A DNA stretch of 63,261 bases, the filler included, from Choristocarpus tenellus KU-1152 (lineage: Eukaryota > Protista > Phaeophyceae), in NCBI GenBank assembly GCA_964200185.2. It is 7 parts of 7 records of this genome, joined end to end, with 100 filler letters (N's around TTAATTAATTAA, not from the genome) between each part and the next. Parts side by side here need not be neighbours in the genome. Positions count along the whole stretch, not along the records: positions 12,250 to 27,953 come from CAXNAD020000945.1; 6 more parts are not named here. One strand, given 5' to 3'. A program made the translations under genes and the position numbers. The notes under the pieces were generated by a model. It ran no database searches. It was not told where the DNA came from and was given only the letters and a program-made list of their open reading frames with translations. This document shows positions 1 through 63,261 of this stretch, piece after piece. The number at the start of each line of letters is the position of its first letter. Positions within the stretch are counted from its first letter, which is position 1.

Positions 1-58
1 CTAATGGACCCCCTGGTGTAGACCCTCCCCCCCCCCTCCCCCCCAGGTACTTTGGGTC
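1..58. mobile_element. MITE family A, partial copy (one end)
   Basis: AATGGAC-CCCTGGTGTAGA-polyC-CAGGTACTTTGGGTC matches the end of the full copy at 499-676. Confidence 0.75.
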
Positions 59-384
59 TTAAAACTACGAGGGTCAAAAGAACCCTCGTAGTGGGTGTGC
101 TTTCACGCCTCAGCTGCAGCAGCAGCTACACCATTGCTGGTGGATGAGTGGGGTAGATGGGAGGCTGTTTGCACTTCTGCAAAATTAACATCTAGGAGGA
201 GGCCTTTGTCTCAGTATAGAGCTGATCTGGCGTCCGCAAGTGCCTTAGCATACCAGATTCATGCGGAAATTCCTGTCCACTGTAAATGGGCTATCGTCCT
301 CCATAGTGCAAGGGAGGCCCATTCCTTTGCAGAGTTGACCTAGATGCTTCACCATTGGTGTGTGTTGGCGGACCTGTCCCTCTG

Positions 385-830
385 TCCTAGGGTGGGTATG
401 AGCATGTCTGGTACCTACATTTTGCCTCCTGCACCCGGCCACTGCGCACCTGTTGGATAGGACCTCCTCCCTCCCTAGGGCCTCCTCCCTCCCTAGGGGA
501 CTCAAAGTATCTGGGGAGGCGTAGCTGCTGTCCATTTGGGGTCAATTTTTTCATGTTACGATTTTGGGTGATTTGGTTGCTTACATCGGATGGATAATGT
601 GAATGCACTTTTCCTTATTTTCGTCCAAATGGACACCCTGGTGTAGATCCCCCCCACCCCACAGATACTTTGGGTCAGGGATCTGCTGTCGGCGAGTCTA
701 AACTCTCTGGGAGGGATCTGGCACGCTGGTTCCAGGGGTTTTGTGGAGGCCCATGCATTTGCCCCTTGTCCACACTGGCTCTGGTGGCAGGCCAGGGCTA
801 GCGAGGAACTCCCTTCCCTTGTTCTGCATC
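385..830. repeat. Dispersed repeat of unknown type, interrupted by a MITE-A insertion
   Basis: Reverse-complement similarity to ~48575-48820, which lacks the MITE (empty site CCTAGGGATCTG). Confidence 0.7.
499..676. mobile_element. MITE family A, full copy (178 bp)
   Basis: TIRs GACTCAAAGTATCTG / CAGATACTTTGGGTC. AGGG is duplicated at 495-498 and 677-680. Internal inverted TGTCCATTTGG / CCAAATGGACA. Confidence 0.85.
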
Positions 831-1031
831 AACCTATTGTAAACAGGGGAGAAGCATCAGATATTCTACGCACTACTAATAAGAAACTTTACAGGACGCT
901 AACTTTCAATCTACAGTAGTAGTACCACCATCTCTTGCATTATTCTACCGATTTCCTATAATGACACAGTGGTTTGACTGTCCCCCGACACATCTGGAAA
1001 ATGCCAGAGGAAAAAATAATACATAGACAAC

Positions 1032-1147
1032 ACAAGTGCCTCTATCAGGATGTGTCATGCGTTTTAAGCTGGAGACACTAGGGAGATAGGCATTGAGGGG
1101 TTTGTTAGATTATTGGGATGCTTCCCTAGCTCCTCACTCTGGGGTAC
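1032..1147. repeat. Short dispersed repeat
   Basis: Reverse-complement match to ~26885-27000 (TTGGGATG.TTCCCTAGCTCCTCAC core). Confidence 0.6.
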
Positions 1148-1979
1148 AGGACTAAGCTAGGTTGGAGGCACAGGAAGGCAGTGGTACAGCATAGCTGGTA
1201 GTAAAATAGTAAATAGATGATAGAAAGATGCCTTTAATATTTACAACTGTTACTTTTTGAGGGGTTGATCTGATATTGAATTGACTTTCATTGGTTTTTC
1301 CCCTGACACAGTTGCAAAATGTTAGAGGGCATAGCATATATAATAATAATATATATTGAGACATTCAGGTGTGATCAAAACCATGTCTATTAATTTAAAG
1401 ATGGGCCTGCAACTATCCACTAGTACGCTTTCTGCGATGAAAAGTGAAATCTTAGTAGTCTAAAGATTTTTAAAAAATCACAAGGCACCAAGTCCTACCA
1501 ATTCTTATGTCAAGGAAATGTAACAATTGAGCAGGAACGGTCATTACACAAACCAACACCTGTCTGTGAATGGTTTGCCCATTGAACCACTAAGATACTC
1601 TTTAATACATTTCTTATGCCAACCTTATACACTACTATTTATACAACCATAAACACGTTCCATAGAAAAGTTAATATGCTGGAAGAACACACAGCAGCTT
1701 ATAAGTCGATTTGGATATTCGTCTCAGATGAAGGCTTACTCCATAAGGTATTAAAAGCAACCGTTCCAAATGAAAAAATTATTCGGATCATCCGATTTAG
1801 AAGCCTGTAACCCCTAGAGCAAAAAAAGCATGAGAGAGCCGAAGTAGTTGAGAGGTAGGCAGGTTTTGAACCCTTTTTCATTCTAAGTAATCTATGTTAA
1901 CCTGTCCAATACACCCTATTTCACTCCTTTATTATGTGCACAATAGTGTATACAAAATTGACATGATGAGTTGACAAAT

Positions 1980-2238
1980 GAGTCAAATTATCTTAGAGGG
2001 GTAAAGCCGTGTCCATTTGGGGTCCAAAATCCAATGTTGCAATTTTGATGTAATTTTGGCTATCGTGTTTGTTAGGAAGTGTCAATATCCTTGTCCCGGA
2101 CACAAGTTTTTATAAAGTATACATTTTACCTACTCCAAAACATATTGGAGTACGTAAAACGTCATAAAAAACCCATGGGAAGCCAAGTCCCAAATGGCAA
2201 ACAAGGCAAAAATCGTACCCTCTAAGATATTTTCTCTC
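1980..2238. mobile_element. MITE family B, full copy (Sola2-like termini)
   Basis: TIRs GAGTCAAATTATCTTAGAGGG / CCCTCTAAGATATTTTCTCTC. 4-bp TSD AAAT at 1976-1979 and 2239-2242. Homologous to 28085-28334 and 43083-43339. Confidence 0.85.
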
Positions 2239-3005
2239 AAATAAATGTGTTGACATGTAGCTTTTGGAATTGGATAAATGGGTTTTGTAGGTGGATATCC
2301 CGCAGAAAGTAATGATACAGAGTGGAGTGATGAGTGAAGATTGAAGAAGTTGATGCGATCGGGTAGGAATGATATTCAATTGTTAAATGCACGTATGTAT
2401 GCTCAATTGTAGTCTGTAGCCGGTAAGAAGGAGCTTATTGAAATGAGGTTTAATCTCGCGCCGTGTCGTGCACCTGTGCGCGATTATTTGGCATCAAAAC
2501 GTGTCGTAGCTCCTTCACTCAATCAATCAATGACGATGATGATGCCTATTGGCTTTTTTTGTCGTAACCCTCTATGTATGTATGTTGTGTGCAAAGTTGT
2601 GTGTTGTACACCACCAGTACTACTACTACTCACTGTTAAGCGTAACAATAATAGATGAAGTGTTCAATGTGGAGTGAAATTCGGTTGATGACTTCGTGTT
2701 GTATGGTAATGGAAGGTCATCCCACAACACTTCTTTTGACTTTGTGATGTCCATACTATTATTGTATTCTGTAATAAATATTAATAGTATTTGAAAATGT
2801 TATTGACTATCCCGTGAACATTCCGTAACACAACAACACGATCTGTTTTTGATCAACGAAGAGTGTGGGAGATTGGTCTAATTGTGGTAGGTGATTTCAA
2901 GGTTGTTTATCGTATCCCCCTTTACCTTGAGCCAGTTGTACTCGAACCTCTGGCAAGGTACTTCAACGCCTCGAGAAAGTTGGATGTACATGCAAGACCC
3001 CTGCC

Positions 3006-6000
3006 ATGGAAACAACTTCAGACGTTGCAAGTGAGGTGGTGTCCATTAAACTGTCTCTCAAAGTGCACGAGGTCATTAAGGAGTGCCAGAACCAGAATGG
3101 AATTCGCCATGGCGATTACCAACGTTACCGTCAGTACTGTTCTCGACGCCTCAAGCGGGTGCGCTCCTCGCGAGATGTGAAGTTCTTGTTTGGCAAGGGC
3201 AAGAACTTTGTACCAAAGGTGAGAGGTGTAATTTTCGCATGAGGCTTGTCCATGATAACAATGTTGCATCTCACTACTAGACATCTCACTACTAGTCATC
3301 AGCTTCAAACAGCTTGTGCAGTGATCCTTTTAGAATTCTACCTGGTTACACTGGCTGTTCATATTTTGGCAGTATGGAAATGCTGATGGAACTGCCCCCT
3401 GTCGTTGAGGTGCGTAAACTAATTGTTCGCGAGGTAGTTGCGGCTATAACTCGAAGAAAATCTGTGTTGATTAGCGTGTTTCTACTTTATCCTCTACCTT
3501 ACTCTGCCCTCTCAATGCCATCCCATAGTATGGTCTTTAGCGACCTGTGACGGACTTGGTAGACACAATGTTTCTCCGTAGGGGTTGATTGGAGAGGGCC
3601 CATGCCAGAGGGCTTTTTTTTTCTCGGAGGGCTCTTGTACCCTTGGTATTGCAGCCACCGTGCTCTCCTTCTTGTTGCAGCTGGAGTAGTGCAGTAGCGA
3701 GATGTATATCTTTTCCTGCCTATCTTGTGATATTCCACGCTCAAACCAGTCACACCACTGTTTCGTTGGCACCCCTCTAATAAGGAACTCACTGCAGATG
3801 TAGCAACTACATCTCGGCATCTGGAGATCCCACTAATGATGGCAGAAAGGGCGTGGGCTTACGCCATGCTGAAGAAACAGGAGAGTGCAAAGGCACCATA
3901 CCGGTTCACACATCACATGATGAAGCGTCTCAGCAAGGCAGCTAAGGTGGGTTGGGGAGTACTAATGTCTCCTTGGGTGTTCTGTGGCTTGTAAGTGACC
4001 AGAATGTGAGTCTAAACATGTTCAAACCTGTAGTATACCCCCAGTACACATGTGCTCCTGAAGGCCTTTGTTGATAACTGAAAACCAGGTTGTACTACCC
4101 ACTGTGTGTGGTGGGTGCCTTTGCCACCTCTCTCCGTTCATGTACATCAGTACCCTCTTACCATTCCAAAACGCCATCTTCTAGTCCGACTGATAACCTC
4201 TGCGTCTCACTCTGGCTTGAACTTTGCAGTGGGCCAAGGATCTAGAGATGCTATGTGCAGAGACAGCAGATGAGCGGTCCTGTCTGGAGGCCAGTTCCTA
4301 CTCAGCTTGGATGTCAGGAAATGTCCTCCTGGAGAAGGAAGCTTGGGAGGAAGCCTTAGAGTTCTTCAGCACTGCACACCGCATCTGTGAGGAACTAGGC
4401 AAGGTGGGTCACATTGAAGACCAGGACCTCTTTACCCACCGTGTGGAGGAGATGGAGCCTATTCTCCGATATTGTCGTTACAACATCCAGTCCTCAGGGA
4501 AAGATGGGAACAAAGTCAAGAGTGGGGAGGCAGAGGCACAGCTGTTGGAGATGGGCAGGGGAGTGGGTGGTGCGGGGGGGGGGGACCTACTTGCTGCCAA
4601 GCTGGAGTCTGTGTTGGCTGAAGCACGCAAGAAACAGGCGCACGCCCTTGATAGTGTGGAGTGGAGGGGTCAAAGAGTACCAGTGCGATCTGAAGTGCTG
4701 CGTGTAGCACTCGTCAAGGCAGATGAGCTGGCAAAGAGGATCCTTAGCAATGGCGAGTGTGATAAAGGGACCACGGCTGGTGCTTCTGTTGTGACTGGGG
4801 CAGAGGGTGGGGTGGCAAAGGGGGCAGAAGTAAGCCCTGGGCAATATCTGAGGATGTTTGGGGCATACGATGAGGCATTGACAGCAATAGGAGAGGAGGC
4901 AGGGCGACTACAGGGCAAGGGAGGTGGGGCTAAGATGGAAGCCCAGCGGGCGGAGTATGAGGCACTGCGGGCATATGCTCAGCACCATAAGCTCTGCCTT
5001 ATGCTGCAACGCAATAAGCACCTGGTGAACGATCTGCAATCTGTATGCAAATCTGAGGAGGGGAGTGGAATTGAGGGCGCTGGGGCAGGAATCAGGTCTG
5101 GAGGAGAGGATGCTATTGGAAAGTCTGCGGATATTGTCCATGTCTATGATGCCCTGTTGCAGAGTTTACGAGCTATGATAAAAAACCTGGGGGGTGGGGA
5201 GGATGTCAACGGTGAGTGGGTGGGCTTATCTTTCTCTGGTTCTTTTGGTATGCACCCTCTCCTATGATATTTTCTCTTGCTTGGTTGTTTCACTGTGAAA
5301 AGTTGTTTTGCATTACATTATCATTCTCGGTACCTTGACATGAACCAAAAGGAAAGGTTACCTATGTCCCAGTTGAAGATTTTTTCCTTTTTTGCTAGAA
5401 TTCTGTCTGTCCCTGAGTGTTGATTCTGTCAGAAAGACACACAAAATGATGGGAAAAATTATGCTGCCGATGGTATAGAAAATAACCCCTGTAGGAGAAC
5501 ATCTGTCTTGTAGTAGGAGCCTCGTTGTTTTAATCTGGTAGTTAGATGTGTCTAGATTCAGTTTAGAGGGTAGGAAGGCATGTTCAAGAATGTCCATGAC
5601 ATGTTTATACTTATCTCTCCAGAGTCTTTGATCCTTATAGGCTGCAGAAAGAGCCCACCTGTGGATTCCACCCAAGCATGCCATGCAATACCTTTTAATT
5701 TGTCATTTAGCCTGTTGGGTGTCAAAAACGCCTGACCCAAACTAGTTGGCTGCTTCGTCCTGTGCTGAGTTGAGCATGCGATGAAACGCATGCAATGTTA
5801 GAGGAACCTTTTTTTAAAGGGTGAGAGTTTTTTCATGATGTTGTGGGAAGAGAATGAAATGAAATGAAACTGTCCTGTCACATATGCTTGGTTGGCTCAG
5901 GCTGTGAAACAAATGGTGTCATACCCTGTGATAATGATGAGAACTCTTCTCTTCATGATAAGTGCAGCATTTACAGCACACTGTTGGGCTCAGTTGTAGT

Positions 6001-7147
6001 TAAAAGTCCGGCACTTTCTGTCCGATAGTTAGGGCATGGAGTTGGCAGTCCGAAGGCTGAAAGGACCTGCCTCTCTCCCCACAGTACCCCACCCATAGGA
6101 GATTTTCCAACATCCGATGACTCTCCCTGTGGGCAGATGTCCTTGCAGAGGAGGAGGACGAACTCTTGGAGAGTGCAAGGGCAGATGAGGCAAGGTACAG
6201 AGCATTCCGCTGCTTTTACGTGACAGAGGTATTTGCCTCTAGGGAGAAGGTGAGCTTACTGATTCCATCTTGCTGATTGCCCTTGCCGATGGTTCTAGCT
6301 GGATATGAGATTAATGAATTGCACCTGAGAGCTTGCAATATTTCTAAATTCGTGATGACCTTTTCTGCTTTGGGGTGAGGGAATCGGAGTAAGGAAATCC
6401 AAGTGGTTGTGGTGCAAGGAATTTTGTTTGTTGGTATGTTTACCTCGCTTCCTTTCCCTCTTCACCTTCTCCTACCCCTCTCCATCCGAATGGCTGAGTT
6501 GTGAAACTGTAATACCTGCTATACCTATCTTTTTCTCTGACCTCACCACCTTCCCCCACCCCCTCTCCCTGCCTGCTTTGTGGTGAATCTCACACGTCCA
6601 TCCTTGCCTCTCTAATCCCCCCTTCCTTCCACTTCAGTGGTCAGAAGCAGCTGCCCTTTTTGACCACACCCGAAGGCTATGTGCAGAAGCTGCAGAGATG
6701 TTCCCTGATGGAAATGATGACCCACGGGCAAAGTCCCTTTCTCGCCTGGAGGGAATGGTGGAGGGTGCTCAACACAGACCTGCCGCCCACGCTCTTCTCA
6801 TCAAGGCCCGTAGGGAAAATGAGCTTGTGAAGGATGTTGGAGGGCTTTCCATCAGTGGTAGGGGTGGGGGAAGCAAAGGAAGGGCACCTACACTTGAGGA
6901 GAGGCTGCTTGAGTTTGATGGAGGAAGGAAGGAGGAGGCTTTCCTCATTGGGGATTTCCCACCAGGCCTTCGCCTCATGCCATGCAAGCCACGGCTACTA
7001 GATCTGGCATTTGATCACCTGGAATTCCCTGACCTTGACAACAGGGCTGGAATAATTCGGGAGATTCCACAGGAGACAGGCACAGGGGGAGGAGGGGGTG
7101 GTACAGGAATCAGGGGGTGGGTTGGATGGGCACTGGGGCGTGGTTGA
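3006..7147 (+). CDS. SRP68: Signal recognition particle subunit SRP68; exons 3006-3218, 3785-3946, 4230-5211, 6137-6249, 6638-7147
   Basis: SRP68 motifs QNQNGIRHGDYQRYRQYCSRRLKR, AERAWAYAM, PILRYCRYN and FPPGLRLMPCKPRLLDLAFDHLEFPDL. All introns are GT-AG with consistent phases; ends at TGA. Confidence 0.95.
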
Positions 7148-9207
7148 GGCAATCAATTGTTAGTATGTGTGGAAAGGTAGCGAAGTAGTTTTCAGTATTA
7201 CAGTGCTTTGAAGGTCAGGTTCTGAAATTTTGGTGTAGATCAGTGTGTGTGACTTATGGTACCAGCATCATACTGACCAGGAACATGATAGACCATGCTG
7301 CGTATCTAGCGGTATGTTTTGCTTTTGTGCGGTCAGAAAGGGTATCGTGCTTCAGTATCCGTTGGCAACACAAAGGAGGGCAATCAACTGTTTTTGATGT
7401 GGTTCACCAACGAATGAATGTTGTAGCTGAGATACCAAACGAGGGAGAAACACTCAAATCCACTAGTATGCCAATTTCCAGCAGATACACCACCTAAGAA
7501 GCAAGTTGAAACTTCAAAGAGGGTCTTCACTTCTGTTTATATTCACAATGTTCAAAACATTGCTCAAATTATTGTATTAAAGCTATGAAGCCGTTGTAGA
7601 ATTGAGACATGTATACAGAAATGAACCGTCACATGGTGTTTCCTCACACACAGGACAAATGTACCCTATAGGTCAAGGCCAGGAGCTCTGCTTATTTTTA
7701 TCGTTAACACACTTCAGACTGGTTTCCTCAGATCTGTGGTCAGAGGTACACCAACGCCTCTGCACTTGTATTGTAAACAGACTGACTTATACTTCTTCAG
7801 AGCGTGCTTGCCTTGCTTTTGGTGTGTTAGCTTGAGTCATCCCACCACTCATCAATGGAATCTTCTGGTGCTTTTTGCGCAATTAAGAAACAAAACCTAC
7901 CATCACCACGTTTCCCAGTGGTTGATATGGCATCCACAGGGTAGTACCAGAGCTCAGTAGTTCGCAGTGCTTGCAATGTCGACTGCCAATCGAAATAAGA
8001 TTCCGCTGAAACGTCTCGTCATGATCAAGACACGAATTACATGAGCGTAAGGTGTGCTGGTACGACCATTAGGCAGCAATAGAAGTCCACGTATGTATGT
8101 AGGAGTGACATATCTCAACTATTCTACCACAATTAATTGCGGAGATCTCTACAAGTAAAGTGTAAGTCTGTCATTGTTTTGGAGCCATTTCGTCCTTACA
8201 AGTGATTTTTATGTCACTCACTGGGTTTGATTGGGTTGTTTACATCCTTTCAACGTAAACCATTTTGGGTGTAATGGAACCCCAGTCTGAGAATAAGAAG
8301 AAAAAAGTCAAACACTGATATACATGAAGGCTCTTTCTTAGTCTGTAGACTTCTTGTGAAAACCCCCTTTTTTTGACGTGTGGTATCATCAAAGAACGCT
8401 CAAAAAAATCGTAAAACCCTATCGTTATCGTACAAACCACACTCCCATCATCTGTCAACATTCTGTCACGTACTCCAAACACAAGTATTCTGTTTGTTTG
8501 AGGGGTATATAAACTGAGTTCTCATTTTTCAGCTTATTGTTAGATCGTTAGACTTGGTCGTCATTGGTTTGTTGTATTGAACAGGGTTAGTGTGAGGTTC
8601 TTCACTATTTTGTGGGATAGGTGATACTGAGAACAATAGTATTGATATATCCATCATCAAGATTTTATTGTTGAGACAAAATTTGTAGTTGAAATTCGCG
8701 CGACTGGTCAACACGCGAGGGGAAGAATCAAGAAATCATCGAAATGAGTGTGTCTGGATCAATGAAGTTTGGTGTTCTTGGTGTTCTTCATTGACAGGAG
8801 GCCCTTCTCGTGGCACAGGATACGAGGAGGTGGGATACCTGGGAGGTCTTTATTAGGCTCTGCACACCTGCTCACTCTTTTACCGGGCTAGATTCGTTTG
8901 TCGGTGCGTCTTGTCTCTCTCTTGATACACTATTTGCATTTTCCTCTTGATATCCCCCTTGGTTCACAATGGAGGCAACCGATACTGATCTATAACCCAC
9001 CACCCCTGCCATCACCTCTTTGTCCACAAGGCTGAGGCTTGCAATGATTTTGTAAAGCGATGCACGTGTCAGCTGTCTAGACCTTTCTGTTGTGTTCACT
9101 TCGTTGTTAGGATGTGACTGACTCCTGATTCCCAATGCGGTTCAGGTAGGAGGGCCAGGCAAGAGTGCAGGATCATATATTGAACGAAGGGGAACATAAC
9201 AGTGAAG

Positions 9208-11358
9208 ATGTCAGCTTCGGTTGCTCTGGATGAACCAGGAGTGCCACCTGTCACGGAGATAGAGGCTTTCTTGACCGAGGTGGGTGGAGGTTTGGCGGGT
9301 TGAAGCTTCCGTCACGCAAATAGTTGTTACCCATATCCCTGCTGCAGACAGTGTACCGCTTTCATTCCTCTTGACATGTTGTTATCATTGCATGAATGGA
9401 GTGCTACCAATGTTCCTCTCCCCATTCGGAGCGGACTATTTTTCATTAGATAAGCCCAGATTTGCACCTTCTTGTGAAAGAAAATGTACCACCTTGACCT
9501 GGTCCTGACCACTCCCCTCAATTCAATTTGGGCTGGCTTTTTGTCAAGGTGGAGCTAAATATGGGCATTTTTTAGTCAGGTTTCTTCATTTTGTAACGCC
9601 AATTTGTGACACAAAGACTTTCCTTGACGTGATAGGAAGGCCCTCAAAAATGTCTGTTCAGTAATATCTCGCCGTTGGTTGGGTGTTAACTTCCCTGGTC
9701 GCACCCCATGACCCTCGGTCCACTTCACTGCCCCTTATCCAATACCTCTCCCCATCCCACAACGCCCTAGGTCGATGGTGAGTACAATCGCCGTCGGAGA
9801 GATGTACAGCCAATCACATGGAAGAGCTCTAAGATCCCTGTCAAGACCACGTTTAGCCTCCCGGTACCCGTTGAGCTTAGCGGAACCGTTGTAGACTACA
9901 GGTGTGTGACCAGGCAGGTGCATTGGTACGTTTGCAAAAGTCGAAAGAGCCTGATCGCATACGTCCAGAATTGAGCAAAATGTGTTGCCACTAGCACTAC
10001 AGTCGTGCCCCAAAAAGATGTTTCACCTCTGGTTACAACGGCAATTAACATTAGGGATGAGGTATGCTACATTTTTTCCTTTGCAAAATCCCGGGAAGGA
10101 TGGGGTGGTTCTTTGCCTGCCTTCTACGCCAAAATCGAGCGCAAAGCAGCTCCGAAATTGAAGCATTTCATGGGGTTTCCATGGCCCAGGGTTTGTATTC
10201 GGAAGTGATCGCTCAGTGCAGTCTGCAACAGTGTTACCCCGCATGTGCTTTTATATGTACTCTGTGTTTTATCTTTTGCACTTCTACTCTAGGGAGGTAG
10301 AGTGGACCTGGGTGATCTGCACCCCCTGACTAATGGTCCAGTATTTCCTTCACACTCCCAAATTCAGTGGTCAATTGCCAAAAATATCAGTCAATATCAT
10401 GATGTGATACCTGGTTCTTACGGAATCACTCCTTTGTTGTGCAATGCACATGCGTCACTCTTACATTTGCTAGGCCCTGTCGAACAGTAAAACGATGCAG
10501 CTAAACCAGGTCTATTTACTACCCTTCTTTTGGGTCTTGATTTACACTTTTCCCCTGGTAACCCCTGGCCGGCCTTGCTCCATTCTGTCGTGGGCATAGA
10601 TGCTGGGAACAAGCAGAAAACTTCAGGTATGGTACAAGGACAAAATTTGATGTATCGTCAGAATGACCTCCCTTCCCCTCTCCCCCCTGCTCTCCCGTCC
10701 CACTCAAATCGGGGATTGGCCACAGCTTCAAAACGGTGAATAATGACATTCAGTTTGGTGTGCATTTTTCAAGCGAAGGAGATAATCCGGAGACAGAAGT
10801 GGTGATAGAGACCAAGCGATTCGACAGCCACCTCGAGGCAGTCAAGGGCACATTCCACCTTGCCCACCCTGGATGCCTCACCCTTGTCTGGGACAACAGG
10901 TACTTTTGCTTATCTGTTCTTACTCATTGCTGGACTAAATGCGGTTCAAATCATAACTGTACCATATCGTGCACCCTGGCGAGCCTGAATACCCCTGCCT
11001 CGGTGACATGTCAACCCTTGAAGTTCTTCCCTCTTGACCAAATATCCCCACCATCCGATGCTGCTGTTCCTTTTTGGACTGTAAAACCTTTGACTTGATC
11101 ACAAAATGTGTGTGTGTGTGGGGGGGGGGGGGTTGTTTGTCTTGTGTGCACGTGAGCAATTGAAGGTATTCGTGGTTCACCTTTAAGGATCTAGAATACT
11201 CAATAACTCTGCATGTCCCAAGCATGCGGGCGACCGCATCTGCGAGGCACGATCGAGCCACTCATGGACTGGAGGAGTGCATCCAGACCAAGGTTGAAGC
11301 GCGGGCAAGATTGGCGGCTGCTGCAGGAGAGGAGGCAGAGGCTGTGGCATCGATCAAG
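9208..11358 (+). CDS. GOLD-domain protein, partial; exons 9208-9279, 9771-9777 (putative microexon), 10003-10061, [unresolved exon(s)], 10726-10899, 11166-11358
   Basis: Spliced FKTVNNDIQFGV...FDSHLEAVKGT...PGCLTLVWDNR|YSWFTFKDLEY fits the GOLD signature and is followed by a coiled-coil-like stretch. The 5' exons are less certain and the 3' end was not found before the contig break. Confidence 0.7.
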
Positions 11359-12149
11359 GTGCACATTATTTTTGGAGGCATTTTGGCGTCTGTTTTATTT
11401 TGTGAGGGAATATTTCTTTTATTAATATTTGAACCGTTTTGCTATCAGAGAACGATATTTCTTCCCATGAAACCTAATCGACTCGAGCAGGCACCGTTGA
11501 CCTATTGCTTTCGTAGTAATTCATGCAGAAGAAGAAAGGTTTAGGATAAAGATATCACCTCTTGTACACGAGCACCAGGGCAGTGGACACATGCAGTATG
11601 ATCCATGCGTCCATCAGCGAATCGTGCAACTTGTTGGTTCCAATGCTCCGCTCGTTTGTTTGTTCAATGCTACTGCCAATATTGGATCGGGATTAGGGTT
11701 CACCCTATCTGATGCACTCCATCTTTCATGGTGTGTAGTGTGGATACGGGTGTCCAATATCATAAGATACCTTGGGAATTGAGGTCTGCATGGACTAGTT
11801 AGTAGGGGGCAGAAAGTTCCTTCTTGCCGTACATGAAGGACTTGACATCGAAGTACATCCTTCCACGCGTCTGAATGCTTGCAAAGGAGAGTTGTGGCTA
11901 TCTTGGTGCTTCTGCCAAGATACTGAACAGGTTGAATTTGCCCCTGTTGAGAACCAATGTGATCTGTTGGCGATGGAGCGGGTCAGTTAGGATGACTCCC
12001 CCCTCCTTGTGACTGTGTTGACTCATCGTGTTTGCTGTCTCAAGAAATAGAAGAAAACTTCACTCAAGAGGGGGGGGGGGGGTGCGCCAGGATCGCTTTC
12101 CCAAGGTCGATTAGGTTTTGGCCTCAAGTTTGTCTTTTGCTTGATTTTT

Positions 12150-12249
12150 NNNNNNNNNNNNNNNNNNNNNNNNNNNNNNNNNNNNNNNNNNNNTTAATTA
12201 ATTAANNNNNNNNNNNNNNNNNNNNNNNNNNNNNNNNNNNNNNNNNNNN
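12150..12249. other. Artificial contig linker (N44-TTAATTAATTAA-N44)
   Basis: Same 100-nt linker with six-frame stops also at 27954-28053, 40857-40956, 45245-45344, 48821-48920 and 55376-55475. A separate 10-N gap is at 31589-31598. Confidence 0.97.
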
Positions 12250-14727
12250 CATTTCCAAAAAAGGTCATAAAAGAGGCCCTTCTAAGTGCAAATACAGTCG
12301 CAAAAAAACCTTTCGGTACTCTTTTAAGACCGTTTTCGCAAAACAACCATCCTCAATTTTGCGAATCCCCTGTTCAATGTCAAAATCCAAGTGCATCAAA
12401 AAGAGAAAATTGTAAGGACGTCTCTGTAGACAACACATTACGGCATCTGATAAAATATACTAATAAACAATGCCCTTTTCTGTTTCCTCACCCTAAGCCT
12501 AACTTAGGTTCAAAATACAATAATATAGACCAGGTCTAATGCGTCATCAACACACTCGTCAAACTTGAAGAGTACGTCCATGAACGACGCTTGGTGGTCA
12601 AGGAAGGTCTGAACCTCTACATTATTCCCCTTGATACAAAACCAGGTCTGACTGTTTCTCACCCTCAGCATCCATCCCATCTTCTGCATCTCCTTGGGTT
12701 AGGGTTAGAATTACCTAGGGAAAATCAACAGCCTATTGTATTTAAGAGTCCTACTTTCTTCAGATCTCCGCTTTCACATTGGTATGGAGAAAGTGTAAGT
12801 GTGATGAACAAATTTGTCATCAATGACCCCCAAGCCTAACCCTAACCCTAAGTATCCCAACGACTTCAACTGGTGTGTATATAGGTGTGGTAACCAAGAA
12901 CTAGGTTCATTTCTGATCCGTTTTCTAACCAAACCCTAACCCTAATATATACATATTTTGAGGGATTAGATTAACTGAAATCCCAGTTGAAGTGGTAGGG
13001 TTAGGGTTGTAAGGGATGAATCATGTGGGTTCACAGAAGCCGGCAAATGAGAAAGGAGTTCACAGGTAATCAAGTGATATCCGCTGATACATTTCCATTA
13101 TTGCCCCATAGAGGGAAATATTGTACACTTCAACGTAAAAAATGCTACCAAGTAGTATCCTAGTAAGGAAATACACAAAACATCAGAGTGAGGACTGCAC
13201 ACACAAAGGCCAAAATATTATATAATGTAGAGCTGTAGATACAAATAATTTGTGGTTCACTGTTGGGCACAAGATTGCCCAGGGCTATCTACCTAATCAT
13301 GTCCCAGTATGGCATTCCGTAAGAAAGTTACATTGCCTGGTTTCAGAGGAAGTTTTGACAATTTACACCTTAAATGATTAAAAAAAAAATGCCATTCCTA
13401 GCCGTAACCAGCTGTCAACATGGAGGGCATATTTCCAGTCAAACTCACAAATTTTGCATATTCATGTTACTAAGAAATCAACATAAAATAACAGTCGTAG
13501 GAATTAGGGTATCTAAACTTAGTTATCCCACTATAGTCATACTGTGTTTACCATATTAGAAAATCAACACTATGAAATCTATTCCCTAATCTCTCATTAC
13601 CCTCAAAACCATGGAATTGAGCTAAAGAAGAAAATGCAGTCAACAAAAAGTTGTTATTCGATGAACCAGAATCTAATATATAATCTCTTTCTGCTCTTAC
13701 ATCCAAATCAAGTTATGCCTAATTCTTTGGTAGATGAATAACCGAAACCTCTTTTAAATCAACTACTGTTTCTCCTTCATGAAGCATGAACTCATGAAAT
13801 TGTGCACTTCATAGTGAAAGAACATATGAAATGCCCTGACTCATGCCTGGACACAAAGGTATTACGTCAATGCGTATCAGATTCATTAACGTCCTTGATT
13901 AAAGATGAGGGCAAATACTCTCAGCAAAATATGCAACACTACATACTGCAAAAAGTAGCCATCTAACCCTAACCCTAACCCATGCATAAAATGAAGAAAA
14001 AACAACAGTACAATAACCCCAAAAACTTGAAAACTTTAACAGCCTCAGCAATCAACACACAATTCAAAAATCGATAGCTGTATCCTCTAAACCACAAAAC
14101 AAACATTTAAAGCCAATCGAGATAAAATTGGATTTGTAAAACATTTCCTCGTAAGGCAGAGACTCTGCAATTACTGCAACCAGCTACTGACACATACTAA
14201 GATCATAGATATTCGTTTTCTCTGCATCACCGTCAGAAATAACAGAGAGGAAAGTAGAGCATATACTACACAAGTCATACAGTAATAAAAAAAGTCTGCA
14301 ACATGAATGAAATCAACACATGATAGATGCACGTATCAAGACTATCCGTTTGGAAACACGGATCTCAGTGGATAATCTACAGCACCTCCTAAATCAAACC
14401 CAATCTATTGAGAGGACCGTACTAGAATGACACTAACCTAGCTCTAAACCTCCTATTGTCCCGAACAAAGCTGTGCGTTCCACTTGTCTACGTTACCATT
14501 CCCCACCCACATCATCCCTCCCGCACCATCATCCACCAGTGTCATCACATCCTTGAAGTCAACATCTGCCTTTCCTTCCCGAAGCCTCTTCTCCAGTTTG
14601 TCCTCCTGCTCTGTCATGAACTCCCTTAGATCCCCATATGATTTCCCAATACAAACTTTAACTCCAGCTTACAGGTCCCCCTCACCGCCCATCATTCCTT
14701 GAAGAACTTCATCAGTCACTACCCTAG

Positions 14728-14926
14728 CTGTTCGCCGTGTTGAGGTAGATCTTGCAAATTGGACAATAAAATTTAATGTAGCGACTGCTGATAGAAATCA
14801 GATTGCACAACTTTATAAAGAGCTTGAAGATCAGCAAGAAATAATAATAAACTTGCTTAAGGAAAATGGATTACAGGATGATGAAATTCAAATTGGTGTT
14901 GTTGACCATAACTATTATGAATATCG
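14728..14926 (+). other. Inserted fragment of a bacterial-type SIMPL (DUF541) domain gene
   Basis: Open + frame from 14724: LAVRRVEVDLANWTIKFNVATADRNQIAQLYKELEDQQEIIINLLKENGLQDDEIQIGVVDHNYYEYRDE, resembling the recalled SIMPL pattern GL-x-x-R-x-V-x-x-DLA-x-W-x-x-x-F...L-x-x-NG-x-x-x-DEI. AT-rich and flanked by AG on both sides. Removing it restores the ROCO frame ...DISSR/VVTDE. Confidence 0.75.
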
Positions 14927-17900
14927 AGATGAGATATCCGAGATCTCCTCAGCAAGTTCCTCCTTGAACTTGTTAACTAAATCACTCACAGGTATCTCCA
15001 CCCCACCAACAGTCTTGCAAGCCGCCGCAACAATGAAAGCTGTCACCTGGGTGAGAAAAATTGTAAATTATTCAAGACACGGTGTTGAAGAAATGTCGAT
15101 TACTGAGATCAACCTAACCTAGAAAGGCTGGTACCTAGGAAAGTTGCAAGTTCCCAACATACTTCTACAAAATAATTCTAAGTGACCTCATGCAAATTTC
15201 AACCTAGCATTCGTAGTGAGAAGATCAACCATCGGCTACTAATCGCAAAAAACTTACCATATCCAGCTCAATTGCCACCCAGAAGACACTGGTTTTATAC
15301 AGGATTAGAGTACAAGGTGATGCACACCCCAAAAATAGGACATCCCACTACACCATACCTTCGCGTAGATTACGTACCAACCATAAAGCCTTAACAGTTA
15401 CACAGGAGGCTACAACAATTTACTACTATATGCAGACAATGAAGCGAGGGAAAACACAACACCTAAGATAGCCAATGGGTTGGGGTTAGGGTTAGGGTGT
15501 CAATTTGGAAAAAGTATCTACAACAGAGGTCAAAAGTGTTTACCTGCACAACTGGGTACAGCTTCTTCACCCATTCTCGAGTGCCATGGAATGGATACCC
15601 ATTACCATCCAGACCACATGGTATCACCGTATCATCATAAGGGCAAAAGAGGTGAAGTCGCTTCTTTGTCCTGAACACTCCTTCGAAACAATTACATACC
15701 CTCTGAGCCCGATTCTTGACAGAATTACCAGTCACAGCAGTCTCTCTCTCATCGCGAATGGATGTAAGGCTAGGAAATGGGTAGTCCTTATCTAGCACGG
15801 CATTGAGCTTAATCATCATTCCCAGAATGTTGATTTTGAGATTCTCAACGTTCTCTCCCACCATCTCCACCTTCTCTCCCACCAAATCCAACTTCTCCAA
15901 AATTGCACAATGTCTTTTGTCTGCATGTTGCTGCAGTGACTATATCCTCTCCATGACTGCATCCTCTCCTTCAACAGTTCGTGGATCATCGGACCTTTTC
16001 CAGACAAGAAGCCCTGGGAACTGATCTTCGAAGAGCTGCTCTATTATATTTGATAGCTTCAACTCACAATCAGTAACTTCTCTAGACAGTGGCACACCCA
16101 TCACGTGAAACTCAATGCATGATTGTCCGTCCAAGTCAGCCTGATGGTGCAGGTACAACAGTACCTAAGGTCCCCGCATTCTAAATGAAGCTCCATACCT
16201 CCAGCACACATGGAGCTGTAGATCATGCTGAATGCACCGAGCCATTAGCAGCCCAAGTAGACCCGCTGGCATATAAGTTTGTTCCGATAGATAAACACTC
16301 TCAAGCCGCCAGCAATTGTTCAGTAATCCAAACTTTTTCAGGCTTTCCGTCTCGATGGAGGTAGGAAGGCGTACCATCACCATCAGGTTAAGGCTGTTGT
16401 CCAAGGCACTTGTATCCCCATACTGCGTGGGTGGAGCACTTGCAGAAGTGCTCTCAAAAATAGCCCCAAACTCTGACATGGTGCGCAGAAGTCGTTGGAA
16501 GACAACCTCATCCTTGTCCACATCCAAATCACGCCACAAAAAGCGCAAATAGCCAACAGTTAGCCTCCCTGTGATACAGAAGTTGTCATGGACATACTTC
16601 AGATGGATAAAATTAACGCCAGGACGGCTGTTATATTCCTTGGGCTGTGCTATCCAATAGGCCTTCTGTTCTTGACCTGCCAATCTGTGGTCCAAGATTG
16701 CCCGGAGAGGCTTGTTCAGCCAAGATGGGTCAAGATAGAGTATTCCACATGACAGCAGGAATGTACCCTCCGTCTGGTTAAGTTCAACCGCATCCTGCGA
16801 ATCATCAAAAAGGTTATCAAATTGCATCACGGGCAAAGCAAAAAATTAGACAAAAAAAATGTAAACACTTGTCATTGTCTGACCTTTCAGTATATGGGTT
16901 CAAAAGGTTATCCCAAACTTTTTTTTTATTTCAGGAGTTACACTATATAACCTTATGGTCTATGTGGTATCCCTATTAGGTTATTCACTTGACTAGTAAT
17001 GGTAACAATACACCAACCAGTCCCCAACAAGAAAAATTGAAAAAAAATATAAAACAACCCACTTCATCCAAACACAAAGTGAAAACAAGAATAGAAAGCC
17101 TAAAATGCATGCATAGCAAAAACTCCAGAAGGGACAGCACTCGTCTACAATACCCACTGCAGACTTGATAAAGTCAACCCCTTTCAATTTCACTTTGCAC
17201 CACCAAACAAATTTACCACCACAACAATAACAAGTCTTCCTCAAAAGCAAAACTGCCATCATTCTACAAAAATCTCTTGTTGATAAGTTATTCTACCTCT
17301 GGTCTGGTTTAACTCAATCAGATCCAAAAAACAGCACACAGTCATGGACCAATAAAATAAAAATAAATTGGAGAGCGTGCAACATGAAAGCAACAAGTAC
17401 TAAGTAAACCAACCCAAATTCTTTGAAGGGTTGCAAAATCAAACTTTAAGAACTTGTAAGTACATATTAATGTTTCGTAAGCATGGAAATCCAGTAAACC
17501 AACTTTTACACCACTTTCCACTATGACAACTCATTAGCACAAAAATTAAATATAGCAGCAAGCCTTCCTTCATGATACAATATGCTGCCATTCTACAAAA
17601 TTCCATCTTGGTACTCATCATCTACCTTTTCCAAAAAGATAACTCCAATACAAGTTTCAAGAAAGGTACAGTAGGAGAAGTTCCACACCTTTCAGAAATA
17701 GATCTAGTGATGTCTAACCAAGCACATTTTTTTCAATATCAACATCAAAGGTCGTGAACTCTATAGAGGGTCTATATCTCCAGAAAAAGTACACCTAACA
17801 GACATATTCCAAGATTAATGGAAAGTAGAAGTCGCATTGCACTGCCAAAACCACAGTTTCGCCTTGTAGAAGATGCTAACCCTAACCCTAACCTGCCAAC

Positions 17901-19909
17901 AACACAGTTTTGCCTTTACATGATTCTAGTACTTCCAGAGAGTATCTTTATATCAACAACATGCAATTTCCTTGAGTACAGATTTTGAGGACCAAAGGTT
18001 TGTAGGGTAGAAACAGAATTGACTAACCCTAACCCTAACCCTAACCATAATAAATATCATTTCTACGGATCATCATGCCAAATACCATTCAAAATTTAAC
18101 CTCACACTCTCCTCCATTGTCCCAAAAATTTAACTCTCTACGCAATTCAAAAATCCATGCTCTGAGATATTCCAATTTAAAAGTAAGATCAGAAACAAAA
18201 TTAAATTTAAGTCATCTTATTACCCCTTGTAGAATCCTTAATGGACGTGTGATTGGTAAGAAATATACCTAACAGTACAATAATCAATAAATATAAATAA
18301 TATGTTGGATTGAAGGGTAGGTTCTCTTTCATAACAAATTAAATGTAACGAAAAAAATATAATCTTCTAAGACATATTAACCCTAACACTGACCCTAACC
18401 CTATAGCGAAAAGATATATAGAATCTTCCAAGACATATATTAACTCTAACCCTAACCCGATATATATATATATATATATACATATATATCTTACGCTAAG
18501 AGTAGTTTATCCTTAAGACAAGTTAGAAATCAAAACAAAATTGACCATATATAGTGACCATAACAGAAACGGTTGCATACCTTCAGACACGCAGTGACAG
18601 CAGCATCTTCTGCATCACCCTCCCAGTTTCTCTCCTTCCAGATACCTTTCCATCTCCCAACAGCATCCTCCAAATGCAAATACGGCAACATCGTTTGACC
18701 TTCACCCTTGGCATGTGACACCTCACCCGGCTTGTCAGCTGCATTCAAGGGGTCCAACCCATCATGTAGGGCAACCATCAGAGCAGATGCCCTTGCCCAT
18801 CCCATTGGGATAACCTTACCAACAGTGGGAAACAAGCGAGTTCCATCTGGGCCAGGTCTAACTCCATGCATCACAAGCTCCACAATCTTCTTTCGAACAG
18901 CATCCATCCTTCCTCCTCCTGACCGACACGATACAGCCATCACTCCTAAGATGTAAAGGTCCGCAGGTGGTTGAACCCGCTTCATGTTTTCCACACCCAA
19001 CTCCCCCTGCCGCTTAGAACAGATCTTTTCCATCTCTTCACGTTTGACTTTAAGGTGTTCACCAATGAAAAGATCAAGCTTCTTCATCGCACAGTCAACC
19101 TCATCGTCACCCTTCATACAGTCGATATGCGTCCCAACAACCAAAACAGACGAGCCAGGCACCTTGCACAGCAGCAGATCAAGCCAGCTGTAGACAAGCT
19201 TTCCTTCCTCTGACTCTTCATGATAGAACTTGTTGATGTCAACCACAAGAAGGTTTAAGGCGCCAGTGGTAAGAAAAAATGGACACATGGAGTCGTACTC
19301 CTTGTGTGCGCCAAAGTCCCACATCATCAATTCTAGCAGCTCTTCACCATTCGGCTTCCAGGAGTGTACATCCACTCCACGAGTGTGATCTTCAAGAGTG
19401 GTCAAATAGGGCCGTCCATCCAACATACTCCGGGCAAGGCTGGTCTTGCCTGCACAAACCTCGCCAACAAGAACCACCTTCAGCCTGTAGGACTTGGTCG
19501 ACCCAGAACGTTCAAGAGCCTCGTACTATCGAATAATTGCCTCCAAACCACCCTCCACAACCTCTGTTGGAGGACTAACCCATCGGTTGGAGAAAAATTA
19601 GGGTTAGGGTTAAATTAGGCTGTGCCAAACGCATGCACGATCTAAGCCGTATTGGCTGCCTCCTTCGAGAAAACTAATAAGAACAAAGTAAAATATACCC
19701 GACACAGAAGGAAGAGACATTAAGAGTTAGATAAAAGATTGTAAAGCAATGACACAAAACAAAGAGTTATAAAAAGAACTTCCACCACATTCAACATCTT
19801 CCCAACTTCATATACTACATAATATATTACTCAACTGCAGAAATATTATCAGTAGCAAGCATCACTGACAAAATATTGTCCAACTTAGAAATTACCACAA
19901 ATATCAATC

Positions 19910-21524
19910 AGGAGTGGGGTGATAAAGCATGCAAAACGAAAAACACATCTATTCTTACAATCACAAATTCTCAATCACCTTCTATCCTCAGACTAACCAA
20001 ACATCTTCAACCAACCTAGAAAAAACAACGCCATACACAAACAAGAGCAAAAAGAGACCCCTACCACAAAACGAAATACCTCCTCAACATCCTGCCCTGA
20101 CTAATACAACCACAACAAATATACCTACACTCTTGTCCACTACAAACATCACCTCCAGGTACACAACAACCCTCATGCGCACTACATACATCACTCTCCT
20201 GTCAACACATCTAATTGTCACACTAATCAATATCAAACCAACCATGGTCTTGCTCTAGTACTTATACGAAATTGGATTATATCATTTATATATTGCACCA
20301 GTCCAATATTCTTAGGGCACACATCAAAAATATGCATTTTTGACCACACTAGGGTACTTCAACAGAAAACCAAAAAAAAGGAGATACCTTCAAATTCAAC
20401 AAATGTACAACTTCACACTTACCGCTTAATTTATTGAATCCCAAATCTAGGTACGTGAGAGCAGAGAGATTCCCTAGTGACTCCGGGATGCTCCCTGTGA
20501 GAAAAAGAGTTGATTTACGAAAGCCATTCAGGTTTCACAATACACAAACAAACATTAGTCCAGAGTGGGGTGACAAAGCATGCAAAACGAAAACACATCT
20601 ATTCTTACAATCACAAATTCTCAATCACCTTCTATCCTCAGACTAACCAAACATCTTCAACCAACCTACACACAACAACGCCATACACAAACGAGAGCAA
20701 AAAGAGGGACCTACCACAAAACGAAATACCTCCTCAACTATCCTGCCCTGACTAATACAACCACAACTAATATGCTTACACTCTTGTCCACTACAAACAT
20801 CACCTCCAGGTACACAACAACCCTCATGCGCACTACATACATCACTTTCCTGTCAACACATCTGATTGTCACACACTAATCAATATCAAACCAACCATGG
20901 TCTTGCTCTAGTACTGACAAGAAATTGGATTCAATCATTTATATATTGCACCAGTCCAACATTCTTAGGGCACACATCAAAAATATACATTTTTGACCAC
21001 ACTAGGGTACTTCTACAGGAAACCAAACAAAAAGAAGATACCTTCAAATTCAATAAATGTACAACTTCACACTCACCGCTAAATTCATTGAATCCCAAAT
21101 CTAGGTATGTAAGAGCAGAGAGACTCCCCAGTGACTCCGGGATTGCTCCTGTGAGGAAAAGAGTTGATTTACGAAAGCCATTCAGGTTTCACAATACACA
21201 AACAACCATTAGTCAAAAGTGGGGTGACAAAGCATGCAAAACGAAAAACACATCTATTCTTACAATCACAAATTCTTAATCACCTTCTATCCTCAGACTA
21301 ACTAAACATCTTCAACCAACCTATACACAACAACGCCATACACAAACGAGAGCAAAAAGAGGGACCTACGACAAAACAAAATACCTCCTCAACTATCCTG
21401 CCCTGACTAATACAACCACAACCAATATGCCTACACTCTTCTCCCCCACAACATCACCTCCAGGTACACAACAACCCTCATGCGCACTACATACATCACT
21501 CTCCTGTCAACACATCTAATTGTC
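19910..21524 (-). repeat. Tandem 654-bp LRR-exon cassettes (~2.5 units)
   Basis: Near-identical intron+exon units. The exons encode GSIPESLGNLSALTYLDLGFNKLS and GAIPESLGSLSALTYLDLGFNEFS, are 72 nt, phase 1-1, with AG/GT ends. Confidence 0.92.
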
Positions 21525-21697
21525 ACAAGTAAGCCTGGGTACTGTTATCCTCAGGACGTGTGATCTGCATCATGGCACCATGCTCTGACATGGTGTTGAC
21601 CAGGCTTTTGAAAATCGACTGGTCATCATAGTTAACTAGAGCACGCCATAAGAAGCGCAGATACCTAGCAGTCAGCTTGCCAGTCATTATTTTAAGC
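21525..21697 (-). pseudogene. Fragment of a paralogous ROCO COR exon
   Basis: MTGKLTARYLRFLWRALVNYDDQSIFKSLVNTMSEHGAM aligns with the resident ITGRLTVGYLRFLWRDLDVDKDEVVFQRLLRTMSEFGAI but is clearly diverged. Confidence 0.8.
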
Positions 21698-21946
21698 GTA
21701 GGGAAGATTTCTCTGGTTCTTCCTTGATCCATTCCGACGAAAGCTTATTCGGGAGTCCTCTTGATCTAGCCCCCCTCGTCTTGTCCCCCAGCCTCAGGAT
21801 TCCTCATTCGATTTAATACTGTTCATTCCTTCTCCCCTTGTGCCTCCATCTGCCACCTATTTTCTTAACTCCTCAATCTGAACTCTTCCTTCCCTCCTTG
21901 ATACCATCGACAAAACTCATATTACTTCATAAACTTTCCCTTTGAT

Positions 21947-23123
21947 TGGAGAGATGAGGTGTTTGTAGAGAGATTGAAGGATTGAAATATTTTATATTTT
22001 GAATATATATTTTTTGTCTTGCCAATTCATCTTTCAGTGACGAATTTTTCACCTTACCTGTCACACGACACTCACTCATCGATGGTAGATGGTTATCACG
22101 TGCCAAAGAGGTAAATCCAACAAGTAGATTATACACAAATTGCATTTGTTGTCGTTCTGGGGCGTGTGATTGTCCTCGTTCACGGGCGGTCATGGGGACA
22201 GCGACTAGCAGGTTGGAATCATCCCGGAGAGCAGGTGAGTTGTTTTCATGGTGTTTCCGGTGATAGGTTGAGAATGAACATGCCAAACAGAGAACAGCAA
22301 CTAACAAATTTTGTATCGCATTTGTCGCTTGTTGCCCTTCGCTTCTCGACTACAGTCGCGCAACGGGAGATTCTTCTTGAATTCTATGTCTCCACGAATG
22401 GACATCTGTGGTGGAATAATACCGGGTGGAACTCCAATGCCCATGATCTGTCAACGTGGTACGGGATTGAAGTCGACGATGAAGGGTACGTTGTGAAGAT
22501 CAACCTCCCCGAGAACAACCTCAAGGGTAAGATTAGACTGTGGTGTTTTACATTCCAAATTTGTGTGGTGCACGTCCATTTCCTGGTGGCTTCTTGTGTG
22601 GTTGGCTTCAAATTTGTGATGTGTATATCGAAGGGCGCAATAGTGTTGACTCGCTCGTGAAGGTCTTGTACAGATATGAATGATCGAGGAGTTTACACTG
22701 AGCATTCGTGCATGTGTGATGACAAATGGGCCAGTGGCTGTGAGGTTAAAGTCAAATAGTATTGGTGGAGGTTTTGTCCGCAGTAGTGGTCCTAGGAAGG
22801 AATGTGGTATGTGTACATGAGATCATTCTTGACTTCTGCCGTTTTTGAAGGTCAACGATGAGGCGTGTGTTAACATTTGTAGGGGAATATGGCACCTCGA
22901 CTCCTTTCGTAAGTGACAAAAAAATGATTTTTACGATGACGCAAGGGCTCGTCTTCAAAGGTTTGATTTTGGGGATTCTTGTGAAGGGAGATGGAACACA
23001 ACCTATATCGAAAGGTCTTTTGAGGTGGGGTAGACAAAACTGTACAAGAGTGAAGCTGTGCGAGAACTGGACCATTTTGTCGTTGTGATTGGTTGGGTGT
23101 GTCTCAGCTTTGACATCTACCTC
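21947..23123 (+). repeat. Inverted copy A of the ROCO 5' module, with intact exons 22192-22234 and 22356-22526
   Basis: Reverse complement of ~24953-26120. Encodes MGTATSRLESSRRA|VAQREILLEFYVSTNGHLWWNNTGWNSNAHDLSTWYGIEVDDEGYVVKINLPENNLKG (LRRNT) with good splice sites. Confidence 0.88.
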
Positions 23124-24007
23124 TGAAAAGCGTCCGTCAGGCTTTAGTTATGCTTTAGATTACCCCATCTTGAAGTGGTGATCGCGAGTAACCTCTTGCA
23201 CTAAAGTATTTGTGACCAGAATGATTCGGACAGAACATGCAGTACCGGTAGATTGGTGTTCCAATTTTTATCCTGTTTGTGTTTATGTGATGTTTACAAG
23301 TAAAATGTTGGCACATGTATTCAAAATCCGATGAAACATATTTCTGTGTAAATTGTAACTTCCTGAGATAAATTCTGCTACATTCCCTCAACAAAACCTT
23401 TTCTACTTTAGAATGTTCTGTGTACATAATATATTGCTGAAAGCAGAGTATCATTTTTTTTTTTGTTAAATCAGTGAATGAGCAAAAGCATACCATCCTC
23501 TCTGAGGGATTGGTACTTGAGATGAAATCTTTTAAAGCATCTGTTGGAAGGCATTGATTATCAGCTTATCACTGGCTTATAGTTTTGATTTGTCATATTT
23601 CAAGTTTCTGGAAATCTCGATGAATTGATTTGATATCTTTACTTTATTGCATACCCTAATATGATAGCAAACAGAATGTTTATGTCTGGCACTTGAGAAT
23701 CAGGCCAGAAGGAGACCAGTAAGGATTACAAAACTAATAGAGGAACAGACAATTAATTGTGGCTGTGCTTCTGAAGTGGTCGAGTTGTAGGTACATGTAG
23801 ATTTGCACTGATATCCGTTGATACAATTTAGAGTAGTTAGGTTAAATAGTACCATTTTAGCTTTCTGTAGAGAGATTTTTGAATTTTCTAGTCAACATAT
23901 TTTTGTTCCATATCTGACCGAAGGTGCTCTTGGTATGATAAACTGTCTTGTAGTGTGTAGTGAAAGCTAACCATTAACATTATTAGAACACCCATAATTT
24001 TTTGTTG

Positions 24008-24340
24008 GGGTACTTCAACAGGAAACCAAAAAAAAAGATACCTCTAAATTCAACAAATCTCCAACCTCACACTCATCGCTGAGTTCATTGTACTCCAAAT
24101 CTAGGTGTGTGAGAGCAGAGAGATTCCCCAGTGACTCCGGGATGCTCCCTGTGACGAAAAGAGTTGATTTAAGAAAAGCCATTCAGGTTTCACAATACAC
24201 AAACAAACATTAGTCCAGAGTGGGGTGACAAGCATTCAAAACGAAAAACACATCTATTCTTACAATCACAAATTCTCAATCACCTTCTATCCTCAGACTA
24301 ACCAAACATCTTCAACCAACCTATCCACAACAACGCCATT
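24008..24340 (-). repeat. Isolated partial LRR cassette (exon 24148-24077, donor GT>AT)
   Basis: Same cassette as 19910-21524. The exon encodes GSIPESLGNLSALTHLDLEYNELS and is followed by ATGAGT instead of GTGAGT. Confidence 0.88.
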
Positions 24341-24952
24341 GACAAGGTAACCTATTCACACTAATCAATATTAACCTAACCAAAATGATGGTTCTAATCA
24401 CCAGTATTGATGCACTACGCGGTTATGGTGTGGTTAGCATCCTACAATAGCACTAGAATTTTATTTTCTGGCAAGATGTGTAGATGTGCCGTTTATACTA
24501 CACCTTTAATAGGAGAGAATAGCAGAATGTTGAGAAAAATGAAGCGCCGTATTTTAGGTGTTCCCGTTGAATTTGTAGAACTGAGTAGTCAAATAGTGTA
24601 GATAACAAAAACCGTTTTTTTGGTGTATCTTTCATGCCTTATTATTTGGAGCACACAAAGTAAAACTGGTATCGAACATGCACTCTTTGCAACATTCTGT
24701 TGAAAGTTTATGATATGTGTTTCTCTTACAGGAATGAAAAAACACTGAGAAATTCGTGGAACAGAAGATTTTATCAGGTGAGAAACAAAAAAATCACACG
24801 TTAACTATCATCAGTAACATTATCTTGTGCAAGGGAAAGGAGTCGCACCTACTAAAACATGTGTTCCACAATTGATAATATAGGAGCATTGTATAAAACT
24901 TTGAACAAAATTTCAATCTAATGTATAAATGAAAGCCAGAAAGTGGATTTCA

Positions 24953-26120
24953 TGAGGTAGATGTCAAAACTAAGACATACACAACACATCAGAACAACAA
25001 AAAGTGTAGTTCTCACACAGCTTCACTGTGGTGCAGGTTTGTGTACTCCGCTATAACATACCGTACAACAGAGCTAATGTTCAGTCTTTCCTAATGAGAA
25101 TCCGCAAACTAAACCTGGAAAGTCGAGCTATGGCGTCATCGGACAAATCAATTTTCTCTCACTTCGAAAAGTGGTCTATCTGATGTGTTGCCTTACAAGT
25201 GTTAACACACGCTGCATTCACGACCTCTGAAATCGACAGAAGTTAAGTACCATCTCATGTAGACATATCTTGATACCAACAATAACGTGCAAAAAAACTT
25301 GACCAATACGATGTGATTCTGACGCCACAGTCAACGGTCCATGTGTCAATATACATGCACGAATGTTCAGTGTAAACTCGTTGATAATCACATCTGTACA
25401 ATACATCCACGAGCGAGTCAATAACATTGCGCCCGTTGATACATACATCAAATACACGAAGCCACCAGGAAATGGATGTGCACCACACAAATTTGGAATG
25501 TAAAACACGGCTGTCAAATCTTACTCTTGAGGTTGTTCTCGGGGAGGTTGATCTTCACAACGTACCCTTCCTTCATCGTAGACTTCAATCCCGTACCACG
25601 TTGACAGATCATGGGCATTGGAGTTCCACCCGGTATTATTCCACCACAGATGTCCATTCGTGGAAGCATAGAATTCAAGAAGAATCTCCCGTTTCGTGGC
25701 TGTAGTCGACAAGCGAAAGGCAACAAGCGACAAATGCGATATAAAATTTGTTAGTTGCTGTTCTCTGTTTGCCATTTTCATTCTCAAATTCTCAACCTAT
25801 CACCTGAAACACCATGAAAACAACCCACCTGCTCTCTCAGATGATTCCAACCTGCTAGCCGTCGTCCCCATGACCGTCCATGAACGTGGACAATCACATG
25901 CCCCAGGACGACAACAAATGCAATTTGGGTGTAATCTACTTGTTGGCTCTACCTCTTTGGTGCGTGATAACCATCTACCATCAACAATGAGCAAGTGAGG
26001 TGAATGGGTATGGTGAAAAATTCGTCACTGAAAGATGAATTGGAAAGATGTAAAAAAATATTCAAAATATAAAATATTTCAATTCTTCTAACTCTCTACA
26101 AACACCTCACCTCTCCAACC
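24953..26120 (-). repeat. In-line copy B of the ROCO 5' module (frameshifted LRRNT exon)
   Basis: MGTTASRLESSERA|ATKREILLEFYASTNGHLWW... with an extra CTTC near 25570 relative to copy A. Confidence 0.88.
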
Positions 26121-26159
26121 AAATTTACAAAATCGAGGAAATATCACTAACCCACCAAA

Positions 26160-26520
26160 ATAAGAACAGGTTCCGTCCACGTTCTAGAAAAATCGGACAA
26201 TAATCCAGCATATTTTCCTCTTACATGTCCACTAGGTATTGAACCAATCCATATCCGGTGTCTAGACCAGGCCAAACTTTCTCTTACATGTCCGGAACAT
26301 GTCCAATGCGTATTGTACCGGTCCATGTCCAGCCACACAGGGTCAAGTATTTTTTAACATGTCCAGATCATGGCCACTGGGCATCGTACCAGTCCGTGTC
26401 CACCTACCACAGATTAACTTTTTCCCTTGCATATCCGGACCATAACCCCCCACCAGTTCATTTTCTTTCTGGTGTGTCCGAACCATGTCCACGACATGTT
26501 CTCCAAATCCAGTTGTCAGT
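26160..26520. repeat. Tract dense in (A)TGTCC/GGACA motifs, possibly a DNA-transposon subterminal region
   Basis: Many TGTCC/ATGTCC/ATATCCGG motifs in ~360 bp and no credible ORF. Confidence 0.45.
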
Positions 26521-27142
26521 TTAATTTGGCCTTTCCATGCGAATAATGAAAATGTGTTCGACATATTGAAGGATAAGTTATACTCCATTATATGCATATA
26601 GAGCACTCTTTCTAATTATCTCCAGACCTCCTTGGTTCGAAATCATGGGGAACTTACACTTCTGTATATATTATTATACCCTCTAATATTTTGGATGTGT
26701 AAGAGGGAAAAAAACAAAGCAATATCACAAGGACTAATGTAAAAGTTTTTAAATGTGAAAGATGTCTCTCGATAATATATTTAAGATTTTAGTATCTGCT
26801 ATACTACAATCACTCCATTAGAGCTTGGAAATTACAGCTATGTGTACATTGCTGCTATGCCTCCAACCTATCTCACCCTTACACAACTGGGTGAGGAGCT
26901 AGGGAACCATCCCAAGAATCTGACAGGCCACTCCTTGCCCATCCGGTTGGAGTCTCTAGCTTGAAACACATGAAATTATCTCGAGAGAGTCACTTGTATA
27001 GTGAAAGACACTATGTGTCATAAGCGGGTTATGATTGCCCCTTTCTTCCTGTAACCTCCCGCCCCTCTCCCCTTTACTCCGTGTGTAGCCAACTCATCCA
27101 GAAAACTGTTACAACGCAGAAGTCTTGGTAGGACCTCCATGT

Positions 27143-27575
27143 TAAAGCATGCTCCAGAACTCACCTTCACAGAATGTGTAGCTCTATTTCAACGACCTTA
27201 AAACGACGCTACTGGGGTATTTCCACAGTTGATAGTCATGTGCGGGTGTCAGCAACTCTTCTCTCGATGCTGCACTTAGTGCTTAGCTCAAAGCTTCTAA
27301 TGTTTTAATCGAGAAATAAAGAGTGAATCTCAAGACGTACTTAGGTGACTGTCAAAATATTCTTTATTTGCATCATCCACCCGAATTCTACAGGCTGAAA
27401 GTTGAAAGACATCTGCCAGCCATTGTATACGTACTCAAATTATAAATCTTTCCTGCAACTTCTAAGAAATAAGCATATATTCTGTAAGGTCACCTGTTTA
27501 CTATAAATCTCGTATACTGCTCGCGCTTGCTAGAACACGAGAAGAAATGCTCGTGCTATTTGCCTGTAACAAAAC
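27143..27575. repeat. One diverged unit of a ~410-bp repeat family
   Basis: Reverse-complement similarity to the tandem units at ~47520-48370 (GTATACTGCTCGCGC..TTG...GAAGAAAT.CTCG.GCTATT.GCC). Confidence 0.65.
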
Positions 27576-27932
27576 CTTTCCATTTGGATATCGAGGCGCC
27601 CAAAACTTTCCACCGCGAATGTGTTGAGGTTAAAACTAACCCTAAACCTACTTAGAGCAGATAGAACTTAAGTGTTTAGGGGATAGGAGACACCTTGGAC
27701 AATGACAAAACATTATCATAGGTGACCAGGCAGAGCTCCATACATGGGAGGCTTTTCTCCTTGTTTTATGAGGAAAATGTGGGTGAATTCACTTGGCAAG
27801 ATTCTGCAGAGGCAGTTCTTCAACGTCGCACTGCTATATTTCCACAATAAGTCTCAGAAATTGCGAAATGAAAGACATTCATGCGGTTTTTTCATGTTGC
27901 AGCACAACTTACGATTCCTTGATCAAGAAACA

Positions 27933-27953
27933 GACCCAAAGTATCTGGGGGGG
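27933..27953. mobile_element. MITE family A terminus at a contig end
   Basis: GACCCAAAGTATCTGGGGGGG directly before the linker. Confidence 0.7.
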
Positions 27954-28084
27954 NNNNNNNNNNNNNNNNNNNNNNNNNNNNNNNNNNNNNNNNNNNNTTA
28001 ATTAATTAANNNNNNNNNNNNNNNNNNNNNNNNNNNNNNNNNNNNNNNNNNNNCCAGCTAACCCTCAATTGTCCCCCCACACGT

Positions 28085-28334
28085 CCTTAGAGGGTAGAGC
28101 CGTGTCCGTTTGGGGGTAAAAATCTAATATTGCGATTTTGATGTAATTTTGGCTATTGTGTTTGTTAGGAAGTGTCAATATACTTGTTACAGACACACAC
28201 ATTTTCATAAAGTATACATTTTACCTACTCTGAAACATTTGGCAGTAGGTAAAATGTCATTAAAAACCCGTGGGAAGCCAAGCCCCAAATGGACAAACAG
28301 GGTAGCACTCGTACCCTCTAAGATACTTTCACTC
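28085..28334. mobile_element. MITE family B copy (left end slightly truncated)
   Basis: Colinear with 1980-2238; right TIR ACCCTCTAAGATACTTTCACTC. Confidence 0.8.
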
Positions 28335-29034
28335 TCTGTAATAGCCAATGAGGAGAGAGCAAGAGAGCAGTAGGAGATAGTCCGTCCAATCATGTGGGTG
28401 GTGTAGGAGGTTGAATGAGGTCGTGATCATTGAGAAAGGTGTTCTACTATGGATTGTCATGATTCTTCTCAACATAATCAGTGCAAGTACGAATGTGACA
28501 TAATGGTTAGGGTTAGGGTTATTCTATTGGGGGAAAGGGATATCCTTGTGACATCAACACTACCTCTCAGGTGTGGATTGACTCACACCCAACCTTCAAA
28601 TGGACTACAAATAAAAGATTCATTGCAGTTACATTACAGTTACTCTGTGACAAACGATTCTCCACAGAAATGTATACTTCACAACATGGTCCCCGGAACA
28701 GAAAATTTCAGGTATAACCTTCACTGCAGTATCAGGGAAGGAGTAGGGGATGAGTGATCCAAAGATAGCCAACATCAACAACAGCAACAGCAACAACAAT
28801 AATAATAATAATAATAATACCAAAATGCCATTATTATTATTATTGTATTTTTAATAAAGAAAAAACCATCCTTATTGACCTTATTTCACCCCCCTACCCC
28901 TTGACATACTCTAGCAGCTTGTGACACACTAGTGCCTACCTTGAAACCTAGTAAGGGTTAGGGTTATTGTTCAATGACAATTGTATAGGTAACACAAAGT
29001 TAAGGTTAAGGCTAAGGCCATGGCTATGGCTAAC

Positions 29035-32000
29035 CTGGCTCGCCTCCACCTCTTCCTCACTCCTAGCAGCATCTTCCACCTGGAATGGAAGCATCACATC
29101 TGCCCTGCTAACAACATAGATGCGAGATATGTTGATCTCTACATTGGTCTATTTACACACACACACACACACACCAGTCAAGAAGGGGCAATCACACAAA
29201 GGTTGGTTGTAAAGGCTGCTAACGTTAATGGTTGGGCTCAAAGTATCTGGGGGTGGTGGTGGTGGTGGTGGGTGTCCATTCGGGGCCAATTTTTTCCATG
29301 TCGTAATTTTTGCGTGATTTGGTTTCATATGTCGGATGGATAATGTAAGTGCACATTTCCTGGTTTTGGTCCAAATGGACACCCTGGCGTAGAGCCCCCC
29401 CCCCCCAGATACTTTGGGTCTTGGACCATCAATTCTGATGACATATTCATGTTAATAGTATCACACAGGATCTTGGATGGAGAGTAGATCGTCTGGATGT
29501 GATGTGATGTGATGTGATGTGATGTGATTCGATGTGATGCAACATTCAACACCACTCCACAGATAAACATCTTGTTTTACATGCGTGTTACTCTTACAGC
29601 TCTTCTTGTAACTACTAACACTATATTATTACTTTCAGCACTACTCTCAAGACACCATGTGGAGAGACAGGCGGTGCTTCACCCAAACAAAAAACAAAAA
29701 GTAGGTTTCAAGCGATAAGGGATAACACATATTGGGCATTTACATCATGTTATGATGTTATGATGATGACAGTGTGTATTCAATGAGACATCAATCACAA
29801 GCAGATTAGACCATGCATGCAACACTCTCACATATGTACATATGCGGAACACTAACCCTAACCTTCAAAGGGCTCTTATTCTATACTAAGTGGATACCTC
29901 TTACGATGCAAAAATCCCTCAATCTTATTATTACTTAGCCTAAGACCCCTTGATCATAATAAAATAATCACAATAGCCCCTCAACCATATTATCACAATA
30001 GCGGTAATTGGTGTGGTTCTCTTACCTCCCAATGTCAGCATGGCTCAACAGACTACAACTGTAACTATGAACACTAGTAGTACATACCTACTACTATAAC
30101 TATAAACGCTAATGGTACATACCTACTACTACAACTACAAACACTAATAGTACATACCTACTACTATTACTATAAAAGCTAAAAGTACACACCTACTACT
30201 ATAACTACAAACACTAATAGTACATACCTACTACTATAACTACAAAAGCTAAAAGTACATACCTACTACTACAACTACAAACACTATTAGTACACACCTA
30301 CTACTACAACTACAAAAGCTAAAAGTAGATACCTACTACTATAACTACAAACACTATTAGTACACACCTACTACTACAACTACAAAAGCTAAAAGTAGAT
30401 ACCTACTACTGCAACTACAAAAACTAATAGTACGTACCTACTACTACAACTACAAAAACTAATAGTACGTACCTACTACTATAACTATAAACACTAAAAG
30501 TACATACCTACTACTACAACTACAAAAACTAGTAGTACATACCTACTACTATAACTATAAAAGCTAAAAGTACATACCAACCTGTGTGCATGACTTGACA
30601 TTCGCATCAACCAGCAAGCCCTGCACATCCACCACACTCTCAAGAGGAAGTGATCCCACATACTTGATCAGTCTGTCACATTAACCAATCATCAAGCAGA
30701 GAAACAAATTCAGTCAAAAGACAATAGACAGAAGTATAAATGTACACACAACCCTGGACCCTCCTTCAGAGAAGCCAATCGACCAATCAATGAGGACAAC
30801 AGCCCTCAGCATAGTCAGTGCCAAAAGACAATGCTAGAAATACTACAGGGCTGGCTCTGGAGCAGTGAGTGCCACTGGTGAACATCGATGACAAAATGTG
30901 AATGCGACAGATATGAATCCTGTCCTTAGAGTTCAAATAATGTGAAGGTGTAACTGTAAACACTAAGGAGACAGTATACAGTCAGTACGACAGAATCGTT
31001 CATTGGGGGAATACCTTCTCGTTGCAGGTAAACCGCCAGAGGGGTACTCATGAGTCTTAAGAGGGGCCTAAATGGCGCAAGAGTAGCTGTGCCAGCTTTA
31101 AATGCTCTAACCTCCAGTGCCCTTACAACCACAAGAGTTGCTGCCCCAATAATAGGAGAGGCGGCCCTACCTGTTGCTGCAGCTATGATTGCACATAAAG
31201 CAAGCTAACAGCATGCCAACGATATTAACAGATATGCAGACATAGCAAGAAATAGTGAAAGAGCCTAACCCTAACCCTAAAGTCCAGGCGTTAAAGAAAT
31301 AATAAAACAGTAATTTCATGACACGAGTGCGTCATCAATCAGCCCATCAAGTCTCTGAGGCAACACCACAAGCAGACCCTCTCGCTCTTACAAAGTGAAC
31401 ACACACACACACACAAGTATGTATTAATAGCACCTACAGCACATCAACAACAGAACAGACACATATACTGGACCACAAAAAGAATGATAGTAACAATCAT
31501 TACCGACCCCCCCCCCCCCCCCCAAACCAACCCCCACACCCCCCCCCCCCCCCTGGGGCGGACCCCACCACAGGAAACCACCCAAAAANNNNNNNNNNAA
31601 ATATACGCGACCACAAAAAAAAAGAAAATAAAAACCATTCCCCACCCCCCCCCCCCCCCCATAACCCTAACCCTAACCCCTCTCTCCAGGTCTGAGGCGG
31701 ACCCCAACAGTGGAAACCAGCTAAAAAACAAAAAAATTGATAGCATAATATCTATGGCACAATAAGGTGAACCTAAGAGTGAGAGGGACAAGGGCTTGTT
31801 GTAACTCCTTACCTCTTGGACTCTTCTGCCCTTTCCTTGTCCTTGAAGTGAAGTGCCTGAACAGTTGATGTATCATGACCACCCTCCCTGATCACGACAA
31901 ATGCAGATCCTCCCTTTGCTCGAACTTGATGTACTCGCCCACGTATCCACACCTACACACCATTGCCAACGAGGGGGGGAGGGGGGGGAGAGTTGAAGGT

Positions 32001-35000
32001 AGAAGGTGTGCCATGCTTCACGGAGGCAATAGGTTCTGCAGTTAGAGTTAGGGCTAGGGCTAGGAATACCCAAATCAATGCAGCTGTATGGATGGTAGAA
32101 CCCTAACCCCAACATCAACGGTAGCGTCTAAGTACACAGTGTTAGTAGATATAATAGTAACATATGCTATCCACAACTGGAGCACTATACTATAAACATG
32201 GATTACACATTACACTTCAAAGCATTTTCTTGATCCTATCCCTAACCTTATCCCCATGGACCTCACCTTTCCAATAAAATGTCACTGCTATGCATTGCAG
32301 GGTTAGGGCTTGGGATGGAAGAATGTGCATGAAAGCACTCAAACCCAGAGTGAACAGAAAACAGACATAATGACTGTAACAATTAGGAAGGCGTATCTTC
32401 TCTCTCTATATATATATGCAAGGGGCATTGGGGCATTGGGACATTGGTAGCTTAGACTCACAAACAGAATATGTCAAAAAATAGAAATACTTGAGGTAAG
32501 AAGGCAAAAATGACAGCAGCTTTTGCTTGGGAGTGCTGTGGGAAGGTTGATTTGTATTTGAACAAAAAAGCAAGGGCATGCTGGACTTTATCAGGTTGGA
32601 CAATGCACCCTCCCATCACAAGCACCTATCGACACGTGCTTGTGCCAAACAACTCTCACTCATGCCTAACACTTGACAAGTAGATTTGGCACCTCAATGA
32701 ACAACTCTGGACTGCTTGGGACTCTACCACCGCCTTAGTCTCCTAGTAGCCTTAACCCTTGAGTGCTATCGAAAGCATACATACCACTCTGGAGCACTAA
32801 ACGACGAAGACATGAAGAGAGTAAGAAATTTCAATACAAAACAAATAAAATGGAAATAAAACATCTTTCAGTTTCTTCAATAGCGGTTCGCACCTCATCC
32901 CCGGCTCCAGGGCCACCCTCGGCTCCTAGCTGTGCCACAGAGCTGAAGTGCCTTCCACTCTCTGAGGCACTCATCAGCACGGCATAGTCGCCCATTATTT
33001 GCTTTGGCTCCTTTGCCCCAGCGGCTAGTTCGTCTTTTGATGGGTACACTATCCTCTCCAGACCCTCTAGGGGGTCTGCCCCTGCATTTGCAGCCATTTT
33101 TGCTACCTATTTGGTAGTCCACAGAATAGACACTCGGGTCTTTCAGTAGCGCCTGACTCGATCTACTATAAAACTTCCAAGTAATATGATACTATATAGC
33201 ATGTAGCAGTGTGTAACAAAAAGACTCAAGGTCCAGGATTAATAGGTACCATGGTGGTGTACTGGTCGATTGAGTTTCACTCTGACCCCAATCTGCACTA
33301 AAACAAAGTAATAGTATCAACAGTGCTACTGCCATGGAAAAACGTTAGGGTTAGGGCTACTGTGTCTAGAGAGTGGGTGCCTCAATATTACTGAGGGATT
33401 GCAACACAATTGATTCAAACACCAAATAAAAAAAGGATACTTCACACTTTCAAGACACACTAGATAAACACATTGTACAAACACAGAACAATTTCATGAC
33501 AAACGTACTCCGATTCTTAACAAAATTTACTAAATTTTTCAGCACAACTCAGCACTACCAAGTTGAGGGCTATCTATCTGCATGTACAATGTATTGCAGT
33601 TTTCTCCCCTAACCTCCCCTACCCTCATCATTGATCTGGATAAATCATCCTTCATCCGCCCACAGGCACATTACATTCTTCACTGTGTAATCCATGTAAA
33701 ATTGTGGGGTCACCACCCTGCACCTACCCTGCACAGGATAAGTCTGTTTCCCCAGCATAAGCCAACCCTGCTTGACATTTAAAATAGACTCCCAAGTGAT
33801 TGCTTCTATATCAGCCCCAACCACCACATAGCCTTTTGCTTGCACCTAACCATTCTCTCTCACCCTCCTGGCCTCCTTTTCCTCTTTCTTTGACCTCTGT
33901 TTCTGGGCTTCTGCTTCCTTAGCCGATGCTTTGGCCTCCTCCTTTGCAGCCTTTGCCTTCTCTTTGGCAGGGTCTTTGGGGGGACCATACTCTTTGCCTG
34001 TGACCTTTACAAACAGCTGCTTCAGGCTCAGTAGCTCCTGCGCCCATCATGTAAGCAGTCCAATAACAGAGTAAATCGAAAACGGCAAATGAGGACAGAC
34101 AACCAGGAGGGCTCGGGTGCATAGGCGGGAGAGTTTCAAAAAACATGTTTCATTTGATCAATCACAACTTTGGAAAAGGTCAGGGAGGAACTAGGGCCTG
34201 GAAAAGGAACCTTCGGGGCGAAAATATGCTTAGTCTTGGCCGCAACTGAAGAAATGCAGGGGGGGTGGGGGGGCTAAGGTAGTGGCAAGAATAGAGGAAA
34301 GGGGAACATTGAAGGAGGATGTCTAAGGACATCCTGCAGTGTTACCAGGGTTTTGCATACCACACTTGCCTCATTTAACAGGCAGAGGATCACCCTCTCA
34401 ATATCGGGCTTCCTCTCTACTTTAGGCCTCTTTTTCTCCTGCTAACACGTTCACAAACGAATCACACTGCCAAAGCAATTGTCCAGGAAGCACCATGAAG
34501 GCAGAGTCCCTGCCCTGTCACAGACAAACCTACACCTACGAGTCCAAAGGCAACCATAATCTGATTGCTTCACCTCAATGTGAGGCTTAAGGTCTTCCTT
34601 GGTAGCACCACCTGACTTGAGGTCACGGATGGTGTTCCCTTTTGCGACGATTTGTGCTGTGATTATACCCTCTTCATCGGATGGAGTTGACACTGTTGCA
34701 GCCTCCACAGCAGCCCCTGCTGAACACATGTGCCGTATCTCCTTGCCAACACCTAGAAATTGGCCCACTTGCCTTGGTCTAGCAGGTCTCACCCAGTATG
34801 GGAAGCTATCCAGTCGACGAGGAAGGGAGCGGAGACCTGCGGGCGAAATAAACGCGCAATCACTCTGGAATCTGGGAGACATGATTGTACCCCAGGCTGG
34901 TCTGGACCTTGAGGTAGATCCAAGAACCTGGAGCAGTCCAGCAGCGCGACCAGTAAGGGCTAACATTATGAGAAGAGTTGTCACCAGGGCGCCTCGAAAC

Positions 35001-35035
35001 GGCCCCTGCAAGTATAGCTTGAGGATTGAGGGCAT
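29035..35035 (-). CDS. DARS: Aspartyl-tRNA synthetase (eukaryotic cytosolic type) with WHEP domain, 5' part only; exons ~35035-34574, 34037-33864, 33106-32894, 31952-31813, 30672-30582, 29148-29035
   Basis: WHEP-like IVAKGNTIRDLKSGGATKEDLKPHIE|ELLSLKQLFVKVTGKEY; OB-fold VWIRGRVHQVRAKG, LPLESVVDVQG, VKSCTQ and LPFQVEDAARSE. Phases are consistent. The start codon is uncertain and the catalytic domain lies beyond the contig end. Confidence 0.9.
29235..29420. mobile_element. MITE family A copy in an AspRS intron
   Basis: GGCTCAAAGTATCTGG...CCAGATACTTTGGGTC with TTG(G) on both flanks. Confidence 0.82.
30060..30578. repeat. 35-bp minisatellite (~14-15 copies)
   Basis: Unit TACATACCTACTACTA(T/C)AACTACAAA(C/A)ACTAATAG with variants, abutting an AspRS exon. 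Confidence 0.92.
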
Positions 35036-35446
35036 TGGACCAAATACTGCGATGGTAATGGGTCAATGAAATGCAACAAACAAACGTCACAGAGCTGGCC
35101 ATGTGGCGCCACGAGTCAGTGATCTTTGAATCTCCTCCCTACCATGTATTAACCACACCACCCACAGTCTTAGCACTACCACTTCAACTATTACTACTGC
35201 TGTTGTTGTAATATTTCCTTACTTTCGTTGTAGTGGTAATAGTAGAAACTTTCTTACTTCTACAACATTGAACAACAACAACATAGAGGACTCATTGCTT
35301 CTCTGTGAAAAGGTGTCGCGCCGAAGTTTCACTCTATCAAAAGCTGGGGTATTCCCCTCGCCACCTCGAACATTGACGGCCCGGATTCACCACTATTTCC
35401 AACTTCTTCTGAGGGACGACTCACCATATAGTTGACCTTCAACTAA
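35036..35446. promoter_or_regulatory. Probable bidirectional promoter between AspRS and ABCA
   Basis: Head-to-head coding starts about 0.4 kb apart; inferred from geometry only. Confidence 0.45.
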
Positions 35447-38400
35447 ATGGAAAGTTCGCCTGATGTAGCGAGGATAAAGAGGGGGAAAGATGTAGGAGAT
35501 CCTCGAAAAGCACACGCATTGCGTCAACTTGGGGCAATGCTGCGAAAAAATGCTCTGCTGAAACTGGGAGATTGGGCGCAGACCCTCGCTGAGGTATGTT
35601 TGTTTATCGAAGCACTCGTTGAGCTTGCCTTTAATCTTAGCACACCCTCTGACCTACGATCTAGGTCCATGTAGATAGTACATTGCTTGATCAGTGTGAG
35701 GCTTTGCAGTTGGGCCTCTGTAGATCCGAGAGGAACATGTTTTTCCCCTTTTCTCCAACCAACCTCTCTCTGCGTCAGGGTCAATGCTCTCTTGATTTTC
35801 TACCATCAAAATGCATTAGTGTATTGCCGTTCTGAATATTTTCAAGTCCCACCTCAGGTTCTGATGCGTCGTTACGTAGGATTAACTCATTTTGGTGAAA
35901 GGCACTGTCCTCCGCATTGTCCCTCTCCTACCAAAAGAGGTGGTAGCAGATTGAGCCACGTGGAAAATTGCTTACTGTGTTCTGTCACTAACTTGGTGAT
36001 TCTCATCCATAGGCAAGAGAAGGGCCGTCATTAGTCCTTAAGCACCCGTATTTTCAATTGATAGTCAGCTGGTTGAGGATACCCCCCTTTCTACACAAGC
36101 ACCAGGACAAACACTCATACGATAGCGCTCGCAAAGCAGGTTACCATCCCAGCTCTGTTTATGCTTCTCCTGGTATGGATCAAGTCCATCACCACCACAT
36201 ATGACAGCCCAAACGTTGCGTACACCTGCGGCCAGACCCGGCCTTGGATGTATCAGGAGCAGCTGGACTTTTCTGATCTCTTCTCCAACCCCCTTGTTGA
36301 GTGTCTCTTGAAGCCTCCAGACTGCGAGACAGACAGCTACTACCGTGGAGACAACATCATGTCCGCCGAGACTGGCGTAGAAGGCGTGAGTATTGGCATA
36401 TGTCCACGGTCCATTTTTAATTCGTTTTTGTTTGCTTTTCCTGCACTGCAATGCAATGTTTGTGTGGAAACAATAGCACTTGCTCCAAGACGTAATACTT
36501 CTTTGCACCGAGAAAGACACAATGGAACTCGGAACACCTGTTATTAGCCGTTCAATTGTTGGCACACATTGTGTTCTTTTCATCTACGGCTTGTCTCCTT
36601 TTTGTTCCCTTTTTGAGTTTTCAGTAGAATATTGTTCATTGTTCTTTGCACCGTAGTGGAAATGTCTGTGTACCTTGATGCTTTTCAAAATATCAATACC
36701 TTTTTCTGCTTGTACTCTAGATTGCACTATTGATTTCATTGAGACACGGTCTGTACTAACTAGGTCAGTAGATTATCCCAGGGCTGAAACACTGAAATAT
36801 CCTCCTTTGCTGCAGAGCATCAACTGATTTCTCTGTGTGTGCCACAAGATCATCGTTATTGCGCCAGTGTAACTTGTGCTTACCTAACTTCAAGCTCAAA
36901 TTAAGAGCAGTGTTTAGGTGTTGGATTTTACTTTGCTGCTGGCATTCATTCACCTGTCATTATATGTAGAGCTCCTCTATATTCCTCTTCATTAAAACCT
37001 CTTGTAGAAAGCTAGCATGTACTGCGTGTCATCAAAGCTGACTGGTTCAAGAATTGGGGGCACTTACTTGCGGTTAGTATTTTTAATGAGAATGTGTATA
37101 TATTAGTTAGTATTTTTAATGAGAATGTTTATATATTAGTTAGTATTTTTAATGAGAATGTATATATATTAGTTAGTATTTTTAATGAGAATGTTTATAT
37201 ATTAGTTAGTATTTTTAATGAGAATGTTTATATATTAGTTAGTATTTTTAATGAGAATGTGTATGGTGTATACGAAATGCTAGGGAAACAGCCCCCCATT
37301 AAAGCACTTTCCCTAGCCCTTACCTTAATCCCAACGTTAACCCTAACCTTTACCTCATCCCTCTCCCTACCCCTAGACCATATTTCATCATTGTATCTTG
37401 TTCGCGTTTGCAGATGCCTCTTCACTCCTGGCAATTGCTGACCACACCCTGCGTGTGGATTCAGGTGACACGTACGACAGATGACTCCCCCTCTCTGAAC
37501 CCTAGCCCTAACCCTAACCTCAGCCCCCAACTCCCCTCGACCGTTCTGTTGTTGTCAGCTGTACCCCACGGTGGGCTATGTGGATTCAGGGATGAACTAT
37601 CCCTGGTACGGCATTACTGTGGGAGACCAAGCCCGTTTCTACGATGAATTCAGGCAGTATGGAGGTAAGGCACGAGACAACCCATAGTCACAGAACTCCA
37701 GATGAAAAGGTGGAGTGGGGATGATCAAATCTTTATTGATCGATTTTGATTGTGGTGCTGGTTCTGCATTGGTGCCATTTTTGCTTAATTCTGCAATTTG
37801 CTTTTCCTGTTTAAAAAAAATTGTGTTTAGAGGAGTCTATTGTGTGAATCTGACTTAGTGCTGCTTGCTAGGGCAGGTTAAGAGTATTTTTTGTTGCTGG
37901 TATGTTGTGCGTTGTGTTTTTTTTTTGTATGTTTGGGCAAGGGGTTGGGTTCTAGGGTTGACCAAGGTTAGAGTTAAGGTTAGGGTTTCTTTGCCACTGC
38001 TGTTTTTGAAGTCGTGTCAACTAAGGAGAGAGTTGGGTTTTGTTTTGAGATTTCTGTGTTGGCATTTCTGTTCACTCTTCATAGAATCGTAATGGTGGTT
38101 TATGGCGGCTACCCTAACCCTAATAGCTGGTAAGATTAGTGTTCCAAGCAAGGCGCCACACAATAGAATGGTGCTTCTGGTTGTCCTGTGTTGGAAGAGC
38201 TCCAACCCTAACCCTAACCCTAATGCCACTACGTGTATGGGAGTAGTTACTGCTCTGACTTCTGACTTTTGGTTTATATTATTTGTTTTGTACTATTAAT
38301 ATGATGTACAGCTTGTACTGTAGACCCAACTATGTGCATGTTGAACATATGTGTACATAATTGGAAGAAGAACCCTAACCCTAACCTTAACACCTACCCC

Positions 38401-40856
38401 AATTTTACTTACGTACTTACGTAAAAAGTGAGTTTTTCTACAGTAAGCATTAAGTACAGTCTCAAATTTACAGTATAGATTGTGATAAGGTGTATGCAAG
38501 GAGTAAAAACAATGAGCCTAAGCGGTATTTTACTTTATTTCTGAGCATTACAGTATGGTAATATAATATTTTTTTTTCTGCATTTTGCGTTCGTACTATA
38601 AGCCCTAACCCTACCTAGTATGGATTGGGTCACTTGCAAAAATTGATGTGATATGCATTAGAGCCCTTAGGACTGTTACATACAGTTCCGGATGCAGTTG
38701 ACCCGAGGTGTGTGATTAGAGTTGATTATATTTCCATAGGTAGTGTTGTGTTTCTCCTCATCTCTAAATATAGTCACGTATCTCATGTATCCTCCTTCCC
38801 TTCCTTGAGATCTTATTGTCTCCTCTTTCCACTAGCATTGGTTAAGCAGTCTTGTCCGCATCCTTAGACCTGTAACTGTAATTGTAACTGTACCTGTAAC
38901 AGTACATTATTTGTTTCTTCAATTCTGCTGCTTGCGGCGGAAAACACCCTGCAGGTCTCAGCAACACGCCTGACTCGTGGACCTAAAAACCTCCCACCAC
39001 CCTGGAGCTAAAGACATCTTCTCTTATACCCTAACCCTGAGCAGGTGTGAACATCGACAACCCATCCCTAAGTCTACATTCACTAGCCAAGCGTCTGTAT
39101 GAGAAGGGAACACCCACATTCATTGCAGTGACCTCGTCTTTTGAAAAGGAAGAAGCTCAAGGTACCTCAGGGCAGGATGAACCTCCATGGGGCAATTCTA
39201 TGGGTTTGTCCGGATTTGGGAGGAAGGGTGGTGGCCGGGGAGAAGAGGGGATGGTAGATGATGGGGGCCAGGGGGGCAGGATCAACGAGGGGGGCAATGG
39301 GAGTTCTGCAGAGAGTGCAGCGGAGGTGTTTGCGGAATGGCTAGTTAATGAGCTGGGAGGACCAGAGAGGTGTGGTTGGAATAGAGTTAGGGTTAGGGTT
39401 AGGGTTAGGGTAACAGGAAGTGATGAGGTCAGGACTAGGGTGAGTCGGGTGTTGTACATTAGAGGTTAGGGTTAGATCTACAGTATTGATAGTAGGTGTT
39501 AGGGTTAGGGTTAGGGTTAGGGTTAGGGTTAGGGTTAGGTTGGTGTAGGTTATGAGGTTAGGAGGAGGAGAACCTCTTAATAGAAGACTACTGAAATTGT
39601 GAGGTTGACGATTCATAGAATTATCACGTTAATTGCCATCAACATTGTAATATTTGTAGAGGGGGGTGTTGTGGGAAGGCGTGTGTATGTGAGTGTAGCG
39701 TACTCCTCTAGGTGGGAACAGCTATAGTGTGTACAACCGTAACCCTGGCCTTGGGTGGGTCCACGGTTAATTGAAGATAATGCTATGGATATTGGTTTTG
39801 TATATTTCAGAACTATATTGGTAGGGTAGAGATCACTGTGATATTGCTACTGATATCAACCTGGTAAGAGTAAGGTAAAGTGAGGTACAGTAAAGTACAG
39901 TAAAATACAGTAAAATACAGCAAGGTGCAGCAAAGTACAGTAAAGTACAGTAAGGTACAATAAAATACAGCAAGGTACAGTAAAGTAGAGTAAAGTAAGG
40001 TACAGTGAGTTAAAGTGAGATTCAGTAAATTAAGGTATAGTAAAGTACAGTGAGGTACAGTGAGGTACAGTAAGGCACCTGACAAATGACTATTATACAA
40101 TGCACTCAATTGGGTGAGGTATGCTGGATGTTCCATTTTACTGGTCTTGATACAGCTAGAGTACACATCAACCTAGATGGGCAGGAAATTTGGAAAGTCT
40201 GCGGATGCTATCCGAGCCTAAACTTGAGTAGTTTTTGGTGCCATTTGTTGGGTTTTGTCTCCAGCAGTCAATAGTGTACTCGTGGATTACGTTGAAGTAT
40301 GTTGAAGTATGTTGAAGTATCTTTTTTATGTTTTATTATAATAATTGGCTTCAGTAATAGGAATGCTGTGTGGGTATCAAGTGTCAGTTTGTACTAGGTC
40401 AACTACTCTGTTATGATGGTTAGGGTTAGGGTGTCCTACCAACCATGGTGAACATGATCTCCCCCTGTACCATTCATGGGACATCGTTTTTGGATAGCCC
40501 CTGATGCATGACCTCTAGTTTCCATTATGTTCAAGGTCCAACTGTACCTCTCTCTCTGTCAAGTCTCTGCTGTTCTTACTACTGAAAGCAACCTTGATTA
40601 TCAACAGTAACATGGCTGGGGCAGTCCGACTGTTCTCGTCTGAGGAGGCGTTGGTCGACTACATGCGCAGCAATGAGTATGAGTCCCCACCAGAGCAACA
40701 ACAACCAGCCAATCAGGGAAGCTCAGGTCAACTCTCCAACAAATGGGATGGACCCGGTCGTGTTCCGATCCAATCGGATGCTGTTCTTCGTTCAGAGGGA
40801 GGGGGGGAAGGGTGGGGTAAGGTGGGGATGGCGGTGGTGTTCAATGATGTGCCGGG
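35447..40856 (+). CDS. ABC transporter subfamily A, N-terminal part; exons 35447-35593, 36140-36385, 37559-37664, 39045-39369, 40608->40856
   Basis: ABCA-type RQLGAMLRKNALLK...TLAE|VTIPALFMLLLVWIK (first TM helix) and ectodomain motifs LFSSEEALVDYM and MAVVF. Phases are consistent; truncated by the linker. Confidence 0.82.
37073..37262. repeat. 33-bp tandem repeat (~6 copies)
   Basis: GTTAGTATTTTTAATGAGAATGT(G/T/A)TATATATTA units in an ABCA intron. Confidence 0.93.
39384..39562 (+). repeat. Interstitial telomeric (TTAGGG)n tracts
   Basis: Runs of up to ~6-7 TTAGGG units directly after an ABCA splice donor. Confidence 0.9.
39865..40075. repeat. Degenerate 10-bp (GTACAGTAAA-like) tandem repeat
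   Basis: Visible 5/10-nt periodicity. Confidence 0.85.
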
Positions 40857-43082
40857 NNNNNNNNNNNNNNNNNNNNNNNNNNNNNNNNNNNNNNNNNNNN
40901 TTAATTAATTAANNNNNNNNNNNNNNNNNNNNNNNNNNNNNNNNNNNNNNNNNNNNAGTCCGTCGGTTTCTTCCGATCAAATACCCCGCCTAAATATCCC
41001 GAATGTTCCGCATTATCTTCTGTGCGTATATAAAATAATACTTCCAATCATATTCTCATAAATGGTCAAGCATAATCTTGACATTCTGAATTCCCAATTC
41101 TGTTATCATGCAGAAGTTCATCACACAACGCCTTTTATCATTCAGAGCACGCCTACTAGATGCAGCATATGCTGCATAACCAGTTCGTTTCTGTTCACTT
41201 TGCACACCCATCCAATACTTGGTCTTCGTGGGCTACTATATTGACTCCCTCCCTACCACTAGCACATGAGGATGTTTTGATGGCAGACGGAGCAGTGAAT
41301 GCCATCAGAAGACCTCCTTCTCCATACCAGATGAAACCCCTGCTGGAGACTTTAAACCAAATACGCCCATCTTGGACTACCATCTCACTGTTTCCCTCAA
41401 CTAGGACAATCCTCGAAGAAGATGGTATCTCGTTTTGGGTGGAATAGCCCCACCACCATGCTTCTACCATGTCACACTCTTCTTTGGTGAACGTACCTGC
41501 TGATTGAGTTGGATATTTCCGCCAAGTTATTTTTCTTACATCTACACAACCAAAATATACTTTTTACTGCATATGCTTTTGACAGCGAGGGCAAGAAGTG
41601 TCGCTGATTGGTCAATGTGGCTGGATCTTGAACCCTAAATTTCAATATGGTAGCATAGGCACCGGTGGTGTCTGAGACCTCATGAGAGCTCCAAAAATAC
41701 TGCCAGAACGTTTTTCAATTTATTTTTTGTTCTTCTGTATACCACAATTTCCACTACCGCCAAAAGCCTTTTTGAGAGTATCATAGTGTATATACTATTG
41801 CATGTGGAGATCTTGGTTCATCCCATGTCTGCCAGAAGTGTCTTGCCTGGTCCTTGCGGGATGTTCCAGCCTTGGAGAAGATTCCTGTCCCATGCTTCCT
41901 GCGGAGGTCCTCACAAACCGCATCAAGCTCGTCTTCAGTCAAAGCGATGAAGTTCAAGAACTCCTCCCTAGCGGTTTTCAAAAGTGTGGATAATGTATGT
42001 GGTATAGCGTTGGCATAAGGTAGACCTTTTCACAGTGAAGAATGAGCACAGAAGTGGACATATCAAGTTGGATTGGATTGGAGATTCGAAATCTTGTGGA
42101 TCTATGATTCATGAGTTGGTCACACAGGTGTTCAGATATGGCTGAGGAAAGGCACTAGACTGAAACGATTTCTGATAGGTTTGTGAAGAACTGTGTAAGC
42201 AAGCACTGGTGATGATGAAACAATGAGGAAGAAAGGCGTCTCGAGACAAGGGTATGGGTGGGGAAAGAGGTTATGGGTGATGGGCATTGACACTGCAAGT
42301 GGAGTGCAGGGGGTATGGAAAGCAGATGCACACACCTAGATATTTCCTCTATAATCTCATGCTAAAGCCTCACAGCCTCTTCTTGTTTGTATTTTGGATT
42401 GCTCCTTAGATATTTTGACCCTTGGCAGTGATTTATGCCGTCCCTTGATGTTGCTCACCTCGATACACTATTGTTGGCATTATGATCTATCCTCCCAAAT
42501 AGTAGTTGCAGATCCTTGGGCTCCAGATTCAGCCCCACGCTCTTCAGAAGGCGCTGTAGCTGTGTCTTAGTGAGGTAGCCCTTACTCTTGGTATCATGCT
42601 TATTAAAGATAGACTGTTACAAATTTGAGCAGTAACATTGGTGACGGGAATAGGGGGTGGTGTTACATATACTAGGAGTACAGCAGAAAGGAGGGTAGGA
42701 ATGGGGGAGTGCAAAGAGCACTGTAAAGATGTCTTCGAGGACAGAAGGAACAAGCTACTATATCGGATTGATGACGATCAAATAGAAGACTAGACTACTT
42801 GAGGCAATTGTGGTATCTACCTACTGCTACTGCTTTGAAGTCTTCAAACTGACAAGGATATCATGCGTGCAGGTAGCAAAAAAAAAAGCACTACAATGCC
42901 CCTTTCCCCTCACAATGCTGCTTATTCATATGCTCTATCCTGTATATCGTACTGCACTCATTTAGGGTGTAACTAATGCTGCACATCTTTCCTCCTTTTT
43001 CAACGCTGGACGAGGTTACAATAGAGTATTCTTATAACATATGTTGGACAGATCTGGAAGCTGTACAAGAATAGAACTACTA

Positions 43083-43339
43083 GAGTGAAAGTATCTTAGA
43101 GGGTACGATTTTTGCCCTGTTTGTCCATTTGGGTCTTGGCTTCCCACAGGTGTTTTATGACATTTTCCTACTCCGATATGTTTCGGAGTAGGTAAAATTT
43201 ATACGTTATGAAAAGGTGTGTGCGGAACAAGGATATTGACACTTCCTAAAAACACGATAGTCAAAATTACATCAAAATCGGAACATTGGATTTTGACCCC
43301 CAAATGGACGCGGCTCTACCCTCTAAGATACTTTGGCTC
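43083..43339. mobile_element. MITE family B, full copy (opposite orientation to 1980-2238)
   Basis: TIRs GAGTGAAAGTATCTTAGAGGGTA / TACCCTCTAAGATACTTTGGCTC; 4-bp TSD ACTA at 43079-82 and 43340-43. Confidence 0.88.
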
Positions 43340-43559
43340 ACTACAAGACCGAGTATATCACCTGAGGGCACCTGCTTCTAGAAAAACTGACCTGCATACC
43401 GATAAAAAAAGAAAGGTATTGGCAGAAAAGAAATACCTGGTGAAAATCTAGACCATCATTGTCCGAAGGAGGGCGCCATAACGACCTTCATTCAACTGCT
43501 CATCCATGGCTAGACTATCCGAAAATACAAACCAACCAACCACTATGCTCTCATTTTGT

Positions 43560-43780
43560 AGGAACAACGAGTTGTTCCCATGGTCTATGTTGAGCTCCTA
43601 GAATGCAGAATAGGCCATGGCTCCTTACCGCATAGTCGATCGGCCCAGTGGCCTGCTTGGAGACTTGGGAAGGTGCAACGTACTGACGAATCTGACGCCT
43701 AACATTCCTGTTCATCTGCCAGGGGAAGTTTGAGGAGGTTGACTGGCTTATTATAATGCTTTACCAAAGTGGGGTTGCTA
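43560..43780 (-). mobile_element. Possible decayed Ty3/gypsy integrase zinc-finger fragment
   Basis: Broken-frame pieces PHFGK, WQMNRNVRRQIRQYV and RPWEQL recall the H2C2 region; weak. Confidence 0.3.
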
Positions 43781-44312
43781 TTTCCTCAAGTAGATACACA
43801 CTGAATTGACATTCGTGAGGGGACTGGGGGGCACCAAGCCTTATTTTTGTGCATTAGGGTTGCAGAGAGAGGTGGTAAAATTTCAGCCACAGTGACCATA
43901 GGTGTGCCTTTGGTTGGTTGGTGCTTGTATGTTACAGCTATTGTCAAGCTTCATACTCTATTTTTTGGCAATGCCAAATGTTTAATTCTTAATGCTATAT
44001 AACCACACATAGGTCCAAATAATCCTAGAAAGGGGGTCAGGCATCGATTCGGGGCCTGTGTGGTCGTGTTTTGATTTTGATGTCATACCAGTGAATCTGT
44101 CAGATGTAAGGGAAAATTTCCTTCATCTGAACGCACCTTCCTTTTCTATCCCTAACCCTATACCAAATCTGAAGGAAATCGGCCCGTAAAACGGGCATCC
44201 AACTGGGGTATCTTACAAAATCTCATCAAACCTGGAATGGACCACTAGGTTAAACACCCTCCACCCTCTAGGGTACTATGGGGCATACCAATTTGATGGT
44301 AGAAATCGTAAT

Positions 44313-44489
44313 GACCCAAAGTATCTGTGGGGGGGGGGGGTGGTCTACACCAGGGTGTCCATTTGGATCAGGAAAAGCGCATTTGCATTATCCATCCGAC
44401 GTATGCAACCAAATCATCCCAAAATCGCGACATAAAAAAATTGACCCCAAATGGGCAGTCGCCACCCCCCCCCCCAGATACTTGGGGCC
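44313..44489. mobile_element. MITE family A copy (reverse orientation)
   Basis: GACCCAAAGTATCTG...CAGATACTTGGGGCC with AAT on both flanks. Confidence 0.82.
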
Positions 44490-45123
44490 AATGAATGGAC
44501 ATCAGTGGGTTGCTTTTGTAGGATTGAACGTGGTGACCCCTACCAATTAAAGTTTCACAAAAGAAAGGAACCGTTGTAGCTTCACCGTTTGTATCATTTT
44601 GAAAGTAATCAAATTTGTTTGCAGTGCTTGTATAATGCTTTTCTTGCATCAGCGTGGTGAGAATTTTTGATACATGCGACCATAGGTGAGAGGACAGGCA
44701 TTCTGCATTTGAAATGTAACAAAAACATATGAACAACCCTACAATCACATCCACACAGTATACTTATACACCACATTACATTAAAATGTAACAAAAACAT
44801 ATTAACAGCCTTACAATCTCATCCACACTCTATCCCTATACATCACATTACATTGAAATGTCCTGATGGGGTAGCTGTTTGGGTTTCCTAGACTGTTCAA
44901 ACAGAAAAAAAGACGGGGTTGGGGCAGGGATGTGCAATGCTGACTGTTTGGATGAAAGCAGGTCCCAGTCACCTCTGTCTTTCTCTTGTCAAACGACAAG
45001 GTGGAGGCTACATGGAAGGTGTGAGCTCCAGTCACTGCATTGGGCTGTGCATTAGGGGGGCAGGTACAAAAGAGGTATTTGTTGGATTGGGTACTCAACA
45101 AAGCAGAGCAAATGATTGATTGC

Positions 45124-45137
45124 GGGTCAAAGTATCT

Positions 45138-45170
<33 letters not shown>

Positions 45171-45178
45171 GTAGTTCA
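45124..45178. mobile_element. MITE family A terminus near a contig end
   Basis: GGGTCAAAGTATCT followed by poly-G. Confidence 0.6.
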
Positions 45179-45344
45179 AATAACACTTTTTTTTTTTTTT
45201 TTTTAAAATCCCATATGTGAGACCAAAACAAAACAAAAAAAAAANNNNNNNNNNNNNNNNNNNNNNNNNNNNNNNNNNNNNNNNNNNNTTAATTAATTAA
45301 NNNNNNNNNNNNNNNNNNNNNNNNNNNNNNNNNNNNNNNNNNNN

Positions 45345-45390
45345 AATGGACACCCCGATTTAGCCCCCCCCCCCCCAGATACCTTGGGTC
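45345..45390. mobile_element. MITE family A terminus at a contig start
   Basis: AATGGACACCC...polyC-CAGATACCTTGGGTC. Confidence 0.7.
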
Positions 45391-46934
45391 GTGTAGGGTA
45401 CTGTTATAGAAGGACTCTCTCCCTTCAGAATTGCGAAGGAAAACAAACACAGAGCAAGATCACAATAACATAGAAATAGGGTACTGTCATAGAAGGACTC
45501 TCCCCCTTCCGAACTATATATATAAATAAATACATACACAAAAATATCACATCTCACAGTCACATAGAAGTAGGATACTGCCTTAGAAAGACTTTCCCCT
45601 CATTGAAACAAAATCCAGCAGGGTGTTGTGACCCACTCATCCATATGTAATATTCTCCCTCCCTCCCTTACCATCCCTAGTGTGCTCTTGTTCGCTGCTC
45701 CTGAAGAATGGAAATCTTGACTTGTCCAGCCCTTTTCTTGTCTTGTTCTCGAGGTAATCAGCCCATGCATCCAGCCCCTCTCCTTCGTGCGAGGGCACAC
45801 ATGGGTGACAGACAAAAGCATATCTTGTGTTCTTTTAGACACTTTCCACCCTATTAAATTGCTGGTTACTTCTACATCTGGAAGAAGTGATTGCAAGGGA
45901 GGAGATTGGGAATAAACAGTGAAAGCACCAACAGACAGCGAGAGTTAGTACAAAATATGTAAAACCTACTCTACAGAAAACCAGGACAAATGGAATGCAC
46001 AGCACTAATACTGTGGGTTTAAATGTAAAATCTCGAGGGTCATCCCTTTCTAGAGGGAGACCCTGAAGTCACGGTCCGGAGTACAGTTCGTTGATGTGAC
46101 CTGGTACGCACAGCAAGGTGTCCTTGCACTCTTTTCTCAGACCCAAGGTCGTAAAGAAAGATCCTGAAAATAGGATCTCGAGTGCAGGCCATCAATGCGG
46201 ATTGGTGCACACAGTAAGGCTGCCTGTTCTCTCTTGTGTAACCTCAATTTTGTAGATAGAGACCCTGAAGCCACGATCTTTAGTGCAGGCCATTGATTCT
46301 TCCTTGTGTGAATGCCCTCATGAATGGTTGCAAGGTGTTTTCCACGCTAAGGATGAAGTGACGGATCCACAGATGCAGCAATGCAGACCCTTTCCCCCAC
46401 TTTGAGATAATAGAGAAAAGATGGAACCAGAGCGTCCCAAGCACTCAACAAAGTTCCATGTAGTCAGCTGTTTTCTCTCCAGCATTAAGAGACAAGTTAG
46501 GGCCTCCATGTTACAAATCGTTCCCAGCAGCTTACCTTGACGGGTAATGCTCCTTCAATCCCCAAGCCCGTAACTTGATGGTGAGGCTCATAGACAGTGC
46601 CATAATGGAAACATCATAAAATAAACCGGATCTCAAGCCTAGAACTAGATACAACAATACAAAGGGGGGGTCAAGCTCAGGCGGAGTAGATGTCTTCTAG
46701 TTCAAAGGCATGGTATGGGAGTGGATATAGATGGAGTGTTCCGGATGGCTAGGATGTTCTTGGATGAATGTGGAGTGTTGTGGTAGGGGATCCTTTCCAC
46801 ATCAACATGTTCTGAGTCAAGGCATTTAAGAGAGCAGGAGTTATACCCTATTTCTCCGTTCAGGGCTTGGCTTCCTACGTTTTTTTTTATGCCCGTTTTC
46901 TGTATTCTGTGTGAACGCAATTATCTAAACTGTA

Positions 46935-47072
46935 TACGACCATGAAAGGTGTGCATGGAGCAAGGATATTGACAGTTGCTAACAAACACAATATCCTAAA
47001 TGAATCAAAATCGGAATATTATATGGATGACCCCGAACGGACGCGGCCCTACCCTCTTAAATGATTTGGCTC
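46935..47072. mobile_element. MITE family B, partial diverged copy
   Basis: Matches the 43200-43339 half, ending CCCTACCCTCTTAAATGATTTGGCTC. Confidence 0.7.
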
Positions 47073-47519
47073 TCTGGTGTTTACTACTACTGCTCCTCCT
47101 CCTCTTCTTACTGCTACTACTATGGAAGGGAGGTTTGTCTGTTATTATGCCATACACTGTTATACCGATTGAGGTTCCTTGTCAGGAATCTCTGATTCTA
47201 GAGGACGATCTTTTAATAATGATGCTTAGAATCTTTTCGAGAGACCAGTCCTGCAAGTAACGGATATCTCTTCAACCAGAAATGTCACACATCAAAGATT
47301 CTCTTTGTTGTCAAGTCTTGATTTTGTCATGATCCCCCTCTAATAAGATTTTCATCACTCCACATTTTTCTGGAAGTCCTTGCAGTCTTGCACTCGTCCA
47401 ACCTTAACCTCGTCCTCTCGGTTACGGATTCTCTCGGTCCGTCTGGTCCGTATCGCCCAGTGATTCTTCTGATCACTACTACTACTAACCCTACCACTAA
47501 TGTTACAGGTTGATAGCGC

Positions 47520-48370
47520 AAGTATTGTTAGAGGCGAATAGCGCGAGTATTTCTTCCCACGCTCGAACAAGCGCGCGAGCAGTATATACACGCGTGGGGA
47601 ACCTTATAAAGAGGAATTCCGATTTGCTAAAAATTGCAGAGTAAGATCTGTAACTCAGGAATGTATGCAACGACTTTCAGATGTATTCCAACGCCTGTAA
47701 ACCAGAACAAATATACGGTAGATGATGAAAGAAACAAAAGAGTGTAGCATATTCAATGCCACCTCTTCACTATTATATTTTGGTATCATATTTTAATACA
47801 CAGGTATTGATTGAGAAAAGTACCTTGTTCTGCTGACCTGATGTGGATTGAACCTTTTGACTGTTGGAGTATCCTGGGAGGCTTGTACGAGCACCAGCGT
47901 CATCTATAGGCCTGTGGATTGGAGCTATACATCCTGTGGAGGTAAGCTATGGAGCGTGCTGTAATAGTATTTATTCCCGCACTCTAATCAGCGCGAGGAG
48001 TGTATACGCATGTGGAACCCCAAAAGGGGGAACTCCGATTTGCTCAAAATTGCAGAGTAAGATCTGTAGCTTGGGAATGTATGAAACGGTTTTCAGATGT
48101 ATTTCAAAGTCTGTAAAGCGGAATATATAAACGATAAATGATGATCAAGAGATAGTCCACATCTCACTTTTCTGATACCAATTTTCTTACACACGTGCTT
48201 ATTGACTCAGAAGAGTATCTTTATCTTGCTGACCTGATTATCATCATCCTCGTAGGACCTTTTGACTGTCGGAGTATCCCAGAAGTTCTGTACAAGCATT
48301 AGCGCCATCTATAGGCCCGTGGGTTGGAGCTATACATCCCGTGGAGGTAAGTTTTGGAGCGTGCTGAAAC
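47520..48370. repeat. ~410-bp tandem duplication (~2 units)
   Basis: 47545-47860 resembles 47965-48265, and 47855-47960 resembles 48258-48365. Confidence 0.8.
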
Positions 48371-50499
48371 ACTAACCCTACTACTAGTCTGTTGTATTGA
48401 TTGGGGTGGTGTTGAACGATGCTGAATACAACAACCTCACACTTGCCCCAGAGTTCCACACTCTGATAGCCCATGATGCCAGCATCACAAGGAGGGTACA
48501 ACACTAGATTACCCACCTTCTGTACAGGATCCGGTTTGACTCTTTCCGGATACAATTGGCGACCTTACCAGGGGATGCAGAACAAGGGAGGGAAAGTTAT
48601 TCGCTAGCTTTGGTCCGCCACTGGAGCCAGTGTGGACAAGGGGCAAATGATATGGGCCTCCACACAACCCCTGGAGTCAGCACGCCAGATTCCTCCAATA
48701 GAGTTCAGACTCACCGCCAGCAGATCCCTAGGAGGGAGGAGGCCCTATCCAACAGGTGTCCAGTGGCTTGGTGCAGGAGGCCAAATGTGGACACTACACA
48801 TGCTTGTACCTGCCCTAGGGNNNNNNNNNNNNNNNNNNNNNNNNNNNNNNNNNNNNNNNNNNNNTTAATTAATTAANNNNNNNNNNNNNNNNNNNNNNNN
48901 NNNNNNNNNNNNNNNNNNNNTTTTGTTTATTTTTTTTATGGCATGCTGTTTTTTTTCTTTTGTGTCGAGTGGTGTGGGTGGTGGGGGGGTGTTTAGCCCA
49001 GGTTATTCATTCTGGTCTAGGGTTAGGGGAGGTGTTGTAATATACCCCGATTTGATGCCATTTTGGTCTAGGGTTAGGGGGGTGACTCTCCTTTATCTTT
49101 GGTCTAGGGTTAGGGGGATTGAACATGGATTGAAAAGGGATTAGGTAGGTGTGTTCAGATGAAAAAAACGACCGTATGTCTGATATCTTCACTCAAATCA
49201 CATGGAAATCACTACTGGGTCACACAGGCCCCCAATGGACGCCTGATCCCCCCTCTGTAATACTATGTGTGTGTGTCTCATACTTGTCTTGGCCTGTCTT
49301 GCCTGCGCTGAATAATAATATAATAATATATTAATAATAAATCTTGTTTCTCTTGACCGTTATTTTTCTGAACTGAATAATAATAATAATAATAATATCA
49401 ATAATAAAATGTCTGAATAACGTGACTAACAACAGTTTTTTTTTTTTTAATTAAAAGTGGTACACTATATATTGCTCTTTTTTATTTTTTTTAATCTTGC
49501 ATCTATATTTTTGAAATTCCGATTCGAGTCGTTTTTCTTAACTGTTTTTGTGTGACAGGTAGGGTTAGGGTTAGGGTTAGATTAGAGTTTGTGAGGTTTA
49601 TGGACGTGTTGCGATTGCATCCTTGTAATTATTATTTTTTTAATCTTAATCTTGGATGGTATATAGGTAGGTAAGATGGAGAGTCACCTAGAAACAAGCA
49701 TGCATTACAAGTAGAACTCCTTCCCTCTGTGATAGATTATGTACATCTTTAGGTGAATCACTATTTCTTTTTTAAGAGGGTTAGGGTTAGGGTTAGGGAT
49801 GGAATAATGAATCACGATAACGATATGATATGAGTACAGTTTGTTGGTAGACTTGGTATCTGAGTTGTGAGTCTAAAAGCAGCATCACTCATCAAGTGCT
49901 AGAAAGTGACATCATTTTATCTCACTAATTTGAAGATAATATTGAAATTTAGGCATCATGTGATTGAAATATAAAATTTAATGTTTTGCAAACTGATCAA
50001 CAATGGTAGCGTGTGTCCACCTCATGAAACAAGTAAAGAACGCCGTATATGTTTATGAACACATTTATATATATACATATATAGTTTGTATATTTTGTAT
50101 ATTTTGAGAGTTCTAGTTTATTCAGCAACATAGCATGGACCAATAATAATGTTTCTAATGGAACAATCGATACTCTACTAGCCTTGACTCTAGAATAATG
50201 ATACTCTACCAACCTTGACTCTTGACCCCATCCCTATGGGTGTAGAGAATACGGTTAAGAAGCGAATTTTCACCCAATGGGATGGTGTTCTCCATGGCAT
50301 AGGAAACGTTTGCCCTGTAACATTCCCCCCACCCCCCTCAAATTTTCTATTGTTATGATTGACATAATCACCTTAACCCTAACCTACTGTTGACATCATC
50401 CCATGCCGCCTTCATCCCCTTATGATAATGATAACAATCATCTTGACTTCATTTCATTTTGATAATCAATAATACTGTGCTTGGAATCACTCATTGTTT

Positions 50500-51025
50500 T
50501 AAAACCTATTATGTATATTTAATAGATGTCTCACTAATTTTGTTCTTTTTTGATTATGATGTATATTAGATTAATATCTTATTAATTTAGTGTTCTTTAA
50601 CGTACAATGTATAGTAAATAAGTATCTTATTAATTTTATTGTTTAAGAACCTATAATGTATATGAAATAGATGTCTTACTAATTTTGTTCTTTTTAAATT
50701 ATGATTTATATTAGATTAATATCTTATTGATTTATTGTTCTTTAAATTACAATGTATAGTAAATATTTTTGTTAGTTTTATTGTTCTTTTTAAATTATGA
50801 TGTATATTAGATTAATATATTATTAATTTGTTTTCTTCAACTTACAAAGTATAGTAAATAAATATATTCTTAATTTTATTGTTCTTTTTATTGTTTAAAA
50901 ACCTATAATGTATATTTAATAGATGTCTTACTAATTCTGTTCTTTTTAAATCATGATGTATATAAGATTAATATCTTATTGATTTATTGTTCTTTAACTT
51001 GCAATGTATAGTAAATAAACATCTT
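50500..51025. repeat. AT-rich degenerate tandem repeat
   Basis: Recurrent GATGTATATTAGATTAATATCTTATT / CAATGTATAGTAAATA blocks. Confidence 0.8.
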
Positions 51026-51162
51026 GTTCATTTTCTTTTTGTATTGTGTATCATAGGGATTTTAAAAATTGGAATCATTTCTACACACGGTCACACCTTT
51101 TTTTAAATTATCTTGTTCTTGTCCTGATTTACTTTACGTTACTTTACTTTATTTTGTTCCAG

Positions 51163-51866
51163 CTGTTGGACGCTGGATTGATCCCTGCATGCCCTCTGTC
51201 AAGAAATGCCTGTGGTCATGAACTCAGCCAGGGAGAGGTAGAACAGGTAAGTTATTAATTTCCCCCTTTTTTATTATTATTGTTATTATTATTATTAGGG
51301 TATTATTGTACTTATTTTTCACTTTTTGGGGCTGTGTGTATTGCAATCTTCTTATCTTTTATCACACAGACCAGAACCTCCTGGGATAATAATAATAATA
51401 ATAGTGACAATAGAGCTCTAGTGATTGAATGTGTCCATGGTGTGTTAAAGGCAGAATGGTCTTGGAATGTTAATTATACTCTTTGTGTAGGAACGGTCTT
51501 GGAATGTTAATTATACTATTTTGTGGAAGAATGGTCTTGGAGTATTAATTATATTTTTTGTAAGCCTTGTTCGTACAGCACATTTTTTCATTTGAGAGTA
51601 GCATTACAAAGGTACATGGTAACACCAGTAGTTCCTCTTGGTTGTTATTGTAGACAAATGTCAACCCTATCCCTACTCCCCCTCTCTCTTGGCGTTGCTA
51701 TTGAGCCCTAACCCTACTATTAATACTGCTATTACAGTATAGATTCAAATTGACACATGGGGATGGTGTGCGTGATCATGATATGAGTAGAGTGAAATAA
51801 TAAATAAAAAGCATTGGTGTTTAAAATATAATATTTTCTATTATTCTATTATTATTAATACTATTA

Positions 51867-51898
<32 letters not shown>

Positions 51899-54847
51899 GG
51901 TAATAGTACCGTGGTGAGAGCAAGTTAGAGGCCGCAGAGCAAGCTGGGTTTCATAGATGAGCAAGAATTGTGGGAATTGGTAGGAAAAGGGTTAGGGTTA
52001 TTGTCTGGAATCTGAGATTCGTTTTGGTGTATCTGTATGTCACACCATCATTCTGGTTCACAACGACCAGTTGTTCTAGAGACATTCGTTAGAACATCTT
52101 AGAACATCTCCAGTGGTTGGTGCTCCTCTTGAGTGCCATCAATGACAAACAAAAAAAGAAACCAATGAACTGCTATACGTACACCAACCTTAGGGTTAGG
52201 GTTAGTGTCTACATGGAAAACTGTTCTGAATGAGACCGGCTCCCAATGGGACCTGTCCATTATATTACTGTCACTACAATTATTATTATTATTATTCCAC
52301 TATTATTATTCTGTGGTGTGCCTTTGGTTAGTAGAGATCGGAAGTTGTTTTGTAGTCAGAAAGCAAGTTGATACCCTTGACTATGCGGTAAGGTGTCCAA
52401 AAAATTATTTTAAAATTTATGATTACTTTATGTTACTAAAAATTGAAGGAGGGTAGAGAGTAGAGAGTTTGAGGGTTACGGACATGTTGCCTGGTGGGGT
52501 GCGATTCTTTCCGATTTTTGGTTTTAATTTTTAAATTTAAAGAAATTCTCCTGACACACAAAGGACATACATATGCCATGATTGTTTGTTTGCAGATACA
52601 CTCGTTTAATTAGGGTTAGGGCTACTTTTCCTCTGAGGCGTTTGCTTTGGACTTTTATTATTATTATTTTTGTTAGGATTATTATTTTCATTATTATTAT
52701 TATTAATAGTCATATATAGCACTCTAATTGAATTAGGGTTAGGGCTACTTTTCCTCTGAGGTGTTTGCTTTGGATTTTAATTATTATTATTTTGTTAGGA
52801 TTACTATTTTAAGTATTGTTATTATTATTAATAGTCATGTATAGCACTCTAATTGAATTAGGGTTAGGGCTATTGTTAATAGATATATGTTGTGGCTGTC
52901 GTAGTAGAGGATGAAGATAGCTGGTGAACATACAACCATCCTCCTGCTATACATGACTATATCATGTCCACTTACACACAATAATTTGTCATTCATGAAA
53001 GGGTATGGTGTGGCTTCATCCTGGAAATGACTGGTGTTATTATCTCTGATATGGTTCTACCAACTGCTTTTTGTTGTTTGTCGAAGATTCTCACTGGTTT
53101 TTGCTTCTTCCATGCAATTATTTAAAATATATATATTTATATTTATTTATTTATTGTGCAACTCTCTTTCTCCTCCTGGATTAATCATTGTAGCACACTT
53201 TAAGGTGTATATTTTGTAGGGTTAGGGTTAGGGTTAGAGCACATTCCACTCCAAGTAGTAATAATGACGAAATGAGATTCATATAGTAATAATAATAAAA
53301 TAGCATTCTCATAGTAACAATGATGAAATGACATTCAAATAGTAATATAATGAAATGGCATTCTATTAGTAATAACAATGAAATAACATTCTAGTAGCTT
53401 TTAAATAAAAATAAAATATATGCATGAGGTTTTTATTTCATTTTGTATTTTTGGTGTCCGATACTGTCTCTCTCTCTCTCTCTCTCTCTCTCTGCTGCTG
53501 CTGCTGCTGCTGCTGCTGCTACTACTCAGATTTTCCTCTTGAGTCGATACTCTTCTTTTGGTGGGTCAGCAGACGCCAACTCCGACAAGCCCTTGCCTTC
53601 AAATCACCAGCCCGATAATGCGACCACTTCTACTGCCTCCAGTTCAGTGCTGGGGAAGGGGAAGGGAGATCACAAGGAGCAGGCGGGGGGTGGGCAGGTA
53701 GAGCATACTGATACAGAGGACCGGAATCAGAGGGCTCTGGAAGCATGCAGGACACTGCTGACAAGGAGGGGGTTAGACTCCACCGGGGCGATACCCTGCG
53801 TGAACCCTGAGTGCGACAATTGGATGGTCATTGAACAAGACATGCCGAGAGTCTCTTGTGACGCTTGTGCTACAGAGTTTTGCAGCAGGTGTTTGGTCCA
53901 CTGTGGGGTAGGGGTAGGGGTTGGGGTTTGTGGAGTTGTAGAGATCGATTTTTTTTTTTTTATGGATTTTTGGCGGTAATTGACGATTTAGGGTGTGCTG
54001 TTTTGTGTTGGTATGGGGTATAGGTACCCCGTTTGTGTCTTGACGTGGAACTGTGGTGGGGAGATCAGAGGTGAATAGTAGGTAGAGTGAAGTGCTGTTG
54101 TTGTTTTTGATTGGAAGTACTAGTACTATGTTTGATATTATACAGGCAATTCTCTGGGGTTGGGGTTAGGGTTAGAGTTAGGGGATATTGGTGACTGAAG
54201 TGCTTGAAGTCGGAAGTGTTTGTAGGAAGGTTGAACCTGCAGGAGATGGAAAAGGAAAGGTTTGTGTGTGTGTGTGTGTGTGTGTGTGTTTGTAAATGTA
54301 TGTATTGTAGTGTATTGTTGAACATTATGTAGAGCTCTATCCCTCAAGTATGAAAGGGGAGGGTAATGATGATAATGATGGTAATGATGGCATGGTGGAG
54401 TTGAGAGGTATTAGGGAAGGGTCCTCCTCATCTACTACAGACTACAATATAGAAACCCTAAGTAACCCTCTAGTCAGTCCTACATTCCACCCTAACCCGC
54501 TGCCAATAATATATATATTTTTAGAAGTAGTGGTGAAGTATGTTACTGTATGTTATCATTAGTGATGCTGAATGGAGATTGTCAATTGTGTAGGTGTTAG
54601 TATGTTACTTATGTTATCATTAGTGATACTGAATGGAGATTGTCGATGGTGCAGGTGCAAGAGGTTTCCATATCACTATGCCGCTGCCTGTCATGAGGTC
54701 ATGAGTGTGACAGACGATTGGGTGGACTGGTTGAAGCAGGGTAAGGCGGCCTACCTTGAAGTAATGGCTAAGGAGGATGAGGCATCACGGGCTCTGCTGG
54801 CTAAGTACCAGGCTTCGAAGGAAAACCACAAGATGGCTGTGGCAGAG
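51163..54847 (+). CDS. RBR-family (RING-IBR) E3 ubiquitin ligase, internal exons 51163-51246, 53530-53888, 54655-54847
   Basis: RING1 tail IPACPLSRNACGHEL; IBR spliced as CVNPECDNW...VSCDACATEFCSR|CKRFPYHYAAAC. Phases are consistent and both ends are missing. Confidence 0.8.
52605..52872. repeat. ~125-bp tandem duplication delimited by TTAGGGTTAGGGCTA
   Basis: Units start near 52610, 52734 and 52858. Confidence 0.8.
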
Positions 54848-55475
54848 GTGAGAGGTGCTTCTTTTCCTTTTTCTTTTTTTTTGGCGGGGGGGGAGAGTTC
54901 AAGTATCGCTCTTGAGATGGTGGGGGATTGCGTCATATATATTTTTTATTAAGCATGCACGGAAATAGGGTCACTAGGGATTTCGATTTTCTGGCAGGCG
55001 ACCGTATTGTATTTGAGTGGTTGATTACTTGGTATATATATTGTATCTGTTGTGTTTGGGCTGTGTAGAGCACCTCCTGGAGGCGTTTTTAGGTGCAGGA
55101 TGGAGCGATTGATGTAAGAATTTGTTTGAATGAAGAAGTAAGAATTTGATGTTATGTAGAAGAAAAAAAATGTGCATAATCTAGCCACTGCTGTGGTAAC
55201 CCTAACCCTAGAGTGTACATGCAATGAAGGTGTTAAAAAAATAAAAATAAAGATGTTCCCCCCTTTTTTTTGGAAGTGTGAAGGGGTTTTTTATTTATGT
55301 ATATACATTTTTTTTTACATTATTTTATTATCCTGGCGTGTGCATCACCCCTCATCAGAAAAGGGCCCTCCCCCCNNNNNNNNNNNNNNNNNNNNNNNNN
55401 NNNNNNNNNNNNNNNNNNNTTAATTAATTAANNNNNNNNNNNNNNNNNNNNNNNNNNNNNNNNNNNNNNNNNNNN

Positions 55476-55544
55476 CCAAAATCGGGAGATGAAAAAATTG
55501 ACCCCAAATGGACAGCCACCACCCCCTCCCAGATACTGTGAGCC
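55476..55544. mobile_element. MITE family A, partial copy at a contig start
   Basis: AAAAAATTGACCCCAAATGGACAGCC...CCAGATACTGTGAGCC. Confidence 0.72.
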
Positions 55545-56699
55545 ACTATCGGCACTCACAAGCAGTAACACATACACGTATCATCAAGCGGTACACGGGT
55601 TTTTTCCATCTCCTTTGAGATTCGATTTTGGGTGCTTTTTTGTAGAAAGTTCATCAGTGAATGGGGGTGTTGAGTGTACCTGTTCATCCGTGGCTTCAGT
55701 GGGCACATCATCATAACTTCCATGCTGTAGTTAAAGTCGTAGCAGGTAGGGACAATTATCAGGTGAGTTATATATGTAACAAGCCGTGCAAGTGAGTCAG
55801 CATAGCCGTCAATAGTATTAAAGCGTGTGTTTTACATAAGAAATAAAAAAGAAGAAAGCTATCCATTGGTGACCATGAACAGGTGATGACACCTTGAATT
55901 CGTCTTCATAAACCACAAACCAATGTTCAATGCAGGTTGGAAGGGTCTTTTATTCAACCTCTACACTTGGGTCACTCTTCATTTACAAGTGCTGCACTAA
56001 TAGGGAGTTGCTACTTCCAAATTGTACACAGGATCAAAAATGGACAGTCCAAGCCGTTGGAGTGCCAATCAAAAGTTGATTCTCTCTAATATTATGTGCT
56101 CAATCAACTTGCCTTGGACGGGGATGATTGGATGATGCCACAGGCGTTTGCCTGTTACCTCGAGGTAATCAGCACTTGTGTGAGAGCTTGAGAGGGCGGT
56201 TTGCAAATGTCGAGTATCATCTTACAACATGCAACCAGCAACAAATTGTGTTTTGAATAATAATTGTACCAATAACCAAACCTTTTACCTCCGTACACTG
56301 AAGTTCAAACACATCATCTACTGTATCTCCATGCCGTTGGATGAGGGTGCAAAGATATCTCCACCAGATACCTGCTGCATTAAGGATCAACCACTGCAGT
56401 TCCCCAGGACAACAGCATGTGGCACAATGATTCGTGTGTATTTGTTCTTATTTTCACTAGAGAAGCAGGGCAGTTGCATTTTCGAGGCCAGCATCCTCTA
56501 CCAGCTTTGGTAACCCAACACACAGTCTGGTACATCTAGGATTTGATACTTGCAAGGTGTAGGCACACAAGCTGGAGGAGCGCACAAGGCAGACACGATG
56601 CCGCAGAGATTGAATATACTAGTACCTACTACATCTTCCTCTCTTTGCTTCATTCTTCACCTTCACCTTCACCTTCACACACACACACACACTCACAAG

Positions 56700-59600
56700 C
56701 TTGTAGAAAGGGTCCTCAATGCCATGTAGGACTTCCAGCAGTAGTACACCAAACCCGTATACGTCAAACGACGGCCTTGTCATCACTTGACGGCATAGTA
56801 CCTCTCCTGTCGCCGGGTTGATTGGATGACACTCGGGAGGTGCATGCGTTTCCGAGGCACTGACCAGGGGGGTTCCAAAGGCTGTTCGGCATGGCAAGGG
56901 AGAGACAACCAATGGCAGAGGTGAAAGAAAAAAATACCACTTCCAAGCGAGGTGTCCTACCATTCAAACTTATCCAGGCCCTGCTGCATGGATCCTTCCA
57001 TTCATCCTTCTACTACTACCCTCGACAAGAAAGTGGAATTTCACATTTGAGGACAAGGCAACCCCACTCTTTTCATGGTGATGCTCCCGATTAGATCCTC
57101 ATAGAACTGCCCTGTAAAACATGCTCCTCATGTATCATAGTCGCACACATTTCAGAGAATCGCTAGTGGAGTCGATGAGGACAGGAGAGTGCGGGTCTAG
57201 GTTCTCAAGCCTCTAGTCTATATTTCCTGTCTTTACTGTGATGATTTTGAGACTTCCTCTGTGCAGAGCAAGCAGGTGTCAAGTTGAAGGAGCTTTGCAA
57301 TAGATACAAGAATAGGTCCATCAGCTCTTTTGGAGGGGGTCAGGAAAATCGCTCTCTTCCTGCAGTCTTTGTGGGGTGTGGCCTTGAGTAATTATATGGT
57401 GTTGACTTGACCCTCTCCAAATACTCCCCCTAGGAAACGGGAACATTTACTCTAGAGTCCTATGAGGTGGATGTTGGGTATGGTAGAGTTGGGACTTCTC
57501 CTTAACCTTGCTGAGCTATCCTTAGGTCTGCCTATTTTACGTCATCCCTGGTGCAGGTAAACATTCAACCGCTACGTGGGAAGACTGGGCAAGCCATGCA
57601 CCTGCCAAGCTTTTCTTACCAGAAGCACATCCAAAGTCCACTAGGACGACTCTGGAGTGAGCCGGGTCGTTGGTGCCCGGCTCCTGCACCTTCACTGCAT
57701 TCTCCACCTTCAGGTCGCAGTGTGCCTGCAAGATGCCATGGACACACCTTAGGCCATCGGCCACATCACGCATGCACCTGGAATACATGAAGCAAGCAGC
57801 ATTTGTTACCGGCAGATTGTGGGATCATGCAAGACAACACTTTCCTTCCTCATCAAGACATCCAACAAATACCAATCCCACCTTCAACATCAACAGCACT
57901 ATAAACGTATACATGTACACATACACATGCATGTATTAGTGTCCTCACATCTATCCCACAACGTACTGCACCCTCGCTTGCTGCATCCCCAAATCAAAAT
58001 TCCTACCATTGCCACACACAAAACCCCACAGACACACACAACACGCAGCAACAGCCACCCAGGAACACAAAGGAAGCCACATTCATGGCACTTGCCTAAA
58101 CACCTCATTAGCCACACTGCCACCTCTACTACGCCAGCCCTCTGCCACCTTCCCCAGGTGCTTGGTGCCTGCTTCCAACACAATAGGCCTCGATGTGTGA
58201 CTAAGGCTGAAGCCAAACATCCTCACGATGTTTCGGTGCTCTTCTTGCTGCAGCCTAAGAAGAGAGAGAGAAAAAAAAAGAGACACTTCTCATACTGAGC
58301 ATCAAACAGCCACCATGGGTCAAGTTTATCGTTCATACTAGAAGGTACATGTTCTCACCACCCCCGACACACAAAATCATGGCCTCAGCGAACAGGAGGG
58401 CAACAAATCCCCCGGCTAGCGCTTGCATCAGTGCTAGGACAAAAGAGGGTTACCATCACAAAACAGGAAATCACCATGGTACATAGCATTCTCGTAGGAG
58501 CCAGAGCCAAATATACCTTGTGGAGAAAAGCAAACAACTGCTGGAATACTGCATCATGCAAAGCTCAATACCCAACTTTCCCTCATAAACACTGCAACTC
58601 CAACACAAAAATCATGCATCAGTACCAATGGCAGCCTATATTCACACTTCCTGTAACGAGAGGTGGCTCCTCATATACTCATCAACAAGCCCAAGCATCA
58701 GCTGCCTACACGGTAACCTTCTCCACTGAAAGGGAAAAGTCCATTGCAGATGCCCCATTACTTCTCCTAGGGGCTGTGCTCCAAAGATAACTACCGTGAG
58801 TACATTCACCACATTGCAGTCAACACTGCCATCAAACAACTTGTTTTTGCACCCTCTGTGAATCCCATGGAGCTCACCTTGAGAGCACATCCATCTCATT
58901 GAGGTGGCGCCCAACGTTCCATGGCGCCTGTAGGAGATAACAGTGGGACGGGGGAAACAGGGGGGCGAGAGGGGATTGAACTATGAGAGTAGTGAAACGT
59001 CAGTCCCAGCAATCAGATCATCAAATGTGCCCAATAAAGGTACTCGTCCACTCCTGAGCATGCAAAGAGATGTCAGCATAATCCATGCACCCCCTCCTCA
59101 CTATGTCTTTGTGTTGAGTACAGGGGCTGTAGACCACCTTGCCAGATTTCAAGAGCGCAACAGTAAATGGTATCAAAAAAGAGAGATTGCTCATGTTATG
59201 AGCGTGCCAAACCTCACCTCCCATACAGGGCATTATCCACATCCAACCTTCTTCATATGCAGTCCTAAGGAATGACCATCAGGACTGTATTGCATTGCGT
59301 CAGCCCCACTGTATAGGCAAAGTGCTGCAATCAATCGTGCCAGTCAACACAGCCACGTATCGCAACAGTATTCAACAGCAACTCAAAAAGACTTGTCACC
59401 GGGGGAAATGGGATGGATCCCTCCTCCGTACGCATTGATATTTGAAAATTCACTACACTAAAGTTCCTCAAAAGGCATTTCCAAGACCTTGTCTTCCTTG
59501 ACTCACCGAACTGCTCACAGACTTCACTGCCACCAGGTCCCCAACGCGAAGGTTGGAGTGCATAGGAGCACACTTCACACTCCAAGAATGAACAGACCCA

Positions 59601-59780
59601 AAGCAACCCACCCCTAGCTCCAACCCCGCCTCAAACACTGCTGGGTTCAACGCTTGAGCTGACCCAGTAGGCGCAAACATGCTCCACGGCTGTACGTTGG
59701 GTAAGGAAGGTCGGAATGTTTTCAGACAGGCCAGGAGGAAGGTGAATGACATTTGGTTCAAGACGAGAAGCTGATTGGTC
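56700..59780 (-). CDS. Divergent eukaryotic protein kinase, multi-exon (may be a pseudogene)
   Basis: Subdomains occur in order on the minus strand: LGVGCFGSV and VAVK (~59520-59620), LFAEAMILC (~58380), HRNIVRMFG (~58220), HCDLKVEN and DFG (~57630-57725), APPE and DVYGFG (~56750-56845). Boundaries are approximate, and candidate downstream exons contain stops. Confidence 0.72.
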
Positions 59781-60249
59781 AACCTTGATGTCCAACATCT
59801 TCACAACGACAAATATATATATATATTGCCTGGAATCACAAACAACACACACTAGCAGAGAAAAAACGGTCCAGGCTCAAAGTAAAACAGGGACTTGTGA
59901 AAAACAATAGTGGAGGGGACACACAAAAACAGAAAAGGGAAAATCCTTTGTGTGCCTGTCCACAATTGTATCAATAGTCTGGGCTTGAGTTGCAAAGTGC
60001 TTCCGCAGTCTGTTCGCGTGAACACCATTGCCACACACACACAAACGCACAATAGCGCTCACATAACCCAACATACACGCAAACACATACAAAGCACCCA
60101 CAGCTACTGCACGGCCCTTCTCTTGGCTTCCGTTCCTGACAGTGGACTCAAACAAACAAACAAACAAACACCCTCCCCCCATACAAAACATGAACGCCAA
60201 CAAGCAATGCACCAGCAAGCGCAGTCTCAAATTGTTGCCAATCATCTCT

Positions 60250-62700
60250 TCCACCTTGTGTCTTCCCATGTAGACCGTTCGACTAGTTGTTCTCTGCCGT
60301 GCCCGAGGAGTTAGTGACGTTCCCACGTTATGCTTGCGGAGCCGAGACAGCATCAGAGGGTCATGACTGCCGTCCTGGTCCAAGCCTCCAACTCCCTTGC
60401 TATGGAGGATGCAACCCCGTTCTCATCTATCAGTTCACAACCCCTTCATCCAGACCCCAATTGTACTTTTTCAGTAGTAACCGACCTCAAACCATCCTCT
60501 TCACTAATACCTTCCACGGCACCCTTCAAAAATATTACAGGTTCTTCATCACTAGAATCCTCAGGTTTCATTTCCTTGCTAGTTGCCACTGGTAAAAAAA
60601 TTTCCCCCTTCTACAGCGGCAACCCTGAAAATTGGTGTCCGGTGTCATCATGCAGGTTAGTATCCCACATAGACTCCCAACTGATGTCTCTTCGTATCAC
60701 AAGTCTCCCTGATCGTTGCAGCAGTATCCGATAAGTATAGGGAGGGTATTGGTTACAAGGTGCAATGCCCATCATGAAACAAAGTTCAGCACGGGGTTAA
60801 GACTTTACGGGTCGATTGTCAATGCGAGCATTACCATGGCTACCCCAAACTGGAATTTACATAATATCAGCAGTACGTCCGTGCCAGAATTCCCATGAAC
60901 TCACCCAGCCTTCATTCGCAGATGTTGGTGAGATCGTTGGCGTGTGACATCGCCTCCGGGCACAAGGTCCCATCATCTTCCAGTCTCGCTCCATATCGCA
61001 GTACCAGTGACTTTCCCATACCAACGCAAATCTCCTTTCGACCACCCCAATATATTGAGGCTCACCGGGCACAGTATGCTCATGTCGAATGACGTACCTT
61101 TCCGTTATACACTCAAATACAGCCCCAGTAACTTCTGTCCGATGATTCGCCCTTGCACCTTTGATCTCCACCTCAGCAGACTTCGCCACGCTGACCAAAA
61201 ATATCTCGAATGCGGACGAAGTCGTTGTATCGTTCTTGTTTTAGAGTAATACCCCAAACTCATTCGATTGCAGTCATCCAACACGAACACCGCATAGTAA
61301 TGCCCCTTCACTTTACTGGGTTTTTCCTTCAATCCAGTCAAGTTAACATAAACACCCTCCACCCTTACCGAAATGCGATCCCCCGTCTCATTTGGAATTG
61401 GATGCCGATAACCCTTGCCAAGTGAGCAACCTCGGCAAAATGACCCTCACGTTTAAGTCGTCAAAATATTTATAGGAGAAGCATTTTTCTTAACCATCCC
61501 CTGAGTTAAATGACTTAATCGCATGTACATCTCTTTTACATCCATGGACGCAGTACTATTCCACCTCAAGTGTAATCTTGGTTTCGCAGAAACAGGTGTT
61601 ATATCGATGGTATGGGCAGTAGATGAGTGTGAGTAGTTCATCACACTTACTCTTTCGATCCGAAATGGAAATAATTCTTCCTCCCCCAATGACATAAACA
61701 AGAAATTTCGTTCCCCAATGCCCCTAAAAGTTGAGATTCTACTGGAGTCGACAGACCAGAAACTATGATCGTCTCCAATCTAGACCTTGGGAGAATACAA
61801 ATTCACACAAATATCACGCATCGCAAGTACATTAGTGAAAATACCACTCTCCACTTTATTGATAACACATTCCAACTTGATGTTCCTTTTCCCAACAATG
61901 TCTAGTCTTAATTTTTCCAGGTTCATCTGTGCCTCTGGCGACTCATCACCATCATTCTGGTGTAAGATCTCAACGTATTCATCGCTGAGTGAATTTTGAA
62001 GCCAACCCGCTCGATCTACTTCAGTCACCGAACATCCAAGGCTCTTTAGATCCACTAGAAGAGCCTCCTTTCGGTTTATGATGTCCGCAGGATCTCCCCC
62101 AGGTTTCACCACCATCACCATCAATTGCTGTTTCACAAGATTTCTCTAAGTTTCCAGAATGAGTGTAATTCTTGTTGAGTGCGGCGAATACTTAACGCCG
62201 AGATTCGTACCTCGACACAATATCTATGACTAATCCAGCTGTAGCTTCTTAAAGTCCGTTGATCGCGTATGTCGTTGCATGGTAAAGTTCCACGTCTATA
62301 CCGGTTAAAAATAGTCCAACGACAATAACCTCAGGCGATCCTTCGTTACCAGTGGCTCCCTCCATCCCAATCAGAGAGCATGGGCGTTTGACACCATTTC
62401 CTCAAAGTTCCCGATTCTCCCTGGAATATGGTTGTTTCAAGGCATACTGTTCAACTTGAGTGCAAAAACGGGTCGAGTTCACGGCTACCGTATCTCTAGC
62501 CCCACATCCAACCCCACCCCCATGCGCGGCTAATGACTCATCTTGAATCTCCCCCTCCAAGGGGCAACTGTTGGTTCTTCAACTCCATCATCAATGGTGT
62601 TCAGACTTCAATCAAATCTTGATCTGGGTATCATCTTGTTTGTCTTGACTCCATTCCCCGTCATAGCTAAAATCAAAATATATCCAATACGCCAGCACGC
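60250..62700 (-). mobile_element. Decayed Ty1/copia LTR retrotransposon (gag + integrase; RT/RNaseH not seen)
   Basis: Gag-like WLQNSLSDEY; pre-integrase YMRLSHL; rve core VYVNLTG..KGHYYAVFVLDDCNR and RHEHTVPGEPQYIGVVERR; SH3-like VWGS..PRAELCFMMG..YRI..GRLVIRRDISW. Many stops and frameshifts; no LTR pair identified. Confidence 0.82.
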
Positions 62701-62844
62701 TTTTAAGTGCCGTAACAGGTTAAGCTGTCCATGACGGTCTGTTGTCGCACACTAGTTGTCATATTATCTATCAACTTGCATCAGAGTTGAGAACAGAGTG
62801 AGACATCATCTCCAGAAGGGGTTCATCAAATATCACAGCGAAAA

Positions 62845-62966
62845 ACTCAGCGAAACCAAGAGACCCGAAACTCGGCGAAACCAAGAGACCCGAAACTCAG
62901 CGAAACCAAGAGACCTGGTACTCAGCAAAACAAGAGATCGGACATTAAGCGAAACCAAGAGACCCT
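62845..62966. repeat. 25-bp tandem repeat (~5 copies) upstream of copia gag
   Basis: ACTCAGCGAAACCAAGAGACCCGAA units. Confidence 0.85.
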
Positions 62967-63261
62967 ACAAACGTTCCCTCGAAAAAACACTTCGGAAACA
63001 TTCCTACTCTAACACACCCTGGGAACTTTCTCTCATCAAATACCCAGTAAAAACATCTCGAATGTCAGTTTGTGCATATATTCTTTCAGTTCGAATCTTA
63101 CGATATTCTCAGAAATGGACAACCAAAATGACATTGTTCGTTCCATCTCTGCAGGGGGAAGGGGGCTGCACAACTCAGGCGATACCGGTCCACTCCCTGT
63201 CCAGACTCCTCAACTCACTACTCCCTCATATGCCACATTTATAGACTTCCTGCAACCACTC

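Follow-up and report, generated by a model that had tools for sequence, protein, structure and literature searches.

How does a short AT-rich stretch, open as a protein-coding frame on one strand, come to sit inside the last coding exon of a gene that is read on the other? The question is raised by a locus of Choristocarpus tenellus, an early-branching brown alga, in a window of 63,261 nt (the whole stretch of DNA that was analysed, filler included, to which the positions below refer). Plastid rbcL and rbcS sequences agree exactly with those of this species, which identifies the host. The preliminary description of this locus proposed that a fragment of a bacterial gene had been captured there from an associated bacterium during DNA repair.

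The interrupted ROCO gene

Sequence features support reading the host as a brown-algal LRR-Roc (ROCO) gene on the minus strand, a candidate immune receptor. Its Roc GTPase exon (18530-19477, minus strand) matches the Pfam Roc profile (PF08477, E = 4.4e-13) and has Roc/COR-A clusters as Atlas neighbours, and two repeated LRR-exon cassettes on the same strand (20352-21188, comprising 20352-20534 and 20934-21188), whose motifs, such as ...TGAIPESLGSLSALTYLDLGFNEFSG, were found by eye and by regular expression, fit the arrangement described for brown-algal ROCO genes, in which each exon encodes a single LRR (PMC11378527). A large exon consisting of an open reading frame (16165-16836, minus strand) lies downstream of Roc at the expected COR position; searched singly, neither this exon nor that at 15463-15900 matched Pfam COR at E <= 0.01, and COR goes undetected in some brown-algal ROCOs (PMC11378527).

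The last exon (14453-15046, minus strand), which the insert splits, extends from an acceptor (...cccag, followed by GTG) to a TAG stop at 14453-14455, as read on the minus strand; the alignment to paralogs is continuous across it. An apparent 'gtaagc' donor after ...GEGDL, which would open an intron there, was rejected: the paralogs (six out of six) carry GAA (Glu) where this copy has TAA at 14669-14671 (minus strand), so that the motif reflects a nonsense mutation and the exon runs unbroken from 15046 to 14453.

Alignment to six insert-free ROCO paralogs of the same genome sets the boundaries of the insert, 208 bp long, at 14727-14934 (on the plus strand in terms of the bacterial gene discussed below). 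All six have the empty site ...ACCC-TA-TCCGAG... with a single TA, whereas here one TA precedes the insert (14725-14726) and another follows it (14935-14936), host exon sequence restarting with the latter, for a total of 210 extra bases. The geometry first given is thus only partly retained: the exon is interrupted, but by 208 rather than 199 bp, and between duplicated TA rather than AG/AG. An empty allele was not found in the assembly, and the empty site is known from the paralogs, at 84-96% identity, the nearest of them being 96% identical in the flanks (~4% divergence). That the insert is foreign and AT-rich agrees with this alignment and with its GC content (34%, versus 42-45% in the flanks). 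It is single-copy in the 164-Mb assembly (27,310 contigs). The contig that bears it along with the LRR and Roc exons is 15.7 kb long and extends 2.5 kb beyond the insert on one side and 13 kb on the other; neither a second rickettsial piece nor, using Tandem Repeats Finder, any tandem repeat was found on it.

Read on the plus strand from 14724, the frame is open over 70 codons, in an open stretch reaching 139 codons when flanks are included, and the remaining two plus-strand frames are stop-rich. The ROCO strand contains stops, as originally reported, the first in-frame one being a TAA at 14915-14917 (minus strand), read from the sequence, at which the product would end in ...EEISD-ISSRYS. The uninterrupted protein of the paralogs reads ...EEISD-R-VVTDE..., so the 'ISSR' in the 'DISSR' formerly assigned to the ROCO codons is encoded by the insert itself. 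Carrying both the stops of the insert and a separate GAA-to-TAA nonsense mutation, this ROCO copy is disabled twice, which makes it a pseudogene or C-terminally truncated variant; pseudogenes are plentiful in brown-algal ROCO families (PMC11378527).

Two other kinds of insertion were considered and rejected. A spliceosomal intron does not fit a minus-strand insert starting with TCTCAT... and ending with ...CAGC, in which no in-frame donor/acceptor pair was seen by eye. A cut-and-paste DNA transposon or MITE would agree with the TA duplication only, the insert being single-copy in 164 Mb and devoid of TIRs at 14727 and 14934; nor were longer direct repeats, poly-A or GT...AG boundaries seen at the insert, in line with the absence of TIRs, poly-A and GT donor noted from the outset.

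Gene identity, donor lineage and age

What was inserted is part of the interior of a rickettsial SIMPL gene, in frame, without promoter and without either gene end. It corresponds to residues 54-123 (a 28% fragment) of a 249-aa SIMPL/DUF541 homologue from a Rickettsiaceae genome (G059), with 84% protein identity across all 70 residues. Taken alone, the 70-aa fragment scores 18.5 bits against Pfam PF04402 (E = 0.0025, profile positions 7-71 of 205), under the SIMPL gathering threshold (25.2 bits), which is unsurprising for 28% of a protein, and no NCBIfam profile matched it. The bacterial SIMPL/DUF541 origin, as initially proposed, is upheld through the full-length G059 homologue, which scores 56.4 bits for SIMPL, above the Pfam cut-off.

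Which bacteria are closest? By tblastn, the insert is 87% identical (E = 3e-38, beyond chance by a wide margin) to a Rickettsiaceae MAG (CBDBTV010000017.1), which gives the proposed associated bacterium a family. Protein identity is 87% to Rickettsiaceae genome G001 and to protein cluster P0031 (which, like P0032 and P0033, carries PF04402), and DNA identity to Rickettsiaceae relatives is 81-83%. Among 130 Rickettsiaceae species genomes, three are close (87, 84 and 74%) and the others reach at most 53%. A word-index search of a 5.8-billion-protein database was made with the G059 SIMPL protein as query, and its 120 listed matches were compared to the insert: the best of them, at 87% and 84%, both come from Tara Oceans, and other SIMPL proteins among the matches listed are at most 61% identical. 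Against plasmids, the sole tblastn match has 31% identity (Photobacterium). A host or organellar origin was rejected, the closest sequences being those of Rickettsiaceae at 74-87%, and the host assembly holding neither a further copy of the insert nor a PF04402 gene elsewhere; bacterial SIMPL, and not an algal repeat or gene, is the best match.

On sequence similarity, the insert is assignable to a Rickettsiaceae clade, no other sequence compared, from the host or elsewhere, being as near to it. An associated bacterium of intracellular type from this family is supported as the source, and we infer that the donor belonged to a marine Rickettsiaceae clade, at present represented only by MAGs and Tara Oceans contigs, of which it was itself an unsampled member. 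PF01261, a marker of the ebo operon and of Phycorickettsia affinity, matched none of the 130 Rickettsiaceae genomes, and thus separates none of them.

The insert was called pristine, and shows little decay: its 70 codons contain neither stops nor indels, its 24 differences from the state shared by G001 and G059 are distributed 4/4/16 over the three codon positions, and its dN/dS versus relatives (0.04-0.09) equals that of bacterium-versus-bacterium comparisons. Since the nearest insert-free paralog is 96% identical in the flanks, the insertion would be younger than the ~4% divergence between the two copies, assuming no gene conversion between paralogs. Could the insert instead be a fossil of an early transfer, kept intact by slow nuclear mutation while the bacterial lineage diverged? 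Its ~18% DNA divergence from every known relative could be read in this way, as could the 72 to 98% identity of other rickettsial pieces in the genome, a range suggesting transfers over a long period. This is nevertheless quite unlikely, given the bound set by the paralog, and given that the branch leading to the insert (0.085-0.11) equals in length the branches of living relatives and that its changes fall preferentially on third positions, so that for the greater part of this period the sequence was evolving as a gene in bacteria. The maximum-likelihood tree itself (198 nt) gives no resolution inside the Rickettsiaceae clade.

The TA pair may be a target-site duplication or a microhomology derived from the donor. 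C14724 and the left TA form CTA, and G001 and G059 both read CTT GC. at the position matching the left junction; the Leu codon CTT of these relatives agrees with CTA at two bases out of three, so a junction microhomology CT(A) is possible. Duplication of TA is also the hallmark of Tc1/mariner integration, and since the insert lacks TIRs but has an exact TA on either side, an element of this type could have excised here, leaving a TA-flanked break that was patched with rickettsial DNA. This sequence of events is quite unlikely: neither remnants of a transposon nor footprint bases can be seen, any 2-nt staggered break can also yield a 2-bp duplication, the left TA may be donor-derived (CTA and CTT being synonymous), and the repeat that borders another rickettsial piece, on contig C165, is 8 bp long.

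Other rickettsial pieces in the genome

Is this capture an isolated case, or specific to ROCO genes? When 60 kb of the G059 genome were scanned against the assembly, the SIMPL insert was recovered as a positive control, together with about 10 further pieces of 55-340 bp on other contigs, a count that is approximate and valid as an order of magnitude only, since 20 kb taken from a more remote Rickettsiaceae genome (G128), scanned as a control, also produced matches (partly to plastid and conserved genes, and to the C1543 mosaic again). The donor genes include mnmE/xerC-D, dksA, NAD-GDH, cvpA, lpxI, lpxA and a transporter gene. The dksA piece has decayed, with stops and frameshifts, and some pieces recur on many contigs at 80-100% identity. 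Two contigs (C15815 and C1543) carry mosaics of unlinked donor pieces, with tiles 40-125 bp long and, in one case, at least 25 tiles within 4 kb; in that of C1543, some tiles are used again in inverted orientation, and there is a ~104-bp palindrome. A TPR_12-like piece was also observed inside the C15815 mosaic. By these comparisons, many short rickettsial pieces, single or in mosaics, are scattered genome-wide over unrelated loci and in varied states of decay.

None of nine other fragment loci has a ROCO exon within 1.5 kb. In this small sample such captures are not confined to ROCO genes, and the earlier suggestion of a break-prone receptor locus favouring foreign DNA is not supported. The same observation weighs against a more adaptive scenario, in which ROCO-type loci would favour symbiont DNA and antisense transcripts would give rise to small RNAs against the bacterium, as a nuclear memory resembling piRNA clusters supplied by endogenous viral elements. 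The antisense orientation of the insert in a candidate immune-receptor gene is compatible with it, as are the inverted tiles and palindrome of C1543, which could form a hairpin RNA; yet the ROCO contig has one piece only, and the ROCO copy is doubly disabled in a pseudogene-rich family (PMC11378527), making such a memory extremely improbable.

A trivial origin has also to be weighed, namely that bacteria in the culture, whether contaminants or symbionts, contributed reads that library preparation or assembly fused into a chimeric host contig. According to the genome paper, the species is grouped with long-read assemblies, the cultures contained other organisms, and contigs of bacterial origin were removed from the published assembly. 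Its fragmentation (27,310 contigs) and the very short mosaic tiles, which could in principle be ligation concatemers, also leave room for an artefact. However, the host flanks of the insert are exactly adjacent in the six paralogs, their orientation is kept and 2 bp are duplicated, which a random chimera would not produce; other pieces are decayed or recurrent on many contigs, and the assembly holds no collinear symbiont sequence. An artefact is therefore very unlikely.

What remains, very probably, is that a stretch of Rickettsiaceae DNA was captured into the C. tenellus nucleus during end-joining repair of a break in the last exon of the ROCO gene. Nuclear copies of mitochondrial and plastid DNA (NUMTs and NUPTs) and Wolbachia nuclear inserts arise as filler at double-strand breaks through end joining. 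By analogy, bacterial DNA released from cells living or lysing intracellularly would have entered the nucleus repeatedly over time, a chromosome break would have occurred inside the last exon of the LRR-Roc gene, and the bacterial DNA would have served as filler, as at other double-strand breaks, being either ligated or copied through non-homologous or microhomology/polymerase-theta-type end joining. The insert itself would be without function. Its structure fits the repair of end-joining type that had been put forward: TIRs are absent, TA is duplicated over 2 bp, and the junction may have a CT(A) microhomology.

Known transfers and a possible undocumented partnership

DNA transfer from endosymbionts to the nucleus is well known for Wolbachia and organelles, and transfer between Rickettsiaceae and algae rests on a handful of cases. 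As with Wolbachia nuwts in insects and nematodes, the DNA described here comes from a Rickettsiales endosymbiont, is mostly non-functional and forms nuclear fragments of mixed age, but the donor is a marine Rickettsiaceae and the host a brown alga, and the pieces (40-340 bp) are often tiled into mosaics, Wolbachia nuclear transfers being kilobase-to-megabase blocks. NUMT and NUPT filler is closer in form, as it is short, lacks TIRs, shows 0-4 bp of microhomology or a small duplication, includes mosaics of unlinked pieces and can land in genes; the source here is however a bacterium and not an organelle, with no matching copy elsewhere in the assembly. In Volvox, a green alga, the transfer is a syntenic block of ~9 kb with four genes, compared to a 208-bp exon-borne fragment of a single gene and many scattered shards in a stramenopile.

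Among ochrophytes, eustigmatophytes received from Phycorickettsia the ebo operon, in the plastid genome, and a nuclear gene for a plastid-targeted ACP (PMC6092422, PMC6367104). This is likewise gene traffic from Rickettsiaceae to ochrophytes, taken there as evidence of a long partnership, except that those transfers are functional and the present fragment is non-functional and disrupts a gene. A 'Candidatus Megaira'-like genome rich in TPR and ankyrin ORFs (MegNdeciBESST) was recovered from the genome project of the brown alga Nemacystus decipiens (PMC10132079), which places Rickettsiaceae in material sequenced from brown algae, and its TPR content recalls the TPR_12-like piece of C15815; that report concerns a bacterial genome bin and does not mention nuclear integration, the word 'nuclear' being absent from it (PMC10132079). 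In a more distant photosynthetic eukaryote, the fern Haplopteris ensiformis, Rickettsia-like DNA is carried by the mitochondrial genome, the recipient compartment differing from the present one (PMC10027690).

A literature search found neither transfer of Rickettsiaceae DNA into brown-algal nuclei nor a report of bacterial (Rickettsiaceae) association of C. tenellus. The insert is best explained as a further case of endosymbiont DNA capture, of the kind known from NUMTs and Wolbachia nuclear transfers, in which a single, clean and datable insertion, with its empty site kept in paralogs, makes the mechanism visible at base-pair resolution. The mosaics of 40-125-bp tiles offer natural data on break repair by end joining or templated synthesis in a stramenopile, and short bacterial ORFs within algal genes call for caution in annotation, as they can be true integrations rather than contamination.

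Do these tiles do anything for their host? That they form a nuclear archive, with hundreds of Rickettsiaceae tiles, some of them in immune-receptor candidates or inverted-repeat mosaics, that would produce small RNAs against bacteria, is highly improbable. It is much more likely, and on balance probable, that the tiles are inert but testify to a long intracellular association of Rickettsiaceae with this brown-algal lineage that is not documented otherwise. Shards of varied age across the genome point to an intracellular Rickettsiaceae partner, present or past, in Choristocarpus, and such 'fossil' tiles would provide a way to reconstruct the history of this bacterial partner.

A bacterial gene piece in the last exon of a ROCO gene

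In Choristocarpus tenellus, an early-branching brown alga, the record at positions 12250-27953 of the window is a contig of 15,704 bp (C945), within an assembly totalling 164 Mb in 27,310 contigs. Its minus strand carries a ROCO gene of the brown-algal type, composed of repeated LRR exon cassettes (motif e.g. ...TGAIPESLGSLSALTYLDLGFNEFSG), a Roc GTPase exon at 18530-19477 (minus strand; Pfam Roc, E = 4.4e-13; Atlas neighbours Roc/COR-A), further large exons, and a last exon at 15046-14453 (minus strand). Pfam searches of the ROCO exons one by one detected no COR domain, which is likewise undetected in some brown-algal ROCO genes (PMC11378527). Two LRR cassettes about 650 bp apart, with one LRR exon each (20352-20534 and 20934-21188, minus), also carry long plus-strand open frames that resemble each other (19929-20258 and 20580-20879), a layout at 19900-21300 that fits the expectation from LRR exon duplication or shuffling. 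These cassettes were not reported by Tandem Repeats Finder because their period exceeds 500. An open frame at 22166-22660 (plus) encodes, at its N terminus, a motif characteristic of LRR proteins from algae (...NNTGWNSNAHDLSTWYGIEVDDEGYVVKINLPENNLKG). The frame has no Pfam match, and a second LRR or ROCO gene in divergent orientation may begin there.

A DNA search of the C. tenellus genome with positions 14300-15300 recovered at least 10 paralogous loci. In six of them (C23009, C1068, C18317, C981, C1841 and C16275; 84-96% identical), positions 14727-14934 are missing and the flanks abut exactly, the empty site reading ...CAGTCACTACCC-TA-TCCGAGATCTCC... in all six, and ...ACCC-TA-[208 bp]-TA-TCCGAG... 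in the window. The insert is thus delimited to 14727-14934, with a duplicated TA and 210 bp of extra sequence in all. The plus frame is open for 70 codons from 14724, the other two plus frames being full of stops, while the ROCO protein, which reads ...EEISD-R-VVTDE... without the insert, is diverted to ...EEISD-ISSRYS and stops at TAA 14915-14917. The preliminary description of a 199-bp insert flanked by AG/AG and splitting DISSR/VVTDE was therefore right in its core observation, but slightly off in length, flanks and the DISSR residues, as judged from the paralog alignment. Its statement that TIRs, poly-A and a GT donor are lacking holds, as neither terminal inverted repeats, longer direct repeats, poly-A nor usable splice sites were found at the insert. 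The 'gtaagc' following ...GEGDL was ruled out as an intron donor, since all six paralogs have GAA at that codon; the TAA at 14669-14671 (minus) is a nonsense mutation that this ROCO copy alone carries, and is a second disabling mutation, independent of the insert. Paralogs on C16275 and C1841 harbor in-frame stops of their own, and many copies of this subfamily look like pseudogenes from their sequences, in line with the abundance of pseudogenes described in ROCO families of brown algae (PMC11378527).

Origin and age of the insert

Taken alone, the insert matches Pfam SIMPL/DUF541 below the cut-off (18.5 bits, E = 0.0025). A pattern and tblastn search of one genome per bacterial species returned a sole relative, the Rickettsiaceae MAG contig CBDBTV010000017.1 (87% over 68 residues, E = 3e-38). 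Among 130 Rickettsiaceae species, three genomes are close, namely this MAG (G001, 87%), G059 (84% over all 70 residues) and G076 (74%), the others reaching at most 53% identity. The G059 gene, an intact SIMPL gene of 249 codons (56.4 bits), aligns with the insert at residues 54-123. When the G059 protein served as query in a word-index search, 120 of 1,205 SIMPL proteins were listed. Of these 120, two marine-metagenome proteins from Tara Oceans match the insert best (87% and 84%), followed by the G076 protein (74%), every other one being at most 61% identical. The insert is single-copy in the C. tenellus assembly, where no SIMPL gene was detected elsewhere. The bacterial SIMPL origin proposed beforehand is thus borne out, the best match being a Rickettsiaceae SIMPL gene rather than an algal repeat or gene. 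No identical sequence occurs in public data, so the true donor is unsampled. In the closest named MAG, a 2-bp difference after ...YEYR divides the SIMPL gene (G001:C17; L002:2842-3593) between two frames, which means that the gene is a pseudogene there or that the MAG contains a sequencing error; identical Tara Oceans contigs encode an intact 249-aa protein.

The Nei-Gojobori dN/dS of the insert is 0.04 against G001 and 0.09 against G059, in the same range as between the bacteria (0.05-0.11), and the 24 sites at which G001 and G059 agree and the insert differs are distributed 4/4/16 by codon position. The insert also keeps a bacterial GC content (34%, versus 42-45% in the flanks). Its own branch (0.085-0.11) is about equal to those of living relatives, and the flanks of the nearest insert-free paralog are 96% identical, which allows only about 2% change since insertion, barring gene conversion among paralogs. 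The 18% by which its DNA differs from known relatives arose almost entirely while the gene still functioned in a bacterium. An ancient, fossil transfer is disfavoured both by the paralog bound and by the branch lengths, and 'pristine', as the insert had been called, is a fair word given its dN/dS, its codon-position bias and the limited change after insertion.

Rickettsial fragments across the genome

Three 20-kb stretches of G059 were compared with the C. tenellus genome. The first recovered the insert at 82% DNA identity, as a positive control, together with four other pieces; the second gave one weak match, and the third five (cvpA twice, lpxI, lpxA and a transporter gene). A piece of 156 bp on C15815 (89%) spans the mnmE stop and the xerC/D start. 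A dksA piece of about 340 bp at C2395:2613-2951 (L033 1440-1778) is an older rickettsial insert that has decayed: it contains frameshifts and in-frame stops, and its identity to G059 is 56% in protein and 72% in DNA. Two pieces come from the large NAD-glutamate dehydrogenase gene, one of 77 bp on C1543 and one of about 190 bp on C165 (C165:13049-13190; L034 1490-1678). The latter has the direct repeat AGACCTCT on both sides, which could be a target-site duplication of 8 bp or a coincidence. At C14103:3498-3627, a 130-bp cvpA piece is 98% identical to G059, versus 72-91% for the other pieces, which means that the pieces had different donors or that transfer was very recent in some cases.

No long collinear match to these 60 kb was found in the C. 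tenellus genome, indicating that the pieces are fragments and not symbiont contigs. Scaling up from about 10 pieces per 60 kb of reference gives on the order of a few hundred for the whole genome, a rough figure because the scan scores best candidates only and its control, run with a distant member of the family (G128), was not clean. No ROCO exon lies within 1.5 kb of the nine other piece loci examined, and C945 has no second rickettsial piece; in this small sample, capture is neither a one-off nor ROCO-specific. An assembly or library chimera, joining host and bacterial DNA artificially, is unlikely, since the paralogs show the two host flanks joined without any gap, and other rickettsial pieces have decayed.

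Some fragments form patchworks. At C15815:3217-3956 (L032 1310-2049), four rickettsial pieces from unlinked donor loci (TPR_12-like, the mnmE/xerC-D junction piece, one of 110 bp and one of 290 bp) lie end to end, with overlaps of 3-4 bp at three junctions. At C1543:8816-12980 (L046 2816-6980), a dense mosaic of about 4.2 kb comprises at least 25 abutting tiles of 40-125 bp, which are 76-97% identical to scattered, unlinked places across many Rickettsiaceae genomes; it contains no tRNA or rRNA. Its tiles have copies of 80-100% identity on 18 other contigs of the host (e.g. C8338:4895-4970, C25635:2305-2371, C1792:3896-3958 and C447:17577-17808), and are repeated within C1543 itself (at C1543:11006-11109 and other places), sometimes inverted. 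Among them is a palindrome of about 104 bp with a weak miRNA-precursor-like Rfam match on both strands, and this hairpin could be a source of small RNAs.

Probable capture mechanism and significance

DNA set free from intracellular Rickettsiaceae probably reached the nucleus, and served there as filler at a double-strand break sealed by end joining. The many sister fragments in the genome differ in age. The final base of the insert fits base 1 of the following codon (Asn in G059). On the left, the adjacent host CTA resembles the Leu codon CTT of relatives, making 2-3 bases of microhomology possible; none was found at the right end. The TA pair may result from fill-in of a 2-nt staggered break, be left over from the excision of a transposon that targets TA, or derive in part from the donor. 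Patchworks such as those described here, of which mosaic NUMTs and NUPTs are familiar examples, are the product expected when shattered DNA is end-joined, or when polymerase-theta-type templated synthesis switches templates. That identical snippets were used repeatedly is a hint of templated synthesis.

As for the donor, searches of the literature found no link between Choristocarpus and Rickettsia-like bacteria. From another brown alga, Nemacystus decipiens, a Megaira-like genome of the Rickettsiaceae has been obtained (PMC10132079). On the host side, the plastid genome (contig C1) carries a red-type rbcL-rbcS operon, whose two proteins match NCBI records of C. tenellus exactly. The genome project took bacterial contigs out of its assemblies (bioRxiv 10.1101/2024.02.19.579948), so the absence of symbiont contigs is uninformative on a bacterium in this strain.

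A function of its own seems implausible for the insert, because it lacks a start codon, the first 53 and the last 126 codons, and lies antisense in a dead or truncated gene copy. Adaptive capture, under which the receptor locus would keep a small-RNA memory of microbial contact, is unsupported by the distribution of rickettsial pieces observed. The locus is a real and well-resolved case of nuclear DNA capture from Rickettsiaceae by a brown alga, whose main interest lies less in the ROCO locus than in what the insert tells about the whole genome.
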